From an uncultured Parcubacteria group bacterium (GTDB lineage Bacteria; Patescibacteriota; Patescibacteriia; UBA9934; CAMTUG01): a stretch of 64,000 nt of DNA. The stretch is from assembly GCA_947084965.1 (NCBI GenBank), contig CAMTUG010000001.1, positions 276,206-340,205 on the forward strand, in the 5' to 3' direction. The first letter of the stretch is position 1, and every line of letters begins with the position of its first letter. This document shows positions 1 through 64,000 of this stretch, piece after piece. The notes beneath the pieces are model-generated. The model searched no databases, was not told where the DNA came from, and saw only the letters and a program-made list of their open reading frames with translations. A program made the translations under genes and the position numbers.

Positions 1-907
1 AAAGATCAAGAAGCACGCCTTTCACCTGTTGATCTTTTCGATCCTTCTCCTGATCCTAGTTTTTATCCCAGGGATCGGATCGAGCTTTGGAACTTCGCAT
101 AGCTGGATTACGCTTGGCGGACTGTTTTCGATTCAGCCGGCCGAGATCGTCAAGCTGACCTTTTTGTTTTATCTCGCGGCCTGGCTGGAAAAGCGCGGCG
201 GGGTTGTCAAAGATCTGGATGGACTGATGCCGTTTCTGATCGCCCTTGGATCGGTGCTTTTTCTGATCGCCCTTCAGCCAGATACCGGCACCATGGCGGT
301 GATCGCGGGGATGTCGTTCATCGTCTACTTTGTCGCCGGCGCTCCGATTCTTCATTTGGCTGGACTTGGAGGGATTGGGGCGGTCTTTTTGCTCATCCTC
401 ATTAAATCATCGACCTATCGCGCCGAACGATTCATGGCTTTTTTACACCCCGAGCTTGATCCCCAGGGGATCGGGTATCATATTAACCAGGCACTTCTGG
501 CGATTGGCTCTGGTGGGTTATTCGGTTTGGGCTACGGCTTGTCGCGTCAAAAGTTCGAGTACCTGCCGGAAGTCGTCGGAGACTCGATCTTTGCAGTGAT
601 CGCTGAAGAGATGGGATTCGTGATCGCCGCCGGTTTGGTCGTTCTCTTCGTCGCCTTTTTGTGGCGCGGCATGAAAATCGCCAAAGCAGCGCCCGACGCT
701 TTTGGGAAATATTTGGTCGTCGGGGTTGTTTCGTGGATTACGATTCAGGCCTTTGTGAACATCGGTTCGATGACCTCGATCATGCCGATGACCGGAGTGA
801 CGCTGCCATTCGTCAGCTACGGCGGAACGTCGCTCGTAGTGTGTATGTCGGCGGTCGGGGTGGTGCTTAGTGTGTCACGTGGAAACTATGGGAATGCAAA
901 ATCCTAA
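1..907 (+). CDS. ftsW: SEDS-family peptidoglycan polymerase FtsW/RodA, 5'-truncated by the window edge
   Basis: The frame is open from base 2 to TAA at 905-907. The product is a polytopic membrane protein with the C-terminal SEDS-like 'MPMTGVTLPFVSYGGTSL'. It lies directly upstream of murG. Confidence 0.85.
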   Translation, partial: KIKKHAFHLLIFSILLLILVFIPGIGSSFGTSHSWITLGGLFSIQPAEIVKLTFLFYLAAWLEKRGGVVKDLDGLMPFLIALGSVLFLIALQPDTGTMAVIAGMSFIVYFVAGAPILHLAGLGGIGAVFLLILIKSSTYRAERFMAFLHPELDPQGIGYHINQALLAIGSGGLFGLGYGLSRQKFEYLPEVVGDSIFAVIAEEMGFVIAAGLVVLFVAFLWRGMKIAKAAPDAFGKYLVVGVVSWITIQAFVNIGSMTSIMPMTGVTLPFVSYGGTSLVVCMSAVGVVLSVSRGNYGNAKS

Positions 908-1018
908 ATACGAAACACGAAACACGAAACAATCGGAAAGTTCGAATAGGAAATGTTTGAATATTTTTGATTTACGATTTGATTTTGTTTCGTATTTCGT
1001 ATTTCGTATTTCGTATTT
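906..1018. repeat. AT-rich heptad-repeat hairpin (family A/B) filling the ftsW-murG junction
   Basis: The 5' arm 'aaatacgaaacacgaaacacgaaaca' (906-931) is near-complementary to the 3' arm 'tgtttcgtatttcgtatttcgtatttcgtattt' (986-1018). Both arms are tandem 7-mers. The element ends one base before the murG ATG. Confidence 0.7.
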
Positions 1019-2098
1019 ATGAAAGTCATGCTCACAGGCGGAGGAACGCTCGGTCCGGTGACGCCGCTTTTGGCGATCGCCGAAGTCTGGCGTCGGGAAG
1101 ATATCCGTGCGGAGTTTGTCTGGATCGGCACACCTGGCGGACCGGAACGGAGCGTTGTCGAAGCGGCCGGGATCCCATTTCATCCTTTGTTTGTTCCTAA
1201 GCTTGATCGTTATGCTCCCGGGAAGTGGGTGTTCATTCCCTTTCGGTTGCTTTGGTCGATGAAGATGGCCCTGCACCTGATTCAACGCGAGCGGCCGGAT
1301 GTGGTGGTGACGGCTGGGGGGTATGTCAGCGTTCCGCTCCTGTGGGCCGCCAAGCTGTACGGCATCCCAACCTGGGTGCATCAGCAAGATGTGCGCGCCG
1401 GACTTGCCAATAAACTCATGGCGCCGTTTGCGACCAAGATTTCCGTCGCTTGGACGCGGTCGCTGCACGCGTTTGATGAGAAAAAGACGATCCATATCGG
1501 GAATCCGGTACGGGATTCTGTTTTGCACGGATCGCAGCAACGCGGGGCGGAGCGATTCGGATTTGATCTGTCGCGTCCAACGGTTCTGGTTTTTGGTGGT
1601 GGCACGGGCGCGGCCTGGATCAATCACGCGATCGCTCAGGTCGTTCCTGAATTGTGTATGACCGCGAATGTTCTGCATATCACCGGGCGAGGGAAGTTGA
1701 CGTCGGTCGAGCCTCGACCAAACTATCAGGCCGTAGAGTTACTCACGACCGAGATGCCGGATGCGCTCGCTCTCGCCGATCTGGTCGTCTGTCGTGCTGG
1801 CATGGCCACGATTTCCGAACTTGCCGCATTAGCCAAACCGGCGATGGTGATTCCGATCCCAGATTCGCACCAAGAAGATAACACCGCCGCCCTAGAAGAA
1901 CTCAGTGCTGCGGTGATTGTTCACCAGGCGCAGACAACGCCGCAGATGCTCTTGCAGCACATCCTTGGTTTTCTTGAGAATCCAGAAGAACGACGTAAGC
2001 TCGGTGCGCGACTGCACGCCGCGTTACCAACCACGGACGTTGCCCTCAAACTGGCGCATCATTTGGAAGCTATGGTAAAACAAGGATCCTCCCGCTAA
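1019..2098 (+). CDS. murG: UDP-GlcNAc:lipid I GlcNAc transferase MurG
   Basis: 359 aa. N-terminal 'GGGTLGPVTP' G-loop and C-terminal 'CRAGMATISELAALAKPAMVIP', typical of MurG (GT28). dcw-type context. Confidence 0.9.
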   Translation: MKVMLTGGGTLGPVTPLLAIAEVWRREDIRAEFVWIGTPGGPERSVVEAAGIPFHPLFVPKLDRYAPGKWVFIPFRLLWSMKMALHLIQRERPDVVVTAGGYVSVPLLWAAKLYGIPTWVHQQDVRAGLANKLMAPFATKISVAWTRSLHAFDEKKTIHIGNPVRDSVLHGSQQRGAERFGFDLSRPTVLVFGGGTGAAWINHAIAQVVPELCMTANVLHITGRGKLTSVEPRPNYQAVELLTTEMPDALALADLVVCRAGMATISELAALAKPAMVIPIPDSHQEDNTAALEELSAAVIVHQAQTTPQMLLQHILGFLENPEERRKLGARLHAALPTTDVALKLAHHLEAMVKQGSSR

Positions 2099-2154
2099 CC
2101 AGAAAAGCTCCCCATAAACATGAGAAGCTTTTCTGGTGCGCTGGGCGGGGATCG
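2091..2154. repeat. Direct repeat copy 1 (64 nt): murG stop, hairpin, and CCA plus the last 18 nt of tRNA-Lys
   Basis: Read base by base, it is identical to 2265-2328 ('cccgctaaccagaaaagctccccataaacatgagaagcttttctggtgcgctgggcggggatcg'). Confidence 0.9.
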
Positions 2155-2264
2155 TCCGTCGTGAGCCTCCCCATAGGGGCTTCCGCCCCTCTGGTCGTCG
2201 CTTCGCTCCTGTCACCCCCGGCATGTAAGGGGAGTGCCTCCCCTTACCATCCCCTCGTCCGATC

Positions 2265-2328
2265 CCCGCTAACCAGAAAAGCTCCCCATAAACATGAGAA
2301 GCTTTTCTGGTGCGCTGGGCGGGGATCG
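2265..2328. repeat. Direct repeat copy 2 (64 nt), overlapping the 3' end of the intact tRNA-Lys
   Basis: Perfect copy of 2091-2154, offset by 174 bp. It continues into the complete tRNA-Lys on the minus strand. Confidence 0.9.
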
Positions 2329-2382
2329 GACCCGCGACCTTGGGCTTAAAAGGCCCCTGCTCTACCACTGAGCTACCAGCGC
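2308..2382 (-). tRNA. tRNA-Lys (anticodon UUU), CCA encoded
   Basis: The reverse complement reads GCGCTGG-TA-GCTC-AGTGGTA-GAGC-A-GGGGC-CTTTTAA-GCCCA-AGGTC-GCGGG-TCCGATC-CCCGC-CCAGCGC-A-CCA. This folds as a cloverleaf with one A/G mismatch at the base of the anticodon stem. Confidence 0.85.
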
Positions 2383-2433
2383 ATGCGCCCGAGATTATCA
2401 GAAAATAATGTGATTGGCAAGTGAAAGACCTCT

Positions 2434-3114
2434 ATGGGACTCAAGCATTTAGCAATGATCCTGGACGGCAACCGTCGGTGGGCAAAATCTAAGGGCTTAC
2501 CGACGCTCGAAGGCCATCGCCGCGGGTACGATAATGTGAAGACGATCGGGCTCGCTGCCCTCGAACGTGGGGTTGAGCAGTTCACTGTTTTTGCCTTTTC
2601 CACGGAAAACTGGAAGCGCTCCGAAGAGGAGGTTGGTTATTTGATGGATCTGTTGCACCACGCCCTCACGGCCGAAGTTGATTTTTACATGAAGCACAAC
2701 GTGCGCTTACGCGTGGTCGGTCGGCGCGAAGGATTGTCGGAAAAGATGATCACGGCGATTGGTGCGGCAGAGGCAAAGACGGCAGGGAACACGGCAGGAC
2801 AGATCAATTTGTGTATCAATTACGGCGGGCGGCCAGAGATCGTCGATGCGGTCAAGGCGCTCGTGGCCGACGGGGTTAAGCCAGAGGACGTGACCGAGGA
2901 TTTGCTCGCTTCGAAGATGTGGATGGCCGGGATCCCGGACCCTGATCTGATCGTGCGTACTTCGGGTGAACAGCGTCTGTCTGGGTTTCTCACGTGGTCA
3001 GGGGTGTACAGCGAACTATTATTTGTAGATAAACACTGGCCGGATTTTTCCGTTGAAGATTTAGATGCTGCGCTTGCCGAGTTTGATCAGCGTGGACGAA
3101 GGTTTGGCAAGTAA
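2434..3114 (+). CDS. uppS: Undecaprenyl-diphosphate synthase (cis-prenyltransferase)
   Basis: 226 aa with the 'ILDGNRRWAK' and 'RTSGEQRLSGFLTWS' motifs. Confidence 0.9.
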   Translation: MGLKHLAMILDGNRRWAKSKGLPTLEGHRRGYDNVKTIGLAALERGVEQFTVFAFSTENWKRSEEEVGYLMDLLHHALTAEVDFYMKHNVRLRVVGRREGLSEKMITAIGAAEAKTAGNTAGQINLCINYGGRPEIVDAVKALVADGVKPEDVTEDLLASKMWMAGIPDPDLIVRTSGEQRLSGFLTWSGVYSELLFVDKHWPDFSVEDLDAALAEFDQRGRRFGK

Positions 3115-3120
3115 GGGGAC

Positions 3121-3149
3121 TTGTCAGTGCCAGTTGCTTTTGATACGTT
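3121..3149 (+). promoter_or_regulatory. Sigma70-like promoter for the zinc-finger ORF
   Basis: TTGTCA (3121-3126), a 17-nt spacer, then TACGTT (3144-3149). AAAGGAG at 3161-3167 precedes ATG 3172. Confidence 0.45.
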
Positions 3150-3171
3150 CCTGCCGTCCCAAAGGAGTCCC

Positions 3172-3741
3172 ATGCCCCCTCGTTCTTCCGCCCCCGCCGG
3201 TCTCTCCTGCTCCTTCTGCACCAAGGCCGCCAACACCCCTGAGGTGAAGAAGGTCATCGCCGGCGTAAACGTCTACATCTGTGACGTCTGCGTCAAGGGG
3301 ATGGTCGCGCTCGTCGTTGTCCAACGTCCGGCTGACGCATCCTACCTCCTGCGTCGGCCCGAGCTCGATCTGCGCACCTTCACCATGACCGTCACGGGGT
3401 CGACGACGCTCGGTGACGTGCTCGGCTGGTACCTGCGTGTCTACCGTACGTTCCCTCACCTCCCCAAGGAGACCGGGACGGTCATCACGAGTGCTGCCTG
3501 CCGATTCTGCAGCCGGGTCGACCAGGTCGTGATCAGCCGCCTCGCGGCCAACATCTGCCTCGACTGCCTGCGGGACGTCGCCAAGATCCTGCTCAAGGAC
3601 GACCCTGCGCCGTCCTACCTGGTGCGTGATGCGGTGCTCGACTTGTGCCCGTTCGCCACCCTCCGCCTCGACGTGGATGAGCCGCACACCATCGGCGATG
3701 TTCTCAACGCCTACACGACCGCATCTCCGCCGCTGAACTGA
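3172..3741 (+). CDS. Two-module protein with tandem ClpX-type C4 zinc fingers (orphan, GC3-rich)
   Basis: The motifs 'CSFC...YICDVC' and 'CRFC...NICLDC' are each followed by a related module ('LDLRTFTMTV..TLGDVLGWY' and 'LDLCPFATLRL..TIGDVLNAY'). Hand counts give 42/60 G+C in the first 60 nt and 25/30 G/C at codon position 3. AAAGGAG lies upstream. The track start at 3121 falls inside the putative promoter, so ATG 3172 is preferred. Confidence 0.7.
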   Translation: MPPRSSAPAGLSCSFCTKAANTPEVKKVIAGVNVYICDVCVKGMVALVVVQRPADASYLLRRPELDLRTFTMTVTGSTTLGDVLGWYLRVYRTFPHLPKETGTVITSAACRFCSRVDQVVISRLAANICLDCLRDVAKILLKDDPAPSYLVRDAVLDLCPFATLRLDVDEPHTIGDVLNAYTTASPPLN

Positions 3742-3778
3742 TCTTCGGCAGCTCACCTCGGCCGCCGATCTATACGGA

Positions 3779-3860
3779 ACGCCGCTCGGAATACTCCCGG
3801 GCGGCGTCTGAACTTAATTGAATTTCAAACCGCGCTCGTCCAGGACGGAGAGCGCGGATT
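3779..3860. terminator. Two GC-rich hairpins between convergent genes
   Basis: The first hairpin is 'acgccgctcgg-aatact-cccgggcggcgt'. The second is 'ccgcgctc-gtccaggacgg-gagcgcgg', which is followed by TTT on the minus strand. Confidence 0.55.
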
Positions 3861-3863
3861 TGA

Positions 3864-5048
3864 TTACGGTCGTTCCTTGGGGCGGAGGAAGTAGAGGACG
3901 ATCGCGAGAATGACGAGCAGTCCGCCGGAAGCGAGCCAGACGTCAGCGATGTTCGCCGGCGTGTCCTCGCGGCCGGACATGTAGAAGGCGAGTGAGAAGA
4001 GGACGATCGCGGCGCCGATCTCTTCCATCAGCGACTGCAACGATCCGAACGTCGAGCGGTATTCGCTCGTAACGTGGTGGTTGGTGTAGCTGTCGAGGAG
4101 CGGTCGGAACGCCCCGCGGCCGACTTCGTGCACCACGCCCATCACGAGGACCAGTCCAAGCCCAGGAACTTGCCCGATGAGCGCCAGGCCAACCCCAGCG
4201 ACGACGAGGGCGATCATCACGGCTTTGGCTTCGGCCCCTGAAGCGATCTTCGCTTTGCGAATGATCATCCCGGCGATGAAGAGCGCCAGATAGAGCGGGC
4301 TCCAGATCAGTCCGAGCTGGCTGGTGGCCACAAACTGCTCGAAGTACTTCGGCCAGTAGTGGTTGAACGCCACGACCAGACCGCTCACCATCCCTACCGC
4401 CACGGCCCAGCGCAGCGCCGAGCTGTTGCGCAGGGCATTGACGCTCCGCTTGAGCGCCTCTTTCTCGCTGACCTTTTCGTGGGCCAGTACTTCGCCGTCG
4501 CCGTTCATGTAGCGGGTGACGACAAAGAGTCCGACGAGAGCAAAGAACGCACTAGCGATCCACGGCCACCGAAGGCCGAAGGTCGATCCGATCCACGAGC
4601 CAAAGATCGCCGCCGGTGCGGCCAGCAATCCTTTGACGATCGCGGCGTTGGCGAACGTCTGCCCCTTTTCGTTTTCGCGATTGTGCAACTTCAAGGCGTC
4701 GACGATCCAGGCCTGCTGAATCCCCGAGAGGAAGGTGAAGGCCAAACCGTTGACCACTTCGGCCGCCAGCGCCCACCAGACGTTCTCTGCCAGGAAGTAG
4801 ATCGCGTTGCCCAGAGCGAAGATCAGGAAGCCGATGCGCAAGGACCAGGCGCGGGAGCGGGCGTCGGCCCACATCCCGGTCGGGACTTCGAAGAGGATGA
4901 TCGCCACCCAGAACCAACCGTTGACCATCGAAACCTGGCTCAAGGTGAGCCCGATCGAGGTGAGGAACGGAACGTAGGTCGCCGTGGTGACCATGAACAT
5001 CAGGCCCAGGGCGGCGGAGAAGAGGATGTAGGCGCGGGAAGGGGACAT
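3864..5048 (-). CDS. MFS-type transporter (GC3-rich)
   Basis: 394 aa, hydrophobic, with roughly 12 TM segments of MFS type. 28/30 G/C at codon position 3 in the first 30 codons. GGAGG lies just upstream of the ATG. Confidence 0.8.
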   Translation of the reverse strand: MSPSRAYILFSAALGLMFMVTTATYVPFLTSIGLTLSQVSMVNGWFWVAIILFEVPTGMWADARSRAWSLRIGFLIFALGNAIYFLAENVWWALAAEVVNGLAFTFLSGIQQAWIVDALKLHNRENEKGQTFANAAIVKGLLAAPAAIFGSWIGSTFGLRWPWIASAFFALVGLFVVTRYMNGDGEVLAHEKVSEKEALKRSVNALRNSSALRWAVAVGMVSGLVVAFNHYWPKYFEQFVATSQLGLIWSPLYLALFIAGMIIRKAKIASGAEAKAVMIALVVAGVGLALIGQVPGLGLVLVMGVVHEVGRGAFRPLLDSYTNHHVTSEYRSTFGSLQSLMEEIGAAIVLFSLAFYMSGREDTPANIADVWLASGGLLVILAIVLYFLRPKERP

Positions 5049-5065
5049 AGAGCCTCCGGAGAGTC

Positions 5066-5103
5066 AAAAAAAGAACACGACCCGGGATGATTCCCAGGTC
5101 GTG
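5066..5103 (-). promoter_or_regulatory. Intrinsic-terminator-like hairpin inside the 5' leader of the MFS gene (candidate attenuator or riboswitch expression platform)
   Basis: The minus strand reads 'cacgacctggg-aatcat-cccgggtcgtg' followed by 'ttcttttttt'. GGAGG and the ATG follow about 10 nt later. Confidence 0.4.
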
Positions 5104-5311
5104 CGAGGACTCATTATGCAAAAAATCATGCAATCAGTGCTCGACCACCTGAGAAATACAACGCTTTCGGCATATCGCAGCCGACGAACGCGCGTCCGGT
5201 AATGTGGAGAGACTGATAATTCATACTGTTTTTAGTAGACAGGACTTTGTGAGTGATGTCAAGTGACGGAGTCTATATAAAAGCCAGCGGTTACGGTAAA
5301 CTGTCCCCAGT

Positions 5312-6424
5312 ATGAAAATCGCCTTTATTGGGCAGAAAGCAATGGGAGTTGGAGGGCGAGGGGGTGGCATTGAACGGCATGTGACCGAAATTGCTACGCG
5401 GTTGGTTCGGCGCGGGCACGAAGTAACGGTCTATGCACGCAAGCTGTACATGCCAGACAAGGTGCGTGAATTTCGTGGGGTGAGGATTGTGTATGTGCCG
5501 ACGATCTACACCAAAAATTTTGAAGCGATCATTCACACATTTTTTTCAACGCTCCACGCCCTGTTTAAAAATTTTGATGTCTATCACTATCACGGCGTCG
5601 GTCCGGCAACGCTTGCTTGGATGCCGCGGCTTTTTCGTCCTCACGCTCGGGTGGTCGTCACCTTTCATTCGCAAGATCGTTTTCACAAAAAGTGGGGATG
5701 GTTCGCACGGAACTATCTGCACTTCGGCGAATGGGCCAGTGTCTGGTTTCCGCACGCTTGCATCGCGGTGTCTCATGTGATTCAGGTTTATGCGCGTAAT
5801 GTGTATAAACGCCAGGTGATTTACATTCCAAACGGTGCAGATGTGCAGAGCGTTTCGTCTGATCGTGAACTGGAAACGTTCGGCCTGACCAAAGGCGAAT
5901 ACATCGTCAACGTTGGGCGCATCGTGCCGCAGAAAGGACTGCAGTATCTCCTTGCGGCGTATCAAAAACTCGAGACGCAGAAAAAGCTTGTGATTGTCGG
6001 GACTCCAAGTTTTTCTGAACGCTACGCCGATGAATTAAAACGGATGGCGGCAGGAAATCCGAACATCCTTTTTGTTGGACATCAAGTTGGGGAAGCATTG
6101 CGACAGCTTTACGGCCATGCGTATCTTTTCGTGCAGCCGTCTGAATCAGAAGGCCTTTCGATCGTCGTGTTAGAAGCGATGAGCTACGGCCTTGCTCCTT
6201 TGGTTAGCGACATCCCGGAAAATCTTGAAGCGATTAAGAATACGGGATTCACCTTTAGTAATCGTGACGCGGATGATTTAGCGATGCGGTTGCGACAGCT
6301 CCTGCAGCATCCTGAATTGGTTGTTGAGATGGGCGTCAAGGCGCGCGAGCTGGTGCGCACCGATTTTAATTGGGATGTTATTGCGGATCGCACGGAAGGG
6401 ATTTATGTTTCGATTCGGCATTAG
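5312..6424 (+). CDS. GT-B glycosyltransferase (family 4-like)
   Basis: 370 aa. N-terminal 'KIAFIGQKAMGVGGRGGGIERHV' and the C-terminal 'PSESEGLSIVVLEAMSYGLAPLVSD' EX7E-type motif. Confidence 0.8.
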   Translation: MKIAFIGQKAMGVGGRGGGIERHVTEIATRLVRRGHEVTVYARKLYMPDKVREFRGVRIVYVPTIYTKNFEAIIHTFFSTLHALFKNFDVYHYHGVGPATLAWMPRLFRPHARVVVTFHSQDRFHKKWGWFARNYLHFGEWASVWFPHACIAVSHVIQVYARNVYKRQVIYIPNGADVQSVSSDRELETFGLTKGEYIVNVGRIVPQKGLQYLLAAYQKLETQKKLVIVGTPSFSERYADELKRMAAGNPNILFVGHQVGEALRQLYGHAYLFVQPSESEGLSIVVLEAMSYGLAPLVSDIPENLEAIKNTGFTFSNRDADDLAMRLRQLLQHPELVVEMGVKARELVRTDFNWDVIADRTEGIYVSIRH

Positions 6425-6550
6425 TATGAAAATACGAAATCCGGAAATCGAAATTCGAAACAAATCAGAATCGGAAAGGGAAAATTTCAAACCTTTCACT
6501 TTTTTCTCTTTTCCGATCGTTTCGAATTTCGATATTTGAATTTCGAATAT
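6425..6550. repeat. AT-rich hairpin (family A/B) filling the GT4-ATPase junction
   Basis: 'atcgaaattcgaaac' (6447-6461) pairs perfectly with 'gtttcgaatttcgat' (6519-6533). 'atcggaaag' pairs with 'ttttccgat'. It shares 'aaatacgaaa' and 'aatcggaaag' with the element at 906-1018 and ends at the ATG of the next gene. Confidence 0.7.
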
Positions 6551-8998
6551 ATGAACAAGGAAGTCCTGTTAAAAAATGAGCTCCCCTCAACGCCTCCTCC
6601 GGGGTACGGCGTGTTAGTGCTGAATCAACTGAAGTCGCCCCTGGTTTATATTTTGCTCGTCGCGGCTGGGTTGTCGGTTGCCGTTCATGAATATTTTGAT
6701 GCCGGCGTTATCTTATTCGCGGTTTTATTGAATACATCGTTAGGGTTTTTACAAGAGTTTAAGGCTTCGCGAGCGCTCGATGCCTTAAAAGCACTGGTGC
6801 AACCGGAAGCTCGGGTCAAGCGAGATGGTAAGATCGTCACGATCGCGGCGCGTGATGTGGTTGTGGGCGACACGCTCGTGCTTGAGACGGGGGATCGTGT
6901 CGCTGCAGATGCAAGAGTTTCCGTCGCGGTTGAATTACAGGTCAACGAATCAACGCTGACCGGAGAATCGATGCCGGTCACCAAAGTTTTTGATGGAAAG
7001 GAACAGGTCTTCATGGGCACAACGATTGTGGCCGGGCGCGGAGAAGCCGTGGTGACAGAGATCGGGATCAATACGCGCCTTGGACAGACGGCGGAGCTGG
7101 TTGCATCGATGGAAGAAGAAGATACACCGCTGCAAACGGAACTTGGGCGACTGTCACAGACGTTGTCGATCGCGGTTTTGGTGATCGGGCTCGTAGTGAT
7201 CGTGATCGGGGTGTCCAAAGGGGGCGAGGTGATCGAGATGGTTACGCTCGCCGCCGCCCTCGCCGTGGCTGCGATTCCCGAAGGACTGCTCGTCGGGCTG
7301 ACCGTTATTTTAGCGATCGGCATGCAGCGGATGCTCAAAGCCAAGGCATTGACGCGGCGTCTCGTCGCGGCTGAAACGCTGGGGAGCGTCTCTGTTATTT
7401 GTACAGATAAAACAGGAACGATCACTAAAGGCGAAATGGAAGTGACCGTAATCGAATCCGAGGATCGAAAAAAAGCGCTCAGGGTTGCCGCGCTCTGCAA
7501 CAACGCCGAACTTGAAGGGATGCAGGTGCGTGGAACGATGACGGAAATGGCCTTACTTACCGCAGCCATGCATGAAGGGTTGGTCAAGGAAGCGCTCGAG
7601 GCAGATTATCCGCGTCTGGATGAACGACCGTTTTCTTCGTCCGCTAAGTTTATGGCGACGCTGCATCGTCACGGGAGTCATAACATGATTCTGTTAAAAG
7701 GGGCTCCAGAGGTCGTTGCCAGTTTTTGTTCGAAGGGAGGAGAGATTGTGTCGCATCATGCCCCGAAGATGACAGAAAAAGGATTGCGGGTGATCGCTTT
7801 GGCGATGAAAGAGGTAGGACAGACAACAACCACGCTGCGGGATGAAGATCTGCACGGGTTGACCTGCGTAGGATTGATCGGGCTCAGCGACCCGATTCGT
7901 CCTGAAGCAGCGCAAACGATCAAAGAAGCCAAGGTCGCCGGGGTGCGCACGATTATCATTACCGGAGATCATCCAAGGACGGCCCAAACGATCGCTGAAC
8001 AGGCGGGGTTTGGTCCAGAGAATAAGCGCGTGATCACAGGTGAGGAACTGGACGCCCTTTCTGAATCTGATTTTGCGCGGCGTCTTTCTTCGATCGATAT
8101 TTATGCCCGTGTGTTGCCGGCGCACAAAGTTCGTATCGTTCAGGCATGGCGTCACGCCGGGGCGTCTGTGGCCATGATCGGAGATGGGGTCAACGATGCG
8201 CCTGCCCTCAAAGCCGCCGACATCGGTGTCGCTTTGGGCAGTGGGACAGAGGTGGCCAAGCAGACAGGGGATATGGTTTTGCTCGATAATAATCTGTCGA
8301 CGTTGGTTCATGCGATCGCTCAGGGCCGAGTCATTTTTGACAACATCCGTAAGGTCGTTGCGTATCTGCTGACAGATAGCTTTACGGAACTGCTCCTGAT
8401 CATCGCCACGTTTCTCATCGGATTGCCGATCCCGATCTTTCCGGCGCAGATTTTGTGGATCAACTTGGTGACCGATGGATTTCCACACATGGCCCTGACG
8501 ATTGAAAAACCTGAACGCGGAATCATGAACGAACCGCCGCGGCCACGCACCGAGCGCGTCATAAACAAAGAGATGCGGGTCATTATTTCGCTCGTCGGTC
8601 TCACCACGGTCGTTCTGCTTCTCGGTCTGTATATCTACCTTCTTTCCACAGAGATGCCGATCGAAAAGATCCGCACGGTCATCTTCACGGCCCTCGGATT
8701 AAACTCGCTTCTGTACGTTCTTTCGATCCGGACCTTCCGTTCATCGATGTTCACCTCAAATCCGTTACAAAATCCTTGGCTCGTCGCATCGATGTTCGTT
8801 GGATTCCTCTTTTTGCTCGCCCCACTCGTGATCCCATCGTTCCGTACTCTGTTCGGTTTTGTGCCGCTGACCTTCCTAGAATTCGGGGCATTAGTTATGC
8901 TAGCCTTAGGACGCCAGCTCTTAACAGAAGCGATCAAGTTTTACTACCATTATGGAAAACGAAAAGAATCCCGAACCGGCATGGCTCTTTCAGCGTAA
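6551..8998 (+). CDS. P-type cation-transporting ATPase (type II, Ca2+/cation-like)
   Basis: 'CTDKTGTIT' phosphorylation site, 'TGDHPRTA' and 'GDGVNDAPALK'. Multiple TM helices. ATG 6551 is preferred over the track start at 6536. Confidence 0.9.
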   Translation: MNKEVLLKNELPSTPPPGYGVLVLNQLKSPLVYILLVAAGLSVAVHEYFDAGVILFAVLLNTSLGFLQEFKASRALDALKALVQPEARVKRDGKIVTIAARDVVVGDTLVLETGDRVAADARVSVAVELQVNESTLTGESMPVTKVFDGKEQVFMGTTIVAGRGEAVVTEIGINTRLGQTAELVASMEEEDTPLQTELGRLSQTLSIAVLVIGLVVIVIGVSKGGEVIEMVTLAAALAVAAIPEGLLVGLTVILAIGMQRMLKAKALTRRLVAAETLGSVSVICTDKTGTITKGEMEVTVIESEDRKKALRVAALCNNAELEGMQVRGTMTEMALLTAAMHEGLVKEALEADYPRLDERPFSSSAKFMATLHRHGSHNMILLKGAPEVVASFCSKGGEIVSHHAPKMTEKGLRVIALAMKEVGQTTTTLRDEDLHGLTCVGLIGLSDPIRPEAAQTIKEAKVAGVRTIIITGDHPRTAQTIAEQAGFGPENKRVITGEELDALSESDFARRLSSIDIYARVLPAHKVRIVQAWRHAGASVAMIGDGVNDAPALKAADIGVALGSGTEVAKQTGDMVLLDNNLSTLVHAIAQGRVIFDNIRKVVAYLLTDSFTELLLIIATFLIGLPIPIFPAQILWINLVTDGFPHMALTIEKPERGIMNEPPRPRTERVINKEMRVIISLVGLTTVVLLLGLYIYLLSTEMPIEKIRTVIFTALGLNSLLYVLSIRTFRSSMFTSNPLQNPWLVASMFVGFLFLLAPLVIPSFRTLFGFVPLTFLEFGALVMLALGRQLLTEAIKFYYHYGKRKESRTGMALSA

Positions 8999-9638
8999 CG
9001 AACTTGATCTCCTGGAGCAGGATTTTCGTGCCGCCTGGGCGGATGCTCTTGGAGCGGAACGACCGTTGACCGAAGTCGAAGAAGAAGTCATGGCCGAAGT
9101 CGATCAAATAGATGGCGCAGCGCATGCTGATCTTGAAGTCCTGTTTGCTGAGGCGGGGGTGGAAGACGATCGCTGTCCGGTGCACGGTGCCGATTGCCAT
9201 GGGGGGGAGGGGGACGCTTCAATCGCCGAGATGTTGGATGCGACGATCACCCACGATCCTCTCTCGTCGCGAGCGTTTCAGTTGGAGCGCGCGGTAGCCG
9301 ATTGGTGTCGGACGGCGGCGGTCCCGCAACCGATGTATCGTGATCTCTTTCGTTTGCGAATCAATGCTCCGCTCTTTGCCGCGAAGATCGTCTTTGCTGC
9401 ACAGGAAGAAGCGGTAGGGGATGCTCTCTCTATTCGGGTGGCGATAAAAGAATTAGAGGTAGGGGTCGCTTATCTGCGCCGCGCGACCGATGCGTTGAAC
9501 GTCTTGATGCATGGTGAGGCGCTCTCGCAAGGGATCGGGAGTGAGTGGCTACGCGAAGCCGAGGCGTTGTTGGTGCAGGCGCAAGAAAGACAACAACGTC
9601 TGCAATGGTTCATTCGTTTTCGTGGCAATGCGTTATGA
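8952..9638 (+). CDS. Acidic hypothetical protein
   Basis: 228-aa ORF. It overlaps the 3' end of the ATPase gene by 47 nt. Its TGA overlaps the ATG of the next gene (ATGA at 9635-9638). I see no recognisable motif. Confidence 0.5.
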   Translation: MENEKNPEPAWLFQRNELDLLEQDFRAAWADALGAERPLTEVEEEVMAEVDQIDGAAHADLEVLFAEAGVEDDRCPVHGADCHGGEGDASIAEMLDATITHDPLSSRAFQLERAVADWCRTAAVPQPMYRDLFRLRINAPLFAAKIVFAAQEEAVGDALSIRVAIKELEVGVAYLRRATDALNVLMHGEALSQGIGSEWLREAEALLVQAQERQQRLQWFIRFRGNAL

Positions 9639-10297
9639 CCAGTATTGCGGCGATCGTGCCGGCCTACAATGAAGCACAGACGATTGCGGACGTCGTAGCG
9701 ACGCTCCGTCAGAGTGTATTGGTGCAGGAGGTGATCGTCGTTTCTGACGGTTCAACCGATGATACGGAAGCGTTGGCGGCCTCTGCGGGGGCGCGGGTCA
9801 TTCGTCTGTCAAAAAAAGGAGGGAAGGGAGCGGCGATGCTCCATGGACTCACACAGACCGATGCCCAGATTATTCTGTTTACTGACGCGGATTTGATTGG
9901 ATTTACCACTGAGCATGTTGAACGCCTCTTACTTCCGATCCTAAACGGAGCGCGGGTTATGAACGTCGGTTTGCGTGACCGAGGGCGCTTGATTACGGCT
10001 CTGGGAAGGTTCTTGCCTCTCATTGGCGGCGAGCGGGCGATTCGGCGATCGGTCATTGAACAGATTCCTCCTCACTTTTTGCAAGGATTTATGATAGAAT
10101 CTGCTTTGAACTACTTCTGTCGATCGCGGCGCTTGGCGTACGGTTCCGTAGCCCTGCCTGGGCTTACCATTCGACGCAAGTATCAAAAAGTGGGTTGGAA
10201 GGAAGGATTTAAACAATATGCTCGGATGTCGGGCCAGATCGTGACCGCTATGGTTCGTGTCCGTATCGCCCATTTGACTGGAACATTTCACGTATGA
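9635..10297 (+). CDS. Family 2 glycosyltransferase
   Basis: 'AAIVPAYNEAQTI', 'VVSDGSTDDT' and 'TDADL' are GT-A/GT2 signatures. ATG 9635 is in frame with the longer track ORF. Confidence 0.8.
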   Translation: MTSIAAIVPAYNEAQTIADVVATLRQSVLVQEVIVVSDGSTDDTEALAASAGARVIRLSKKGGKGAAMLHGLTQTDAQIILFTDADLIGFTTEHVERLLLPILNGARVMNVGLRDRGRLITALGRFLPLIGGERAIRRSVIEQIPPHFLQGFMIESALNYFCRSRRLAYGSVALPGLTIRRKYQKVGWKEGFKQYARMSGQIVTAMVRVRIAHLTGTFHV

Positions 10298-11733
10298 AGA
10301 TCGAAGATTTTAAAGATGCAGTCGTAACCGTGATGGGACTCGGTCGCTTTAAGCAAGGGAGCGGTGTTGGCGCCACCAAATGGTTGATGCGCCATGGGGC
10401 GCAGGTGATTATCACGGATCTGAAGTCTGAGGCTGAGCTGAAAGAATCCGTTGATGAAGTGACGAATTGGTACGAGCAGTATCGCAAAGATCATCCTGAT
10501 CGCGAGATTTACCATCCGTTGTTTGTGCTTGGGGAACATCGCGAGGAGGATTTCACCGAATGCGCCGCTGTGCTGCAAAATCCAGACGTCAAACGAGAAG
10601 ATAAATTCGTCGCTTTAGCTCGGGCACACAACATCCCGATCTTTTCCGACGTCAGTCTGTTTTTTCACTTCTGTCCGTTTCCGATCACTGGCGTAACCGG
10701 TACGCGCGGAAAGACCACGACCACAGCATTGATTGGCGAAATGTACAAAGCGATGGATCCGCGAGCGATTACGGCTGGCAACATCAAAGTGTCTCCGCTG
10801 GAATATTTGGACGAGATTTTGAAGGATGAAAAGCCGCGCCCGATCGTCCTTGAATTATCATCGTCATTGATTGAAAGTTTGGGGGATTCTGGTCGTGGAC
10901 CAGATATTGGAGTTTTGACCAACATGTTTCCGGACCACCTCAATCGTTACGGATCGTATGAAGAATACCGACTGGCCAAAGAGATGATGTTTAAGATGCA
11001 AAAGCCCGACGCCTTCGCCATTATCAACAAAGACAACCTAGATGCTTCGGCGATCGCCCCGCGTGTCCCGAGCAAGCTGTATTGGTTCACCCGCGGCGAG
11101 GATTTAGCGGGGGTCGGAGGGACGTTTGTCAAAGATGGAATGCTCTTTTTCCGTCAGGGAGGAACAGACGAAGCCATCATCTCCGTCGCCGACATTGCCC
11201 TGGAGGGCGAACATAACCTTGAGAATGTGTTAGCGGCCGTTTGTGCGGCCAAAGTGCACGGAACGCCAAATGCGGCGATCGTGACCGCACTGAAGACCTT
11301 TAATGGGATGCCAGAGCGTCAGGAGGTGGTACGCGAAGTGAACGGCGTGACGTATGTTGATGACACGACGGCGACGTCACCAGAGGGGGCGATGGCTGCC
11401 CTCAAGCGCTTCGGACAAAAGGGGAAGGTGGTGTTGCTTGCGGGGGGTGCGTCCAAGAATTTGCCGCTCGATGATCTGGGAAAGATGATCCGTACGACCT
11501 GCAAGTACGTCGTGTTGTTTGAAGGGACCGCGACCGATGATTTTATGAAAGCGATTGGAGATTCTGTCCCGACCGTGCGGGTGAATTCGATGGTCGAAGC
11601 GATGCAGGCCGCTTCGAGTGTGGCGCAGTCGGGTGACATCGTTTTGCTTTCACCGGGCACGGCCAGTTTCGGGATCTTCAAAAATGAATTTGACCGCGGG
11701 GCCCAGTTTAAAGACGCGGTTGCCAAGCTCTAA
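10294..11733 (+). CDS. murD: UDP-MurNAc-L-Ala:D-Glu ligase MurD
   Basis: 479 aa. Rossmann-like N-terminus, the 'GVTGTRGKTTTTALIGEM' P-loop and Mur ligase C-terminal features. ATGA overlap with the upstream gene. Confidence 0.85.
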   Translation: MKIEDFKDAVVTVMGLGRFKQGSGVGATKWLMRHGAQVIITDLKSEAELKESVDEVTNWYEQYRKDHPDREIYHPLFVLGEHREEDFTECAAVLQNPDVKREDKFVALARAHNIPIFSDVSLFFHFCPFPITGVTGTRGKTTTTALIGEMYKAMDPRAITAGNIKVSPLEYLDEILKDEKPRPIVLELSSSLIESLGDSGRGPDIGVLTNMFPDHLNRYGSYEEYRLAKEMMFKMQKPDAFAIINKDNLDASAIAPRVPSKLYWFTRGEDLAGVGGTFVKDGMLFFRQGGTDEAIISVADIALEGEHNLENVLAAVCAAKVHGTPNAAIVTALKTFNGMPERQEVVREVNGVTYVDDTTATSPEGAMAALKRFGQKGKVVLLAGGASKNLPLDDLGKMIRTTCKYVVLFEGTATDDFMKAIGDSVPTVRVNSMVEAMQAASSVAQSGDIVLLSPGTASFGIFKNEFDRGAQFKDAVAKL

Positions 11734-11780
11734 TCGGGCTTTCTTTATCGATTGAACGTAAGGGGATTTTCTGCTAAGTT

Positions 11781-13073
11781 GTGATGGCTATGGTTAAAGC
11801 CTTGTTGCGAAAAGTCCTCCCAACATCGTTGCTGAGCCTCTATCACTTCTGCCTTGCTCGGGCGGCAGCGTTTGTTTATGGCAACCCTTCGGAAAAGATG
11901 ATTGTGATTGGTGTCACGGGAACGAGCGGTAAGTCCACCACCGTTTCATTTATCGGGCAGATTTTAGAGCATGCGGGTCATCGGGTGGGATGGACCTCCA
12001 CCGCGACCTTTAAAGTTGGCTCGAAGGAATGGGCCAATGATCGCAAGATGACGAGTCTCGGTCGCTTTCAAACACAAAAGTTGCTCAAGGAGATGGTCAA
12101 CGCGGGTTGCACCCACGCTATTGTCGAAGTGACGTCTCAGGGGATCGTGCAGCACCGCCATCAGGGGATTAATTTTGATGTCGCCGTTTTTACTAATTTG
12201 TGGCCAGAACATATTGAATCGCACGGAAGTTTTGAGAATTACAAGCAAGCCAAGCTGAAGTTATTTCAACACCTGACCGCTCGTCCGCATAAACATCTTT
12301 TCGGAAAAGAAATTCCAAAGGTGATCGTTGCGAACGGCAACGATCCGCACGCCAATGATTTTCTTGCTCATAAGGCCGATCGAAAAGTTGCGTTCGAGGT
12401 AGATCCGGATCTTGAACTTACCGCAGCCGGTGCATCCTTTAGCGCTCTTGGCGTTGAGATGGACCTGCCTATACTCGGCGCCTTCAATGTACAAAATGCT
12501 TTGGCAGCTGCTTCGGTGGCGATGGTGCTCGATGTGCCCGTTTCTATTATTAAAGATGCTGTGGCGCGTTTGCGCGGGGTTCCAGGACGGCTCGAAAGAA
12601 TCGACGAAGGCCAGTCGTTCGGGGTGATCGTTGACTATGCCTTTGAACCTGTGGCCATGAAACGCATCTATGAGACGCTTTCCCTTTTGCCCTACGAACG
12701 GTTGATTCATGTGTTTGGCAGTTGTGGGGGTGGACGGGATGCCGCTCGGCGCCCAATTTTGGGGCGTATGTCTGGGGAGTTTGCTGATATCTGCATCGTC
12801 ACCAACGAAGATCCGTATGATGATGATCCGATGCAGATTATTCGAGAGGTGGCAGCCGGAGCGCGAGAAGTGGGAAAGAAGGATGGCGAAGACCTTTTTG
12901 TGATCGAGGATCGCGGAGAGGCGATTAAGAAAGCGATCCAGATGGCTGCGTCAAATGACCTCGTGCTTGTGACGGGCAAGGGGAGCGAACCTGTTATGGC
13001 GGTCGCTCATGGTAAACTGATCCCGTGGGACGATCGCGTTGAGGTAAGAAAAGCATTGCATGAACGTCAGTAA
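11781..13073 (+). CDS. murE: Mur ligase, MurE-like (UDP-MurNAc-dipeptide:diamino acid ligase)
   Basis: 'GVTGTSGKSTT', 'VEVTSQGIVQHRHQGINFDVAVFTNLWPEHIESHG' and 'TNEDPYDDDP'. The start is ambiguous (GTG 11781, ATG 11784 or 11790). Confidence 0.8.
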   Translation: MMAMVKALLRKVLPTSLLSLYHFCLARAAAFVYGNPSEKMIVIGVTGTSGKSTTVSFIGQILEHAGHRVGWTSTATFKVGSKEWANDRKMTSLGRFQTQKLLKEMVNAGCTHAIVEVTSQGIVQHRHQGINFDVAVFTNLWPEHIESHGSFENYKQAKLKLFQHLTARPHKHLFGKEIPKVIVANGNDPHANDFLAHKADRKVAFEVDPDLELTAAGASFSALGVEMDLPILGAFNVQNALAAASVAMVLDVPVSIIKDAVARLRGVPGRLERIDEGQSFGVIVDYAFEPVAMKRIYETLSLLPYERLIHVFGSCGGGRDAARRPILGRMSGEFADICIVTNEDPYDDDPMQIIREVAAGAREVGKKDGEDLFVIEDRGEAIKKAIQMAASNDLVLVTGKGSEPVMAVAHGKLIPWDDRVEVRKALHERQ

Positions 13074-13569
13074 ACTCGTCCAATTAAAGCCCGAAGAAGA
13101 GGTCATCCTGGTCGTCCATCAGTCGCTCATTCCTTGGTGGCCCAAGTTTTTGTTGGCGATATTGTGGGTGTTACTGCCGTTTTTTCTGCTTTTTCCCCTC
13201 TTTCAGATGCGCTTTTGGGGGGTGATGATCTTTCTTGCACTTCTGGCGAGCGGCGCGATCTACGCTTGGCGTACCTTTTTGGCTTGGCATCGATCCATTT
13301 TCATCATCACTGACCGCCGCATCATCGATCACGACCAGCGTGGACTATTCAGTCGTGTCGTTTCCGAAGCCCCCTTTTCGACCATTCAGGACGTCAGCTA
13401 TAAGATTAGCGGTTTCTGGCCGACCGTTCTGCGCTACGGCGATGTGACGGTGCAGATTCGCGGCAATGCGGTGAATCTGGAGATCTTTCATGTCCGACGA
13501 CCGCACCACGTCCATGATTTGCTCAATGATCTGCGTCTGGATCTCGAAGAAAATTCGGAAAACCCATAA
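13060..13569 (+). CDS. Membrane protein with a bacterial PH (YdbS/DUF304-like) domain
   Basis: 169 aa. Two N-terminal TM helices followed by 'IITDRRIIDHDQRGLFSRVVSEAPFSTIQDVSYK'. Confidence 0.6.
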   Translation: MNVSKLVQLKPEEEVILVVHQSLIPWWPKFLLAILWVLLPFFLLFPLFQMRFWGVMIFLALLASGAIYAWRTFLAWHRSIFIITDRRIIDHDQRGLFSRVVSEAPFSTIQDVSYKISGFWPTVLRYGDVTVQIRGNAVNLEIFHVRRPHHVHDLLNDLRLDLEENSENP

Positions 13570-13572
13570 TCC

Positions 13573-14043
13573 ATGGCTACCACAAACTTCATTCGCCGCC
13601 TGCTCGAACTACGTCTCTTCCTTGTGATTAACTTGGTGGCGCTCTTTTTCCTTTCACTTTCGTTCGGCCGCGAATATCTCCGTAATGCATCGATTGAGTC
13701 AGAAATTGCTTCGCTTAAAGCAGAAGAGTCAGCTCTTTCTGCCCGTAACCTAGAAATCATTGCTCTCTCTGAGTCTGTCCAAACTCAGTATTTTGTCGAA
13801 GGTGAGGGACGGGTCAAATACGGTTTACGCAAACCGGGGGAGGAATTGGTCGTTGTGACTCAAACGGAAACCGCCCAGCCACAGGCAACGGTGACGGACG
13901 GCCAGTCGGCCACGTCGAGCGACACAGGACCGACGGAATCAGAGGGGGAGGAGAACCGGGTAGGCAATCCGACGCGTTGGTGGTATTTCTTGTTCGATCA
14001 CCCGGCTTACGATCAACTGATCACAGACTATGGAAACGGCTGA
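13573..14043 (+). CDS. Septum-formation initiator (FtsB/DivIC-like)
   Basis: 156 aa. A single N-terminal TM helix, then the coiled coil 'IESEIASLKAEESALSARNLEI'. Confidence 0.6.
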   Translation: MATTNFIRRLLELRLFLVINLVALFFLSLSFGREYLRNASIESEIASLKAEESALSARNLEIIALSESVQTQYFVEGEGRVKYGLRKPGEELVVVTQTETAQPQATVTDGQSATSSDTGPTESEGEENRVGNPTRWWYFLFDHPAYDQLITDYGNG

Positions 14044-14935
14044 AGTCATCATTCATCCAAAACAGAAAACGCGCGCGCCTCGCTGGCCCTTCGCGATTTT
14101 ATTCGCGATCGCCTGTGTCGTGTTTGTTTGGTACGGCATGATGTATGGCCATAAGAGTGGTTGGGTCACGCGGTTTATCAGTGTTGTTCTCCCTGTGCCG
14201 GCGGTTGTGGTGAATGATGATACGATCACCTATCGCGATCTGCTGGTGCGGACGGATACGCTGTTATGGTTGAAGGGGGAGGACGCCGATCGCGAAGAGA
14301 CCTTTGCTCAGGCGATTAATGTGCTGATCGAGCAAGCACTTATTGAACAGATCGCTCGTGATTACGACGTCGAAGTGACCCGGGATGATAAGGATGCGGC
14401 GCTCTTGATGCTTGCAGGAGAGCTCGATGAAGATGCGTTTGCAGAAAAGATTCGCGACGAGTTGGATATGAGCTTGCGTCAGTTTGCGCGGGTGGTGGTC
14501 GAACCGCTCGCCTTGGCACAGAAACTTGAAATAGCGATTCATGAAGACGAGGCGACGCAAGCCGAAGTCCAGGCTAAGGCTGAAGAGGCGAGGGATAAGG
14601 TGTTGGCAGGGATGAGTTTTTCTGAAGCAGCAGCGCTCTATTCGCAAGATCCTTCGGGAGCAGAGGGCGGGGATGTTGGCTATATCACCAAAGCGACATT
14701 ACCAGCCGGTTGGGATATGTTGCTGACGTTACCAGAGGAGGGGGTGAGTGGGGTGATTGAAACAGAAGGGGAGTTCGTAATTTTGAAAGTCGCCTGGTTG
14801 GTTGGGGTCGGCGAAGATACACAGATCCGCACTCAGGCGATTATTCTCAAAAAGAAGACACTGTCAGAGATTGTTGCGTCGCGCCGCGAAACGAGTGATA
14901 TTTCGTACGTGGTGAAAAATGTTGATGGGCTCTAG
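14030..14935 (+). CDS. PpiC-type peptidyl-prolyl isomerase (PrsA/SurA-like), membrane anchored
   Basis: 301 aa. N-terminal TM helix and the C-terminal parvulin-like 'FSEAAALYSQDPSGAEGGDVGYITKA...GEFVILKV'. Confidence 0.7.
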   Translation: METAEVIIHPKQKTRAPRWPFAILFAIACVVFVWYGMMYGHKSGWVTRFISVVLPVPAVVVNDDTITYRDLLVRTDTLLWLKGEDADREETFAQAINVLIEQALIEQIARDYDVEVTRDDKDAALLMLAGELDEDAFAEKIRDELDMSLRQFARVVVEPLALAQKLEIAIHEDEATQAEVQAKAEEARDKVLAGMSFSEAAALYSQDPSGAEGGDVGYITKATLPAGWDMLLTLPEEGVSGVIETEGEFVILKVAWLVGVGEDTQIRTQAIILKKKTLSEIVASRRETSDISYVVKNVDGL

Positions 14936-14955
14936 TTGGAGGTGCTTCAAAATAC

Positions 14956-15006
14956 TGTTTTACAGTTCGTTTGAGCACATAATGTCGTCAAACGAACTGT
15001 AAAAGT
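14956..15006. repeat. Conserved-loop hairpin, family C, copy 1
   Basis: Stem 'tacagttcgtttga'/'tcaaacgaactgta' (14 bp perfect, extendable by tttt/aaaa). The 13-nt loop is 'gcacataatgtcg'. I aligned about 64 nt by eye with the copy at 59881-59940, and most positions match. Confidence 0.75.
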
Positions 15007-15034
15007 ACTTTTTAAGACACCCAACCTCGCGCGT

Positions 15035-15451
15035 ATGAAATCCATTCTTTATTTTGACTTCTTTGGCACGATCTACGACGGCACCCGGATCCCTCCGTCT
15101 ATGATTGATGTCATTCGAGAGCTTTCTAAAAGCTCTACCCTTGTGATCGTTTCATCAGCAGGAACTTCGTACATACGTGCGATCGTTGAACGCGAAGGGA
15201 TCGCCAATCATTTCCTCCACATCATGGGCGGTGACACGGGCGGATCAAAGTCAGACAAAATGATCGCGGTCGGGGTGACAGATGCCGTCATGATTACGGA
15301 TACGGCTGGGGATATCCGCGAAGCCAAAAAGGCTGGGGTTCGCGCGATCGGTGTCACCTGGGGATCAGATGCCGCTGAAGACCTTCTGGTGGCGGGGGCG
15401 GATGCTCTTGCTTCGGATGTGAAGGATCTTGCGGGCCTCTTGGCAAAATAA
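15035..15451 (+). CDS. HAD-superfamily hydrolase-like protein (short)
   Basis: 138 aa. 'FDFFGTI', 'VIVSSAG' and 'ITDTAGDIREAKKAGVRAIGVTWG' are HAD motifs I, II and IV. Confidence 0.6.
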   Translation: MKSILYFDFFGTIYDGTRIPPSMIDVIRELSKSSTLVIVSSAGTSYIRAIVEREGIANHFLHIMGGDTGGSKSDKMIAVGVTDAVMITDTAGDIREAKKAGVRAIGVTWGSDAAEDLLVAGADALASDVKDLAGLLAK

Positions 15452-15481
15452 GCGCCTCCCGATATACTGACGCCGCCGTAT

Positions 15482-15555
15482 GCGGGATTAGTACAGTGGT
15501 AGTATGCAAGCTTCCCAAGCTTGAGAGGCGAGTTCGATTCTCGTATCCCGCTCCA
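15482..15555 (+). tRNA. tRNA-Gly (anticodon CCC), CCA encoded
   Basis: GCGGGAT-TA-GTAC-AGTGGTA-GTAT-G-CAAGC-TTCCCAA-GCTTG-AGAG-GCGAG-TTCGATT-CTCGT-ATCCCGC-T-CCA. Confidence 0.85.
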
Positions 15556-15685
15556 GGAACATCGTAAATTTTGGAACACTGCTTTGTTGCGGGTCCCTGC
15601 CACCTTCGTCGACGCACCTTTCAGTGCGCCTCCTCGGATGGCATCCCGCGCCTCGCATTGTTCTCAAAATTGACGATGTTCCTGG
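15553..15685. repeat. 21-bp inverted repeat enclosing a 91-bp GC-rich structured core between two tRNAs
   Basis: 'ccaggaacatcgtaaattttg' (15553-15573) against 'caaaattgacgatgttcctgg' (15665-15685), complementary at 20 of 21 positions. The first arm starts in the CCA of tRNA-Gly. The core holds nested stems ('gcggg..tgcc'/'ggcatcccgc' and 'cgcac-ctttca-gtgcg'). Confidence 0.7.
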
Positions 15686-15715
15686 AAGCCAGTCCCGATG
15701 ACTGTTGATTTTGAT

Positions 15716-15790
15716 GCCGATGTAGCTCAGTGGTAGAGCAATGCTTTCGTAAAGCAGAGGTCGCGAGTTCGACTCTCGCCATCGGCTCCA
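15716..15790 (+). tRNA. tRNA-Thr (anticodon CGU), CCA encoded
   Basis: GCCGATG-TA-GCTC-AGTGGTA-GAGC-A-ATGCT-TTCGTAA-AGCAG-AGGTC-GCGAG-TTCGACT-CTCGC-CATCGGC-T-CCA. Confidence 0.85.
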
Positions 15791-15803
15791 AAAAATCTTC
15801 ACT

Positions 15804-15832
15804 TTGGTGGAGATTTTTTGTTGTGCTATACT
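15804..15832 (+). promoter_or_regulatory. Promoter of ftsE, apparently giving a leaderless transcript
   Basis: TTGGTG (15804-15809), a 17-nt spacer, then TATACT (15827-15832). The GTG start at 15841 is only 8 nt downstream and there is no SD. Confidence 0.45.
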
Positions 15833-15840
15833 GTTGGCGT

Positions 15841-16521
15841 GTGATTCACTTTAAGAACGTGACCAAAACATATCCACCGAACGTGGTGGGGCTGAAGGAC
15901 TGCTCCTTGCACATCAAACCAGGGGAGTTTGTTTGCATCGTCGGGAGGAGCGGAACGGGGAAGTCTACTCTCGCCAAATGTCTGTTTGCAGAAGAGCGCG
16001 CGGAGCGTGGAACGGTGGAGATTGGCGGCTGGGATATTACCAACATTAAAGCGAGTGAAGTTCCGTTGCTGCGTCGTCAGATCGGTGTCGTCTTCCAGGA
16101 CTTTAAATTATTGCCGAAAAAAACGGCGGAGGAGAACGTTTCCTTTGCCCTGGAAGTTGCCGGCGAACGTCCCAAGCGTATCCGCGAAGTGGTGCCGAAC
16201 GTGATGCGGATCGTCGGGCTGGGGGACAAAATGCACCGCTATCCACATCAGCTTTCCGGAGGGGAACAGCAGCGCATTTCAATCGCTCGTGCCTTGGTGC
16301 ATCGTCCGAAAGTGCTCGTCGCCGATGAACCAACGGGAAATTTAGACACGGTCAACACGCACGAAATCATCGAACTGCTCAAAAAGATTAACGACTTTGG
16401 GACAACGATCGTGCTCGTGACCCACAATCGCGAGGTAGTCAACAAGTTAAAAAAACGGGTCGTCACGCTCGAGGGGGGAAAGATCATCTCCGACGTTGAA
16501 GAAGGAAAATACAAACTGTGA
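15841..16521 (+). CDS. ftsE: Cell-division ABC ATPase FtsE
   Basis: Walker A 'GRSGTGKST', signature 'LSGGEQQR' and Walker B 'VLVADEPTGNLD'. The GTG start gives 'MIHFKNVTKTY'. The track ORF start at 15730 would overlap tRNA-Thr. Confidence 0.9.
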   Translation: MIHFKNVTKTYPPNVVGLKDCSLHIKPGEFVCIVGRSGTGKSTLAKCLFAEERAERGTVEIGGWDITNIKASEVPLLRRQIGVVFQDFKLLPKKTAEENVSFALEVAGERPKRIREVVPNVMRIVGLGDKMHRYPHQLSGGEQQRISIARALVHRPKVLVADEPTGNLDTVNTHEIIELLKKINDFGTTIVLVTHNREVVNKLKKRVVTLEGGKIISDVEEGKYKL

Positions 16522-17429
16522 TTACAGTTTATCGCATCGGAAAATTTGCGTTCCAGAACTTCTGGAGGAATATCTGGCTCTCGATCATCACCGTGACCAT
16601 TTTGGTGTTGACGTTGCTCACCGTGAACATCCTTTTGGTGTTGAATGTGATCGGACAGACGGCGGTCAAGACGATTGAAGCGAAGATCGACGTCTCCGTG
16701 ACGTTCACTCCGGAGACGAGTACAACCCTGATCGGCAACGCTCGCGGATATTTGCTCTCCTTGCCGCAAGTTAAGGATGTGCGCACGCTCTCTCCAGAGG
16801 AGGTGTTGCGGGACTTCCGTGCAGACAACGCGGGGAATCCAGATGTCCTCGCTTCGCTCGATGAGGTCGAAGGCAATCCATTCGGTGGTCAGTTGGTGAT
16901 CCTCGCCAACAATCCGGAGGATTTCGATTTCATTCTGGAGGCGCTGGAAAGTCCAGAATACAAACCGTCTATCGCGGACAAAGATTTTGAAGATCATCAG
17001 GTGGTGATTCAGAACATCACGACGACCTTCGACAAGATTCGTACGGGGGGGATTATTCTCGGTGGAATCTTTTTGTTGATCACCGTTCTTATTATCGTGA
17101 ATACGATCCGGGTTGCTATTTATACCCACCGAGAAGAGATCGGCATTATGCGCCTCGTCGGTGCACCAAACTTCTTCATCCGCGCTCCATTCCTCGTCGA
17201 GGCGATGCTGTATACCTTGATCGCTGTGCTCGTAACGATCGCGATCGTCTATCCGACGATCAGCCTGATTGAGCCGGCTCTTGATGCCTTCTTCCAAACC
17301 ACGCCTACCGGTTTGCTGAGCTATTTCACCGCCAACTTTGAGCTTATTTTCGGCTTGCAGCTGGCGGCGCTCTGTATCATCAACATGGTTGCGACGGGGT
17401 TTGCTATGCGCAAGTACCTTCAGGTTTGA
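16518..17429 (+). CDS. ftsX: Cell-division permease-like FtsX
   Basis: 303 aa. Four TM helices with a large first extracytoplasmic loop. 4-bp overlap with ftsE. Confidence 0.85.
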   Translation: MITVYRIGKFAFQNFWRNIWLSIITVTILVLTLLTVNILLVLNVIGQTAVKTIEAKIDVSVTFTPETSTTLIGNARGYLLSLPQVKDVRTLSPEEVLRDFRADNAGNPDVLASLDEVEGNPFGGQLVILANNPEDFDFILEALESPEYKPSIADKDFEDHQVVIQNITTTFDKIRTGGIILGGIFLLITVLIIVNTIRVAIYTHREEIGIMRLVGAPNFFIRAPFLVEAMLYTLIAVLVTIAIVYPTISLIEPALDAFFQTTPTGLLSYFTANFELIFGLQLAALCIINMVATGFAMRKYLQV

Positions 17430-17556
17430 TGAAACGAGGTAAATTCCTCGATTTGCTGCGTTATGGGGCCCCGACGACTCCTCAACGTACCGGCCATGTA
17501 CGTCTTGATCGTCGTCCTCCCCATGCCTTGCAACTCGAGTTTTTACCTCGTTTCAT
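17429..17556. repeat. Long imperfect palindrome, family D, copy 1
   Basis: The ends 'atgaaacgaggtaaa' and 'tttacctcgtttcat' are complementary. The GC-rich centre carries 'gacgac'/'gtcgtc' and 'acgtac-cggccat-gtacgt'. It starts at the ftsX stop codon. Confidence 0.7.
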
Positions 17557-17584
17557 TGACTTAGCATCATCATTGTAGTACTAT
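17556..17584 (+). promoter_or_regulatory. Promoter of the DEAD-box helicase gene
   Basis: TTGACT, a 17-nt spacer, then TACTAT. ATG 17594 lies 9 nt after the -10 element and there is no SD. Confidence 0.45.
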
Positions 17585-17593
17585 CCGATCCTT

Positions 17594-19048
17594 ATGACAG
17601 AGAACACGTTTTTCGGGTTAGGGATTGCGCCAAAGCTGCTCGACGTTTTGCAAGCCAATAAATACGTCACGCCAACGCCGATTCAGCAAAAGGCGATCCC
17701 GATCGCCATTGAAGGGAAGGATATCGTTGGAATCGCACAGACCGGAACGGGAAAGACGCTCGCTTTTTCCATCCCGATGCTTCAGCGACTGGCCGCCACC
17801 GGGGGAAAAGGGTTGGTGATTTTGCCAACCCGCGAATTAGCGTTGCAGGTCGAAGAAACGGTCATGAAGATCGGCCGCACGGCTGGGATTCGCACCGCTG
17901 TTTTAATTGGTGGTGCGTCGATGGGGTTACAGAAGAAGATGATCGAACGCAAGCCGCACGTGATCGTGGCCACCCCAGGTCGCTTGAATGATCATTTGCA
18001 GCAGGGGACGGTCAAGCTCGATGACGTCCGAGTTTTGGTGCTCGATGAAGCGGATCGCATGCTCGATATGGGCTTTGCTCCGCAGATCAACAAGATCATG
18101 GTCAAGTTGCCAAAGGATCGCCAGACGATGTTGTTTTCGGCAACGATGCCGCAGGAGATCGCCAAGATGGCCGCGGAATTTATGAAGCTCCCGTTGCGCG
18201 TCGAGATCGCCCGTCAAGGGACGACGGCTGAGCGGGTGGTGCAAGAAATGTTTGTGGTCAACAAAGAAGACAAGCAGCGTCTGCTCGAAAAATTACTCAC
18301 GGAATATAAAGGTACGGTTCTTGTCTTTTCACGCACCAAGCACGGGGCAAAAAAGATTTGCAAAGCGATCCAGACGATGGGGCACACCTCGGCCGAAATC
18401 CATTCCAATCGCTCACTTGCCCAGCGTAAAGAGGCGTTGAATGGATTTAAGAGCGGGAAGTATCGCGTCCTTGTAGCCACCGACATCGCTGCTCGCGGGA
18501 TCGACGTTACGGGGATTGAACTGGTCATCAACTTTGATCTTCCGGATGCTTCCGAAGACTACGTCCATCGCATCGGCCGCACCGGCCGCGCCGGCATGGC
18601 TGGTCGCGCTATTTCCTTTGCTACACCAGATCAACGCGGAGACATTCGCCAGATCGAGCGCTTAGTGCGTACCCAATTCAACTTGTTGAAACCAGAAGGG
18701 TTGCCAGAGCGCCGTGCTGCGCCGCCTGCTGATCCTAAGGATCAACGCACCCATGGCGGTCCTGCGCGTCATGGTGGAGGCCCATCACGCCACGGCCGTT
18801 CGCCACAAGGCGGCCGCCCGAATCGTGATGCTTCCCGTTTTGAACAAAAATCTCATCCAGCCCCACAGCATCACGCTTCGACCGGCGGATCGTCCGCTCC
18901 TCGTCGTGACGACGCTCGTCCACCGCGCCGAGACGATTCGCGTCCACCCCGCCGCGAAGGCGGTCACGGCCGCTCATCCGGCGCCGGCAATCCAAACCGC
19001 CCACCCAAGCGCGGCCCCAAGAAGTATTTTTACGGTTCAGCCTGGTAA
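17594..19048 (+). CDS. DEAD-box ATP-dependent RNA helicase with an Arg/Gly/Pro-rich C-terminal tail
   Basis: Q motif, 'AQTGTGKT', 'PTRELA', 'VLDEADRMLDMGF', 'SAT' and 'HRIGRTGRAG'. Confidence 0.9.
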   Translation: MTENTFFGLGIAPKLLDVLQANKYVTPTPIQQKAIPIAIEGKDIVGIAQTGTGKTLAFSIPMLQRLAATGGKGLVILPTRELALQVEETVMKIGRTAGIRTAVLIGGASMGLQKKMIERKPHVIVATPGRLNDHLQQGTVKLDDVRVLVLDEADRMLDMGFAPQINKIMVKLPKDRQTMLFSATMPQEIAKMAAEFMKLPLRVEIARQGTTAERVVQEMFVVNKEDKQRLLEKLLTEYKGTVLVFSRTKHGAKKICKAIQTMGHTSAEIHSNRSLAQRKEALNGFKSGKYRVLVATDIAARGIDVTGIELVINFDLPDASEDYVHRIGRTGRAGMAGRAISFATPDQRGDIRQIERLVRTQFNLLKPEGLPERRAAPPADPKDQRTHGGPARHGGGPSRHGRSPQGGRPNRDASRFEQKSHPAPQHHASTGGSSAPRRDDARPPRRDDSRPPRREGGHGRSSGAGNPNRPPKRGPKKYFYGSAW

Positions 19049-19060
19049 TCTCTGCTTCGT

Positions 19061-19384
19061 ATGCCCGTCATCCGCATTGATTTCGACAACGAAAAAGTTT
19101 CGGAGGCGGAGGTGAAATCGCTTTCAGAAGCGACGCGTATGATTGTCCTCGAGACGACCGGCACAGATGATGTGATGGTCTACGCCAACAGCGCACAGAT
19201 CAAAGTCAACGTGCACCCGATCGAGATCTTCGTACAAATGAGTGCGCATAAAGTGAAGGATCTCGAGGAACTCGTGGCCACCATCAAATCTCGCCTCGCG
19301 GAGTGGAAGCAAACAAACAACTTTACCCACCCGATCAATTTTACCTTCATGCCGATGCAGTGGAAGATCGAAATTGGGATTTAG
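19061..19384 (+). CDS. Small hypothetical protein, possibly of the tautomerase superfamily
   Basis: 107 aa beginning 'MPVIRIDF', so Pro-1 follows Met as in tautomerase-like families. The assignment is tentative. Confidence 0.5.
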   Translation: MPVIRIDFDNEKVSEAEVKSLSEATRMIVLETTGTDDVMVYANSAQIKVNVHPIEIFVQMSAHKVKDLEELVATIKSRLAEWKQTNNFTHPINFTFMPMQWKIEIGI

Positions 19385-19509
19385 CCGATCTCTTGATCGA
19401 TTTAAGATTTTGTCGTACGATCCCCACGCATTCCGGGAGCCGACTGCATCGGCCCCGTCGTTCGCTCGGGAATGTCGAAGCGGTGAGTTTCTCCATTGCG
19501 CTCACTCAC

Positions 19510-19583
19510 TCCGGGATCGTCTAATGGCAGGACAGCGGCCTTTGAAGCCGTGAATCGTGGTTCGAATCCACGTCCCGGAACCA
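19510..19583 (+). tRNA. tRNA-Gln (anticodon UUG), CCA encoded
   Basis: Acceptor TCCGGGA/TCCCGGA, anticodon arm GCGGC-CTTTGAA-GCCGT and T arm CGTGG-TTCGAAT-CCACG. Confidence 0.85.
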
Positions 19584-19591
19584 AGAAAAAT

Positions 19592-19616
19592 GACCAGCGC
19601 GTGCTGGTCGTTTTTC
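19592..19616 (+). terminator. Intrinsic terminator after tRNA-Gln
   Basis: 'gaccagc-gcgt-gctggtc' followed by 'gttttt'. Confidence 0.8.
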
Positions 19617-19662
19617 TTTGTCGACGTGGATTCGAATGGGAAGAGGTGCCTCGCCCTGGGCC

Positions 19663-20061
19663 TTACACAGCAACTTGTGTACAAAAAGAACACCGTTTTG
19701 CTTGGCGTGGAATTTCACTCAGGCATTCCTTGCATTTTTTTGTTGTAGGGTCTTCTGAAGGTTTGTTGCGAGATTTGGAAACGAGTAGATTCATGGGTTT
19801 GACCACGAAAAAGAAGACAGCGGTGGCTACAAGAAAGAATCCAATGAGGGCATTAATAAAGTGACCGTAAAGGAATTGACTGCCGTTAATCGTAAATGTG
19901 AGTTCACTAAAATCAGGTACTTTGGCAACAGCGGCGATGAGCGGAGTAAGGAGGTCATTTACGAGAGACGAGACCACTGTTCCAAATGCCGTACCTATGA
20001 TGACCCCAACCGCCAGGTCTACGACATTTCCCCTCAATAAAAACTGCTTAAATTCATGCAT
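19663..20061 (-). CDS. mscL: Large-conductance mechanosensitive channel MscL with a C-terminal CxxC...CxxC tail
   Basis: 'MHEFKQFLLRGNVVDLAVGVIIG' is the canonical MscL N-terminus. The internal ATG at 20061 is preferred over the track start at 20094. Confidence 0.85.
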   Translation of the reverse strand: MHEFKQFLLRGNVVDLAVGVIIGTAFGTVVSSLVNDLLTPLIAAVAKVPDFSELTFTINGSQFLYGHFINALIGFFLVATAVFFFVVKPMNLLVSKSRNKPSEDPTTKKCKECLSEIPRQAKRCSFCTQVAV

Positions 20062-20155
20062 ATATTCTATGGTGTATAAGTAAACAACCCACATCCTAAT
20101 TATACAGGAGCTTCCTAAGTTTCAACACGTCTGTTTGTGTTATACTTCGATATAT

Positions 20156-20644
20156 ATGAAAAAAATTCTGCTTTTAACTCTTGCTGTTTTTATTCTTGCG
20201 GTGGCCTACTGGCTCTTGTCACCATTTTTTATCGATAAGCAGGTTTCAGAAGATTCTCCTCTGTTGGAGCAGGGGACAGTAGAGATAAGCGATGAGACGG
20301 ATCCAGAACGCGTTCTTCCGCAGCAAGTCGCCAGCGGGATGTTTGTCGGTTTTGATGACATTCATCACGGGAGTGGTACGGCATCGCTCATAAAAACTGA
20401 CAGCGGCTATGTGTTGCGTTTCGAGGAGGACTTTGTTGTGGCCAATGGCCCTGATCTGTACGTAGGATTGGGAACTGATGGTCAGTATGTGAAGGATTCC
20501 GAGATCTCAAAACTAAAAGGTAATATCGGATCTCAGAATTACGAGCTCCCACCAGATTTCGACATCACCACGACGAACGAAGTTTGGATTTGGTGCCGAG
20601 CGTTTTCAACCCCGTTTGCGAGAGCCGTTCTGGATCAAAGATGA
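20156..20644 (+). CDS. Secreted or anchored DM13-domain-like protein
   Basis: N-terminal signal/TM 'MKKILLLTLAVFILAVAYWLL'. 'GMFVGFDDIHHGSGTASL...FVVANGPDLYVGL' resembles a DM13 domain. Confidence 0.55.
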   Translation: MKKILLLTLAVFILAVAYWLLSPFFIDKQVSEDSPLLEQGTVEISDETDPERVLPQQVASGMFVGFDDIHHGSGTASLIKTDSGYVLRFEEDFVVANGPDLYVGLGTDGQYVKDSEISKLKGNIGSQNYELPPDFDITTTNEVWIWCRAFSTPFARAVLDQR

Positions 20645-21124
20645 TTATTTTTTGCCCGGAGTCAGGGCGAGCATCCAGCGAATGCGTAATTGAGAAGATT
20701 TTTTGATCCAAGGGAAAGGAAAGTCAAACCAAATGCGCATGAACGTTTCGTGATCCAGGGATCGCCGCTTTCCATTTTCTGGATCAATAAAGATCACACG
20801 CAGATCCGTTACGCCGACAACGACAGAATAATGGCCTTCGTTAACAGAAAACCAGTTAAAAATAACAGGAACGCCTTTTTCACAGTACGCACGTATATCA
20901 GCGATCGTGGAGTGCTTTTTCCATCGCCCGCGAAAACCGTAGTGGTGTGCTGCGGTGAGCATCTGTGAAGGAGATGTTCCGTGGGAAACGGTCGTTTTGG
21001 CGAGGCGGCCAATTTCGCGTTGGGTAGCGACAACTCCATAATACGCGAAGACCATCTGCAGGCTTGCAGGACCACAATACGAGGGATATTGACGATAGGC
21101 GGGAACGTCTAGGTTTTTTGACAT
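20645..21124 (-). CDS. Stand-alone peptidase C39-like (papain-fold) protein
   Basis: 159 aa. Candidate catalytic Cys in 'SYCGPASLQM' and His in 'NEGHYSVVVG'. Last gene of a tight minus-strand operon. Confidence 0.6.
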   Translation of the reverse strand: MSKNLDVPAYRQYPSYCGPASLQMVFAYYGVVATQREIGRLAKTTVSHGTSPSQMLTAAHHYGFRGRWKKHSTIADIRAYCEKGVPVIFNWFSVNEGHYSVVVGVTDLRVIFIDPENGKRRSLDHETFMRIWFDFPFPWIKKSSQLRIRWMLALTPGKK

Positions 21125-21136
21125 ACGAAACTCAAA

Positions 21137-21715
21137 TTAGTGCAGTTGTTTCTTTCTGCCGAGGAGGATCGCGGCTACGACGGCAAAGTTACAGATGAAA
21201 ATATAGAACGGGTAGGCGAGGAGGGGGAGGTCAATGACGCCGACAGCTAACAGGCCAAAGAATCCTCCGGTGCCAGAAAGGGCCCAAGTGATTAACGTTT
21301 CGCTCTCTGGATGTTCGTAGGATTTGATGACGGTCAGCCAGGCGCCCATGGCGTCAATCAATACGGTTAAGTAGACGGCGATGACCGCATTATCGGTAAA
21401 GTACCAGATGAGCAACGTTACCGCGGCCGCAAGAAGGGTGATTACATCGCGTTTGAGGAGTCCGCCGAATCCGTAGCGGATCGAGAGGAGAAGAACAATG
21501 ATCACGCCGATCCCTTGAATGCCTGGGAGCCAGAGGGAATGGGTAGCACCCACGGCGAGTTGGGTAAAGAACCCCATGGCAGTGAGCACGCTCCAAATTA
21601 GCCACGACGCACGTTCTGGCCTCACAGTCCCTTTCACGATGGCGATGATGTACGGCGGATAGGAGATCGCACTAAAAACTCCTGCCAGGATGCCGAAAAT
21701 AGCGAGAATGTTCAT
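21137..21715 (-). CDS. Polytopic membrane protein, function unknown
   Basis: About 192 aa with about 6 hydrophobic helices. The start 'MNILAIFGIL' lies 4 nt after the stop of the upstream gene. Confidence 0.6.
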   Translation of the reverse strand: MNILAIFGILAGVFSAISYPPYIIAIVKGTVRPERASWLIWSVLTAMGFFTQLAVGATHSLWLPGIQGIGVIIVLLLSIRYGFGGLLKRDVITLLAAAVTLLIWYFTDNAVIAVYLTVLIDAMGAWLTVIKSYEHPESETLITWALSGTGGFFGLLAVGVIDLPLLAYPFYIFICNFAVVAAILLGRKKQLH

Positions 21716-21719
21716 ATAG

Positions 21720-22739
21720 TTACAACCCACGCTTTAAGCGGCGGAACGTTTCGATGGCGAAGTTGAGCCAGTACTTTTTGGTGAGCGGCAGGTCTTGGGC
21801 GTGAACGTACTCTTCGGGGAATCCACCGAATCCTTTTTTGAAAAGCGACAGTCCGGCCCAGGGGTGTTTGGGTTTGTTGTCCGGGGAGATTCCCCAGAAG
21901 TTATAGAGCGTACAGCCCCGGCGCTTGGCTTCTTGAATCGCTCGCCATTGCAAAAGCGATGAGGCGTTCAAGTGAGGGAAGATCTGAAGTGAACCGCTGT
22001 GGTGATAGTAGGCGGAACCGTTGTAGAAGATAATGATCGAGGCGGCGATGATCGTCCCTTGATAGGTGCCAAAGAAAAAGGCGGCCTGGTTGTCTTTAGC
22101 AAAAAGGTCAAACTCTTGTTTGAGGTAGGACTTGCTGAACGGCGTGTAGTGCTGACGATCCGCTGTCGCTTTGTACACTTTCCAAAAATCTTCCATCGCT
22201 TCCGGGTCGGTGCGCATGGTGATTTCGATCCTGTCCTTTTCTGACTTTTTGATCAGGTAGCGTGTTGTTTTGCGCATCTCTTTCAATAGCGTTTCCTCAT
22301 CTTTGGTGATGTCGAGGAGCCAGGAGAGTTCTGGATGCATGTGAATCGGTGCAGGGCGGAATCCTAGTGATGCGTAGAGACTTTTTTCCGTCACGGGTTG
22401 TAGTGGACAGATGCGAATGAAATCGCAGCGCTCGCGTTGTCCGATGTTAAGGAGTTCCTCGACGAGCACCTTGAGAATCCCAGCTGCGTCTGCATCTCTG
22501 GCGACCGTCGGACCGTGTGGACAGAGCAAAAAGGCTCCACGACGGGCGTTAATCTTAATGAGCAGAGCTACAGCCATCAATTGCTCCGCGCGATACACAC
22601 CCAGGCGGAAGATCTTTGATCCTGAGTGCTCGTACTGCAACCCCCATTTCCAGGAATGCAAAAACGTATGCGGACGCTGTTCTTGCATGAACGCTTCCCA
22701 ACGTTGTTCATCCTTTATTTCTGCAACGGAATAGTTCAT
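21720..22739 (-). CDS. FemAB-family aminoacyl-tRNA-dependent peptidoglycan peptide-bridge transferase (FemX-like)
   Basis: 339 aa. 'HTFLHSWKWG' and the overall FemAB/GNAT-duplication look. ATGA overlap with the upstream DegT-like gene. Confidence 0.7.
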   Translation of the reverse strand: MNYSVAEIKDEQRWEAFMQEQRPHTFLHSWKWGLQYEHSGSKIFRLGVYRAEQLMAVALLIKINARRGAFLLCPHGPTVARDADAAGILKVLVEELLNIGQRERCDFIRICPLQPVTEKSLYASLGFRPAPIHMHPELSWLLDITKDEETLLKEMRKTTRYLIKKSEKDRIEITMRTDPEAMEDFWKVYKATADRQHYTPFSKSYLKQEFDLFAKDNQAAFFFGTYQGTIIAASIIIFYNGSAYYHHSGSLQIFPHLNASSLLQWRAIQEAKRRGCTLYNFWGISPDNKPKHPWAGLSLFKKGFGGFPEEYVHAQDLPLTKKYWLNFAIETFRRLKRGL

Positions 22740-23935
22740 ACCTCGTGTTGAGTGGCAAACCAGGCGTTCACTTCGCGTACAATGCGCTCGGCGTCGGCCT
22801 TGGAGATCGAACGGTGCGTCGGTAAGTTGAGAATCTGCTCAGAAACGAACTCCGACTGCGGGCACGTCCCGGTATAATCGGTCAGGTACATGTATTTTTT
22901 AGGTGCGATTGGAGCATCGTACCAAATGTCGCTGATGTAGATACGGCGCTTGCGCAGATAGGTGATCAGACCTTCTCGCTGTTTTACGAGAATCGGGAAG
23001 CGCAGATAGATCGCATCGTTATGATTCGCGGCTAACATTAAAAGATCTTTGCTAAGACCTGATTGATATATTTCGGTAATCATCTTGCGATGCGTAATCA
23101 TCTTCGGAAGAACGGTGTATTCATGCATCGCTTGCACGGTGTACCAACTCGGAAGTTCGTGCGCTTCGACCGTCATGCCAGGAGGAAGAGGTTTGGAAAG
23201 CAGATGCAAGGATCGGCAGACTTTGTGAAGTAGTTTCCCAATACCTAGCGCATGAGTGAGCCGAATTTTATAGGTGAGGGTCGGATAAAAACGATCGCGC
23301 AGTTGCTGTGAGCGAGAGATCTGTTTTGCTGGAGCGTGCGTTTTGTCGCTGTACTGCTTCGAACGGGTGATCAGCGCGCCGCCGGAAACGGCATCAATCA
23401 CTTTGTCTTGGCTAAACGAAAGGATCGTGAAGTCGCCGATCGTTCCGGCTTCTTCACCAGATGTGTATTGAACGCCGATCGAATGAGCCAAGTCCTCGAT
23501 CAACACCAACTGTTTTGATCGACAGAACTCGGCGATCTCTCGCGCTTCACACGGCTCGCCAAGCGTATTTTGAATGATGACAACGGTGATATCTGGGTTT
23601 GCTTCCACGGCGGTTTTCAACGCATCAAGGGAGAAGTTCAGCGAACCTGGTTCAATATCGAGGAGCTCGGCACGATATCCGCTGTTCACAATGGCCTGAT
23701 AGACGGCATAACAGGTGAAGCCGTTGATGATGACCGTACTTCCAGGCTTAGTGATTTTATTCAGAGCGAGGGCGATCGCTTCGCGGCCTTTGTAGGTGAG
23801 GGTCACTTCGCCGCCATAGCGTGACGATAAGAAATCAATAAAGCGCTGGCGTCTGGCCGGTGTGCCAACAGCCAGAAACGTTCGCCAAGCGTCGAAGAAT
23901 CCGTAGTTTGATCCGAGAGAGTTGAAGATGCTCAT
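22736..23935 (-). CDS. DegT/DnrJ/EryC1-type PLP-dependent (sugar) aminotransferase
   Basis: 'SFSQDKVIDAVSGGALI' carries the PLP-lysine motif. The internal ATG at 23935 avoids overlap with the upstream gene. Confidence 0.7.
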   Translation of the reverse strand: MSIFNSLGSNYGFFDAWRTFLAVGTPARRQRFIDFLSSRYGGEVTLTYKGREAIALALNKITKPGSTVIINGFTCYAVYQAIVNSGYRAELLDIEPGSLNFSLDALKTAVEANPDITVVIIQNTLGEPCEAREIAEFCRSKQLVLIEDLAHSIGVQYTSGEEAGTIGDFTILSFSQDKVIDAVSGGALITRSKQYSDKTHAPAKQISRSQQLRDRFYPTLTYKIRLTHALGIGKLLHKVCRSLHLLSKPLPPGMTVEAHELPSWYTVQAMHEYTVLPKMITHRKMITEIYQSGLSKDLLMLAANHNDAIYLRFPILVKQREGLITYLRKRRIYISDIWYDAPIAPKKYMYLTDYTGTCPQSEFVSEQILNLPTHRSISKADAERIVREVNAWFATQHEV

Positions 23936-23936
23936 A

Positions 23937-24623
23937 CTAGGCGAGCTCCTGAATGATCTGTTCAGCGACAACTTCCGGATGCGTAACGTGTGGGGAGTGT
24001 CGCGCATTTGGAATCACAAAAAGCTTTGAATTCTCAATCGATCGGTGCATCAACTCACCGTCACTAAGCGGGGTGCTGCCGTCGTTCGCGCCCCAAATGA
24101 GGAGTGTTGGTGCTTTGATGCTTGATAAAACGGAACGCAGATCAACGCCGATCAGGTTAGCCATCGTTTTGCGCATGGCGGGACTTGCCTTCTCATAATC
24201 GCGTTCGCGGGCGGCACGATAGAGAAGTTTGCGTAGGCGATCGGATGAACTGAAGAGCTTTCCGACTTTGGCGAGGAGCCAAAAGACGCTGCGCTTGATG
24301 CGAATTTTTAAACCGTTCGGATAGATCCCGGCGCTGTCGATCAAAATCAATCGCTCAACTTTTTCTGGATATCGTGAAGCAAAAGCGATCGAGATGCGCC
24401 CGCCGTTTGAGTGGCCGACTAAGATGACCTTCTCTTCGTCTTTGAGTTCTGACTTCAACCAATCAACGTAATCATCGAGCGTCCAGGTGCGATCGGTGCC
24501 GTCGGTTAAGCCCGGAACGGGCAACAATTGCGAATCAATCCCGCTTTGCTTAAGCAGGGCGATGAGCGGATTCCAGGTGTCGGTGGTGTACGTCCAACCG
24601 TGGAGGATGTAAATCTTTTTCAT
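23937..24623 (-). CDS. Alpha/beta-fold hydrolase
   Basis: 'ILHGW' and the nucleophile elbow 'GHSNGG'. About 228 aa. Confidence 0.7.
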   Translation of the reverse strand: MKKIYILHGWTYTTDTWNPLIALLKQSGIDSQLLPVPGLTDGTDRTWTLDDYVDWLKSELKDEEKVILVGHSNGGRISIAFASRYPEKVERLILIDSAGIYPNGLKIRIKRSVFWLLAKVGKLFSSSDRLRKLLYRAARERDYEKASPAMRKTMANLIGVDLRSVLSSIKAPTLLIWGANDGSTPLSDGELMHRSIENSKLFVIPNARHSPHVTHPEVVAEQIIQELA

Positions 24624-25894
24624 AATGACCACTGCTTACGGCGAATCTGCCAGATCTGTTCGCGGCGGCAGAGCTTGTTTACATCGTCAGGGGAGGCAAG
24701 GAGATGTTCGATGACCCCTTCGAGGAATCGCGCGCCCTTAAATAGCAAAACCTCATCGCCTTTGATCGCAGACGAAAGATAATCAAGTGCGTCCTTCGGT
24801 TGGATGAATGATTCAATGTGCACTCCACGTTCTTCAAGTTCAGCTAACTTTGGCAGAGTGTACTTGGTGAGGCGTGGACCGACAAGAATGATCTGTTCGA
24901 AGTCGCTATCCACCAGGAGTTCAGCGAGGCCTTCGTGCTCGGTTTGCTCCTGTTCACCTTGCTCGATCAGATCACCAAGGATCGCCCACTTTTTTTCTGC
25001 TCGAAGTTGATTGACCATCGATACAATGACAGAGACAGAAGCGAGGTTGGCGTTATAGCTGCTGTCGATGATCGTTGTGTTTTTGATTCCAGCAAACAAC
25101 GAGCTCCGTCCTGGGGGCATGACAAGGCGTGAGAAGTGTTCGTCCGTTTGCTGTCCAAAGTATTCACAAATAACAGGCGTGGCAGCGATCGCATAGAACG
25201 TTTCTTTTGGAAGAAGATAGGGGAGATGATACGCGCGCCCACTGATCACAAATCCTGTCCCGGTCGTGGCAACGGAATATTCTTCGAGGTGGTCATCCTC
25301 GCGCACTTCGCGCCATTCGGCGGTCGTGCGTTTTTTCTGATCAACGATTAGTTTGTTGTCACCGTTCGTGATAACGAGTTTTGATGCCTGTTCGACGAAA
25401 TACCCAAACTCGTAGGCGATCGCCTCGTCTACGTTAGTAAACTTTCCTGTGCGCAGTAATTTTTCAAACTGCTGGCTGTGCGTTCGAGCACAGCTGAGCC
25501 AGATAACAATTTCTGGCTTGAGTAAAGCACTCAGGAAGCGACCTTCTCCTGGACGTTCCGCATCGGCTTCGACAACATAGATTTTCTCTGTCGGCGGTTT
25601 TTTCCAGGCCCGAATCGGAGCGAGAAGAAAAAGACCGATCCACTCAACGGGAGAAAACGTCGTACGTTTCAACCCGAGAATATCAAACGGAATTCCGTAA
25701 GTGCTGTTAGCGTGATGAGAATACTTGGCCGCTGTCTGCAGCTGCGATTCGAGCAGATGGAGGGCGGTCGTCTTTCCGTTTGATCCGGTAACAACAACAA
25801 TGCGCGGCTTCCAGAGGTGCAATTGAATCAACGCGCAATACTTAAAATAATGCGCGATAAAAAAATACAGTTTGTGCTTGATTTTCCTGAACAT
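24620..25894 (-). CDS. Mur ligase family protein, MurF-like
   Basis: 'VVVTGSNGKTT' P-loop, 'ILGDLIEQGEQEQTEHEGL' (compare MurF 'LGDMLELGE') and 'LLFKGARFLEG'. Hydrophobic N-terminus. First gene of the operon. Confidence 0.7.
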   Translation of the reverse strand: MFRKIKHKLYFFIAHYFKYCALIQLHLWKPRIVVVTGSNGKTTALHLLESQLQTAAKYSHHANSTYGIPFDILGLKRTTFSPVEWIGLFLLAPIRAWKKPPTEKIYVVEADAERPGEGRFLSALLKPEIVIWLSCARTHSQQFEKLLRTGKFTNVDEAIAYEFGYFVEQASKLVITNGDNKLIVDQKKRTTAEWREVREDDHLEEYSVATTGTGFVISGRAYHLPYLLPKETFYAIAATPVICEYFGQQTDEHFSRLVMPPGRSSLFAGIKNTTIIDSSYNANLASVSVIVSMVNQLRAEKKWAILGDLIEQGEQEQTEHEGLAELLVDSDFEQIILVGPRLTKYTLPKLAELEERGVHIESFIQPKDALDYLSSAIKGDEVLLFKGARFLEGVIEHLLASPDDVNKLCRREQIWQIRRKQWSL

Positions 25895-25968
25895 TTCGGC
25901 TGGTTATAGCCCCCCCGTGAACACCCTAAACCTTTCAGAGAATAACAGAATTCGAGCATTTTGACCAC

Positions 25969-26025
25969 AAAAATCAGAAGCCGCCCTCGGGAGAGTGTGT
26001 CGCGAAGGCGACTTCCGAGAGCGGC
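25969..26025 (-). terminator. GC-rich terminator of the zinc-ribbon cassette
   Basis: The minus strand reads 'gccgctctcgga..gtcgc-cttc-gcgac..cccgagggcggc' followed by 'ttctgattttt'. Confidence 0.6.
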
Positions 26026-26035
26026 GTGAGCCGGG

Positions 26036-26329
26036 TCAGTGGTAGAGGATGGTCGGATCGTCCGAACCGTCCGTGCCGGTGGTGGCGACCCTCCAGGCTC
26101 GGAGGATGCGTTGTAGTACCTCGTCTGGTTCGGCGGCCTTCGGCGTGACCGGAGGGTTCGAGGGCGTCATCGCGGCGTATCGATGACCGCAGTCCTCGCA
26201 GACGTACTCCGTCGTTGGGCGATCCGCCCCGAAGTTCACGATCTCCACGAGCTGGGTGTTCCGTCGCGGGCACCAGTCGCAGTCGCCGGTACACAGAGGG
26301 TTGCTCTGAAGCAGGCGGGTCTTAGACAT
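26036..26329 (-). CDS. Zinc-ribbon protein with a Thr/Ser/Asp-rich C-terminus (orphan, GC3-rich)
   Basis: 97 aa. 'CTGDCDWC...CEDC' four-Cys ribbon and the C-terminus 'VATTGTDGSDDPTILYH'. 25/30 G/C at codon position 3. AGGAG lies 5 nt before the ATG. Confidence 0.65.
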   Translation of the reverse strand: MSKTRLLQSNPLCTGDCDWCPRRNTQLVEIVNFGADRPTTEYVCEDCGHRYAAMTPSNPPVTPKAAEPDEVLQRILRAWRVATTGTDGSDDPTILYH

Positions 26330-26349
26330 GAGGTCTCCTGGTTGAACTA

Positions 26350-26378
26350 GGAATATCAGTTTCGATTGAGGCCGTCAA
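26350..26378 (-). promoter_or_regulatory. Promoter for the zinc-ribbon ORF, embedded in the 3' end of the rimK-like gene
   Basis: The minus strand reads TTGACG, a 17-nt spacer, then TATTCC. Confidence 0.35.
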
Positions 26379-27252
26379 CTGTTTTGACAGCAAAGTCAAC
26401 GATCGCGCCAGCGACATCGACGCCCGATGCGCGTTCTAATTCTTCAAATCCTGGATTGGCGTTGACTTCGATCACCAGCGGTCCTCGTTTTGAGCGAAGG
26501 ATATCGACGCCGGCGATTTCAAGGCTGAACGCTTTTGCCGCCTCGATCGCCATGCGCATCTCTTCTTCTGTCAGTTCAACCGCTGTGCCAACTCCACCAA
26601 GCGACGCGTTGGCACGAACGTCACCGATGATTGCGGTGCGTTCCATCGCTGCAATCACTTGGTCACCAACAACAAAGGCGCGCAGATCTTTGCGACCCGC
26701 TTCGGCGATAAACTCCTCAACGATGATCGGGTTTTTGTCACGAATATGTAAATATTCAACGATCGGGGAGAGCGTTTCCACGTTCTCGGCGTAAAAAATC
26801 CCTTTGCCGTGGGTACCGAAGGCAACTTTTAAAATGATCGGATAGCCGATTTTGGCCGCCTCCGCTCGGGCATGATCCGAGGTGCGGCAGATCGCCCAGC
26901 GCGGCATGGCCACGCCAGCACGCGAGAGAATGAAATGTTGCGCCAGCTTATTTTTGGCGATCCCTCCGAGCGGGGAGTGGTTGATCACGCGAAAACCAAG
27001 AGCAACGAGCGCGTCCGTCGTAACGGCGTGCAAGCTCGGCTCTTCGACGAACCCTGGTCGGTTAATAATCACATCGAGCTTCGGTAACTCAGCTCCCATG
27101 TGCGTGACGATGCCTCCGGCGATGACGATCTCCGGCTCATGGAGCATCGTCACCTCGTGTCCCATCGCTCGTGCGGCCTGAATCAACCGCGGTGCGAGCG
27201 CTGGGTCGTCGATCTGTTTTGGGCGGCCGCTGGTTAAGATTCCAATGTGCAT
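26356..27252 (-). CDS. RimK-family ATP-grasp ligase
   Basis: 298 aa. 'YPIILKVAFGTHGKGIF', 'EEFI' and 'AGVDILRSKRGPLVIEVNANPGF' are ATP-grasp signatures. Confidence 0.8.
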   Translation of the reverse strand: MHIGILTSGRPKQIDDPALAPRLIQAARAMGHEVTMLHEPEIVIAGGIVTHMGAELPKLDVIINRPGFVEEPSLHAVTTDALVALGFRVINHSPLGGIAKNKLAQHFILSRAGVAMPRWAICRTSDHARAEAAKIGYPIILKVAFGTHGKGIFYAENVETLSPIVEYLHIRDKNPIIVEEFIAEAGRKDLRAFVVGDQVIAAMERTAIIGDVRANASLGGVGTAVELTEEEMRMAIEAAKAFSLEIAGVDILRSKRGPLVIEVNANPGFEELERASGVDVAGAIVDFAVKTVDGLNRN

Positions 27253-27256
27253 AATG

Positions 27257-27380
27257 TGGATCTTTAGAAAACTGCGTCTTTTCGTTTCACGGGTCCCGTC
27301 GACCCACTCAACGTAGAATCCCTACGTCTCGCGGGCTCGACACCCGTTCAACGAAAATACATCAGTTTTCTAAAGATCCA
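27257..27380. repeat. Long imperfect palindrome, family D, copy 2
   Basis: 'tggatctttagaaaactg' (27257-27274) is perfectly complementary to 'cagttttctaaagatcca' (27363-27380), which encodes the last codons of dus. The core shares 'ctcaacgta..tacgtct' with copy 1. Confidence 0.7.
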
Positions 27381-28348
27381 AGAGCTAGTTCGAGATCTTC
27401 GATCGTCGAGATCGCGTGGAGTTTTTCGCGCATCATTTTGGCTCCGGGCAGGCCTTTGAAGTACCACATCAAATGCTTCCGGAAAGAGACGATCCCTTTG
27501 GGGCCGTACTGTTCAACGTGAAGTTCTGCATGACGGCGGATGACGCGCAGGCGTTCTTCAAAGCTCACTGGTGTTGGTGTTTTCCCATTCAATATTTCGT
27601 GCATCTGCGAAAAGATCCACGGATTGCCGAGCGCTCCGCGGGCGATCAGTACGCCGTCGCAGCCGGACGCTCTGAGCGCTTCGGGCATCAACTCGGCTTT
27701 ATGAATGTCACCGTTACACAATACAGGAATCGACACGGCAGACTTTACCTTACCAACCTGCACCCAATCAGCGGTACCAGAATAGCCTTGCATTTTCGTG
27801 CGTCCATGAACGGTGATCAGATCAGCTCCGGCCGCTTCAAGCACCTTAGCAAACTCCACGCACTGTTCAGGGTCGTTCCATCCAAGACGGATTTTGACTG
27901 AAAGTGGAACGTTGATCACCGCCTTCATCGCTTTTATAATCTCGCCGGCTAACTTTGGTTCTTTCATCAGCGCCGCGCCATTAAAGTTGTGGACGATTTT
28001 ATACACCGGGCATCCCATGTTGATGTCGAACCCTTCCGGGTTATGCTCAGCCGCGATGATCCGTGCCGACTCGGCCATCGTGGCCGGGTCGCTTCCAAAG
28101 ATCTGCTGCACCAAAGGCCGTTCCGCTGGGTGAATCTCGGTCATCCCGAGCGTTTTGTCCGATCCGCGTACCACCGCTTCGGCCGAAACCATCTCACGAA
28201 ATTCAACCAAGTTCACTTCCGGAGGAGTGACTTCGCGCACCACGCGACAAAAGGCCGAGTCGGTCATGTCGGCCATCGGCGAAAGCGCAATGATCGGGCG
28301 TGGGAGAGATTTCCAATCGAGCATAGCAAGGCAGGATGATACATCCAC
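27362..28348 (-). CDS. dus: tRNA-dihydrouridine synthase
   Basis: 'LSPMADMTDSAFCRV', 'DINMGCP' and 'TVHGRT'. An alternative start lies at 28324. Confidence 0.85.
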   Translation of the reverse strand: MDVSSCLAMLDWKSLPRPIIALSPMADMTDSAFCRVVREVTPPEVNLVEFREMVSAEAVVRGSDKTLGMTEIHPAERPLVQQIFGSDPATMAESARIIAAEHNPEGFDINMGCPVYKIVHNFNGAALMKEPKLAGEIIKAMKAVINVPLSVKIRLGWNDPEQCVEFAKVLEAAGADLITVHGRTKMQGYSGTADWVQVGKVKSAVSIPVLCNGDIHKAELMPEALRASGCDGVLIARGALGNPWIFSQMHEILNGKTPTPVSFEERLRVIRRHAELHVEQYGPKGIVSFRKHLMWYFKGLPGAKMMREKLHAISTIEDLELALGSLEN

Positions 28349-28405
28349 AGGACGCGTCAGTCAATTCTGTGCTATACTTTTAGCAATTAATCTAACGTCA
28401 TTTTT

Positions 28406-29245
28406 ATGCGTACGCGAGGCATGACAAACGGCGGCAACGGGGGATGCCCCGAATGCCCCGAGCATAAATCATTTTGGCCGAGCTGGCACGGCAACACGCC
28501 GTTCGCCCTCGTCCTTCTTCTGATCGGTGCGTTCACCGTCGTTTACTTGATGGCACGCATCACTCAGATTCAGACCGAAACAAAAGAGATCGGTAAGCCG
28601 ATGCCGTATGAACATCAGATTACCGTTGATGGTCAGGGTCGCGTTGTTGGTACGCCAGACGTGGCAACGGTGAGCATGTCGGTGGAAACAAAGGGTGATG
28701 ACGTGGCGGCTACACAAACGCAGAACTCAGCAACGATGACGGCATTGATCGAAAAGATCAAAGCGCTCGGCGTCGCCGCGGCGGACGTGCAGACCAGTTC
28801 CTACAGTGTCTACGAAAACACAGTTTGGAACGCGGAGACACAGACGTATGATGCAAACGGTTGGGTCGTCAGTCAGTCGCTGACCGTCAAGGTACGCGAC
28901 ACGGCCAAGATCGCTTCGGTTCTTGAAACAGCTGGTCAGAACGGCGCGACGAACATCTACGGTCCGAATTTCGAGATCGATGACACCACAGCGTTGAAGA
29001 ATGAGGCCCGCGAGGAAGCGATGCAAAAAGCGCAGGAGAAGGCGATGATGCTTGCAAGCAAACTCGGTGTCCGCTTGGAAAAAGTGGTTGGCTACAGTGA
29101 ATGGGAAGACATGGGACCTTATCCGTACTACGATGGTTACATGGTGGGAGAATCGAGCGCGTCATTGAAAGCCGCTCCAGCGATCGAAGCCGGTTCGCAG
29201 GAGGTGACGCTGAACGTTTCGATCACCTACAAGTTGGTGGACTAG
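28406..29245 (+). CDS. SIMPL/DUF541-domain protein, membrane anchored
   Basis: One TM helix, then 'VATVSMSVETKGDDVAATQTQNSATMTALIEKIKALGV...VQTSSYSVYE'. An alternative start lies at 28421. Confidence 0.7.
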   Translation: MRTRGMTNGGNGGCPECPEHKSFWPSWHGNTPFALVLLLIGAFTVVYLMARITQIQTETKEIGKPMPYEHQITVDGQGRVVGTPDVATVSMSVETKGDDVAATQTQNSATMTALIEKIKALGVAAADVQTSSYSVYENTVWNAETQTYDANGWVVSQSLTVKVRDTAKIASVLETAGQNGATNIYGPNFEIDDTTALKNEAREEAMQKAQEKAMMLASKLGVRLEKVVGYSEWEDMGPYPYYDGYMVGESSASLKAAPAIEAGSQEVTLNVSITYKLVD

Positions 29246-29345
29246 CGAACAGGATTCAATAAGGCGGGGCACATTTGATGTCGCTCCGTCTTTTGATTTT
29301 GTATCTCGCGCATGTCTGAGTGTCTCAAAGTACTCGCATTCAAAA

Positions 29346-29372
29346 TTTTTGAGCACGAAAAGTAGTCAAAAA
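29346..29372. repeat. Diverged family C hairpin, copy 3
   Basis: 'tttttga-gcacgaaaagtag-tcaaaaa'. It has the same 13-nt loop length, GCAC loop start and ttga/tcaa closing pairs as copies 1 and 2. Confidence 0.45.
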
Positions 29373-29456
29373 GTTTGAAATCAACAATTTTTAAAGTCCA
29401 CATTTCCTTGCACTACACACAACGATCGACTACCCTATGAGTAATTAATTATCACT

Positions 29457-30290
29457 ATGAAAAATATTGGCTTGTGGATCGTGCTTGTCCTCGCTGTGGT
29501 TCTTGGTGCCTGGGTGTGGATGGAAACGTCGGACACCACGGAGGATCAGGAGGTCCAGGAAATGGTGTTGAATGAAACCGAGGACAGGGTCGAAGATGAG
29601 GAAGACGTGGCACCACAGGAGGCTGTCTGTACGCCATCGGATGCTAAGGTGGTCGTTGTGTCGAATGATGACATGACCTCACACACGGTGATGGTAAACG
29701 GAACGGCGGTTGGCACGCTTAGGGCGAGTGACAACGAATGGACAGAGTCCGCGGCCGAAGTTTGGCGCCAGACAGATTGCTACACGTTCATTGACTTCTC
29801 CCCAACCGGTCTCGGTGGCGCCATTTATTATGGCGGGCCATTCCGTCTGTACGTCGTAGATAAAGCCGAAGGAACGATGCGTTCTATTCCGACCGAAGGA
29901 TTCGTTGCCGACATTTCTCCAGACGGGCAGTGGGTGGCGGCGCGGGCGGAGTTCGACGGAAAGCAGTCTGTTGTTGGTGTGCAAATCGTCGGGACGGCTG
30001 CCGGGAGCGTCGCTCAACTGATCGCTCCGCCGGATGATTCCGGATTCGATGACGGGATCAGTGCGAAGTTTTCTCCGGACGGGACGAAACTTGCATATAC
30101 GGTAGCCGCACGCTGGAGTTGTGTTGAAGGAGATGGTGTTGATGTCTGTGATGTGGGTGCCTATATCATTGATTTAGACACCGGTTTGCAGACGGAATTA
30201 GAGATCAGTTCAACGATTCGAGATGGCTATCCTGTTTACGTCAGTGGTTGGAGTGATAACAACACCCCAATGATCACAGACGAGATGTAA
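29457..30290 (+). CDS. Secreted or anchored protein with TolB/PD40-like beta-propeller repeats
   Basis: N-terminal TM/signal 'MKNIGLWIVLVLAVVLGAWVW'. Repeats 'ISPDGQWVAARA' and 'FSPDGTKLAYT'. Confidence 0.6.
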   Translation: MKNIGLWIVLVLAVVLGAWVWMETSDTTEDQEVQEMVLNETEDRVEDEEDVAPQEAVCTPSDAKVVVVSNDDMTSHTVMVNGTAVGTLRASDNEWTESAAEVWRQTDCYTFIDFSPTGLGGAIYYGGPFRLYVVDKAEGTMRSIPTEGFVADISPDGQWVAARAEFDGKQSVVGVQIVGTAAGSVAQLIAPPDDSGFDDGISAKFSPDGTKLAYTVAARWSCVEGDGVDVCDVGAYIIDLDTGLQTELEISSTIRDGYPVYVSGWSDNNTPMITDEM

Positions 30291-30305
30291 GATTTTGAAA
30301 TGCCG

Positions 30306-30332
30306 AACCCCACCTGCGTTCCAGGTGGGGTT
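30306..30332. terminator. Hairpin between convergent genes
   Basis: 'aaccccacctg-cgttc-caggtggggtt' (11 bp perfect). Confidence 0.6.
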
Positions 30333-30348
30333 TCGTGCGTCAGGTCGG

Positions 30349-30726
30349 CTAGCGTGCGACGACCACGTAGATGCCGTCGCGGTACTGACCGAGGAGGTAG
30401 AAGATCAGACCCTCGACCGTGATCCGCAGCGGGCGCAAGTGCGGCTCGAGCGGGACCGTGCCAAGGAGCATCCTTTCGACCGTGGCGGTGGTGCCGCCCA
30501 GCCGCAGGATGTGCACGGCGCTGATGGCGGGGTGGACCTGGGCCTGCAGCGTCCGGATGATCGCTGTGATGATCGGGTTGGGCGTGCCAGGCTTCGTGCC
30601 GGCCAGCTCGCCAGACGCGAGCTCCTCGCGCCGGATCGCGAGGGTGACCATGATCGGTCGGATGCGCAGCTCGGCCTCGGGCCCGAGCGTGGTACGAAGG
30701 TGGTTGCGCAGTCGGGCGGTGTCCAT
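30349..30726 (-). CDS. Orphan soluble protein (GC3-rich)
   Basis: 125 aa starting 'MDTARLRNHL'. 42/60 G+C in the first 60 nt and 26/30 G/C at codon position 3. ACGGAG lies 7 nt before the ATG. The longer track ORF (to 30780) would run through its own promoter. Confidence 0.6.
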   Translation of the reverse strand: MDTARLRNHLRTTLGPEAELRIRPIMVTLAIRREELASGELAGTKPGTPNPIITAIIRTLQAQVHPAISAVHILRLGGTTATVERMLLGTVPLEPHLRPLRITVEGLIFYLLGQYRDGIYVVVAR

Positions 30727-30751
30727 GGCAGATCTCCGTTGGGGACCCTGG

Positions 30752-30793
30752 ATCATATGCGTTTTTGACGTTCGCGTCAAGGATTGCTAGGAT
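30752..30793. promoter_or_regulatory. Back-to-back divergent promoters sharing palindromic -35 boxes
   Basis: The minus strand reads TTGACG (30780-30775), 17 nt, TATGAT (30757-30752). The plus strand reads TTGACG (30765-30770), 17 nt, TAGGAT (30788-30793). Together they form 'ttgacg-ttcg-cgtcaa'. Confidence 0.45.
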
Positions 30794-31313
30794 GAAAACA
30801 TCAATTATGTCGAACACCTGTCTTTTTATCGGTCGCTTCCAGCCCTTTCATCGCGGGCATTTGATGGTCGTGCAAGGGATGCGCAAAGTGTGCGGGCGGA
30901 TTATTATCGGCGTTGGTTCGGTTCATGCGCCAGAATCGGCGGCAGATCCGTTTAATGTTCAGGAACGTCACGAAATGATCAGTGCTGCGTTGCTTGACGC
31001 GGACATCCCAGACGCCGACATTTACGATATTCCAGATATTGAACACGACCAGGAATGGGTCGATCATGTGGTGAAGATCACGGGCCCGATCGACACGGTT
31101 TGGACCGGAAATGATCAGGTGGAGAAGTTGTTTGTTGAGAAGGGGATCAACGTCCAAAAAATCAAAGAGGTGCCGGGAATTAGTTCCACCGAAATCCGCG
31201 CTCGGTTGCTGAACGGTGATGATTGGCGCGAACTCGTTCCAGACGGTGTGGCCAGTGTGTTATCGAAGATCGCAGCGATGGATCGCATGCGCACGTTAGC
31301 AAAGCGCGGCTAG
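30792..31313 (+). CDS. Nicotinamide-nucleotide adenylyltransferase (archaeal/NadM type)
   Basis: 'CLFIGRFQPFHRGHL' is the (H/T)xGH nucleotidyltransferase motif. The start is ambiguous (30792 or 30807); the -10 box overlaps 30792. Confidence 0.8.
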   Translation: MKTSIMSNTCLFIGRFQPFHRGHLMVVQGMRKVCGRIIIGVGSVHAPESAADPFNVQERHEMISAALLDADIPDADIYDIPDIEHDQEWVDHVVKITGPIDTVWTGNDQVEKLFVEKGINVQKIKEVPGISSTEIRARLLNGDDWRELVPDGVASVLSKIAAMDRMRTLAKRG

Positions 31314-31322
31314 CTCGCGTGT

Positions 31323-32132
31323 ATGAAGATCGTCTCGTTGAACTGTTTCATGGGGCACGTCTTCGAGTCCCTGTTAGATTTTTTAGTACGTGAGTCGGCA
31401 ACAACCGACGTTTTTTGTTTGCAGGAGATGCAGAGTAATCCGAAAGGGGACCTGTCCGTACTCCCAAGACACGGCCGGGCCGATATTCTAGAGCAGATTA
31501 AAAAACGATTGCCGGGATTCGTCTGTTATTTCGCTCCGGCGCAGGATGATTTTGATATAGAACCGGCCTATCGAGGACAGATGCAGCTTGGCAACGCGAC
31601 CTTTTATCGTCCGTCGCTTCCTGTGTCTGAAGCAGGGAGCTTTTTTATCTACAACGGATTCAATACGTACACCGGAGCAAAGCAGTGGGAAACGCTCGGG
31701 CACGTCGCCATCTCCCTTTCCATCGACGGACCAACACCGTTGACGATCGTCAATGTGCACGGTAATTCTCAGCCGGCAGACAAACTTGATTCGCCGAAGC
31801 GTTTGGAACAGTCACAAAAGATTATTGATTTCTTGGCAGAGCGAACGGGCGAAAAGATCGTCATGGGGGATTTTAATTTGCTCCCGGATACAGAGAGTGT
31901 GCGGGTGTTTGAACGCTCGGGATATCGCAACTTGGTGGCGGAATATAAGATTTCGACGACACGCGGTTCACATATGCGCAAGCTCTTCCCGGAGTATGAG
32001 CACGGGCCGTACGGGTTCCAGGAATTTGCAGATTATACGTTTGTTTCTCCAGGGATAAATGTGTCCAAATTTGAAGTTCCAGACGTTCCGATCTCCGATC
32101 ATCTTCCGATGATCCTAGAGATTGATGGTTGA
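31323..32132 (+). CDS. Endonuclease/exonuclease/phosphatase (EEP) family protein
   Basis: 'VFCLQEM', 'GDFNL' and 'SDHLPM' motifs. Confidence 0.75.
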   Translation: MKIVSLNCFMGHVFESLLDFLVRESATTDVFCLQEMQSNPKGDLSVLPRHGRADILEQIKKRLPGFVCYFAPAQDDFDIEPAYRGQMQLGNATFYRPSLPVSEAGSFFIYNGFNTYTGAKQWETLGHVAISLSIDGPTPLTIVNVHGNSQPADKLDSPKRLEQSQKIIDFLAERTGEKIVMGDFNLLPDTESVRVFERSGYRNLVAEYKISTTRGSHMRKLFPEYEHGPYGFQEFADYTFVSPGINVSKFEVPDVPISDHLPMILEIDG

Positions 32133-32213
32133 CCCTGGTCTCTCTTTTTGTTACTGTGGCCTTACAATTTGCTTATGACCCCCTAGAGCGCACGCTCTCG
32201 GGGCATTTGCTGT

Positions 32214-34304
32214 ATGGAGTTTAAAATCCATTCGAAATACAAGCCGGCGGGGGATCAGCCAGTAGCGATTGCGCAATTGGTTGATGGGGTGAATAAAGGT
32301 CTCAACATGCAGACCTTGCTTGGTGTTACCGGTTCGGGGAAGACGTTTACGATGGCGAACGTGATTGAAAAGACGCAAAAACCAACGCTGATCATCGCGC
32401 ACAACAAAACGCTCGCCGCCCAGCTATGCAATGAGTTTCGCGAGTTTTTTCCGGAGAACGTCGTGGAATACTTTGTTTCGTACTACGACTACTACCAGCC
32501 GGAGGCGTACATGCCGCGGACGGACACATATATTGAGAAAGAAGCGATGATCAACGACGAGATCGATCGGCTGCGTCACGCCGCGTCCCAGGCGTTGTTG
32601 ACCCGGCGCGACGTGATCATCGTTGCCTCTGTTTCGTGTATTTACGGTTTGGGCTCGCCAGTAGAGTATGAACGCTCGGTGTTGCATTTAGTGTCCGCGA
32701 AAGAGGAAAGAGGTGAGAGGAAAGAGGAAGGACTCGGACGTGCCGAACTATTGCATCGTCTGATCGATATGCAGTTTGAGCGGACGAATGCAGATTTAAA
32801 GCGCGGAAGTTTCCGTGCTCGTGGGGAGGTGATTGAAATCATGCCGATGCAAGAGGAGGTCGTCTATCGATTGATTTTCGAAGGCGATGTTATTCGCGAG
32901 ATCTTTTTGCTTGATCCTGTGTCGCGAGCAGAAAAGAGCAAAACGCAAGATGTTTGGATCTTTCCTGCCAAGCATTATGTTGTTTCACCAAAACAGAAGT
33001 CCACGGCGTTAGCGCAAATTCGCGCCGAGTTAAAAGCTCAGCTGGAGAAGTTCGATAAAGAAGGCAAGGTGCTGGAAGCCGAACGTCTGTCGCGTCGCAC
33101 TCGTTATGACATCGAAATGATTGAACAGGTCGGCTACTGCAACGGGATCGAAAATTACTCGCGCCATTTTGATGGTCGTGCTCCGGGCGAACCACCGTTT
33201 ACGTTAATGGATTATTTCCCGGATGACTTTTTGACGATCATCGACGAATCACATGTGACGGTGTCACAAGTTGGTGGGATGTTTAACGGCGACCAGGCGC
33301 GCAAAAACATGCTGATCGAGCACGGATTTCGTTTGCCGTCGGCGCGCGATAACCGTCCGCTCAAGTTTGAAGAGTTTGAAGAGCGCTTGGGGCAGACGAT
33401 CTTTACCTCAGCAACACCTGGGGAATACGAAGGAGAGCATTCTGAACAGATCGTTGAGCAGATTATTCGTCCAACAGGGTTGGTTGATCCAGAAGTAGAC
33501 GTGCGACCGGTAACTGGGATCGGCGGGAAAAAGGGGCAGGTGGATGACTTGATCGGTGAAATCGAAGAGCGGGTCAAGCTCGGCGAGCGCACGTTGGTCA
33601 CCACACTCACCAAAAAGATGGCCGAAGATCTGACGACGTTTTTGATTGAGAGGAAGATCAAGGTGCAATATCTGCACTCAGACGTCGACACATTGGAGCG
33701 CATTACCGTTCTGACCGATCTACGCAAAGGGAAGTACGACGTGCTCGTTGGAGTCAACTTGTTGCGCGAAGGGCTCGACTTACCAGAAGTTACGCTGGTG
33801 GCGATTCTTGACGCGGATAAAGAAGGGTTCTTGCGTTCAGACACGTCGATCATTCAGACGATCGGGCGTGCGGCGCGCAACGTCAAAGGGAAAGTTATTC
33901 TGTACGCGGACGTGATGACCGGTTCGATGAAGCGAGCGATCAAAGAAACGGATCGTCGTCGTGTCAAACAATTGGCGTATAACAAGGAACACGGCATTAC
34001 GCCGAAGAGCGTTGAAAAGGGGATCAAAGATATTCGCGCCATGCTCGGGGTCAGCGAGGAGGTTGATATCAAGTCCATTCTCAAACTGGAATTGACTGTA
34101 GAGCCACATGAGATTGACGAGGTGATCAAGCAGAAGGGGATCGAGATGCGATTAGCGGCCCGCGATTTGGACTTTGAACTGGCGGCGCTTCTACGTGATG
34201 AGATCGAGCTCTTAAAAAACGAACAGAAACAAAAAAAACGCACGGGCGCGAAAGATAAGGAGACTGCCACCCCGAAGAAGTTTTCCTCGGGGGGCAGGGA
34301 GTGA
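32214..34304 (+). CDS. uvrB: Excinuclease ABC subunit B
   Basis: '[10 protein letters not shown]', 'DESH' and the C-terminal UVR motif '[13 protein letters not shown]'. Confidence 0.95.
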
Positions 34305-34352
34305 TGTAGTGAGTCGATCTTGCACTCAGTCAGACGCCTTCGGGGCCTGGAG

Positions 34353-34517
34353 TCAGTTCCAGATGACGGGCGGTGCCGGGACCTTGCGGCCGCTGCTCTG
34401 CTCGTTCGGACGATTCTTCCTCTTCGGCCACCAGTCGGGAAATCCGCCTGGACACTTGATCGGCTCCGCCGGAAGGTGGGAACTTGCGCCCCCGCCGCCG
34501 ACGTGAACGCTGTTCAC
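34353..34517 (-). CDS. Candidate 54-aa Trp-rich basic peptide in a GC-rich insert (below the ORF-track cut-off)
   Basis: The GTG start is preceded by GAGGAGAG. The product reads 'MNSVHVGGGGASSHLPAEPIKCPGGFPDWWPKRKNRPNEQSSGRKVPAPPVIWN'. This frame has much higher G/C at codon position 3 than the two overlapping track ORFs. Confidence 0.3.
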   Translation of the reverse strand: MNSVHVGGGGASSHLPAEPIKCPGGFPDWWPKRKNRPNEQSSGRKVPAPPVIWN

Positions 34518-34605
34518 GGTACTCTCTCCTCACCCAACGGAAGGGTTGGGCTACACCTAATTACATCAAAAAAATTCATCTTCGAAAAATTGTTTGTGGA
34601 TAAGT

Positions 34606-37128
34606 ATGCACGATAAGATCACCATCAAAGGCGCGCGCGAGCACAACCTAAAAAACATCTCGCTTGAGATGCCACGCAATAAACTTGTGTGCATCACCGG
34701 GCTTTCTGGATCAGGAAAGTCGAGTTTAGCGTTCGATACAATCTTTGCCGAAGGCCAGCGTCGTTACGTGGAGTCGTTGTCGGCCTACGCTCGGCAGTTT
34801 TTGGGACAGATGCAGAAGCCAGATGTCGATGAAATCGAAGGGTTATCCCCGGCGATTTCTATCGATCAAAAGGCGCATTCCGCCAACCCGCGTTCGACCG
34901 TGGCGACGATCACCGAAGTGTACGACTATCTGCGTGTGTTATTTGCGCGCGTCGGTCATCCCCACTGTCCCATCTGCAAGCGCGAGATTCAGAAGCTGAC
35001 CGTGGATGAGATGGTTGATTTGGTTATTGAAGAAAGTGGTAAGCAGAAAGGAGTAAGGACAGACACAAAAGGAAAGGAACTTCTCGTCCTGGCGCCGGTC
35101 GTGCGTGGTCGCAAAGGGAATTACTTTCAGTTGCTCTACGATCTTTATAACTCTGGGTTTGCTCGCGTCCGCATCGATGGCAAGGTTTTTTCTTTGTCCG
35201 AACGTATTGATCTCGCTCGATTTAAACAGCACACGATTGAAGTGATCGTCGACACGATCCCGGTGGTTGATCTTGCCACCAAGGAAGGTCGTCAGCGCTT
35301 GGCCGAAGCGATCGAAACGTCGATCAAGCACGGCGAAGATACGGTGCAAGTCATCTTCCCTGACAAAACTGAGCGCTTACTGTCAGCTAAGTTTTCTTGT
35401 CCGGATGATGGATTCTCGTTCCCGGAAATCGAACCGCGCCTGTTCAGTTTCAACTCACCGTATGGAGCCTGTCCTGATTGCACCGGGCTCGGCACGAAGG
35501 AGCTTTTTTCTGAGGACCTGTGCCCGAGCTGTCTTGGGATGCGTCTGCGTCGCGAATCGATGTTCGTGTGGCTTCCAGGTAATCGCTCGATTGTGGACGT
35601 GACGTTCATGTCGATAGACGAAGCGGTCAAATACTTTGATGAACTGACACTTAGCGAAAAGGAGATGGAGATCGCCACGACGATCTTAAAAGAGATCCGC
35701 AATCGTTTGCAATTCATGCTTTCGGTCGGGTTGCACTATCTGACACTCAATCGTATGGCTGGAACGCTTTCGGGTGGAGAAGCACAGCGTATTCGTTTGG
35801 CTTCACAAGTTGGAACGCGCCTGACAGGAGCGATGTATGTCCTTGATGAACCGACGATCGGCCTGCATCAGCGCGATAACGAACGGTTAATCGAAACGCT
35901 TCTCGAACTGCGCGACTTGGGCAACACCGTGATCGTTGTCGAACATGATGAAGACACGATTCGCGCTTCGGATTACATGATCGAAATCGGTCCGGGTGCT
36001 GGCGTCCACGGTGGGAATGTCATGGCGAGCGGCACCGTGCCGGAGATTTTTAAGGATAAAAAGTCGTTGACGGCGGCCTATTTGCGCGGGGACAAAAAGA
36101 TCCCAGTTCCAGAAAAGCGCCGCGCGCCGGGGCATGATGCGATCAGGATCCAGGGAGCGAAAGAAAATAACTTGAAGAATATCGACGTGGAAATTCCATT
36201 GCGTCGGTTTGTCTGCATCACCGGCGTCTCTGGTTCAGGGAAGTCGTCGTTGACCCGCGATATTTTGTATCGCGAACTGTCGCGTCGTTTGTACAGCTCG
36301 CGCGAAAAGCCTGGGGAGCACAAAGCCGTATTCGGAACGGATTACATCGATAAGTGTATTCTTGTGGACCAGTCAGCGATCGGCCGCACGCCGCGTTCAA
36401 ATCCAGCGACCTACACCGGTGCCTGGGGCCCGATTCGCGATATCTTTGCTGCTACGGCTGAAGCACGCTACCGCGGCTACAAGCCAGGACGGTTTAGTTT
36501 TAACACTCCGGGTGGACGCTGTGAAAACTGCGAAGGTCACGGGCTAATCGCCATTGAAATGCACTTCTTGCCAACGGTCTATGTGACCTGCGAGGTCTGC
36601 AAGGGCAAGCGCTTTGATCGTGAAACACTCGAGATCGAGTTCAAAGAAAAAAATATTCACGATATTTTGGAGATGACGATCGAAGAAGCCGAAGTTTTTT
36701 TCCGCGAGATTCCGTTGGTGCACGACAAACTCAAGACGCTCGTTGAAGTCGGACTCGGTTATCTGAAAGTCGGTCAAGGGGCGCCAACGCTTTCCGGTGG
36801 GGAAGCACAGCGTGTTAAACTCGCGGCGGAATTATCAAAGCGCCAAACGGGGCGGACGTTATATTTGCTCGATGAGCCGACGACCGGTCTGCACTTCGAG
36901 GACGTTAAGAATCTTCTGGAGGTGTTGCACAAGTTAGTCGATAAAGGAAATTCCGTCTTGGTGATCGAACACAACTTGGACGTGATCAAAACCGCGGACT
37001 GGATTATCGACCTCGGCCCCGAGGGGGGCGATCGCGGGGGCGAATTGGTTGCCTTCGGCACACCAGAAGATATTGTGCGATCTGCGCGATCGCACACGGG
37101 ACGCTATTTGAAGAAGTATCTAGCTTAG
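34606..37128 (+). CDS. uvrA: Excinuclease ABC subunit A
   Basis: Two ABC modules ('GLSGSGKSS', 'GVSGSGKSS', 'LSGGEAQR' twice) and zinc-finger Cys clusters. ATG 34606. Confidence 0.95.
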
Positions 37129-37340
37129 CAACGTCGGCGGCGGAGGTGCGAGCTGACGAGTTCTCTTTTCGCGCGCAGTCGTGTCCTTTCTTAGAGACGA
37201 GCACGAAAAGAGTGTCAGCGAGACCGAGTACGACGACGTTTGGTCGCCCTCTCCACGCGCTTCGCAGAATCCCGCCGCGACATAGATTCTTGGCCATTAA
37301 TGTCGCGGACGTGATCCTGCTTCGCGGTGGATCGGGCGAC

Positions 37341-37736
37341 TTAGCTCGTTTTTGCTTTGTGCTTGAGCATTGTTTTGTGTCTTTCCGGCAGCGATTGCCA
37401 GAACAGAGCGATCGTTCCGGTGGCGAGTCCGATGTCGCGGACAGTAATTTCGTTGATACCAGAAACAATCAGAATGCCGACGAGATGCACGGTGGCGAGA
37501 AGGGCGACGACCCACGGCAACAGGTTGATGAGCATCATGAATCCGAGGATGATATCAAAAACCGCTGTGCCGAGAATCGTTTGCACCGGATCGATTGGGA
37601 TCAGTTCACGCACCCAAGGATTGATGAACGCGGCCCAAGTTTGTGGATCGCGGAAGATCAACACCCCGATCCAGATAAAGGTGATCCCCATCCCGACCCG
37701 CAAGATGTGATACGACGCGTTTGGTTTACCGTCCAT
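37341..37736 (-). CDS. DoxX-like small membrane protein
   Basis: 131 aa with 4 hydrophobic helices. 'LRVGMGITFIWIGVLIF'. Confidence 0.6.
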   Translation of the reverse strand: MDGKPNASYHILRVGMGITFIWIGVLIFRDPQTWAAFINPWVRELIPIDPVQTILGTAVFDIILGFMMLINLLPWVVALLATVHLVGILIVSGINEITVRDIGLATGTIALFWQSLPERHKTMLKHKAKTS

Positions 37737-37742
37737 AATATG

Positions 37743-38177
37743 TTAGATGCGTGAAGTTAGAGCGGCGACGTCAAAGCCGCTGATGATAATGATCAGAGCC
37801 ATCAGACCGACGGTGAGCGAAGACATCAAGCACCAAAAGCACCAGTGTTTGACAATCTTCCATTGGATAAAGATGAGGACGAGCGACATGATCGCCGAGC
37901 CACCGACCATGAGTATCAGAAGTTTATTCCACAGATCTGTTGGTCCAACTTGGACGACGAACAGGCCGGAGATGATGCAGACGGCGACATAAAACCCAAA
38001 TCCGAGGATGTCGTTATGCACCCCGAACATACGGTTATACTTGCTTTCCAGGACCGCACGGCATCCGCCGCCGATCGGGCAGACCGGTTTCTCAGATGCG
38101 TAGCGTTTCTCGATAAGGTATGCTGTTTCTGCGATCCCGAACGCGGCCAGGGTGAAAAGAAGGGCGAGTGATGTCAT
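37743..38177 (-). CDS. Vitamin K epoxide reductase (VKOR) family membrane protein
   Basis: 144 aa with 4 TM helices. Loop cysteines 'CPIGGGC' and the active-site 'CFWC'. Confidence 0.7.
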   Translation of the reverse strand: MTSLALLFTLAAFGIAETAYLIEKRYASEKPVCPIGGGCRAVLESKYNRMFGVHNDILGFGFYVAVCIISGLFVVQVGPTDLWNKLLILMVGGSAIMSLVLIFIQWKIVKHWCFWCLMSSLTVGLMALIIIISGFDVAALTSRI

Positions 38178-38197
38178 AATGGGCTTATTGTAACACT

Positions 38198-38635
38198 ATG
38201 GAAGATGTACGAAAACTCGTGACCGAAGTTCTTGATGCTGGCTATTTGATGAGTTTAGCAACGATCGATGCATCCGGAGCGTGGGCGAGTGTCGTCGTTT
38301 TTATCCACGATGCGGATTTTAATTTGTACTGGTTGTCTCTCCCAACGCGCCGTCATTCCGTTGCTGTTGAGAACGATCCCCGTGCCGCGGCGACGATCAC
38401 GTTGGCTCAAAAACATGGCGACGAAAAAATCGGTTTGCAAGTTTCTGGTCGTGCGGAGCGACTCAGTTCTGCTCCAGCGGAGATCGTGGAAGCATATGGG
38501 CGTCGCATGCAAAAGACCTCGATCGACGGACAAGTTTTCGCGCCGGGTCAAGCTTGGTACGTCCTTCGCCCAACAAAGATCGACCTTATCCATCAACCGC
38601 TCTTCGGGTACGAAAAAAAGTTTCTTGAGCTGTGA
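38198..38635 (+). CDS. Pyridoxamine 5'-phosphate oxidase-like (split-barrel flavin-binding) protein
   Basis: 145 aa. 'MSLATIDASGAWASVVVF' and the overall PNPOx-like pattern. Tentative. Confidence 0.55.
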   Translation: MEDVRKLVTEVLDAGYLMSLATIDASGAWASVVVFIHDADFNLYWLSLPTRRHSVAVENDPRAAATITLAQKHGDEKIGLQVSGRAERLSSAPAEIVEAYGRRMQKTSIDGQVFAPGQAWYVLRPTKIDLIHQPLFGYEKKFLEL

Positions 38636-39627
38636 TTGAATTTGTTTCACAACGCGCTGTGAGTGATTGGCTCCAAGACCATGTTGCGAAGTCAAAGGTT
38701 GTGTTGAAGCCTCTAACCGGCGGATTGTTAAATCAAAACTTGTTGGCGGACGTCGGTGATTCTCGTGTGGTGGTAAAAGTTTACGACGTCATGATGGACA
38801 CAGTAAAGGTGAAAGAGCTTCATCGAATGCTTGCCCACGCAGTGAAGGACGGTATTCCCGTCGCTCAACCAATTTTGGAAGGAAAGATTGATCGTCATGT
38901 TGTGGCCGTCTATCCGTTTATCAATGGAAAGCACCCGCCGCGTTATCGAAATACGCAATCAAGGATTCGAACGATGGGTGCGATGCTTGGAAAGATCGAT
39001 ACTTCACTCGAGTCGTTTCACTCTAAGGTGGAGCAGACAGATCGAGCGAAGCTTTTGCTGAGAATTAATCCTGAACGTTTTTTGTCGGAGATCAAAGACG
39101 TGCGAGCTTCACTGCGGGGCAAGCCGTCGTCATTGCAACGCATCGTGCGAGAAAATCTTGATCGACTTCAGAGAATCGCGGAAACGCATGACTGGCTGGA
39201 GCAGGGGATGGATAAGCTCCCGTTGCGGATGTGTCACGGTGATTATCACATCAAAAATGTGTTGATGCGCGGCGAGGAGATTACGGCGGTCCTCGATTGG
39301 GATAAAGCCGGGAAGGACTGGCGTGGCTTCGAGATCATGCGTTCGGTGATGTTTAATTGTCGACGTGACGACTCACATTTAAGCTGGCCGTTGGTCGAAA
39401 CGTATCTCAAGAGCTACAAGCGTCACGCACCTGCGCTCAGTGAGCTCGAGAAAGTTCTGGTTTTTGAATGTGGATTTCGCCGCGCGTTGTTTTCTTTGTG
39501 GTCGGTCAAGCAATACATTGCCGGAGAACAGAGCGTAGTCAGTAACTTTATCCGTCGCGTGCATTTGTTTCAGTCACTGGCAGAACATCGTGCTGAATAC
39601 GCCGAACGCATCGCGAAGTTGCTTTGA
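38632..39627 (+). CDS. Aminoglycoside/choline-kinase-family phosphotransferase
   Basis: 'MCHGDYHIKNVL' and 'VLDWDKAG' form the Brenner-type catalytic loop and DxD. GTGA overlap with the upstream gene. Confidence 0.7.
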   Translation: MIEFVSQRAVSDWLQDHVAKSKVVLKPLTGGLLNQNLLADVGDSRVVVKVYDVMMDTVKVKELHRMLAHAVKDGIPVAQPILEGKIDRHVVAVYPFINGKHPPRYRNTQSRIRTMGAMLGKIDTSLESFHSKVEQTDRAKLLLRINPERFLSEIKDVRASLRGKPSSLQRIVRENLDRLQRIAETHDWLEQGMDKLPLRMCHGDYHIKNVLMRGEEITAVLDWDKAGKDWRGFEIMRSVMFNCRRDDSHLSWPLVETYLKSYKRHAPALSELEKVLVFECGFRRALFSLWSVKQYIAGEQSVVSNFIRRVHLFQSLAEHRAEYAERIAKLL

Positions 39628-39644
39628 TTGTGCACAATTTACAA

Positions 39645-39674
39645 TTGACAAATGGAGTTTTTTCTGGTTAAATA
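39645..39674 (+). promoter_or_regulatory. Promoter of the non-coding unit
   Basis: TTGACA (39645-39650), a 17-nt spacer, then TTAAAT/TAAATA. The 10-bp palindrome 'ttgtgcacaa' lies just upstream. Confidence 0.45.
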
Positions 39675-39679
39675 GAGTG

Positions 39680-39944
39680 ACAATAAGGTAGTAGGGTGCA
39701 AAGGAAGACCCTCGAAATCATTTGATGATCTCGGGGGATTTTGTTTGTCGAGACTTGGGATCCGTGGGCCCTGATACGGTTATCCTGCTGAACCTCATCA
39801 ATTCGGCACGAGGGGTTCGACTCCCCTAGGGTCCACGGCTTCAGGTCTTGACCAAATGTCACTTTTTCTAGTAGGTTTAAATCGATGAGGTTCAGCTGAT
39901 GATACCTATCAGAAACAAAACAGAGCGCAATGGCGCTCTGTTTT
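39680..39944 (+). ncRNA. Candidate structured ncRNA of about 265 nt, class unknown, bounded by a promoter and a terminator
   Basis: There is no credible ORF. Visible structure includes the hairpin 'ccctcgaaatcat..atgatctcgggg', a tRNA-like domain, the 13-bp long-range helix 39787-39799/39884-39896, and the terminator 'cagagcgc-aatg-gcgctctg-tttt' at 39921-39944. Confidence 0.5.
39766..39835 (+). ncRNA. tRNA-like domain (acceptor stem with G3:U70, T arm, no anticodon arm)
   Basis: 5' 'gggccct' pairs with 3' 'agggtcc', with a G:T wobble at the third pair. The T arm is 'agggg-ttcgact-cccct', with the same T loop as tRNA-Thr in this window. The discriminator is A. The D and anticodon arms cannot be folded. 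Confidence 0.5.
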
Positions 39945-39968
39945 GCAACTCCGTGATAAAATAGTTTC

Positions 39969-41294
39969 ATGATTCCCAAATTCATCACCACCAAAAACGC
40001 TGAGCTTCCGGATAATCCGGGGGTGTATTTTTACTATGATACGAAAGGGAAGTTGCTGTACATCGGCAAGGCGACGAGTTTGAAAAAACGCGTGGGATCA
40101 TATTTCACCAAAGCGCATGATAATCGCATCGCCGATTTGGTAACGAAGATTGCGCGGATTGATTACATCGAAACACCGACCGTTATCGAAGCGCTAGTGC
40201 TTGAAGCGAATCAGATCAAAGCGCATACGCCGCCGTACAATGTTTTGCAGCGCGATGACAAAAGTTTTCTGTATGTGGCGATCACCAATGAAGACTTTCC
40301 CAAGCCGACGTTGCTTCGCGGGTTGGAGTTGCAGCGCATGGGAGTTGATCCGTTTGCGCCGACGCTCTCGCTCAAAGCCAAGCGCAAGTTCAAGGCGATT
40401 TATGGTCCGTACACCAGCGGGCATTCGTTGAAGATCGCTCTCGATCTGATTCGTAAGAGCATTCCTTGGACAACCTGTGAACCGCCAGAAGTGACGGGAG
40501 TAGCCAAAGCCTGTTTTTATCGCCACCTTGGCCAGTGTCCAGGAGTTTGTACAGGAGAGATCACCAAGCGTGATTATGCGAAGATTATTCGCAGTCTGAT
40601 GCTGTTTTTTGAGGGCAAAAAGGAACAGATCATACGCCAGATGCGTCGGGAGATGAAGTCTGCGGCGAATGATTTAGATTTTGAACGCGCCGCGGAATTG
40701 AAGCGTAAGACTTTCGCGTTAACGCATATTCAAGACGTGGCGTTGGTGAGTCACGAAGAGCCGTTGCCGTACAATCGCGAGTCGAAGCCGTACATTGATA
40801 TTCTCGGGCGCATCGAAGCGTACGACATCAGTAATATTTCTGGCACCTCCGCAGTTGGATCGATGGTTGTGTTTGATGACGGGAAGCCAGCCAAACAGCA
40901 CTATCGCAAGTTTAAAATCAAAACCGTGGTTGGCGCGAACGACGTGGCGTGTTTAGAGGAGGTGATGCGTCGTCGTTTGGCGCGTGCGGAGCTGCAGCCA
41001 AAAGCTTGGCCGTTGCCAGAGCTGATGGTGATTGATGGCGGCAAGCCGCAAGTCAATCGGGTGCAAGAAGTGCTCGATGAGTTGCAGGTTGCACTGCCGA
41101 TTGTTGGGCTGGCCAAAGGATTTGATCGCAAGCAGGACGTGTTGATTTTTGATCCTGCCAATCGCGAGTTAAAGCGTGTCGTCGAAACGAACAAAGAGAT
41201 CCTCCAGCGCGCCCGCGACGAAGCGCATCGCTTTGCTATCAGCTACCATCGTAAACTACGAGGAAAACGCTCATTATTGGGCCCTCATACTTGA
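39969..41294 (+). CDS. uvrC: Excinuclease ABC subunit C, short form ending where the (HhH)2 domain normally begins
   Basis: GIY-YIG 'GVYFYYDTKGKLLYIGKA', UVR 'DLDFERAAELKRK' and endonuclease region 'RDEAHRFAISYHRKLRGKR'. 441 aa. Confidence 0.9.
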   Translation: MIPKFITTKNAELPDNPGVYFYYDTKGKLLYIGKATSLKKRVGSYFTKAHDNRIADLVTKIARIDYIETPTVIEALVLEANQIKAHTPPYNVLQRDDKSFLYVAITNEDFPKPTLLRGLELQRMGVDPFAPTLSLKAKRKFKAIYGPYTSGHSLKIALDLIRKSIPWTTCEPPEVTGVAKACFYRHLGQCPGVCTGEITKRDYAKIIRSLMLFFEGKKEQIIRQMRREMKSAANDLDFERAAELKRKTFALTHIQDVALVSHEEPLPYNRESKPYIDILGRIEAYDISNISGTSAVGSMVVFDDGKPAKQHYRKFKIKTVVGANDVACLEEVMRRRLARAELQPKAWPLPELMVIDGGKPQVNRVQEVLDELQVALPIVGLAKGFDRKQDVLIFDPANRELKRVVETNKEILQRARDEAHRFAISYHRKLRGKRSLLGPHT

Positions 41295-41319
41295 CAGGGA
41301 TCGATTTTTGCTTTATCTT
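41291..41319 (+). promoter_or_regulatory. Promoter of the orphan ORF; the -35 box overlaps the uvrC stop codon
   Basis: TTGACA (41291-41296), a 17-nt spacer, then TATCTT (41314-41319). AAGGAG at 41333-41338. Confidence 0.45.
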
Positions 41320-41343
41320 TACCCTCCACCCCAAGGAGTCTCA

Positions 41344-41688
41344 ATGTCCGAGTCCGTCACCGCCTTCCGTCCCGATCCGGCCAAGATCTACGAGATCACG
41401 CTCCTCGAGGGCGACGTGGATCAGATCTGGAACCTCGCCCACGAAGGGGGTCGTTCGATCCTGCTTCTCGTGCGAGACCAGGCCGATCCCGCCGCGCCCG
41501 AGCAGGGGCTCTCCCTCATCCTCTACTCCGTCGCCTGGGAGGGCGGCGACAAGGAAAACCACCCGAACGAGGTCGTCGTCCGCGGCCGCATCCACGGCCG
41601 TACCGCGGACGAGCCGAACCCGGTGATCGGGTTTTGCTGGGACGACAAGTCCCGGACCGGTCTCCTCAACGTGGTCCTCCCGGTCTAG
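41344..41688 (+). CDS. Orphan soluble protein (GC3-rich)
   Basis: 114 aa starting 'MSESVTAFRPDPAKIYEITLLEG'. 27/30 G/C at codon position 3. AAGGAG lies 5 nt before the ATG. The longer track ORF from 41176 is out of context because it overlaps uvrC. Confidence 0.65.
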   Translation: MSESVTAFRPDPAKIYEITLLEGDVDQIWNLAHEGGRSILLLVRDQADPAAPEQGLSLILYSVAWEGGDKENHPNEVVVRGRIHGRTADEPNPVIGFCWDDKSRTGLLNVVLPV

Positions 41689-41743
41689 ACGTCCGGGCCT
41701 CGCCCTGCACGTCCGACCGGCTGCGATTCTCGCACCCGCCCCG

Positions 41744-41790
41744 GCATGAGCCCCTCGCTCACACTGCCGCGGTGGGTGCTCATGCTTTTA
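41744..41790 (+). terminator. Terminator of the orphan cassette
   Basis: 'gcatgagc...gctcatgc' followed by 'ttttatcgtcttttttt'. Confidence 0.65.
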
Positions 41791-41828
41791 TCGTCTTTTT
41801 TTGAATGCCGTGTTACATTGTCCCTACT

Positions 41829-42983
41829 ATGAAACATTATCTTTCTGGTCCGTTATTTTTGGGACTTATCGTGACTATGGGCTTTATTCCAATGTCGGTT
41901 TGGGCGGCGAGTGCCTGGCCGGCGTCCACGCAAGGGACGAGTATTGGCGGAGGGTTTGCGGGGATGACTCCGGCATTTGAACCGAGTGGGATTGAATGGT
42001 TGAGTGGGCGTTCTCAATTTGTCGTGGTCGGGGACGAAGGTCAGGTGGCGACGATGAATGCGGACGGAAGTGCTGCCAAGGTCTGGGATCTCGGTCGCAG
42101 CTATGACTTAGAAGGGGTCGCCGTAGCAGATGGGAATTCGAGCCGCGTCTATCTACTCGATGAAAACACCAGCTCGGCATTGGAGTTTGATTTGACGACC
42201 GGAACGCTGACCGGAAAAGTTTGGAGCTTTGCTGACAAACTTTCTGAAATCGACGGTTCTGGAGCGGAAGCTCTCGCTTATGCCAACGGCGCTTTCTATG
42301 TTGGCTGGCAGTACGACGGCGACATTTACGTCTATCCCGCAGATTTGGCGGTTAGTGGCTCGCAAGTTTTTGAACGCGAAATTCACATGACCTCTGGATA
42401 CGTTGATCTTGCTGGACTCACCTACAACAGCGACACCCAAAGACTCTACGCGCTATATGACGGGCTTAACTTGATCGAAGAGCGCTCGCTTAGTGGGGAA
42501 TTGCTCGCTTCCTACACAGCCCCTGGTGTGAATCAGGAGGGTATTGCTTTTGTGAACAACTGCGCTGGATCAAATGCAACGGTGGCGATCGCGGAAGATT
42601 CGGGGAATGTGGTGAGTTACGCGGGGTATCCGATCTCCTGTATTTCTCCGGCCCCAGCTCCTGCCCCTGCACCAGAACCTACGCCAGAGCCAACCCCGGA
42701 GCCAGCTCCTGAACCAGAGCTCATTACGATCACCTCCGTTTCCGGCGTGCGCGATGGGGACATTCTCGTTGCTTACTCCGACGGATCAACGGTGCGTTAC
42801 TCGATCTGGAGCAAAACAACTCGCACCAAGACCTCTGTTCAGCCGCTCACAGATCCGACCCATTACTTAGTGATCCTTGGGAAACAGGTCGCGGTCGTTG
42901 ATGCGATGGATGGTACGATTCTTGGTACGCGCAGCAAACCGCGATCCTCGTCAGTGCTGTACAGCTGGGCCAATTCGTTCTAA
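41829..42983 (+). CDS. Secreted beta-propeller-like protein with a Pro/Glu/Thr linker (possibly SdiA-regulated/YjiK-like)
   Basis: Signal peptide 'MKHYLSGPLFLGLIVTMGFIPMSVWA'. 'FEPSGIEWL' and 'SGAEALAY' repeats. 'PAPAPAPEPTPEPTPEPAPEPE' linker. Confidence 0.55.
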   Translation: MKHYLSGPLFLGLIVTMGFIPMSVWAASAWPASTQGTSIGGGFAGMTPAFEPSGIEWLSGRSQFVVVGDEGQVATMNADGSAAKVWDLGRSYDLEGVAVADGNSSRVYLLDENTSSALEFDLTTGTLTGKVWSFADKLSEIDGSGAEALAYANGAFYVGWQYDGDIYVYPADLAVSGSQVFEREIHMTSGYVDLAGLTYNSDTQRLYALYDGLNLIEERSLSGELLASYTAPGVNQEGIAFVNNCAGSNATVAIAEDSGNVVSYAGYPISCISPAPAPAPAPEPTPEPTPEPAPEPELITITSVSGVRDGDILVAYSDGSTVRYSIWSKTTRTKTSVQPLTDPTHYLVILGKQVAVVDAMDGTILGTRSKPRSSSVLYSWANSF

Positions 42984-43000
42984 AGAAATTCAAGAGAAAC

Positions 43001-43032
43001 AAATCCGGCTCACGGGGCCGGATTTGTGTTTT
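43001..43032 (+). terminator. Intrinsic terminator
   Basis: 'aaatccggc-tcacggg-gccggattt' followed by 'gtgtttt'. Confidence 0.8.
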
Positions 43033-43074
43033 GGAGTTATCCACATTTTGCAACTTTTCTAAGGGAAAAAGGTG

Positions 43075-43103
43075 TTGACGCGTGTCACTGAGTGGAATAG
43101 AAT
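43075..43103 (+). promoter_or_regulatory. mraZ (dcw) promoter
   Basis: TTGACG (43075-43080), a 17-nt spacer, then TAGAAT (43098-43103). Confidence 0.6.
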
Positions 43104-43136
43104 GGGGTTACAGGGAACGAAGTGGGTAACTGTGGG
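43092..43136 (+). promoter_or_regulatory. Array of five 10-bp-phased (G/A)TGG(G/A) boxes (MraZ operator-like)
   Basis: gtgga 43092, atggg 43102, aggga 43112, gtggg 43122 and gtggg 43132, overlapping and just downstream of the -10 box. MraZ is known to bind phased TGGGN repeats at its own promoter. Confidence 0.6.
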
Positions 43137-43247
43137 GAAGGTCGATCAACGCGTCGGCGTCCTCATTTTTATTCTCCTGTGGGGTACAAAGCAATCGCAA
43201 AACAAAAACAAAAAGTGCCTGCTAAGTAACGTGACCGTGAGTCCACT

Positions 43248-43679
43248 ATGTTTCTCGGAGAATATCATCACTCCATAGACGAGAAAGGCCGACTGGCAGT
43301 GCCAGTGAAGTTTCGGGCTGACTTGTCGAAGGGGGCGGTGATCACTCGGGGACTCGACGGCGCGTTATTCTTGTTTCCCCAGGAGGAGTGGGGAAAGCTT
43401 GCAGAGAAATTGGCAAGCTTGCCCTTGGGGCGAGCAAACTCACGTGCATTCGCCCGGCTCATGCTTGCGGGCGCAATGGACGCTTCACTCGATAAACAAG
43501 GCCGCGTCGTCGTCCCCGAGTTCCTCCGGGAGTATGCGGGTATTGCCAAAACGGTGGTAATCGCTGGTCTCTATAACCGTCTGGAAATTTGGGATGAAGC
43601 GAAGTGGGCTTTATACAAAACCGAAACAGAAGGGGAGGCAGGCGGGATTGCAGAACAGTTGGGTGAGCTTGGGCTCTAG
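43248..43679 (+). CDS. mraZ: Transcriptional regulator MraZ
   Basis: 'MFLGEYHHSIDEKGRLAVPVKFR' and a second SpoVT/AbrB-like repeat, 'DKQGRVVVPEFLR'. Confidence 0.95.
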   Translation: MFLGEYHHSIDEKGRLAVPVKFRADLSKGAVITRGLDGALFLFPQEEWGKLAEKLASLPLGRANSRAFARLMLAGAMDASLDKQGRVVVPEFLREYAGIAKTVVIAGLYNRLEIWDEAKWALYKTETEGEAGGIAEQLGELGL

Positions 43680-43681
43680 CT

Positions 43682-44614
43682 ATGCAACACATCCCCGTTT
43701 TAGCCGAAGAAGTCCTCCGCGCCCTGCATCCAGAACCTGGGCAGGATTTTATCGACGGTACGGTCGGACTTGGTGGACATGCCAAGCTGATCCTCGAAGC
43801 CACGGCCCCGAACGGACGATTGCTCGCCTTTGATAAGGATGCGGCCAATCTGGCGACCGCGAAAGAACATCTGAAATCGTTTGGCGACCGTGTCGTTTTT
43901 GTAAACGCCTCGTACGCCACTTTGAAAGAAAACGTGTATGTACATGGATTTGGTGAAGCTCGCGGTTTACTCTTGGACCTTGGCTTCAGCTCAGTTCACA
44001 TCGAAGATCCAGAACGCGGATTTTCTTTCCAAAGTGCAGGACCTTTGGACATGAGGTATGACCTCCGCCAGGAACTCACAGCCGAAACGATTGTGAATTC
44101 ATGGCGGGCGGAAGATCTGACCGATATCTTCCGTGTCTACGGAGAGGAACGACATGCCGGGAAGATTGCCAGACGCCTCGTGGAGGAACGCCGACGCGAA
44201 CGGATCCAAACAACGGATCGTCTCGCCCAAATCATCTCAAGCGTCGTGCCACGCAGCGGAAAAATTCATCCAGCCACTCGCGTTTTCCAAGCGCTCCGCA
44301 TTGCGGTAAATGACGAGCTCAATGAGCTCGAAACAGTACTGCCTGAGACGCTAGACGTATTACCGGCTGGGGCAACCCTTGCCGTCATATCGTTCCACTC
44401 CCTCGAAGACCGCATCGTCAAGCAATTCATGAAGGCGCATGCGGGGAACGGGTTGGAGGTGAAGACAAAAAGACCGATCGAACCGAGCGAAGCAGAAATC
44501 AAAAAAAATCCGCGGGCACGGAGCGCTAAGCTTCGGGTCGCGGAAGTCACTGGGGGATATGAACGCGCAAACAAAAATCAACACATCGAGAATCGTCCTC
44601 CTGAACACTGTTAG
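43682..44614 (+). CDS. rsmH: 16S rRNA (cytosine1402-N4)-methyltransferase RsmH
   Basis: 'HIPVL', 'DGTVGLGGH', 'LLDLGFSS' and 'ISFHSLEDRIVK'. Confidence 0.95.
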   Translation: MQHIPVLAEEVLRALHPEPGQDFIDGTVGLGGHAKLILEATAPNGRLLAFDKDAANLATAKEHLKSFGDRVVFVNASYATLKENVYVHGFGEARGLLLDLGFSSVHIEDPERGFSFQSAGPLDMRYDLRQELTAETIVNSWRAEDLTDIFRVYGEERHAGKIARRLVEERRRERIQTTDRLAQIISSVVPRSGKIHPATRVFQALRIAVNDELNELETVLPETLDVLPAGATLAVISFHSLEDRIVKQFMKAHAGNGLEVKTKRPIEPSEAEIKKNPRARSAKLRVAEVTGGYERANKNQHIENRPPEHC

Positions 44615-44870
44615 CTTCTGTCTTGTCATTGTGATGGGGGTCGGCTATATTGCTCAAATCAACCGGAGCGCCAGTCACGGGTTCGAGATGAAGGCGCTTG
44701 AGGAACGGATTGCCGCACTGAACGTAGAGAACGAAGGACTGGAATTTGCGGTTGCAGAACATCAAAGTGTGGACACGGTGACGCGCAAATTAAAGATGCT
44801 CGGGATGGTCCCCGTTGACCAGATCGCCTATACGAGCGGCGCAACGTCTTCCGTTGCCATCAATCGATAA
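44559..44870 (+). CDS. FtsL-like cell-division protein
   Basis: 103 aa. A single TM helix, then the coiled coil 'KALEERIAALNVENEGLEF'. It occupies the canonical position after rsmH and overlaps rsmH by 56 nt. Confidence 0.6.
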   Translation: MNAQTKINTSRIVLLNTVSFCLVIVMGVGYIAQINRSASHGFEMKALEERIAALNVENEGLEFAVAEHQSVDTVTRKLKMLGMVPVDQIAYTSGATSSVAINR

Positions 44871-44872
44871 AC

Positions 44873-45910
44873 ATGAAATCGTTTACTACTTCGCACGGGA
44901 CAATTCAGTTTCCAGAGTTCATGCCGATCGCCACCAAAGGCGCGGTCAAAACGCTGGATGTGGGGGATCTGCGACACTTAGGTGCGCAGATCATTTTGTC
45001 GAATACGTATCATTTGCTGTTGCGTCCTGGGCTTGAAGGGATGAAGAAACTTGGCGGTCTGCATCGTTTTATGGGTTGGGATGGGCCGATCTTAACGGAT
45101 AGCGGTGGATACCAAGTATTTTCTCTGCCCAACAAAACGACCGAAGAAGGGGTGGAGTTTAAATCCCCGATCGACGGAGCCAAGATTTTTTTGACTCCGG
45201 AATTGTCGATGGAGATGCAGACCGCGATCGGTTCAGACATTGTGATGCAGTTTGATGACGTTGCGGCAGGAGATTCTGATCGTGTGCGCTACGAAGAAGC
45301 GATGCAGCGATCACTGCGATGGGCCAAGCGATGCAGAGAATCGTACAACGGTCCTGGAAAACTGTTTGGGATTGTTCAAGGGGGGACGCATGAAGATTTG
45401 CGCGAGAGATCAGCGACAGAGTTGATGAAGATCGGCTTTGATGGCTACGCCATCGGCGGTCTTTCCGTAGGGGAAAAACGCGAGGATGCATTTCGTATTG
45501 CCAAGCACGTGGCGGCGATGCTTCCGGCGGACAAGCCGCGGTATTTTATGGGCGGCGGGTTTCCGGAGGAGATCGTCTATTATGTTTCTGTTGGCATCGA
45601 CATGTTTGATTGTGTTCTCCCGACGCGTAATGCACGGCACGGAACGTTATTTGTGTGGAAAGGGGAGCCAGGAGAGTGTGTGCGAAAGGCGTATGATTTG
45701 GCGTTGTCGGGGGGACCAGATAAAGAAATAGCGGCCGTTTTGTACGAACAGTTGCATGTGACGAACGAAAAGTTCGCGTTCGATGAACAATGGGGCTACT
45801 TGCGGCATCTGTTTATGGTCGGGGAGCCGCTGGCGATGCGATTGGCCACTCTCCACAACCTGAAGTTTTATTTGCAGCTGATGGAAGAGTTGAGAGGTAT
45901 CAAAAAATAA
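44873..45910 (+). CDS. tgt: Queuine tRNA-ribosyltransferase
   Basis: 'ILSNTYHL', 'LTDSGGYQVFSL' and 'GLSVGE'. It is short (345 aa) and I do not see the usual C-terminal zinc cluster. Confidence 0.85.
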   Translation: MKSFTTSHGTIQFPEFMPIATKGAVKTLDVGDLRHLGAQIILSNTYHLLLRPGLEGMKKLGGLHRFMGWDGPILTDSGGYQVFSLPNKTTEEGVEFKSPIDGAKIFLTPELSMEMQTAIGSDIVMQFDDVAAGDSDRVRYEEAMQRSLRWAKRCRESYNGPGKLFGIVQGGTHEDLRERSATELMKIGFDGYAIGGLSVGEKREDAFRIAKHVAAMLPADKPRYFMGGGFPEEIVYYVSVGIDMFDCVLPTRNARHGTLFVWKGEPGECVRKAYDLALSGGPDKEIAAVLYEQLHVTNEKFAFDEQWGYLRHLFMVGEPLAMRLATLHNLKFYLQLMEELRGIKK

Positions 45911-45920
45911 TGCCGAATCG

Positions 45921-45944
45921 AATATGCCTCTCGAGAGGCATATT
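45921..45944. terminator. Bidirectional hairpin between convergent genes
   Basis: 'aatatgcctctc-gagaggcatatt' is a perfect palindrome. Confidence 0.6.
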
Positions 45945-45955
45945 GCTATGGGCCA

Positions 45956-46585
45956 TTATTTTGCTACAGCCACCTCGGATTCGCGTTCAGAGTATTGGCG
46001 ATCACTAAGCCGTTTGAGTTCAAGGAGAAGGCGAGCGATTTTGGTCGCCTCTGGGACGAGCGCTTCTTCGAGTCCTTGAATCGATTTGGTGATGCGGGTA
46101 ACGGCGGCAGGGTCGTCTGACTTTTCTTTTAGGAGTTCACGCTTCATCTCTATTGCAGAAAGGATTGGGAAGTATCCGTTCAATTTCTGGGCGAGATAAT
46201 TTGTGATCGTTGGGAGATTGGCAGAGGTGCTGACATCGGCCAGTGAGGAATTGCGATAAAGTTCCTCGATCGATTTCGGATACGGAAGCGGATGACCGTG
46301 TTCGTCGTCGCGTTTAAAAAGCTCGAGATCTCGGGTGAAAAGTTGATCGATCTGTTCTTGGTCCATCAGTTCTGTTGAACGGAGGATTTCCTGAAAGAGC
46401 GGCTGGGCGAGGAGCGTTTCGAGGTTTGCTTGGAGCTGACGGGTGGTGAATTCTGTCCCTTCTTTTGCTCGCTCTATCTCCCAAACATGGTTAAGGGCCG
46501 GCAGGTGTGCATAATCAACCGGCGGCGCATTGGGTGCCTCTGGTGCTGTAAACATCTGTTCTGAAAAACCTTCTTCTCCGGACAT
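45956..46585 (-). CDS. Hypothetical protein
   Basis: About 209 aa starting at 'MSGEEGFSEQ'. No motif recognised. Confidence 0.5.
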   Translation of the reverse strand: MSGEEGFSEQMFTAPEAPNAPPVDYAHLPALNHVWEIERAKEGTEFTTRQLQANLETLLAQPLFQEILRSTELMDQEQIDQLFTRDLELFKRDDEHGHPLPYPKSIEELYRNSSLADVSTSANLPTITNYLAQKLNGYFPILSAIEMKRELLKEKSDDPAAVTRITKSIQGLEEALVPEATKIARLLLELKRLSDRQYSERESEVAVAK

Positions 46586-46627
46586 AGTGTGGTGATTATC
46601 GCACAGGGATGGTAAAATAGGCAACGT

Positions 46628-47005
46628 ATGGCACAGAACGCGGTTGCCCTTAGTGCGAAGTATTTTGTGGTCGATCTCATCGGTGGGATCGTCCTTTTTC
46701 CGGTCTGGTGGTACACGCGCGGATTGGTGAAAATGGGGAGCGGTGTGTTGGACTTTTGGACAGCGGAGCGCAGTTCGCTAGCGATCGGTGTTTGGATCAA
46801 GAACATCTTCACCCCCATGTACGGTACGCACGATATCGCTGGGCGATTGATCAGCTTTTTCATGCGCATCGTGCAGATCATCGGTCGAACGATTGTGCTC
46901 CTGATTTGGACCGTGCTCTTGCTCCTCTTTTTTGTGGCCTATCTCGTTTTTCCTGCCTTTGTCGCTCTGGAAGTAGTCTATCACCTTGTTGGATCGCTTT
47001 TATGA
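46628..47005 (+). CDS. Small membrane protein
   Basis: 125 aa with 3-4 hydrophobic helices. ATGA overlap with the ClpC-like gene. Confidence 0.55.
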   Translation: MAQNAVALSAKYFVVDLIGGIVLFPVWWYTRGLVKMGSGVLDFWTAERSSLAIGVWIKNIFTPMYGTHDIAGRLISFFMRIVQIIGRTIVLLIWTVLLLLFFVAYLVFPAFVALEVVYHLVGSLL

Positions 47006-49593
47006 AGGGACTTGTTGTAAACAGTAAGCCGTTCGCCTTCACGGAACGCGTCGATGAAGTATCTATCATGTTGAAGCACGCACGTGATGGGGTGCAGAAA
47101 CTGATCGATCTCGTTGTGTTAGCTGGTGTCGTGCTCCTTCTGGCAATTTTTGCTCTCGGTACATTCGTGCTTAGCGATCCGGCAGAGATGATTGAACTTC
47201 TCTTTTGGACGACCCCAAGCGCTTATCTGTTCTGCTTCTGGTCTGCCATCTTTTTGATTCTGTTCTTCATCTATCGTCGGCTTGAGGCACGCCGCGAACA
47301 CGCCGTTCTGCCGACGCTCGAGCCTGACGCCGCTGCAGCGCTCGCACCAACCGATCTTTCTCACGGCCACAATATTCGCCAGTTCATGGATGACGAGGCG
47401 GTCAAATCCGTTGAACAAGGATTTGAAACGGCGCATAAGTTCAAACATGGAAGCGTTGATGCCCTTCACCTGTTTATCGGATCGCTGACCACACGTGAGG
47501 CATCCATCGTCTTTGCGCGCCTCGGATTATCATTCGATACGATGCGTGATGCGGTTGTGCGTCGACTTGCTTCCTTGCCCGCGGCGGGTGGAACGACTCT
47601 CGGTGACAACGCGCAGAAGATTTTGGCGCAGGCCATGAAGTCCGCTATCGTCCATCGACGCCGTCACATTACCCCGGTTGAGCTGATGATCGCTGCGTAT
47701 GACGCAGACGAATTTTTACAGGAGTTATTGTACAGTAAAAAAATTGAACGCCAGGATTTCGAAAACGTCTTGCAGTGGATTCGCATCAACGACGAACAGC
47801 GCCGCCGGATCAAAGAGTTTTCTCGGGCCGCGTCCCTCAAGCCAAAGGGGCCGGTCAACCGTGCCTACACGTCGGTGGCGACACCGTTTCTTGATTCTGT
47901 TTCGGACGACCTGACGCGTGCCGCGGCTTGGGGGCAGTTGCCAATGCTGGTTGGACGCGCTCAGGAATTGACCTCTGTGTTTCGGGCGATCGAAGGGGGG
48001 AATCAGAGCGTTGTTTTGGTTGGGCTACCAGGAGTGGGAAAGGACGCGTTGATTTCGGGGATCGCCGAAGCGATGGTTGAAGAGCGCGTGCCAGAGATTT
48101 TACAAGACAAGCGCTTAGTGAAAATTTCTCTGCCACACATTATTGCCGGATCAAGCGGTACGCAGGCTGAGGCTAAGCTTCTGCAAGCTCTGCGCGAAAT
48201 TGCGATTTCTGGAAACATCGTTACGGTCATCACCGACATCGACCAGATGATCGGGCAGGGGCTCGATCTTTCGGCAATTTTGTCGCAAGAGCTGGATCGT
48301 CGCTACACGTTTGTGATCGCTACCACAACGCCGGAAGGGTATGCCAGCAAGGTGGAGCGCTCGGTGCTCGGACAGAAGCTGATTAAAATTGACGTTCAAG
48401 AGCCGAAGCAAAACGAAGCCATTCATATCCTTGAAGCCAAGATCGGATCGATTGAATATAAGCACAACGTCGTCTTTACGTATGAAGCGGTCAGCCGTGT
48501 CGTTTCCTTAACCGATCGCTACATGCACGATCGTCAGTTGCCAGAAAAGGCGATCGAAGTGGCTCAAGAAGTTGCCCTCGAGGTGCATAAAAAGAAGGGC
48601 GACGGAGCGCGGGTGGTTGGGGAAGATGTTGCCGCGATCATCAGCGAAAAAACGCGTGTGCCGGTGACCGAAGTCGCCAGCGAGGAAAAAGAGAAGTTGC
48701 TGCACTTGGAAGAGCGGATGCACGGCCGTGTCGTTGGTCAAGACGAGGCGGTCAAAGCGATTGCGGCGGCGTTGCGTCGCGCCCGTGCGGACTTGCGTTC
48801 CCAAGATCGTCCGATCGCCAACTTTTTGTTTCTTGGGCCAACCGGGGTCGGAAAAACGGAGCTGGCCAAAACGGTCAGTGAAGTGTACTTCGGCAGCGAA
48901 GGGGCGATGCTTCGCTTTGATATGTCGGAATATCAGGAGCAGGGGAGCATTAATCGTCTGATCGGTGCGGCCGGGCAAGGGGGGTTGATTACTGAAGCGG
49001 TGCGTAAAGCTCCGTTCTCTTTATTGCTCCTCGATGAACTTGAGAAGGCGCATCCAGATATTTTGAACCTCTTCCTGCAAGTGATGGATGACGGCCGTTT
49101 GACCGACGGCGCGGGTCGCACGATCGACTTTACCAACGTTATTTTGATCGCCACGTCAAACGCCGGGGCGCAGTATCTGCAGCAGGCGGTCCGTCAGAAC
49201 ATTCCAATGGAGCAGATCAAGGAGAACCTGATCGAAAACGAACTCAAGGGCATTTATCGTCCAGAGTTTTTGAACCGCTTCGATGGAATTATCGTTTTCA
49301 AGCCGCTTGGGATGGAAGAGGTTGTGCAGATCGCTTATCTCATGATTTCTAAAGTTACGGAACGATTGAAGGCGAAGGGGATTACGTTCCGCGCCAGCGA
49401 CGAAGCGGTGTACGAATTGGCGCAAAAAGGATTTGATCCAAAGTTTGGTGCGCGTCCGTTGCGCCGAGTGATTCAGGAAGAGGTCGACAACGCCGTGGCG
49501 ACCGTCCTTTTGAAAGGGGAAGTGGGACGTCGCGATACGCTGGTGCTTGAAGCAGGGGGCAAGATTCACGTCGAAAAGGCGGCCGAGCTGTAG
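47002..49593 (+). CDS. ClpC/ClpB-like AAA+ chaperone with an N-terminal membrane anchor
   Basis: TM helices at about residues 35-95. Clp_N-like 'VDALHLFIGSLTTREASIVFARLGL'. D1 has an atypical P-loop, 'GLPGVGKD'. D2 has the canonical 'GPTGVGKTELAK' and 'GARPLRR'. The start is taken at ATG 47002. Confidence 0.8.
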   Translation: MKGLVVNSKPFAFTERVDEVSIMLKHARDGVQKLIDLVVLAGVVLLLAIFALGTFVLSDPAEMIELLFWTTPSAYLFCFWSAIFLILFFIYRRLEARREHAVLPTLEPDAAAALAPTDLSHGHNIRQFMDDEAVKSVEQGFETAHKFKHGSVDALHLFIGSLTTREASIVFARLGLSFDTMRDAVVRRLASLPAAGGTTLGDNAQKILAQAMKSAIVHRRRHITPVELMIAAYDADEFLQELLYSKKIERQDFENVLQWIRINDEQRRRIKEFSRAASLKPKGPVNRAYTSVATPFLDSVSDDLTRAAAWGQLPMLVGRAQELTSVFRAIEGGNQSVVLVGLPGVGKDALISGIAEAMVEERVPEILQDKRLVKISLPHIIAGSSGTQAEAKLLQALREIAISGNIVTVITDIDQMIGQGLDLSAILSQELDRRYTFVIATTTPEGYASKVERSVLGQKLIKIDVQEPKQNEAIHILEAKIGSIEYKHNVVFTYEAVSRVVSLTDRYMHDRQLPEKAIEVAQEVALEVHKKKGDGARVVGEDVAAIISEKTRVPVTEVASEEKEKLLHLEERMHGRVVGQDEAVKAIAAALRRARADLRSQDRPIANFLFLGPTGVGKTELAKTVSEVYFGSEGAMLRFDMSEYQEQGSINRLIGAAGQGGLITEAVRKAPFSLLLLDELEKAHPDILNLFLQVMDDGRLTDGAGRTIDFTNVILIATSNAGAQYLQQAVRQNIPMEQIKENLIENELKGIYRPEFLNRFDGIIVFKPLGMEEVVQIAYLMISKVTERLKAKGITFRASDEAVYELAQKGFDPKFGARPLRRVIQEEVDNAVATVLLKGEVGRRDTLVLEAGGKIHVEKAAEL

Positions 49594-49594
49594 T

Positions 49595-50650
49595 ATGCAA
49601 TTCTTCTGGTTTCTTTGGGCGGGTCTCGGGTTTCTCGTTGCCTTCCTAGCGATCCCGTTGATCGCTAGGTTTGCCGAACGCGCCGGAGTGGTAGCTCGGC
49701 CTTCTGGACACCCCAAAGAGGTGCACAAAAGCCCCGTTCCATTGCTTGGTGGGCTCGCAGTTTTTTTAGGTGTCGGTGTGCCCCTCCTGTTGATCTTAGC
49801 GACGAGTGACGCTCTGACCGACGGATTGATCCATGCCAGTCACTATCTTGGGTTTCTTCTTGGCGGTGCGGTTCTCATGATCGGTGGATTTTTAGACGAC
49901 AAATACAACCTCCCTCCCAAGGTCACGATTCTTTTTCCCATGATCGCCGCGGCCACGGCCGTCCTTTTCGGGATCGGGGTTGATCGACTGACAAATCCCT
50001 TTGGTGAAACGCCGTTTTTTCTCGCAGACTGGCAATCTTCTTTGCTGACGTTTGTCTGGTTGATGGTCGTCATGTACACCACAAAGTTTCTTGATGGTCT
50101 CGACGGCTTAGCAAGTGGCGTCAGTGGGATCGGTGCGTTTATGATGTTCTTGCTGGCTGTCACGGTGACGTATTTTCAACCGGACGTGGCATTATTCTCG
50201 TTGATTGCGGTCGGGGCGCTGGCAGCATTTTTTGTCTGGAACTTTCATCCGGCCGTTATTTTTCTTGGTGAAGGCGGGAGTACGTATGTCGGATTTTTAC
50301 TCGGCGTGCTTTCGGTCATCGGTGGAGCCAAACTCGGTACACTCCTTCTCGTTCTGGCTATTCCGTTCCTTGATGTGTTGTGGGTCGTGTTGCGCCGTGT
50401 GTTCGTTGAGCATAAATCACCGACGTCCGGTGACCGCAAGCATCTTCATCATCGTCTGCTTGATCTTGGATTGTCTCAGCGTCAAGTGGTCGTCCTCTAC
50501 GTCGGTGTCGCTGCCGCGTCCGGTATGTCGACCCTTCTGCTTCAAAGTCGCGACAAGATTATTACCTTTGGCGTCATCGCTACGCTGATGATCATCGCCG
50601 CGACCTATATTGTTATCACCAGTCGCAAGCGCCTTGAGCACAACGTATGA
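49595..50650 (+). CDS. Polyprenyl-phosphate N-acetylhexosamine-1-phosphate transferase (WecA/TagO-like, MraY superfamily)
   Basis: 'VHKSPVPLLGGLAVF', 'DDKYNL', 'KFLDGLDGLA' and 'HLHHRL'. 10-11 TM helices. Confidence 0.8.
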   Translation: MQFFWFLWAGLGFLVAFLAIPLIARFAERAGVVARPSGHPKEVHKSPVPLLGGLAVFLGVGVPLLLILATSDALTDGLIHASHYLGFLLGGAVLMIGGFLDDKYNLPPKVTILFPMIAAATAVLFGIGVDRLTNPFGETPFFLADWQSSLLTFVWLMVVMYTTKFLDGLDGLASGVSGIGAFMMFLLAVTVTYFQPDVALFSLIAVGALAAFFVWNFHPAVIFLGEGGSTYVGFLLGVLSVIGGAKLGTLLLVLAIPFLDVLWVVLRRVFVEHKSPTSGDRKHLHHRLLDLGLSQRQVVVLYVGVAAASGMSTLLLQSRDKIITFGVIATLMIIAATYIVITSRKRLEHNV

Positions 50651-51114
50651 TCAAACGCTCTTGGCGATTGTTGATTCTTCTCGCTGCTATCGTGATCATC
50701 GCGATCATGGTGATGAGGATGTCGTCGCCGTCGATCGGTGTGCCCGATGACGGATCTGTTGCATTCGAAGGTGGACCGATCGTTCCGGTGGAGATCTCGG
50801 ATTCACAAGACGAACAGGTTCGTGGACTCTCGGGGCGCGATGGGCTCGCTCCAGGATCAGGAATGCTCTTTGTCTACGATGATCAAAAGGTCCGGACATA
50901 TTGGATGAAAGAGATGCGTTTCTCGATCGATATTATTTGGATTGCGGACGGACAGGTGATCGGGTTTGTCGAGCGCGCTGTGCCGCCGATCGGTCCGGGC
51001 GACCCGCTTGATCTGTACCGGTCCCCAGAACCCGCTGATCGTGTTCTTGAAGTTGAGGCGGGTTTTATCGAAGAACACGGGGTCTTCATCGGGCAGACGG
51101 TGGTAACCAATTGA
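50647..51114 (+). CDS. DUF192-family protein
   Basis: 'GLSGRDGLAPGSGMLFVY' and 'FSIDIIWI'. N-terminal TM helix. ATGA overlap with the upstream gene. Confidence 0.65.
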   Translation: MIKRSWRLLILLAAIVIIAIMVMRMSSPSIGVPDDGSVAFEGGPIVPVEISDSQDEQVRGLSGRDGLAPGSGMLFVYDDQKVRTYWMKEMRFSIDIIWIADGQVIGFVERAVPPIGPGDPLDLYRSPEPADRVLEVEAGFIEEHGVFIGQTVVTN

Positions 51115-51215
51115 CGTTTTTCGTCTTCTTTGCTACTATTTTCGCGTCATTCACAGCGCTGGCCAATGGGTTTCAAGAGCTGAAAAGCCCCCAGGTGCCG
51201 CGGTAATTTAAGAGT

Positions 51216-51524
51216 ATGTTCGCAGTTATTAAGACGGGTGGTAAGCAGGAGATCGTCCGCGAAGGACAGCTTTTGACCACCGAAAAGCTCGAGATCGAAG
51301 TCGGTAAGCCCGTAGAATTCGAGGTATTGCTCACCGCCGAAGATGACGGATCGTCGGTCGAAGTCGGCAAGCCGGTGCTCAAAACGGTGGTCAAAGGGAC
51401 GGTCGTTGAACACGGTAAGGGCGATAAAGTGTCGGTTATCAAATACAAAGCCAAGTCGCGTTACCGCCGCAACGGCAGCCACCGACAGCCATTCACCAAA
51501 GTCAAAATCGAAAAGATCGGATAA
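51216..51524 (+). CDS. rplU: 50S ribosomal protein L21
   Basis: 'MFAVIKTGGKQEIVREGQ' and 'VIKYKAKSRYRRNGSHRQPFTKVKIEKI'. Confidence 0.95.
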   Translation: MFAVIKTGGKQEIVREGQLLTTEKLEIEVGKPVEFEVLLTAEDDGSSVEVGKPVLKTVVKGTVVEHGKGDKVSVIKYKAKSRYRRNGSHRQPFTKVKIEKIG

Positions 51525-51528
51525 GGAG

Positions 51529-51553
51529 AGCGGGGTCATGCGCCCCGCTTTTT
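51529..51553 (+). terminator. rplU terminator
   Basis: 'agcgggg-tcatgcg-ccccgct' followed by 'ttttt'. Confidence 0.8.
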
Positions 51554-51559
51554 CGTTTC

Positions 51560-51609
51560 AAAAACAGAAGCGCGCACCCGGAGAGAGCGGCTAGCCGGGT
51601 GGGCTTCTG
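51560..51609 (-). terminator. Terminator of the membrane-anchored orphan
   Basis: The minus strand reads 'cagaagcccacccgg...ccgggtgcgcgcttctg' followed by 'ttttt'. Confidence 0.65.
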
Positions 51610-51632
51610 CCGCGCTTCAGGTGCGCGTGACC

Positions 51633-52100
51633 TCAGCCGTAGAAGCCGAGGCGTTGGTAGAGGTGGGGTGGGAAGGAGACGCTGGGGGTCAGCGCCTGGT
51701 CCTCTGTGGTCGAGGTGGCGACGACCTGGTTGGTGCCGAGGTCCGTGTTCACGAAGAACTGGAACTCGACCGCTCCGGTCCCGAAGAAGGTGGAGATCAC
51801 GGCCACGCCCTGCTCGTTCGAGCGGACGTACCCGTAGTAGTCGAACCCGCTGTAGCCGATCAGCGGGATCTCGAGCTTGAACCCGACCAGCGCGCAGAAC
51901 GGTCGGTCGCCCCTGAGGACGATGTTCTGCATGCTGCGCTCGAGCCCTTCCGCCTTCGCACCGCGGTAGGTGTAGCGGACCATCTGGTTGGAGTACTTGA
52001 TGAAGTCGGCCATGAAGCCGAACTTCTTCAGGAATTCCTTGCTGAGGAAGACCGCCAGTGTGGTGGAGAGGACGAGGCAGGTGGTGAGGAGAACGGTCAT
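51633..52100 (-). CDS. Membrane-anchored (or lipo-)protein, orphan, GC3-rich
   Basis: 155 aa. 'MTVLLTTCLVLSTTLAVFL' is a hydrophobic N-terminus containing a Cys. 27/30 G/C at codon position 3. AGGAAGG lies before the ATG. The other long ORFs here are off-frame shadows. Confidence 0.65.
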   Translation of the reverse strand: MTVLLTTCLVLSTTLAVFLSKEFLKKFGFMADFIKYSNQMVRYTYRGAKAEGLERSMQNIVLRGDRPFCALVGFKLEIPLIGYSGFDYYGYVRSNEQGVAVISTFFGTGAVEFQFFVNTDLGTNQVVATSTTEDQALTPSVSFPPHLYQRLGFYG

Positions 52101-52145
52101 CGGAACCTTCCTGTAAGCCGCGGCGGGGATGCCATGCGGGGGATG

Positions 52146-52174
52146 AATATAGCATATTTTGGGCAAAAAGTCAA
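52146..52174 (-). promoter_or_regulatory. Promoter of the membrane-anchored orphan
   Basis: The minus strand reads TTGACT (52174-52169), a 17-nt spacer, then TATATT (52151-52146). Confidence 0.5.
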
Positions 52175-52238
52175 CGGTTCAGAAAGGTGATTTCTACAAA
52201 AAGTAACAAAAAACAGCCCTTTCTTAACGAAAGAACTG

Positions 52239-52841
52239 TTAAACTTCTTTTCTGCCAGTCAGTGATTCGCCTAACGTCACTTCGTCGGCGAATTCGAGCT
52301 CGGCGCCGAGCGGGAGACCGCGGGCGAGGCGAGTGACTTTGCGCCCGAGGGGACGCAGGAATTTTGATAAATAGTGGGTCGTCGTTTCGCCGTGGACGTT
52401 GGGAGAAACAGCAAGGATGATTTCGGTGATTCCCGGTTCGGCTTCAAGACGAACGACCAATTCACGGATATTCAAAACGTCAGGTGTGACCCCTTCGACA
52501 GGATTCAACAACCCACCAAGAACGAAGTAGCGGCCGCGGAATTCGCCGGTGTCTTCGATCGTGGCGATGTCGCGCGGTTCGGCGACCACACAGAGTGTCT
52601 GGGTTACGCGCTTAGGGTCACCGCAAATTTCGCACGGCGTGCGTTCGGAGTAGGTGCGACACAGATCGCAAACGGTGATGTCGCGTGTCAACGCCACAAG
52701 CGAACGGGCGAAGTGCTCAACTTCACCTTTGGGCTGGCGCAGCAAGGCAAAAACATACCGGAGGGCGGTTTTTGGACCGACCCCCGGAAGCGTGGAAAAT
52801 GCTGCCACGAGATTATGAATAGGAGCGGGAAACTTTCGCAT
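52239..52841 (-). CDS. recR: Recombination protein RecR
   Basis: 'LPGVGPKTALR' HhH, 'CDLCRTYSERTPCEIC' zinc finger and a Toprim region. Confidence 0.95.
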   Translation of the reverse strand: MRKFPAPIHNLVAAFSTLPGVGPKTALRYVFALLRQPKGEVEHFARSLVALTRDITVCDLCRTYSERTPCEICGDPKRVTQTLCVVAEPRDIATIEDTGEFRGRYFVLGGLLNPVEGVTPDVLNIRELVVRLEAEPGITEIILAVSPNVHGETTTHYLSKFLRPLGRKVTRLARGLPLGAELEFADEVTLGESLTGRKEV

Positions 52842-52870
52842 GTCGTTAACCTTTTTCTCTCACCTCTAAC

Positions 52871-53170
52871 TTATAATCCAAGATCCTTGAATGCATCAAG
52901 CCCTCCCATCTCTTTCATCTTGCCGGCGAGTTCTTTATGTAGCTTTTTGAGAGCGTCGTTGAAGGCGTCCTTGATCCCTTGCTGAAGTTTGACGACATCG
53001 TTCATCATCTCTGGGTCGATCTTTACATTTTCGACCTGTTGATTCCCGTCGATCATGACCGAAACTTTTCCCCAGCAGGCCGAGCCTTCGCAGTGAACTT
53101 CGGCGAGCACGGACTGCATGCCTTTGGCTTTGTCGCGTAAGTCCTTAATCGCTTTAATTTTGTTGAACAT
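52871..53170 (-). CDS. ybaB: Nucleoid-associated protein YbaB/EbfC
   Basis: 99 aa. The position upstream of recR is conserved. 'GKVSVMIDGNQQVENVKIDPEMM'. Confidence 0.85.
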   Translation of the reverse strand: MFNKIKAIKDLRDKAKGMQSVLAEVHCEGSACWGKVSVMIDGNQQVENVKIDPEMMNDVVKLQQGIKDAFNDALKKLHKELAGKMKEMGGLDAFKDLGL

Positions 53171-53179
53171 AGGTAGTGA

Positions 53180-54643
53180 TTAGAATGGGTGAGCTGGCGG
53201 GGCCGGTGGCGGTGGGGGCGGCGGTGGCAATGCACGTCCGCCGTTCGGCCCGATCCCCGCAGGGATCGCGGCACCTGGTGGCGGAGGGGTATTGCTTCGG
53301 CGTTCGAGATTTTTAAAGCTGGCGCGGGTAGAGTCAAAAAAGACGTTGACCACCCCGGTCGGGCCGTTACGATGTTTGCTGATATGGATTTCAGCCAAAT
53401 TTTTCTCTTCTGGGGCCAAATCTTCGAGCCGGAAGTTCTTATCCGCCGCTTTGCGGTAGATAAATAATACCACATCGGCGTCCTGTTCAATGGAACCGGA
53501 TTCACGCAAGTGAGCGAGTTTTGGAATGGCCGGTTTTACCAGTTCCACGGCACGGTTCAGCTGGGAGAGGCAGAGCACAGGGATGTTCAACTCACGAGCA
53601 AGTTGTTTGAGCGAACGGCTGATTTCAGAAACTTCTTGCACGCGGTTGTCACCCCCGTTGTACTTATGCGATTCCATCAGCTGTAAGTAGTCGATGATGA
53701 TCAATCCCAAGCCGTGTTCTGCCTGCAAACGTCGGGCTTTGGTGCGAATTTCAAGCGCCGTACAGCCGGCGGAGTCGTCGATGAAGATCGGTGCTTCGGA
53801 CAAAACCCCGAGCGCCTGGCCGATCCGCGGAAAATCATCATCGCGTTCGGAAAGTTTACCGGTGCGCAATCGCCACAAGTCGATTCCGGCTTCGGCACAG
53901 ATCATACGATCCACCAGCTGTTCTTTGGACATTTCCAGTGAAAAGATCCCCACCGCCTTTTTTGTTTTAACCGCGGCGTTGCGGGCAATGTCCAAAGCCA
54001 GCGACGTCTTTCCAACCGAAGGACGGGCAGCGAGAATAATCAGGTCCGAGTTTTGCAGACCGGCCAAAATATTGTCGAGTTCGGTGAATCCCGTTGTCAG
54101 GCCACGTAACTTGCCGCGTTCTTTGTGCAGTTCGTCGATGCGTTCGAAAGCGTCAGAAAGGACAGAGCGAATGGGGGAGAAGGACTGCTTCAAAAAGTTA
54201 CTGGAGACGTTGAAAAGTTTTTGTTCCGCCCCGTCAAGCAGAACGTCAGTGTCTTTTTCTTCATCATAGCCCATTTCGGTGATCTCGCTTGCGGTACGAA
54301 TCAACCGCCGCAGTGTCGCCTTCTTCTGAATAATTTTGGCGTAGTGGGCGCAGTTGCCAGACGTAGCCACGGCGTTCGCGAGCTCAGCGAGAAAAGACCG
54401 TCCGCCAATCTGGGTTAGCATCCCGCGTTCGTCCAAGCGGTTTCCCACAGATAGCAGATCGATCGGCTCGTGCCGTTCGAACAATTCAATAATCGTCTCA
54501 AAAACCATCCGGTGGGCGTCTTTATAAAAATCGTCCGCCCGCACCAGGTCGGCCACTTTAATGATCGCATCCGGATCGATCAAAATCGACCCGATCAGTG
54601 AGATCTCAGCTTCCAGGTTTTGTGGGGGGATGCGGTCTGCCAT
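53180..54643 (-). CDS. dnaB: Replicative DNA helicase DnaB with a Pro-rich C-terminal extension
   Basis: 'PPQNLEAE', the 'AARPSVGKTS' P-loop and 'IIIDYLQLM'. The last roughly 45 aa read 'NTPPPPGAAIPAG...PPPPPPPPAPPAHPF'. Confidence 0.95.
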   Translation of the reverse strand: MADRIPPQNLEAEISLIGSILIDPDAIIKVADLVRADDFYKDAHRMVFETIIELFERHEPIDLLSVGNRLDERGMLTQIGGRSFLAELANAVATSGNCAHYAKIIQKKATLRRLIRTASEITEMGYDEEKDTDVLLDGAEQKLFNVSSNFLKQSFSPIRSVLSDAFERIDELHKERGKLRGLTTGFTELDNILAGLQNSDLIILAARPSVGKTSLALDIARNAAVKTKKAVGIFSLEMSKEQLVDRMICAEAGIDLWRLRTGKLSERDDDFPRIGQALGVLSEAPIFIDDSAGCTALEIRTKARRLQAEHGLGLIIIDYLQLMESHKYNGGDNRVQEVSEISRSLKQLARELNIPVLCLSQLNRAVELVKPAIPKLAHLRESGSIEQDADVVLFIYRKAADKNFRLEDLAPEEKNLAEIHISKHRNGPTGVVNVFFDSTRASFKNLERRSNTPPPPGAAIPAGIGPNGGRALPPPPPPPPAPPAHPF

Positions 54644-54717
54644 AAGCGACGGTATCTTACCACTGGCCCCTGCCGGGACAAGTGTAAAACGTGTGGGTAG
54701 TGTATACTGTGGTCATT

Positions 54718-55866
54718 ATGCTCAAGGTTTTGGAAGGTCGATCGTTTCGTGCTGTGCTACTGATGACGAGTGGGGTTGTTGGGGTGGGGGTTTTGGGTCT
54801 GCCGTACGTCATGAGTCAGTCCGGCTATTTGGTCGGATTTTTGCAGTTGGTCTTGATTACGATGGTGATGGTGATCATCGCCCTCATGTACGCTGAGATC
54901 ACCGTCCAGACAGAAGGGAAGCACCGGTTCGTCGCCTACATCGGTCGATTTTTAGGGGAACGTGGGAGAAAGGTCGCCACCTTTGCCTTTTTGTTCAGTA
55001 CGCTTGGGGGGTTGACCGCGTTCGTTATCCTTTCCGGAGAAGCACTTTCATCTGTCACCCACGGGGCGCTCACCCCCTTTTGGGCGTCGATCACGGTAAC
55101 GGTCGCTGTGGCGCTCATCGCCTTTCAAGGGCTTTTCTTCGTTTCAAAAATCGCCAGCTGGGCGATCGGATTCATCTTGATTTTTTACGTGGCACTCATC
55201 GTCGCTGCGTTGCCGTCGCTGCAGGTTCCTCACATGACAGTCATTGGCGAATCGTGGCGCGAACTGCTGATGCCCTACGGGGTGTTAATCTTTTCCCTGG
55301 CAGGGATGGGAGTTATTCCTGAAGTGCATGACCTGTTAGGCAGGCAGGTGAAAAAGCTTTCTGGAGCGATTATGGTGAGTTATGCCATGATCTTTGTGTT
55401 GTACGCCGTGTTTCCACTGGCGATGATCGGTGCACTCGGGGATCGTGTTTCTTCGGTAGCGTTGACGGATCTGCCGCAGATCGTTTCCGCACCGTTGGCC
55501 ACGGTCGGAACACTCCTCGGATGCCTGTCGGTCGCCTCGATCTTCCTCGTTCTTTCTTGGGAGTTGATCGCCACCTTGACGATCGATTTCAAACTGAGCA
55601 AACCGCTTGCTTGGTTGACGACCTTCGGCGTGCCCCTCATCCTCTTTTTCCTCGGCGTGCGGGAATTCATCGATACGATCGGGTTTGTTGGCAGTATCTT
55701 TGGTGGAACGACCGGTATCTTAGTGATCCTTGCGTACGAAAAGTTAAAGCGCACGCGCGGGTGTGAACAGCACAAGTGCTTCCGTCTCCCCACAAGTATT
55801 TCCATGATCGTCGGCGCGGCATTTCTTTTCGGCATCTTGATTGAAATTTGGTATACTCTTACCTAG
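54718..55866 (+). CDS. Amino-acid permease (aromatic/Trp-Tyr permease-like)
   Basis: About 382 aa with 11 TM helices. 'TSGVVGVGVLGLPYV'. Confidence 0.65.
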   Translation: MLKVLEGRSFRAVLLMTSGVVGVGVLGLPYVMSQSGYLVGFLQLVLITMVMVIIALMYAEITVQTEGKHRFVAYIGRFLGERGRKVATFAFLFSTLGGLTAFVILSGEALSSVTHGALTPFWASITVTVAVALIAFQGLFFVSKIASWAIGFILIFYVALIVAALPSLQVPHMTVIGESWRELLMPYGVLIFSLAGMGVIPEVHDLLGRQVKKLSGAIMVSYAMIFVLYAVFPLAMIGALGDRVSSVALTDLPQIVSAPLATVGTLLGCLSVASIFLVLSWELIATLTIDFKLSKPLAWLTTFGVPLILFFLGVREFIDTIGFVGSIFGGTTGILVILAYEKLKRTRGCEQHKCFRLPTSISMIVGAAFLFGILIEIWYTLT

Positions 55867-55867
55867 T

Positions 55868-56290
55868 ATGACAGCAAAACGTTTTGCCGCTTTTTGGGCC
55901 ATCGATTATGTCGTTGCCGGAGTGATCGTCTTCACCCTTGTGAATGGGGCTGTCCTTCTTGGCTTGCCGACGATCCTGCGACAGGCGATCGCTGTGTTTG
56001 TTCCGCTCTCAACGTTGTTTTTTGCCTGGGTCGCTTTTCATGGATCAACAAAAGAGCCCGCCCATCGTTATACGGTGGCGGCGCTTTGGCTCGGGCTCTC
56101 GATCTTCCTTGATGTGTTGACGGTCGCGCTTTTTTATCAAGCGTCGCCACTGGTGTTGTTCACTTCACCGCCGACGATCCTTGCCTATGGCTTTAAGTTT
56201 TTTGCGGTCGTTGGAGCCGGTACGCTTTCACGACGTTCAGCATCAGCATCGCTACCGTCACCGGACCTACTCCCCCCGGCACAGGCGTAA
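55868..56290 (+). CDS. Small membrane protein
   Basis: About 140 aa with 4 hydrophobic helices. Its 3' end overlaps folD convergently by 98 nt. Confidence 0.45.
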   Translation: MTAKRFAAFWAIDYVVAGVIVFTLVNGAVLLGLPTILRQAIAVFVPLSTLFFAWVAFHGSTKEPAHRYTVAALWLGLSIFLDVLTVALFYQASPLVLFTSPPTILAYGFKFFAVVGAGTLSRRSASASLPSPDLLPPAQA

Positions 56291-57029
56291 GGGCGCCAGC
56301 CACCGGTTCAACGGACTCAAATTCCACGTCCCCGAGCACTTGATCGCCCACTTTGGTGGTGCCAACGTCAATGACGATGGCCCCTTTTTTGATCATCGAC
56401 CCTTTGATCCGTTTCGGCTGACCAACAGCGACGATCAGCACATCTGCTTCGAGGCAGATGGCTGCGAGCTCCGCTGAGTCGGGGTGCACGATCTTGCTTT
56501 CGATTCCACCTTCCTTCAACAAAGCGACGAGAGGCCGAGCGAAGATTTCGGAGCAGACGAGTGTGGCTCGCTTCACGTGTGTTTGATGCGCTGTATCGAT
56601 CAGCTTCATCACCCCCATCGCTACAGGTGAAATCAATCCTGGAAGCCCATGCTCCAATCGGCGTAGGTTTTCTGGATGAAATCCGTCAATATCTTTGTTG
56701 GGATCGATCGCGCGAATGACGTCATCTGGGTTTTGATGGGGGAGGGGGAGCTGAACTAAGATGCCCTGGATATCTTCGCGAGCGTTCAAGGCATGGATCT
56801 TTGCGATTAAATCAGTTTGAGAAATCGTGGCGTCAAATACGTGCTTCTCAAAGCGAATCCCAACTTCATTACACGCCTTTTCTTTTAATGACACGTACAG
56901 ATGTGACGCCGGATCGTCGCCAACTAAAAGCGCGGCCATGCCCGGGGTGTCGGGAGAGCCTTTAATCATCTCTTTGACTTTGTCGCGGATGCGCGCGGCG
57001 ATCTCGCGGCCGTTCAATATCTGCGCCAT
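56193..57029 (-). CDS. folD: Methylenetetrahydrofolate dehydrogenase/methenyl-THF cyclohydrolase FolD
   Basis: 'ILNGREIA', 'LVGDDPASHLYV' and 'TPVPGGVGPVT'. Confidence 0.95.
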   Translation of the reverse strand: MAQILNGREIAARIRDKVKEMIKGSPDTPGMAALLVGDDPASHLYVSLKEKACNEVGIRFEKHVFDATISQTDLIAKIHALNAREDIQGILVQLPLPHQNPDDVIRAIDPNKDIDGFHPENLRRLEHGLPGLISPVAMGVMKLIDTAHQTHVKRATLVCSEIFARPLVALLKEGGIESKIVHPDSAELAAICLEADVLIVAVGQPKRIKGSMIKKGAIVIDVGTTKVGDQVLGDVEFESVEPVAGALTPVPGGVGPVTVAMLMLNVVKAYRLQRPQKT

Positions 57030-57030
57030 G

Positions 57031-58272
57031 TTAGTAGGAAAGCCCGGGATAGAGCGGGAATTTCGAAGTCATCTCTTTAACCTGATTTCTGATTTCCGTC
57101 AATGCGGTTTCGTCGTTCGTGTGCGTGATGGCGAGGTCGATCCAAGCAGCAATCAATTTCATCTCTTCTTCCTTCATCCCGCGGGTGGTGAGCGCCGGCG
57201 TGCCGAGGCGGATGCCGGAAGGATCCATCGGTCCGCGTGGGTCGTCTGGAATCGCGTTTTTATTGACCGTGATTCCGGCGGCGTCGAGGGCGATCTGGGC
57301 TTGCTTACCCGTGACGTTTTTGTTGGTGAGGTCGAGCAAGAGCAAATGATTTTCTGTGTGACCAAAACAAATGGAGTATCCGCGGGCGATGAATTCTGCT
57401 TCAAGCACTTTGGCGTTTGCCTTGATCTGCCTTGCATACGCCTTGAATTCCGGCAAAAGGGCTTCTTTGAACGCCACGGCTTTGGCGGCGATAACATTTT
57501 CGTGCGGTCCGCCTTGTAATCCCGGGAAGACTGCCTTGTCGATCGCTTTGGCATGGATTGCCTTGCACATGATCATCCCGCCGCGAGGGCCGCGGAGTGT
57601 TTTGTGTGTGGTTGTTGAAACAACGTCGAAGATCGGCACCGGGTTGTTCATCTCACCCGCGGCGATGAGTCCAGCGATGTGGGCGATGTCGGCCATCGTC
57701 AGCGCGCCCACTTCATCAGCAATCTCTTTGACCCGGGCGTAGTTAATCTCGCGCGAATAAGCGCTGTAGCCGACCAGGATCAACTTCGGCTTATGCTCGA
57801 GCGCCATCTGACGTAAGTTGTCGTAATCAATCGAACCATCGGCCACTGTTTTGTAGCGGATGAAGTTGTAGATGCCTGCGCTGAACGTCACCGGGTGCCC
57901 GTGCGTTAAGTGGCCGCCGTGAGACAAGTCCATCCCGAGGACGGTATCGCCTGGGGAGAGAAGAGCGGCATAGACGGCGATGTTGGCTGGTGCACCGGAA
58001 AGCGGCTGGACGTTGACGTGTTCCGCACCAAATAATTGCTTGGCACGTTCAATCGCCAGGCCCTCCATCACATCGATGAATTCGCAGCCGCCGTAGTAGC
58101 GTTTGCTGATATACCCTTCAGAATATTTGTTTGTGGCGACGCTACCGAGGGCTTCAAGGACTGCTCGTGAAACGAAGTTTTCACTTGGAATCATCTCTAA
58201 TCCTTCACGTTCACGATCGAGTTCATTTTGTAATGCTCCAGCGATATCAGGATCAAATTGTTTCAAAAACAT
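57031..58272 (-). CDS. glyA: Serine hydroxymethyltransferase
   Basis: 'IPSENF', '[15 protein letters not shown]' and more. The start is taken at 58272; the alternative is 58290. Confidence 0.95.
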
Positions 58273-58419
58273 ACAAGCGTTAAAGATCATGGATTATCCG
58301 TTACAGTTTGTACATTCTACAACATATTCCTGACTTGCACCTGCAAATTTTCTGGCCGGTGACGTACTTCGTTGGCTTATTTAGGCCTCGGTTGAATGAA
58401 AGAAAATGTAAAAAAGTTG

Positions 58420-58448
58420 AGGCGGCCGCGCACGTGGGGCGGCCGCCT
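58420..58448 (-). terminator. Minus-strand terminator at the left edge of the GC-rich element
   Basis: 'aggcggccgc-(9 nt)-gcggccgcct' (10 bp perfect), followed on the minus strand by 'caactttttt'. Confidence 0.7.
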
Positions 58449-58501
58449 GGGAGCTGGCTTGGTATCTGCAGACGTGGGGACCGTGAAGCGGTCCCCGGGA
58501 C

Positions 58502-58522
58502 TCAGGCGACGCAGGTCGTCAT
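58502..58522 (-). CDS. Six-codon sORF (MTTCVA) behind a perfect SD; coding status uncertain
   Basis: AAGGAGG (58534-58528), 5 nt, then ATG ACG ACC TGC GTC GCC TGA. The same frame is open upstream to a TTG (26 codons) but has no SD there. Confidence 0.25.
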   Translation of the reverse strand: MTTCVA

Positions 58523-58570
58523 GCGATCCTCCTTGCCGTTCGGCTCGGGGGTTGCTGGCTGCGGGTTGCA

Positions 58571-58604
58571 CGCACCGAACAAGCTGTATTCGGTGCGATT
58601 TTTA
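58571..58604 (+). terminator. Plus-strand terminator at the right edge of the GC-rich element
   Basis: 'cgcaccgaa-caagctgta-ttcggtgcg' followed by 'attttta'. Confidence 0.7.
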
Positions 58605-58646
58605 CTCTAGCAGGCGTTCGCAATTCTTGCTAGAGTTTGTGTGGAT

Positions 58647-59867
58647 ATGTTTGAGTCAGTACAAAAGGCCCATTTAATCGGTGTGGGAGGGATAGGCGTT
58701 TCGGCGCTCGGGAAGTTGTTTTTGCATTTGGGGAAAGTGGTTAGCGGATCGGATAGCTATCCAAACGAGCAGGTCGATGCCTTGCGTGCGCTTGGGGCAC
58801 ACGTGACGATCGGTCAGAGTGCAGACAACATCACCGAAGATATCGATCTGATTATTTACTCGCCGGCCGTGCCGGTTGATAATGCTGAACGTGCTCGAGG
58901 ACGAGAACTCGGGTTGATTGAGATGAGCTATCCAGAAGTGCTCGGCGAGATCTGCAAACAAAAACGTTGTGTGGCGATCGCGGGCACGCACGGCAAGTCG
59001 ACCACCACGGCGATGATCGGATTGGTCCTCGAAGCAGCTGGTCTCGATCCACTCGTGATCGTTGGATCAAAAGTGCCGACGTGGAAAGACGGCAACTTGC
59101 GCATGGGGCACGGCGAGATCTTCGTTGTCGAAGCGTGCGAGCACATGGCGAGCTTTCTGAAGCTGCATCCAGAGATCGCGGTCGTTACCAACATCGAAAT
59201 GGATCACCCAGATTTTTATCGCGACCTGGCGCATGTGCAGGAAACGTTTGCGAAATTTAAATTGCAATCTAAGCGCGTGATTGATGCTGGGACATGGTCT
59301 GGTAATCTGTCGCTCAAAGTTCCTGGTGCATTCAATATCGAAAATGCGCGACTGGCCGCGACCGTTGCCAAGGAATTTGATGTGCGTGATGAAGTCATCA
59401 CTGATGCGCTCAACACGTTTACTGGCTTGTGGCGCCGATTTGAGCGCGTCGGGCAGTATCGTGGTGCGGATGTCATCAGTGACTACGCCCATCACCCAAC
59501 GGCGATCGCGAAAACACTTCAAGCGACACGCGAGGCTTTTCCGAATCGACGCATCGTCCTTTGTTTCCAGCCACACCAACACGCTCGCACGAAGGAATTG
59601 TTCAATGCATTTGTTCCTGCGTTTGATAACGCGGATCGGATTATCCTGGTAGAGATTTACGCGGTTGCTGGACGGCTTGAGGTGGCAGGGGAGGTTTCCA
59701 GTAAGGACCTTGCTCGGTCCATTAAGGAACGGGGGAAGGATGTCTCATACGCAGTGGATCTCGTAGATGCGGAGAAACAAGTAAGAGATGTGGTCCAGGC
59801 GGGAGATGTCGTGCTGATCATGGGGGCGGGGGACGTCGATGATGTTGCGCGGAGGATCATAGAATAG
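58647..59867 (+). CDS. murC: UDP-MurNAc:L-alanine ligase MurC
   Basis: 'HLIGVGGIGVSALGK', 'IAGTHGKSTTTAM' and 'DYAHHPT'. ATG 58647; the track start is GTG 58641. Confidence 0.9.
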   Translation: MFESVQKAHLIGVGGIGVSALGKLFLHLGKVVSGSDSYPNEQVDALRALGAHVTIGQSADNITEDIDLIIYSPAVPVDNAERARGRELGLIEMSYPEVLGEICKQKRCVAIAGTHGKSTTTAMIGLVLEAAGLDPLVIVGSKVPTWKDGNLRMGHGEIFVVEACEHMASFLKLHPEIAVVTNIEMDHPDFYRDLAHVQETFAKFKLQSKRVIDAGTWSGNLSLKVPGAFNIENARLAATVAKEFDVRDEVITDALNTFTGLWRRFERVGQYRGADVISDYAHHPTAIAKTLQATREAFPNRRIVLCFQPHQHARTKELFNAFVPAFDNADRIILVEIYAVAGRLEVAGEVSSKDLARSIKERGKDVSYAVDLVDAEKQVRDVVQAGDVVLIMGAGDVDDVARRIIE

Positions 59868-59886
59868 TTGGGTACGCAAAAATCAC

Positions 59887-59932
59887 TTTTACAACTCGTT
59901 TGAGCACAAAATGTATTCAAACGAACTGAAAA
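59887..59932. repeat. Conserved-loop hairpin, family C, copy 2
   Basis: 'ttttacaactcgtttga-gcacaaaatgtat-tcaaacgaactgaaaa'. Closely similar to copy 1 at 14956-15006. Confidence 0.75.
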
Positions 59933-59940
59933 CTTACTTT

Positions 59941-60360
59941 ATGGACACACCCATCACTCTCTTCACAAAATTTCTTAATCGCGTCGGCGAGACGTCGGGT
60001 CAGCTTCTCTATCTTTCCTGCGGGGATGAACCGGCAATGAAGGAGCTTGCGGAAAAGGGGTATGACGTCGAAGCGTTCTGCCCGACCGTCACCGATGCGT
60101 GGCCGCAAAAAGATGACACCTACCATCTCGCGGTCGACACGTCGTTCTTCAAAAATCTTACGGATCCAGAAGAACGCGCTTACTGGCGCCGTGAGTTAAC
60201 CCGCGTTCTTCGAGAAGATTCTCTCGCTCTGGTTGTTCTTGGTGACATGATTGATCTCGATGATGCGGAAGCATTACTTGCTCCAGAGTTTAAAGTCGTC
60301 AACTACGATGGCCCGGCGTTCATCTTCAAAAAAGACGCGATCACCGTTTCTCAGGAGTAA
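59941..60360 (+). CDS. Small hypothetical protein, weakly methyltransferase-like
   Basis: 139 aa from ATG 59941. The track start at 59911 lies in the hairpin loop. 'LLYLSCGDE' weakly resembles SAM motif I. Confidence 0.5.
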   Translation: MDTPITLFTKFLNRVGETSGQLLYLSCGDEPAMKELAEKGYDVEAFCPTVTDAWPQKDDTYHLAVDTSFFKNLTDPEERAYWRRELTRVLREDSLALVVLGDMIDLDDAEALLAPEFKVVNYDGPAFIFKKDAITVSQE

Positions 60361-60362
60361 GT

Positions 60363-60794
60363 ATGGCAGACGAAACGATGCAGTTCGGTGAACCAAAAGG
60401 AGAGTACCCGACGCGGCGAAGCGCCTACGCGGTCGTGATCGATGACCGTAAGATTCTCTGCCTTTTGGTGCGCGGAAAGTACCATCTTCCAGGCGGGGGG
60501 ATTGATGAAAACGAAGATGCCGAGGAAGCGCTCAAACGCGAGATGCGGGAAGAGACGGGTTATCAGGTCATGGCACTGACAGAGATTGGTAAGGCGAATC
60601 AGTTTTTCGAAATGACAAAAGAAGGCCATCCACTCAACAAACTTGGTACGTTCTATACAGCGACCGTTGATCTTACGCACGTCGGACAAGGTCAGGAGGC
60701 AGATCATGAGCCGTGCTGGATTCCCGTTGATGCCTTTCTCAACTCGACCGCGGGCGACTTTCAGAAGTGGGCGGTTAAACAAGCGATGCTATGA
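60363..60794 (+). CDS. NUDIX hydrolase
   Basis: NUDIX box 'GGGIDENEDAEEALKREMREETG'. Confidence 0.85.
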   Translation: MADETMQFGEPKGEYPTRRSAYAVVIDDRKILCLLVRGKYHLPGGGIDENEDAEEALKREMREETGYQVMALTEIGKANQFFEMTKEGHPLNKLGTFYTATVDLTHVGQGQEADHEPCWIPVDAFLNSTAGDFQKWAVKQAML

Positions 60795-61348
60795 AGCTCC
60801 CAGAATCAGCGGTGCGGGTGTTCAAAGGAGTTATCTTTGATGTCTATCAATGGCCGCAGAAGATGTTTGATGGAAGCACGGAAACGTTTGAGATGTTGAA
60901 GCGCCCGAGTACGGTCACCGTTCTGGCGACGCATGGAGAATCGATCATCGTTCACGAAGAAGAGCAGCCAGGGAAGCCGCCGTTTGTGACAATCCCTGGC
61001 GGACGGCGCGAGGAAGGGGAAGATCCGCTGGCTACAGCAAAGCGCGAGTTGCTCGAGGAGTCGGGGATGGAGTCAGACGATTGGGAAGAATTGCGTGTCT
61101 ACTCACCGGCGACGAAGATCGATTGGGAGATCTATGTTTTTGTTGCGCGTAACTGTCGTAAGGTGGCGGACCAGATGCTCGACGTTGGAGAGAAGATTCG
61201 TGTGCGCGAAGTAAGCTGGGAAGAGTTCTTGCAGATCGCTTGCGGAGAGCGGTTCTCGGAGACCGAGCTGGGCGCAGAGATCATGCGTCTGCGATTAGAT
61301 CCTGATCAGAGTAAGATGGACGCGTTCCGCAAAAAGATTTTTAGATAG
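60791..61348 (+). CDS. NUDIX hydrolase (ADP-ribose pyrophosphatase-like)
   Basis: NUDIX box 'GGRREEGEDPLATAKRELLEESG'. ATGA overlap with the preceding NUDIX gene. Confidence 0.85.
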   Translation: MKLPESAVRVFKGVIFDVYQWPQKMFDGSTETFEMLKRPSTVTVLATHGESIIVHEEEQPGKPPFVTIPGGRREEGEDPLATAKRELLEESGMESDDWEELRVYSPATKIDWEIYVFVARNCRKVADQMLDVGEKIRVREVSWEEFLQIACGERFSETELGAEIMRLRLDPDQSKMDAFRKKIFR

Positions 61349-61349
61349 T

Positions 61350-62216
61350 ATGACGATCAAAGAAAACGAAGTGATGAGCAAACACACAACGTTCCGTATT
61401 GGCGGACCGGCGAGGTTGTATGTTGAGGTGGCGAACGTTGATGAGTTAAAGCAAGCGATCGCGTTAGCTGACGAAAAACAACTTCCATGGTTTGTACTCG
61501 GTGGCGGGAGCAACACCCTCGTGGCAGACAAAGGTTACGACGGCGTAGTGATCGCGATGGCCAATCGTGACGTGTCGATTGATGGTGATCGTGTGACGGC
61601 TGGTGCCGGAGCGATTTCGGTCGCTGTGGCGCGTGCCGCTGGTGGTGCAGATCTCGCAGGGATTGAATGGATGGTCTCTTTGCCAGGAACGATCGGCGGC
61701 GCGGTGCGCGGAAATGCTGGATGTTTTGGTGGGGAGATGCAGCAGGTCGTAGAGACAGTCCGCGTGTTTCGTAATGGGGAAGTTGTCGAGGTGTCTAACA
61801 GTGACTGTCAGTTTGGCTATCGCGAATCGATCTTTAAGCATAATGGCGACGTGGTGATCGATGTGACACTGAAACTTGCGAAGGGTGATCCTGCGGCGAT
61901 CAAAGCCAAGATGGACGAAGTGCTCAGCAAGCGTAAATCGACACAACCTACGGCGAGTGGCACAGCCGGATGCGCCTTCAAAAATCCTCTTGTCGACGGT
62001 AAATTGCAATCGTGTGGAAAAATTATCGACAACCTTGGTCTGAAAGGAACACAGATCGGCGGGATCAGTATTAGCGATGTGCACGGCAATTTTTTGATCA
62101 ACGACGGCACCGCCACGGCCGACCAAGTGCTTCAGCTCGTGAGCCTTATCAAAATGCGCGCTCGCGACGAACTTGGTGTACACTTACAAGAAGAGATTCA
62201 ATATCTAGGATTTTAG
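61350..62216 (+). CDS. murB: UDP-N-acetylenolpyruvoylglucosamine reductase MurB
   Basis: 'HTTFRIGGPA', 'VLGGGSN' and 'GCAFKNP'. Confidence 0.9.
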   Translation: MTIKENEVMSKHTTFRIGGPARLYVEVANVDELKQAIALADEKQLPWFVLGGGSNTLVADKGYDGVVIAMANRDVSIDGDRVTAGAGAISVAVARAAGGADLAGIEWMVSLPGTIGGAVRGNAGCFGGEMQQVVETVRVFRNGEVVEVSNSDCQFGYRESIFKHNGDVVIDVTLKLAKGDPAAIKAKMDEVLSKRKSTQPTASGTAGCAFKNPLVDGKLQSCGKIIDNLGLKGTQIGGISISDVHGNFLINDGTATADQVLQLVSLIKMRARDELGVHLQEEIQYLGF

Positions 62217-62218
62217 CT

Positions 62219-63334
62219 ATGGAGCGCAGCGGCGAATTTCATACAGGGCAAGCAGATGAAGAACGTCGCCAGGCCGTTGGTGAACATCTTCGCGTGCTTC
62301 ACGAACATCCGATGATCAAAAAGTATCAACCGACCTTGTTGGGCGAAGGGATGCACCACGCCGTCTTTACAGTAGAAAATCAAAAAGGACTTCCTCGGAA
62401 CGTGGTAGCCAAAGTGCGTCGTTGGCACGCCATCAGGTCGATTGAAGAAGCCGGTAATGAAGATTTCCCCAAGGTACTTCAGGAAACGTTAGAACGAGAG
62501 AAAGAAAGCGTTCGTGTGTTTAAAGAGTACTTCGGTCGGGCGGCCCTTGCGGAAAAAGTAATGATACAGAACGTTCCGGTAACGGCAGAGCTTCTTCGGA
62601 CCGCTTCTCCGGAGGACGAGCCGATGGGACGCATCCCTGCCGGAGTGCATGAAGCAGCGACCTTGGTCACCATTCAGGAAAAGGCTCCCGCAGAAGCGTT
62701 TGGTGCCGAATCGATTGGAGTACAAACATTTTATTTGGAAGACCATCCGTATATCATTGATGGCACGGCCTTGGATGATTATCAGACGTTGAATCGTGCG
62801 TTTATCGATAATGTCCCACAGAATGATCCGGCGTTCGCTAGTTCACTTACCCCCGAGGAAGGGGACGCGGCGACGTTGTTTGAACAGATCGACCGTGAAC
62901 CGAAGTTGCGCGAGGCCCTGAGCGAAGTGGTGCGCAATGCTATTCAGTACAGCGCGGAAACAGGTGAGTATCTTGATTTTGTCGGCGATAATAATATTCG
63001 GGTGTATCCGGAGCAAAAAGATGGGGAGAAGCAGTGGAGGGTCGTGTTGATCGATGCACGCGTGTCAGGGAACGTTTTTGGAGAGGGGCGCGCAGCCCTC
63101 AAGAAAATGCTCAATCAGGAACCGCTTAGCGATCGGGAAATTGCGAAAGCCGAAATGGCGATGACGTACACCCGTTTTGTGAATGCTTTGGCGAGCCGAT
63201 TGGGGATGAGCGAACGTCTTACGATCAGCGATCGGCCGGTTGCTGAGCAAGGAGCGTTTTTGATGGGTTACTTCAATATGCTGCGAGAGCATCAGGAGGA
63301 AATGTTGAAAGAGGCCACCGCGCAAGGTGGGTAA
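62219..63334 (+). CDS. Hypothetical protein with protein-kinase-like fold signatures
   Basis: 'LGEGMHHAVF..VVAKV' resembles a Gly-rich loop plus Lys. 'DFVGDNNIRV' and 'LIDAR' resemble a catalytic loop and Mg loop. Tentative. Confidence 0.5.
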   Translation: MERSGEFHTGQADEERRQAVGEHLRVLHEHPMIKKYQPTLLGEGMHHAVFTVENQKGLPRNVVAKVRRWHAIRSIEEAGNEDFPKVLQETLEREKESVRVFKEYFGRAALAEKVMIQNVPVTAELLRTASPEDEPMGRIPAGVHEAATLVTIQEKAPAEAFGAESIGVQTFYLEDHPYIIDGTALDDYQTLNRAFIDNVPQNDPAFASSLTPEEGDAATLFEQIDREPKLREALSEVVRNAIQYSAETGEYLDFVGDNNIRVYPEQKDGEKQWRVVLIDARVSGNVFGEGRAALKKMLNQEPLSDREIAKAEMAMTYTRFVNALASRLGMSERLTISDRPVAEQGAFLMGYFNMLREHQEEMLKEATAQGG

Positions 63335-63361
63335 GGAGATTATTCTTAGGGGTACATCATT

Positions 63362-64000
63362 ATGCAACGCCTGTTCACCGTTCTCTGTATCTGCACGCCG
63401 CTCATGCTTGGTGGATTTGGATGTGAAACAGCGATCGAATCATCGAAGACGTTGACTTCAGATTTTGTGCCGCCAACCGGGAAGGCGAGCAACCCGCCGC
63501 CCGCCAGCGCGGGGGAACGTCGATTGCTCACAGCAACATCGACAGACGGTATGACATTTACTCCCACCGGCGAAGTTTTTACAGATCAGGCTAACGTTTC
63601 TGACATGGTCGTGGCGGATGATGGCACAATCTACGTTTATTACATTGGGCAAGGGGTCGGAATTGAACCGGAATGGACCGTTGTCGCTATCTCGACTGAC
63701 AACGGCGCAACTTGGGTGTACAAACATCTCGTTTTGGAAGATTGGCCATCACAACGTGCCCCGAGCGATCCGGATGTCGTTTTGCTCGAAGATGGCACGT
63801 TCCGTATGTACTACACCGGGGAAGTGAATCCGCGCCCCGACAATCAACTCGGCATCAATTACGGCACCTCAACCGACGGCATTCACTTTACGTACGGCGG
63901 CACAGCGCTCAAAATGGATTTCACCGTCATTGATTCAACAACGTTCTATTTTAATGGGATGTGGCACATGTACGTTCTCGACGAAAAACAGCCGCGGCAA
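63362..64000 (+). CDS. Lipoprotein-like BNR/Asp-box repeat protein, 3'-truncated by the window edge (not in the ORF track)
   Basis: ATG 63362 opens a frame with no stop through base 64000 (213 codons). 'MQRLFTVLCICTPLMLGGFGC' is a signal with a Cys. Asp-box-like repeats 'TSTDGMTF', 'ISTDNGATW' and 'TSTDGIHF'. Confidence 0.65.
   Translation, partial: MQRLFTVLCICTPLMLGGFGCETAIESSKTLTSDFVPPTGKASNPPPASAGERRLLTATSTDGMTFTPTGEVFTDQANVSDMVVADDGTIYVYYIGQGVGIEPEWTVVAISTDNGATWVYKHLVLEDWPSQRAPSDPDVVLLEDGTFRMYYTGEVNPRPDNQLGINYGTSTDGIHFTYGGTALKMDFTVIDSTTFYFNGMWHMYVLDEKQPRQ

What the first reader, a model, noticed from the sequence alone, without database searches (positions are those of the whole stretch)
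58420..58604. GC-rich 185-bp element between divergent glyA and murC, bracketed by outward-facing terminators and containing a perfect SD plus a 6-codon ORF
The left edge is 'aggcggccgc-N9-gcggccgcct' followed by a T-run on the minus strand. The right edge is 'cgcaccgaa-N9-ttcggtgcg' followed by a T-run on the plus strand. The element is therefore insulated from both flanking genes, whose promoters must lie outside it.

Inside, on the minus strand: AAGGAGG, 5 nt, then ATG ACG ACC TGC GTC GCC TGA ('MTTCVA'). The hairpin 'ggggaccg-cttca-cggtcccc' follows. The same frame is open for 26 codons from an upstream TTG ('MFGACNPQPATPEPNGKEDRMTTCVA'). A plus-strand 29-codon ORF also exists.

It could be a leader-peptide attenuator that has lost its gene, a tiny peptide gene, or a non-coding mobile remnant.
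Basis: seen in the sequence. Interest (0 to 1): 0.5.

Follow-up and report, generated by a model that had tools for sequence, protein, structure and literature searches.

The report
Orphan structured non-coding insert, glyA–murC gap
A 185-base, GC-rich, hairpin-filled stretch between two divergent housekeeping genes of an uncultivated Patescibacteria (CPR) bacterium is real and non-coding, and is most likely a small lineage-specific RNA gene with its own promoter and terminator, not a leader-peptide switch, though no expression data exist.

Summary
The element folds better than shuffles on both strands (z about -3.6 and -3.8).

It is single-copy. It matches no Rfam, Pfam, phage, plasmid or viral sequence, and no frame shows protein-level conservation.

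The host is an Uhrbacteria-like CPR bacterium. Divergent glyA-folD | murC synteny is conserved in its relatives, but the gap is usually only 40-150 nt. The element is therefore a derived insert between the two promoters.

Two relatives carry GC-rich non-coding inserts in the same place: L063, the sister lineage, and L005. Sequence similarity to the window is not significant. The layout is shared:
- a minus-strand promoter sits back-to-back with the murC promoter;
- a hairpin lies at the predicted RNA start (8 of 9 pairs kept in L063, 4 by double change);
- a minus-strand terminator lies just upstream of the glyA promoter.

I therefore favour a roughly 190-nt minus-strand non-coding RNA of unknown function.

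The leader-peptide idea is weak. This genome almost never uses Shine-Dalgarno sites, the mini-ORF is not conserved, and glyA has its own promoter downstream of the terminator.

Interest is modest.

The parts
58411..58598 (-). Predicted non-coding RNA of about 190 nt. This is the favoured orientation. The ends are inferred, not measured.
   Evidence: A promoter lies to the right and a terminator to the left on the minus strand in the window, L063 and L005. No coding signal was found.
58604..58612 (-). Extended -10 promoter box TGCTAGAGT. The predicted start is about 58599-58596, at the base of H3.
   Evidence: this 9-mer occurs only twice in 64 kb, and the other copy is the murC promoter. In the unguided alignment its TAGAGT hexamer falls on the TATGAT -10 of L063's 11/12 promoter, at the same 6-nt distance from H3.
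58571..58603 (.). Hairpin H3 (9 bp on +; 11 bp with a G-U pair on -) followed by A and T5. It would be a 5' stem-loop of the minus-strand RNA, and it is a canonical intrinsic terminator for + strand transcripts.
   Evidence: -13.9 / -16.1 kcal/mol. Against L063, 8 of 9 pairs are kept, 4 by changes on both sides.
58523..58555 (+). Imperfect hairpin (GCGATCC...GGGTTGC) that needs G-U pairs. It is predicted in this form only on the + strand, and it covers the CCTCCTT / AAGGAGG tract.
   Evidence: MFE folds. This is prediction only.
58502..58534 (-). AAGGAGG, 5 nt, then ATG-ACG-ACC-TGC-GTC-GCC-TGA (MTTCVA). It is present but probably fortuitous.
   Evidence: SD use is rare in this genome and the motif is not conserved in L063 or L005.
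58476..58496 (.). Hairpin H2, 8 bp with a 5-nt loop and no U-run on either strand.
   Evidence: -14.3 / -12.3 kcal/mol. L063 and L005 carry CCCTGG/CCAGGG-type hairpins at a comparable place.
58410..58448 (-). Hairpin H1 (10 bp, 9 of them G-C), then CAAC and U6. This is the minus-strand intrinsic terminator upstream of the glyA promoter.
   Evidence: -21.7 kcal/mol. The equivalent terminators are L063 198->169 (12 bp) and the L005 GCCGAGGGC-T5 hairpin.
58605..58636 (+). Palindrome CTCTAGCA-N15-TGCTAGAG. Its right arm is the murC extended -10 (TGCTAGAGT, 58628-58636), and the murC ATG is at 58647.
   Evidence: L063 has TTGATAGAGT at the same place, preceded by two TGTCTAGAA repeats.
58314..58333 (-). 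Proximal promoter/operator region of glyA (TG-TAGAAT, 58321->58314). The glyA ATG is at 58290.
   Evidence: This region aligns with L063. It resembles the CACTATGGTGTA motif upstream of glyA in L003, L005, L112 and L116.

Best explanation
The element is a self-contained non-coding transcription unit, inserted between the divergent glyA and murC promoters in the common ancestor of this lineage and L063.

The most likely reading is a roughly 190-nt minus-strand RNA:
1. RNA polymerase starts from the extended -10 box TGCTAGAGT (58612->58604). This box is the palindromic twin of the murC promoter and sits back-to-back with it.
2. The transcript begins at the base of hairpin H3 (about 58597).
3. 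It runs through a C-rich body that contains H2.
4. It stops at H1 plus U6 (about 58411), before reaching the glyA promoter.

On the + strand, H3 followed by T5 stops any transcription that enters from the left before it reaches the murC promoter. The unit is therefore insulated on both sides.

Shown: the sequence features, the excess structure, single copy, absence of coding signal, the derived (inserted) state, and the same promoter-hairpin-terminator layout in two relatives.

Inferred: that the promoter and terminators work, the RNA ends, the strand, and any function. My guess is a trans-acting or locally acting regulatory small RNA selected for its structure rather than its sequence.
For: 1. 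The feature is real and structured.

2. It is non-coding. There is no tblastn or tblastx similarity between the three inserts or to the small ORFs that relatives carry in this gap, and no Pfam hit.

3. It is a derived insert. Ten or more related lineages have a gap of only about 15-150 nt (L002, L065, L112, L116-L118, L120-L122).

4. The sister lineage L063 (MurC 73%, NJ tree) has a 230-nt GC-rich insert between flanks that align with the window's flanks.

5. The minus-strand promoters right of the inserts are the best promoter matches in their regions:
- L063: TTGACA-17-TATGAT, 11 of 12.
- L005: TTGACA-17-TAACAT, 10 of 12, tied with the glyA promoter.
- Window: TGCTAGAGT. Its TAGAGT hexamer aligns with the L063 -10 at the same distance from H3.

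6. A minus-strand terminator lies left of the insert in all three, and in L063 and L005 a scanned glyA promoter follows it.

7. A good + strand terminator exists only in the window.

8. H3 keeps 8 of 9 pairs between the window and L063, with 4 double changes, in an unguided alignment. This argues that the hairpin has been selected despite complete sequence turnover.

9. The L063 and L005 inserts are significantly similar to each other (z 3.7, 2 of 500 shuffles).
Against: - No expression data exist.
- The window's insert is not significantly similar in sequence to those of L063 (z 0.1) or L005 (z 1.7).
- RNAalifold finds no usable consensus for the three.
- The window promoter has no -35 box and is not called by the standard scan.
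- TGnTAnnnT is only about 2-fold enriched in intergenic DNA.
- Perfect hairpins are strand-symmetric, so the structure scores do not choose a strand.
- + strand promoter-like sites (9 of 12) also face into the L063 and L005 inserts.
- The + strand MFE is lower than the minus-strand MFE in the window and in L005.
- The left terminator has a 4-nt spacer before its U-run.
- The L005 insert is not significantly structured.
- The gene calls behind the SD and promoter statistics are crude longest-ORF calls.
Confidence: 0.4

Rival explanations
1. It is functionless or near-functionless spacer DNA: a decaying remnant of an earlier insertion or recombination junction in a gap that is a hotspot for gain and loss of small units. 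The hairpins act at most as incidental terminators.
For: - The gap is highly variable among relatives. It is empty in most, holds a roughly 150-aa ORF family in L004, L114, L115 and L119, and holds a different ORF in L003.
- Two glyA types (58% and 75-83% identity to the window) are swapped among lineages independently of murC, so recombination ends here.
- There is no sequence conservation with L063 or L005, and only one genome carries this sequence.
Against: - At 73% MurC identity a neutral sequence should have lost its perfect 9-12 bp GC stems. It should also have drifted towards the AT-rich composition of the neighbouring spacer.
- Instead both sister lineages keep GC-rich inserts with perfect end hairpins. 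H3 shows 4 compensatory double changes and only the innermost of its 9 pairs is lost.
- Near-consensus promoters face into the inserts of L063 and L005.
- There is no trace of the relatives' ORFs.
Confidence: 0.27
2. It is a + strand small RNA, or both strands are transcribed as an overlapping sense/antisense pair. The + strand RNA would start near H1 (58420) and end at H3 plus U5.
For: - The + strand terminator is the more canonical of the two: a 1-nt spacer, then T5.
- The + strand MFE is lower in the window (-98.8 against -77.9) and in L005, thanks to G-U pairs.
- L063 has TTGAGT-16-TAGAAT (9 of 12) and L005 has TTGCTA-17-CATAAT (9 of 12), both facing into the insert from the left.
- The small genes that relatives carry in this gap are on the + strand.
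- Outward terminators at both edges fit transcription of both strands.
Against: - In the window the only candidate box on the left is TGTAAAAAA, a poor -10.
- L005 has no + strand terminator, and L063's would have a 22-nt loop.
- The 9-of-12 promoter matches sit at the scan's threshold, where shuffles also give 0.4-1.2 sites per 600 nt.
Confidence: 0.2
3. It is a leader-peptide or translation-coupled attenuator upstream of glyA-folD. Translation of MTTCVA from the strong SD would control whether GCGUCGCCU pairs with the 5' arm of H1 as an antiterminator, and so whether transcription reads through into glyA.
For: - The SD, spacing and ORF are exact.
- The 3' end of the ORF can pair with the H1 5' arm over 7-9 bp (-13.3 kcal/mol).
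- The unit is co-oriented with glyA-folD, an operon often placed under RNA control in other phyla (my own knowledge).
Against: - The genome hardly uses SDs.
- The mini-ORF and SD are absent in L063 and L005.
- glyA has a conserved promoter region downstream of the terminator.
- The antiterminator is absent from the MFE fold of the truncated RNA and is much weaker than H1.
- The peptide has no run of a regulatory codon.
- Rfam riboswitch and leader models find nothing.
Confidence: 0.06
4. It is a small protein gene: the + 100-aa or 93-aa frame, or the - 64-aa frame.
For: Three frames stay open across the element.
Against: - At 65% GC an open frame over 60 codons is expected about 20% of the time per frame (my calculation).
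- The products are Arg/Pro-rich and low in complexity.
- The frames run through the terminator hairpins or into murC.
- There are no Pfam hits and no conservation with L063 or L005.
Confidence: 0.03

Closest known systems
Stand-alone bacterial small-RNA genes in intergenic regions (own promoter, 5' stem-loop, Rho-independent terminator)
   Same: Size of about 190 nt. Intergenic and single copy. A promoter-like box is followed within 6-7 nt by a stable 5' hairpin, and the 3' end is a GC hairpin plus U-run. The structure exceeds shuffles. Sequence turnover is fast while the hairpins are kept.
   Different: There is no expression evidence, no Rfam family, no identifiable seed or target, and no known chaperone context in CPR bacteria. 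The strand is not settled.
Leader-peptide transcription attenuators (trp/his/pheST type)
   Same: An SD-led mini-ORF lies upstream of a terminator and is co-oriented with a biosynthetic operon. A weak alternative pairing to the terminator's 5' arm exists.
   Different: A separate glyA promoter lies downstream of the terminator. There are no regulatory codon runs and no conservation of the ORF. The host rarely uses SD sites, and the predicted antiterminator is not favoured.
Folate/one-carbon riboswitches found upstream of glyA/folD in other phyla (ZTP/pfl, THF, glycine)
   Same: A structured, GC-rich RNA ending in a terminator, upstream of and co-oriented with glyA-folD.
   Different: No covariance-model match even at E<=10 in the window, L005 or L063. 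There is no conserved aptamer core among the three inserts, and a promoter lies between the terminator and glyA.
REP / MITE-type palindromic intergenic repeats
   Same: GC-rich perfect palindromes in an intergenic spacer.
   Different: Single copy everywhere searched, with no terminal inverted repeats or target-site duplication.
TIGR stem-loop arrays of CPR bacteria (PMC12045711)
   Same: Found in Patescibacteria. A series of variable palindromic stem-loops with little sequence conservation.
   Different: No tandem periodicity and no Nop-domain Tas protein nearby. Only 3-4 hairpins, irregularly spaced.

Membership tests
Intrinsic (Rho-independent) terminator | A GC-rich stem-loop followed directly by a U-run on the transcribed strand | tested here: met
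   H3 on the + strand: 9 bp, then A and T5. H1 on the minus strand: 10 bp, then CAAC and T6, so a 4-nt spacer. Termination activity itself was not tested.
Stand-alone small-RNA gene | Own promoter and terminator delimiting a non-coding transcript | tested here: inconclusive
   Promoter-like boxes and terminators are predicted in the window, L063 and L005. The window promoter lacks a -35 box and is missed by the standard scan.
Stand-alone small-RNA gene | A detectable discrete transcript | not testable with these tools
   No transcriptome data are accessible for this uncultivated organism.
Stand-alone small-RNA gene | Conserved secondary structure with covariation among orthologues | tested here: inconclusive
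   H3: 8 of 9 pairs kept and 4 double changes against L063. H1 and H2 come into register only by hand. RNAalifold on three sequences gives no usable consensus.
Leader-peptide attenuator | A leader ORF whose translation selects between terminator and antiterminator, conserved with the operon, and with no promoter in between | tested here: not met
   The ORF and SD are absent in L063 and L005. The antiterminator is weak and not in the MFE fold. A glyA promoter region lies downstream of the terminator. SD use is rare.
Known riboswitch or other Rfam family | A match to a curated covariance model | tested here: not met
   No relevant match at E<=10 around the window's element, the L005 gap or L063. 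No match at gathering thresholds in the window or in 14 related loci.
REP / MITE repeat | Multiple dispersed copies, terminal inverted repeats, target duplication | tested here: not met
   No second copy in the window, in related loci, or in phages, plasmids or viral contigs. The rest of the 476-kb source contig could not be searched.
Type I toxin-antitoxin locus | A small hydrophobic toxin ORF overlapped by an antisense RNA | tested here: not met
   The only SD-led ORF encodes 6 residues. The longer frames are Arg/Pro-rich, not hydrophobic.
TIGR-Tas array | Tandem units next to a Nop-domain Tas gene | tested here: not met
   No tandem repeat. The neighbours are SHMT, FolD, MurC, NUDIX, MurB and two small proteins with no Nop hit.

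The most novel reading that the evidence does not exclude
The window's element and the inserts of L063 and L005 would be members of a previously undescribed, fast-evolving family of structured small RNAs in Uhrbacteria-like CPR bacteria. Each is transcribed divergently from the murC (cell-wall) promoter and terminated in front of glyA-folD. The RNA itself, or a rare SD-led mini-ORF in an otherwise SD-poor genome, would couple one-carbon metabolism to peptidoglycan synthesis.
Probability: 0.12. Interest if true: 0.6.

Novelty: new member of a known kind. Interest (0 to 1): 0.3.

Why it matters
Regulatory RNAs of CPR/Patescibacteria are, to my knowledge, almost unexplored, because these organisms are uncultivated and their intergenic regions are short. 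A stand-alone structured RNA kept between two essential operons would be one of the few candidate small RNAs in this group. It would also be a concrete target for metatranscriptome mapping.

If it is only a decaying insert, it still marks the glyA|murC gap as a hotspot where small transcription units and alternative glyA alleles are exchanged.

In passing, the analysis also shows that this genome relies on extended -10 promoters placed 6-12 nt before start codons and hardly uses Shine-Dalgarno sites. That matters for gene calling in such genomes.

Tried and rejected
- Rfam: permissive thresholds on the region, on L063 and on the L005 gap; gathering thresholds on the window and 14 related loci. 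Only noise hits (DnaX 14 bits, snoR20, S15, isrK).
- ARAGORN: no tRNA or tmRNA in the gap.
- Search for further copies: the repeat finder and low-stringency blastn in the window; blastn against all fetched loci; phage and plasmid collections (only 30-nt chance hits); exact hairpin patterns in viral contigs. All negative.
- The one exact copy, L001 from the Logan assembly of ERR3478686, is the same organism.
- Pseudogene of the small ORFs that relatives carry in this gap: tblastn at E<=100 gave nothing meaningful.
- Coding potential: tblastx among the three inserts and Pfam on three frames were negative.
- Pairwise homology test with dinucleotide shuffles: significant only for L063 against L005.
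- RNAalifold on a MAFFT alignment of the three minus-strand sequences: consensus energy -10.7 kcal/mol, not usable. I therefore built no covariance model.
- 6S and SRP RNA were considered from memory. The fold is multi-hairpin rather than rod-like, and no Rfam model matched.
- An anti-SD mimic (CCUCCUU on the + strand, CUCCUUUCU in the L063 loop) was considered. In L005 the tract lies on the other strand, so it is probably coincidence.
- TIGR array: rejected.
- My first strict terminator scan suggested that terminators are almost absent from this genome (4 hits). The relaxed scan corrected this to 16, so I dropped the argument that two terminators so close together are statistically remarkable.

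Full report
**Observation**

The region was read directly.
- H1: AGGCGGCCGC-N9-GCGGCCGCCT, 58420-58448. It is preceded by A6 (58410-58415) and GTTG, so the minus strand reads hairpin-CAAC-T6.
- H2: GGGGACCG-TGAAG-CGGTCCCC, 58476-58496.
- H3: CGCACCGAA-N9-TTCGGTGCG, 58571-58597, followed by A and T5.
- Minus strand: AAGGAGG (58534->58528), 5 nt, then ATG ACG ACC TGC GTC GCC TGA (58522->58502).
- The 26-codon and 29-codon frames also exist.

The element is 63-67% GC. The adjoining spacer is 34-45% GC and the genome about 53%.

It folds much better than dinucleotide shuffles on both strands (z -3.6 and -3.8).

The built-in terminator scan misses H1 and H3 only because of its 8-nt loop limit. My own scans find them.

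**Context**

- glyA (57031-58290, minus strand) and folD (56193-57029, minus strand) diverge from murC (ATG at 58647, + strand).
- Related loci identify the host as a Patescibacteria/CPR bacterium close to Candidatus Uhrbacteria.
- The source contig is 476 kb.
- An independent Logan assembly, L001, carries the identical 356-nt gap.

**What it is not**

- No Rfam family matches.
- There is no tRNA or tmRNA in the gap and no tandem repeat.
- There is no second copy in the window, in more than 120 related loci, or in phage, plasmid or viral collections.
- No open frame shows Pfam similarity or is conserved in relatives.
- At 65% GC, frames open over 60 codons are expected by chance about 20% of the time (my calculation).

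**Comparative picture**

The divergent glyA-folD | murC arrangement is conserved across the clade. The gap is normally short.

| Gap content | Loci |
|---|---|
| About 15 nt | L002, L065 |
| 42-146 nt | L112, L116, L117, L118, L120, L121 (and L122, which has a different upstream neighbour) |
| Small + strand gene, about 150 aa, no Pfam hit | L004, L114, L115, L119 |
| Unrelated ORF | L003 |
| GC-rich non-coding insert | window, L063 (about 230 nt), L005 (about 260 nt) |

- In a MurC neighbour-joining tree the window and L063 are sisters (73% identity). L005 lies elsewhere.
- The window's flanks align with those of L063. The shared segments are the glyA promoter region, ATGTAAAAA, ATTTT(T/C)A and TTGnTAGAGT...ATATG.
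- The two inserts are therefore positional orthologues, yet their interiors are not significantly similar (z 0.1).
- The L063 and L005 inserts are significantly similar to each other (z 3.7).

**Promoters and strand**

This genome almost never uses Shine-Dalgarno sites. Only 5 of 64 crude gene calls have any SD-like 4-mer, and AAGGAGG occurs 3 times in 128 kb of strand. Many genes have TGnTAnnnT 6-12 nt before the ATG.

The murC promoter fits this pattern: TGCTAGAGT at 58628-58636, 10 nt before the ATG. L063 has TTGATAGAGT at the same place.

The same 9-mer occurs once more in the window, on the minus strand at 58612->58604, as the other arm of a palindrome. It points into the element, and its -10 hexamer ends 6 nt before H3.

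In the unguided alignment, that TAGAGT hexamer falls on the TATGAT -10 of L063's TTGACA-17-TATGAT promoter. That promoter scores 11 of 12 and is the best promoter match in the region.

L005 has TTGACA-17-TAACAT (10 of 12) in the same relative place.

All three inserts end on the minus strand with a GC hairpin and a U-rich tail. In L063 and L005 a scanned glyA promoter follows it, and in the window a proximal TG-TAGAAT box.

A convincing + strand terminator exists only in the window.

H3 is in register in the unguided alignment and keeps 8 of 9 pairs, 4 of them by changes on both sides. By hand, H1 keeps its shared pairs and three of them change on both sides; the window's outermost A-T pair has no counterpart in L063. 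This count was read from the sequences.

**Interpretation**

The persistence of GC-rich, perfectly paired end hairpins and of inward-facing promoters, across a divergence at which the interior sequence has been completely replaced, argues for a maintained transcription unit.

I favour a minus-strand non-coding RNA of about 190 nt (58598->58411). It would be divergent from murC and terminated before the glyA promoter. H3 followed by T5 would additionally block + strand transcription from reaching the murC promoter.

The function cannot be derived. The strand is not secure, for three reasons:
- Hairpins are strand-symmetric.
- The + strand MFE is lower.
- Weaker + strand promoter-like sites exist in L063 and L005.

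**The leader-peptide idea**

This reading is unlikely:
- SD use is rare in this genome.
- The SD and ORF are missing from L063 and L005.
- H2, the hairpin that follows the ORF, has no U-run.
- A possible antiterminator pairing (GCGUCGCCU with the H1 5' arm, -13.3 kcal/mol) is weaker than H1 (-21.7) and is absent from the fold of the truncated RNA.
- glyA has its own promoter region downstream of the terminator.

**Statistics caveat**

A strict scan found only 4 terminators in 64 kb, 2 of them the edges of this element. A relaxed scan found 16, against 1-7 in shuffles. Terminators are therefore used in this genome, and the proximity of two is not in itself remarkable.

**Verdict**

This is a real, orphan, structured, non-coding insert.
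- Small RNA gene, minus strand favoured: about 0.4.
- Functionless remnant or mere insulator: about 0.27.
- + strand RNA or transcription of both strands: about 0.2.
- Attenuator: about 0.06.
- Small protein: about 0.03.

Interest is modest, because only one genome carries this sequence and no expression data exist.

Noticed in passing
window 14948-15011 and 59877-59940: A 64-nt AT-rich palindromic element occurs twice (81% identity, roughly 13-bp stems). Both copies lie in the short spacer after a gene end (14935; the murC stop at 59867) and before the next gene. In the second copy the ATG of the next ORF (59911) sits in the hairpin loop. It could be a repeated terminator/promoter cassette or an operator.
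   Followed up: no
window 2091-2154 and 2265-2328: An exact 64-nt direct repeat, 174 nt apart. The second copy overlaps the 3' 21 nt of tRNA-Lys (2308-2382, minus strand), so the first copy carries a duplicated tRNA 3' end plus a hairpin. It resembles an att-site scar of an integrated or excised element.
   Followed up: no
whole window (64 crude gene calls): Shine-Dalgarno motifs are nearly absent: 5 of 64 genes have one. Many genes have an extended -10 box (TGnTAnnnT) only 6-12 nt before the ATG, which suggests that leaderless or very short-leadered mRNAs are common.
   Followed up: partly
L004 3467-3910, L114 2441-2893, L115 2447-2932, L119 1635-2075: A family of roughly 150-aa hypothetical proteins (35-40% identical to one another, no Pfam hit) occupies the same glyA|murC gap in other lineages. 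Where the sequence was read (L004), a terminator follows it. L003 has an unrelated 111-132-aa ORF there.
   Followed up: partly
glyA in the window against the related loci: Two glyA types are distributed independently of the MurC relationships. The window's GlyA is 75-83% identical to those of L112, L115 and many Uhrbacteria, but only about 58% identical to those of L002-L005 and L114, whose MurC proteins are as close or closer. This points to allele replacement, with a breakpoint in or near the gap.
   Followed up: partly
window 41627-41804: Another GC-rich (0.64, peak 0.74) apparently non-coding stretch. It ends in a long-loop hairpin plus a T-run (GCATGAGC...GCTCATGC TTTTATCGTCTTTTTTT), followed by TGTTACATT 9 nt before an ATG at 41829. 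It has no sequence similarity to the element studied here.
   Followed up: partly
window 58605-58635; L063 about 440-482: CTAG-centred repeats overlap the murC promoter: the palindrome CTCTAGCA-N15-TGCTAGAG in the window, and two TGTCTAGAA direct repeats plus GATAGAGT in L063. They may be an operator for a shared regulator.
   Followed up: no
L112 2855-2920: In the relative that lacks the insert, two short GC hairpins (GGGGCTACCATGCCCC and GCGGGGTGCAGTGACCCCGC) lie between the conserved CACTATGGTGTA motif and the glyA ATG, that is, inside the putative glyA 5' leader.
   Followed up: no
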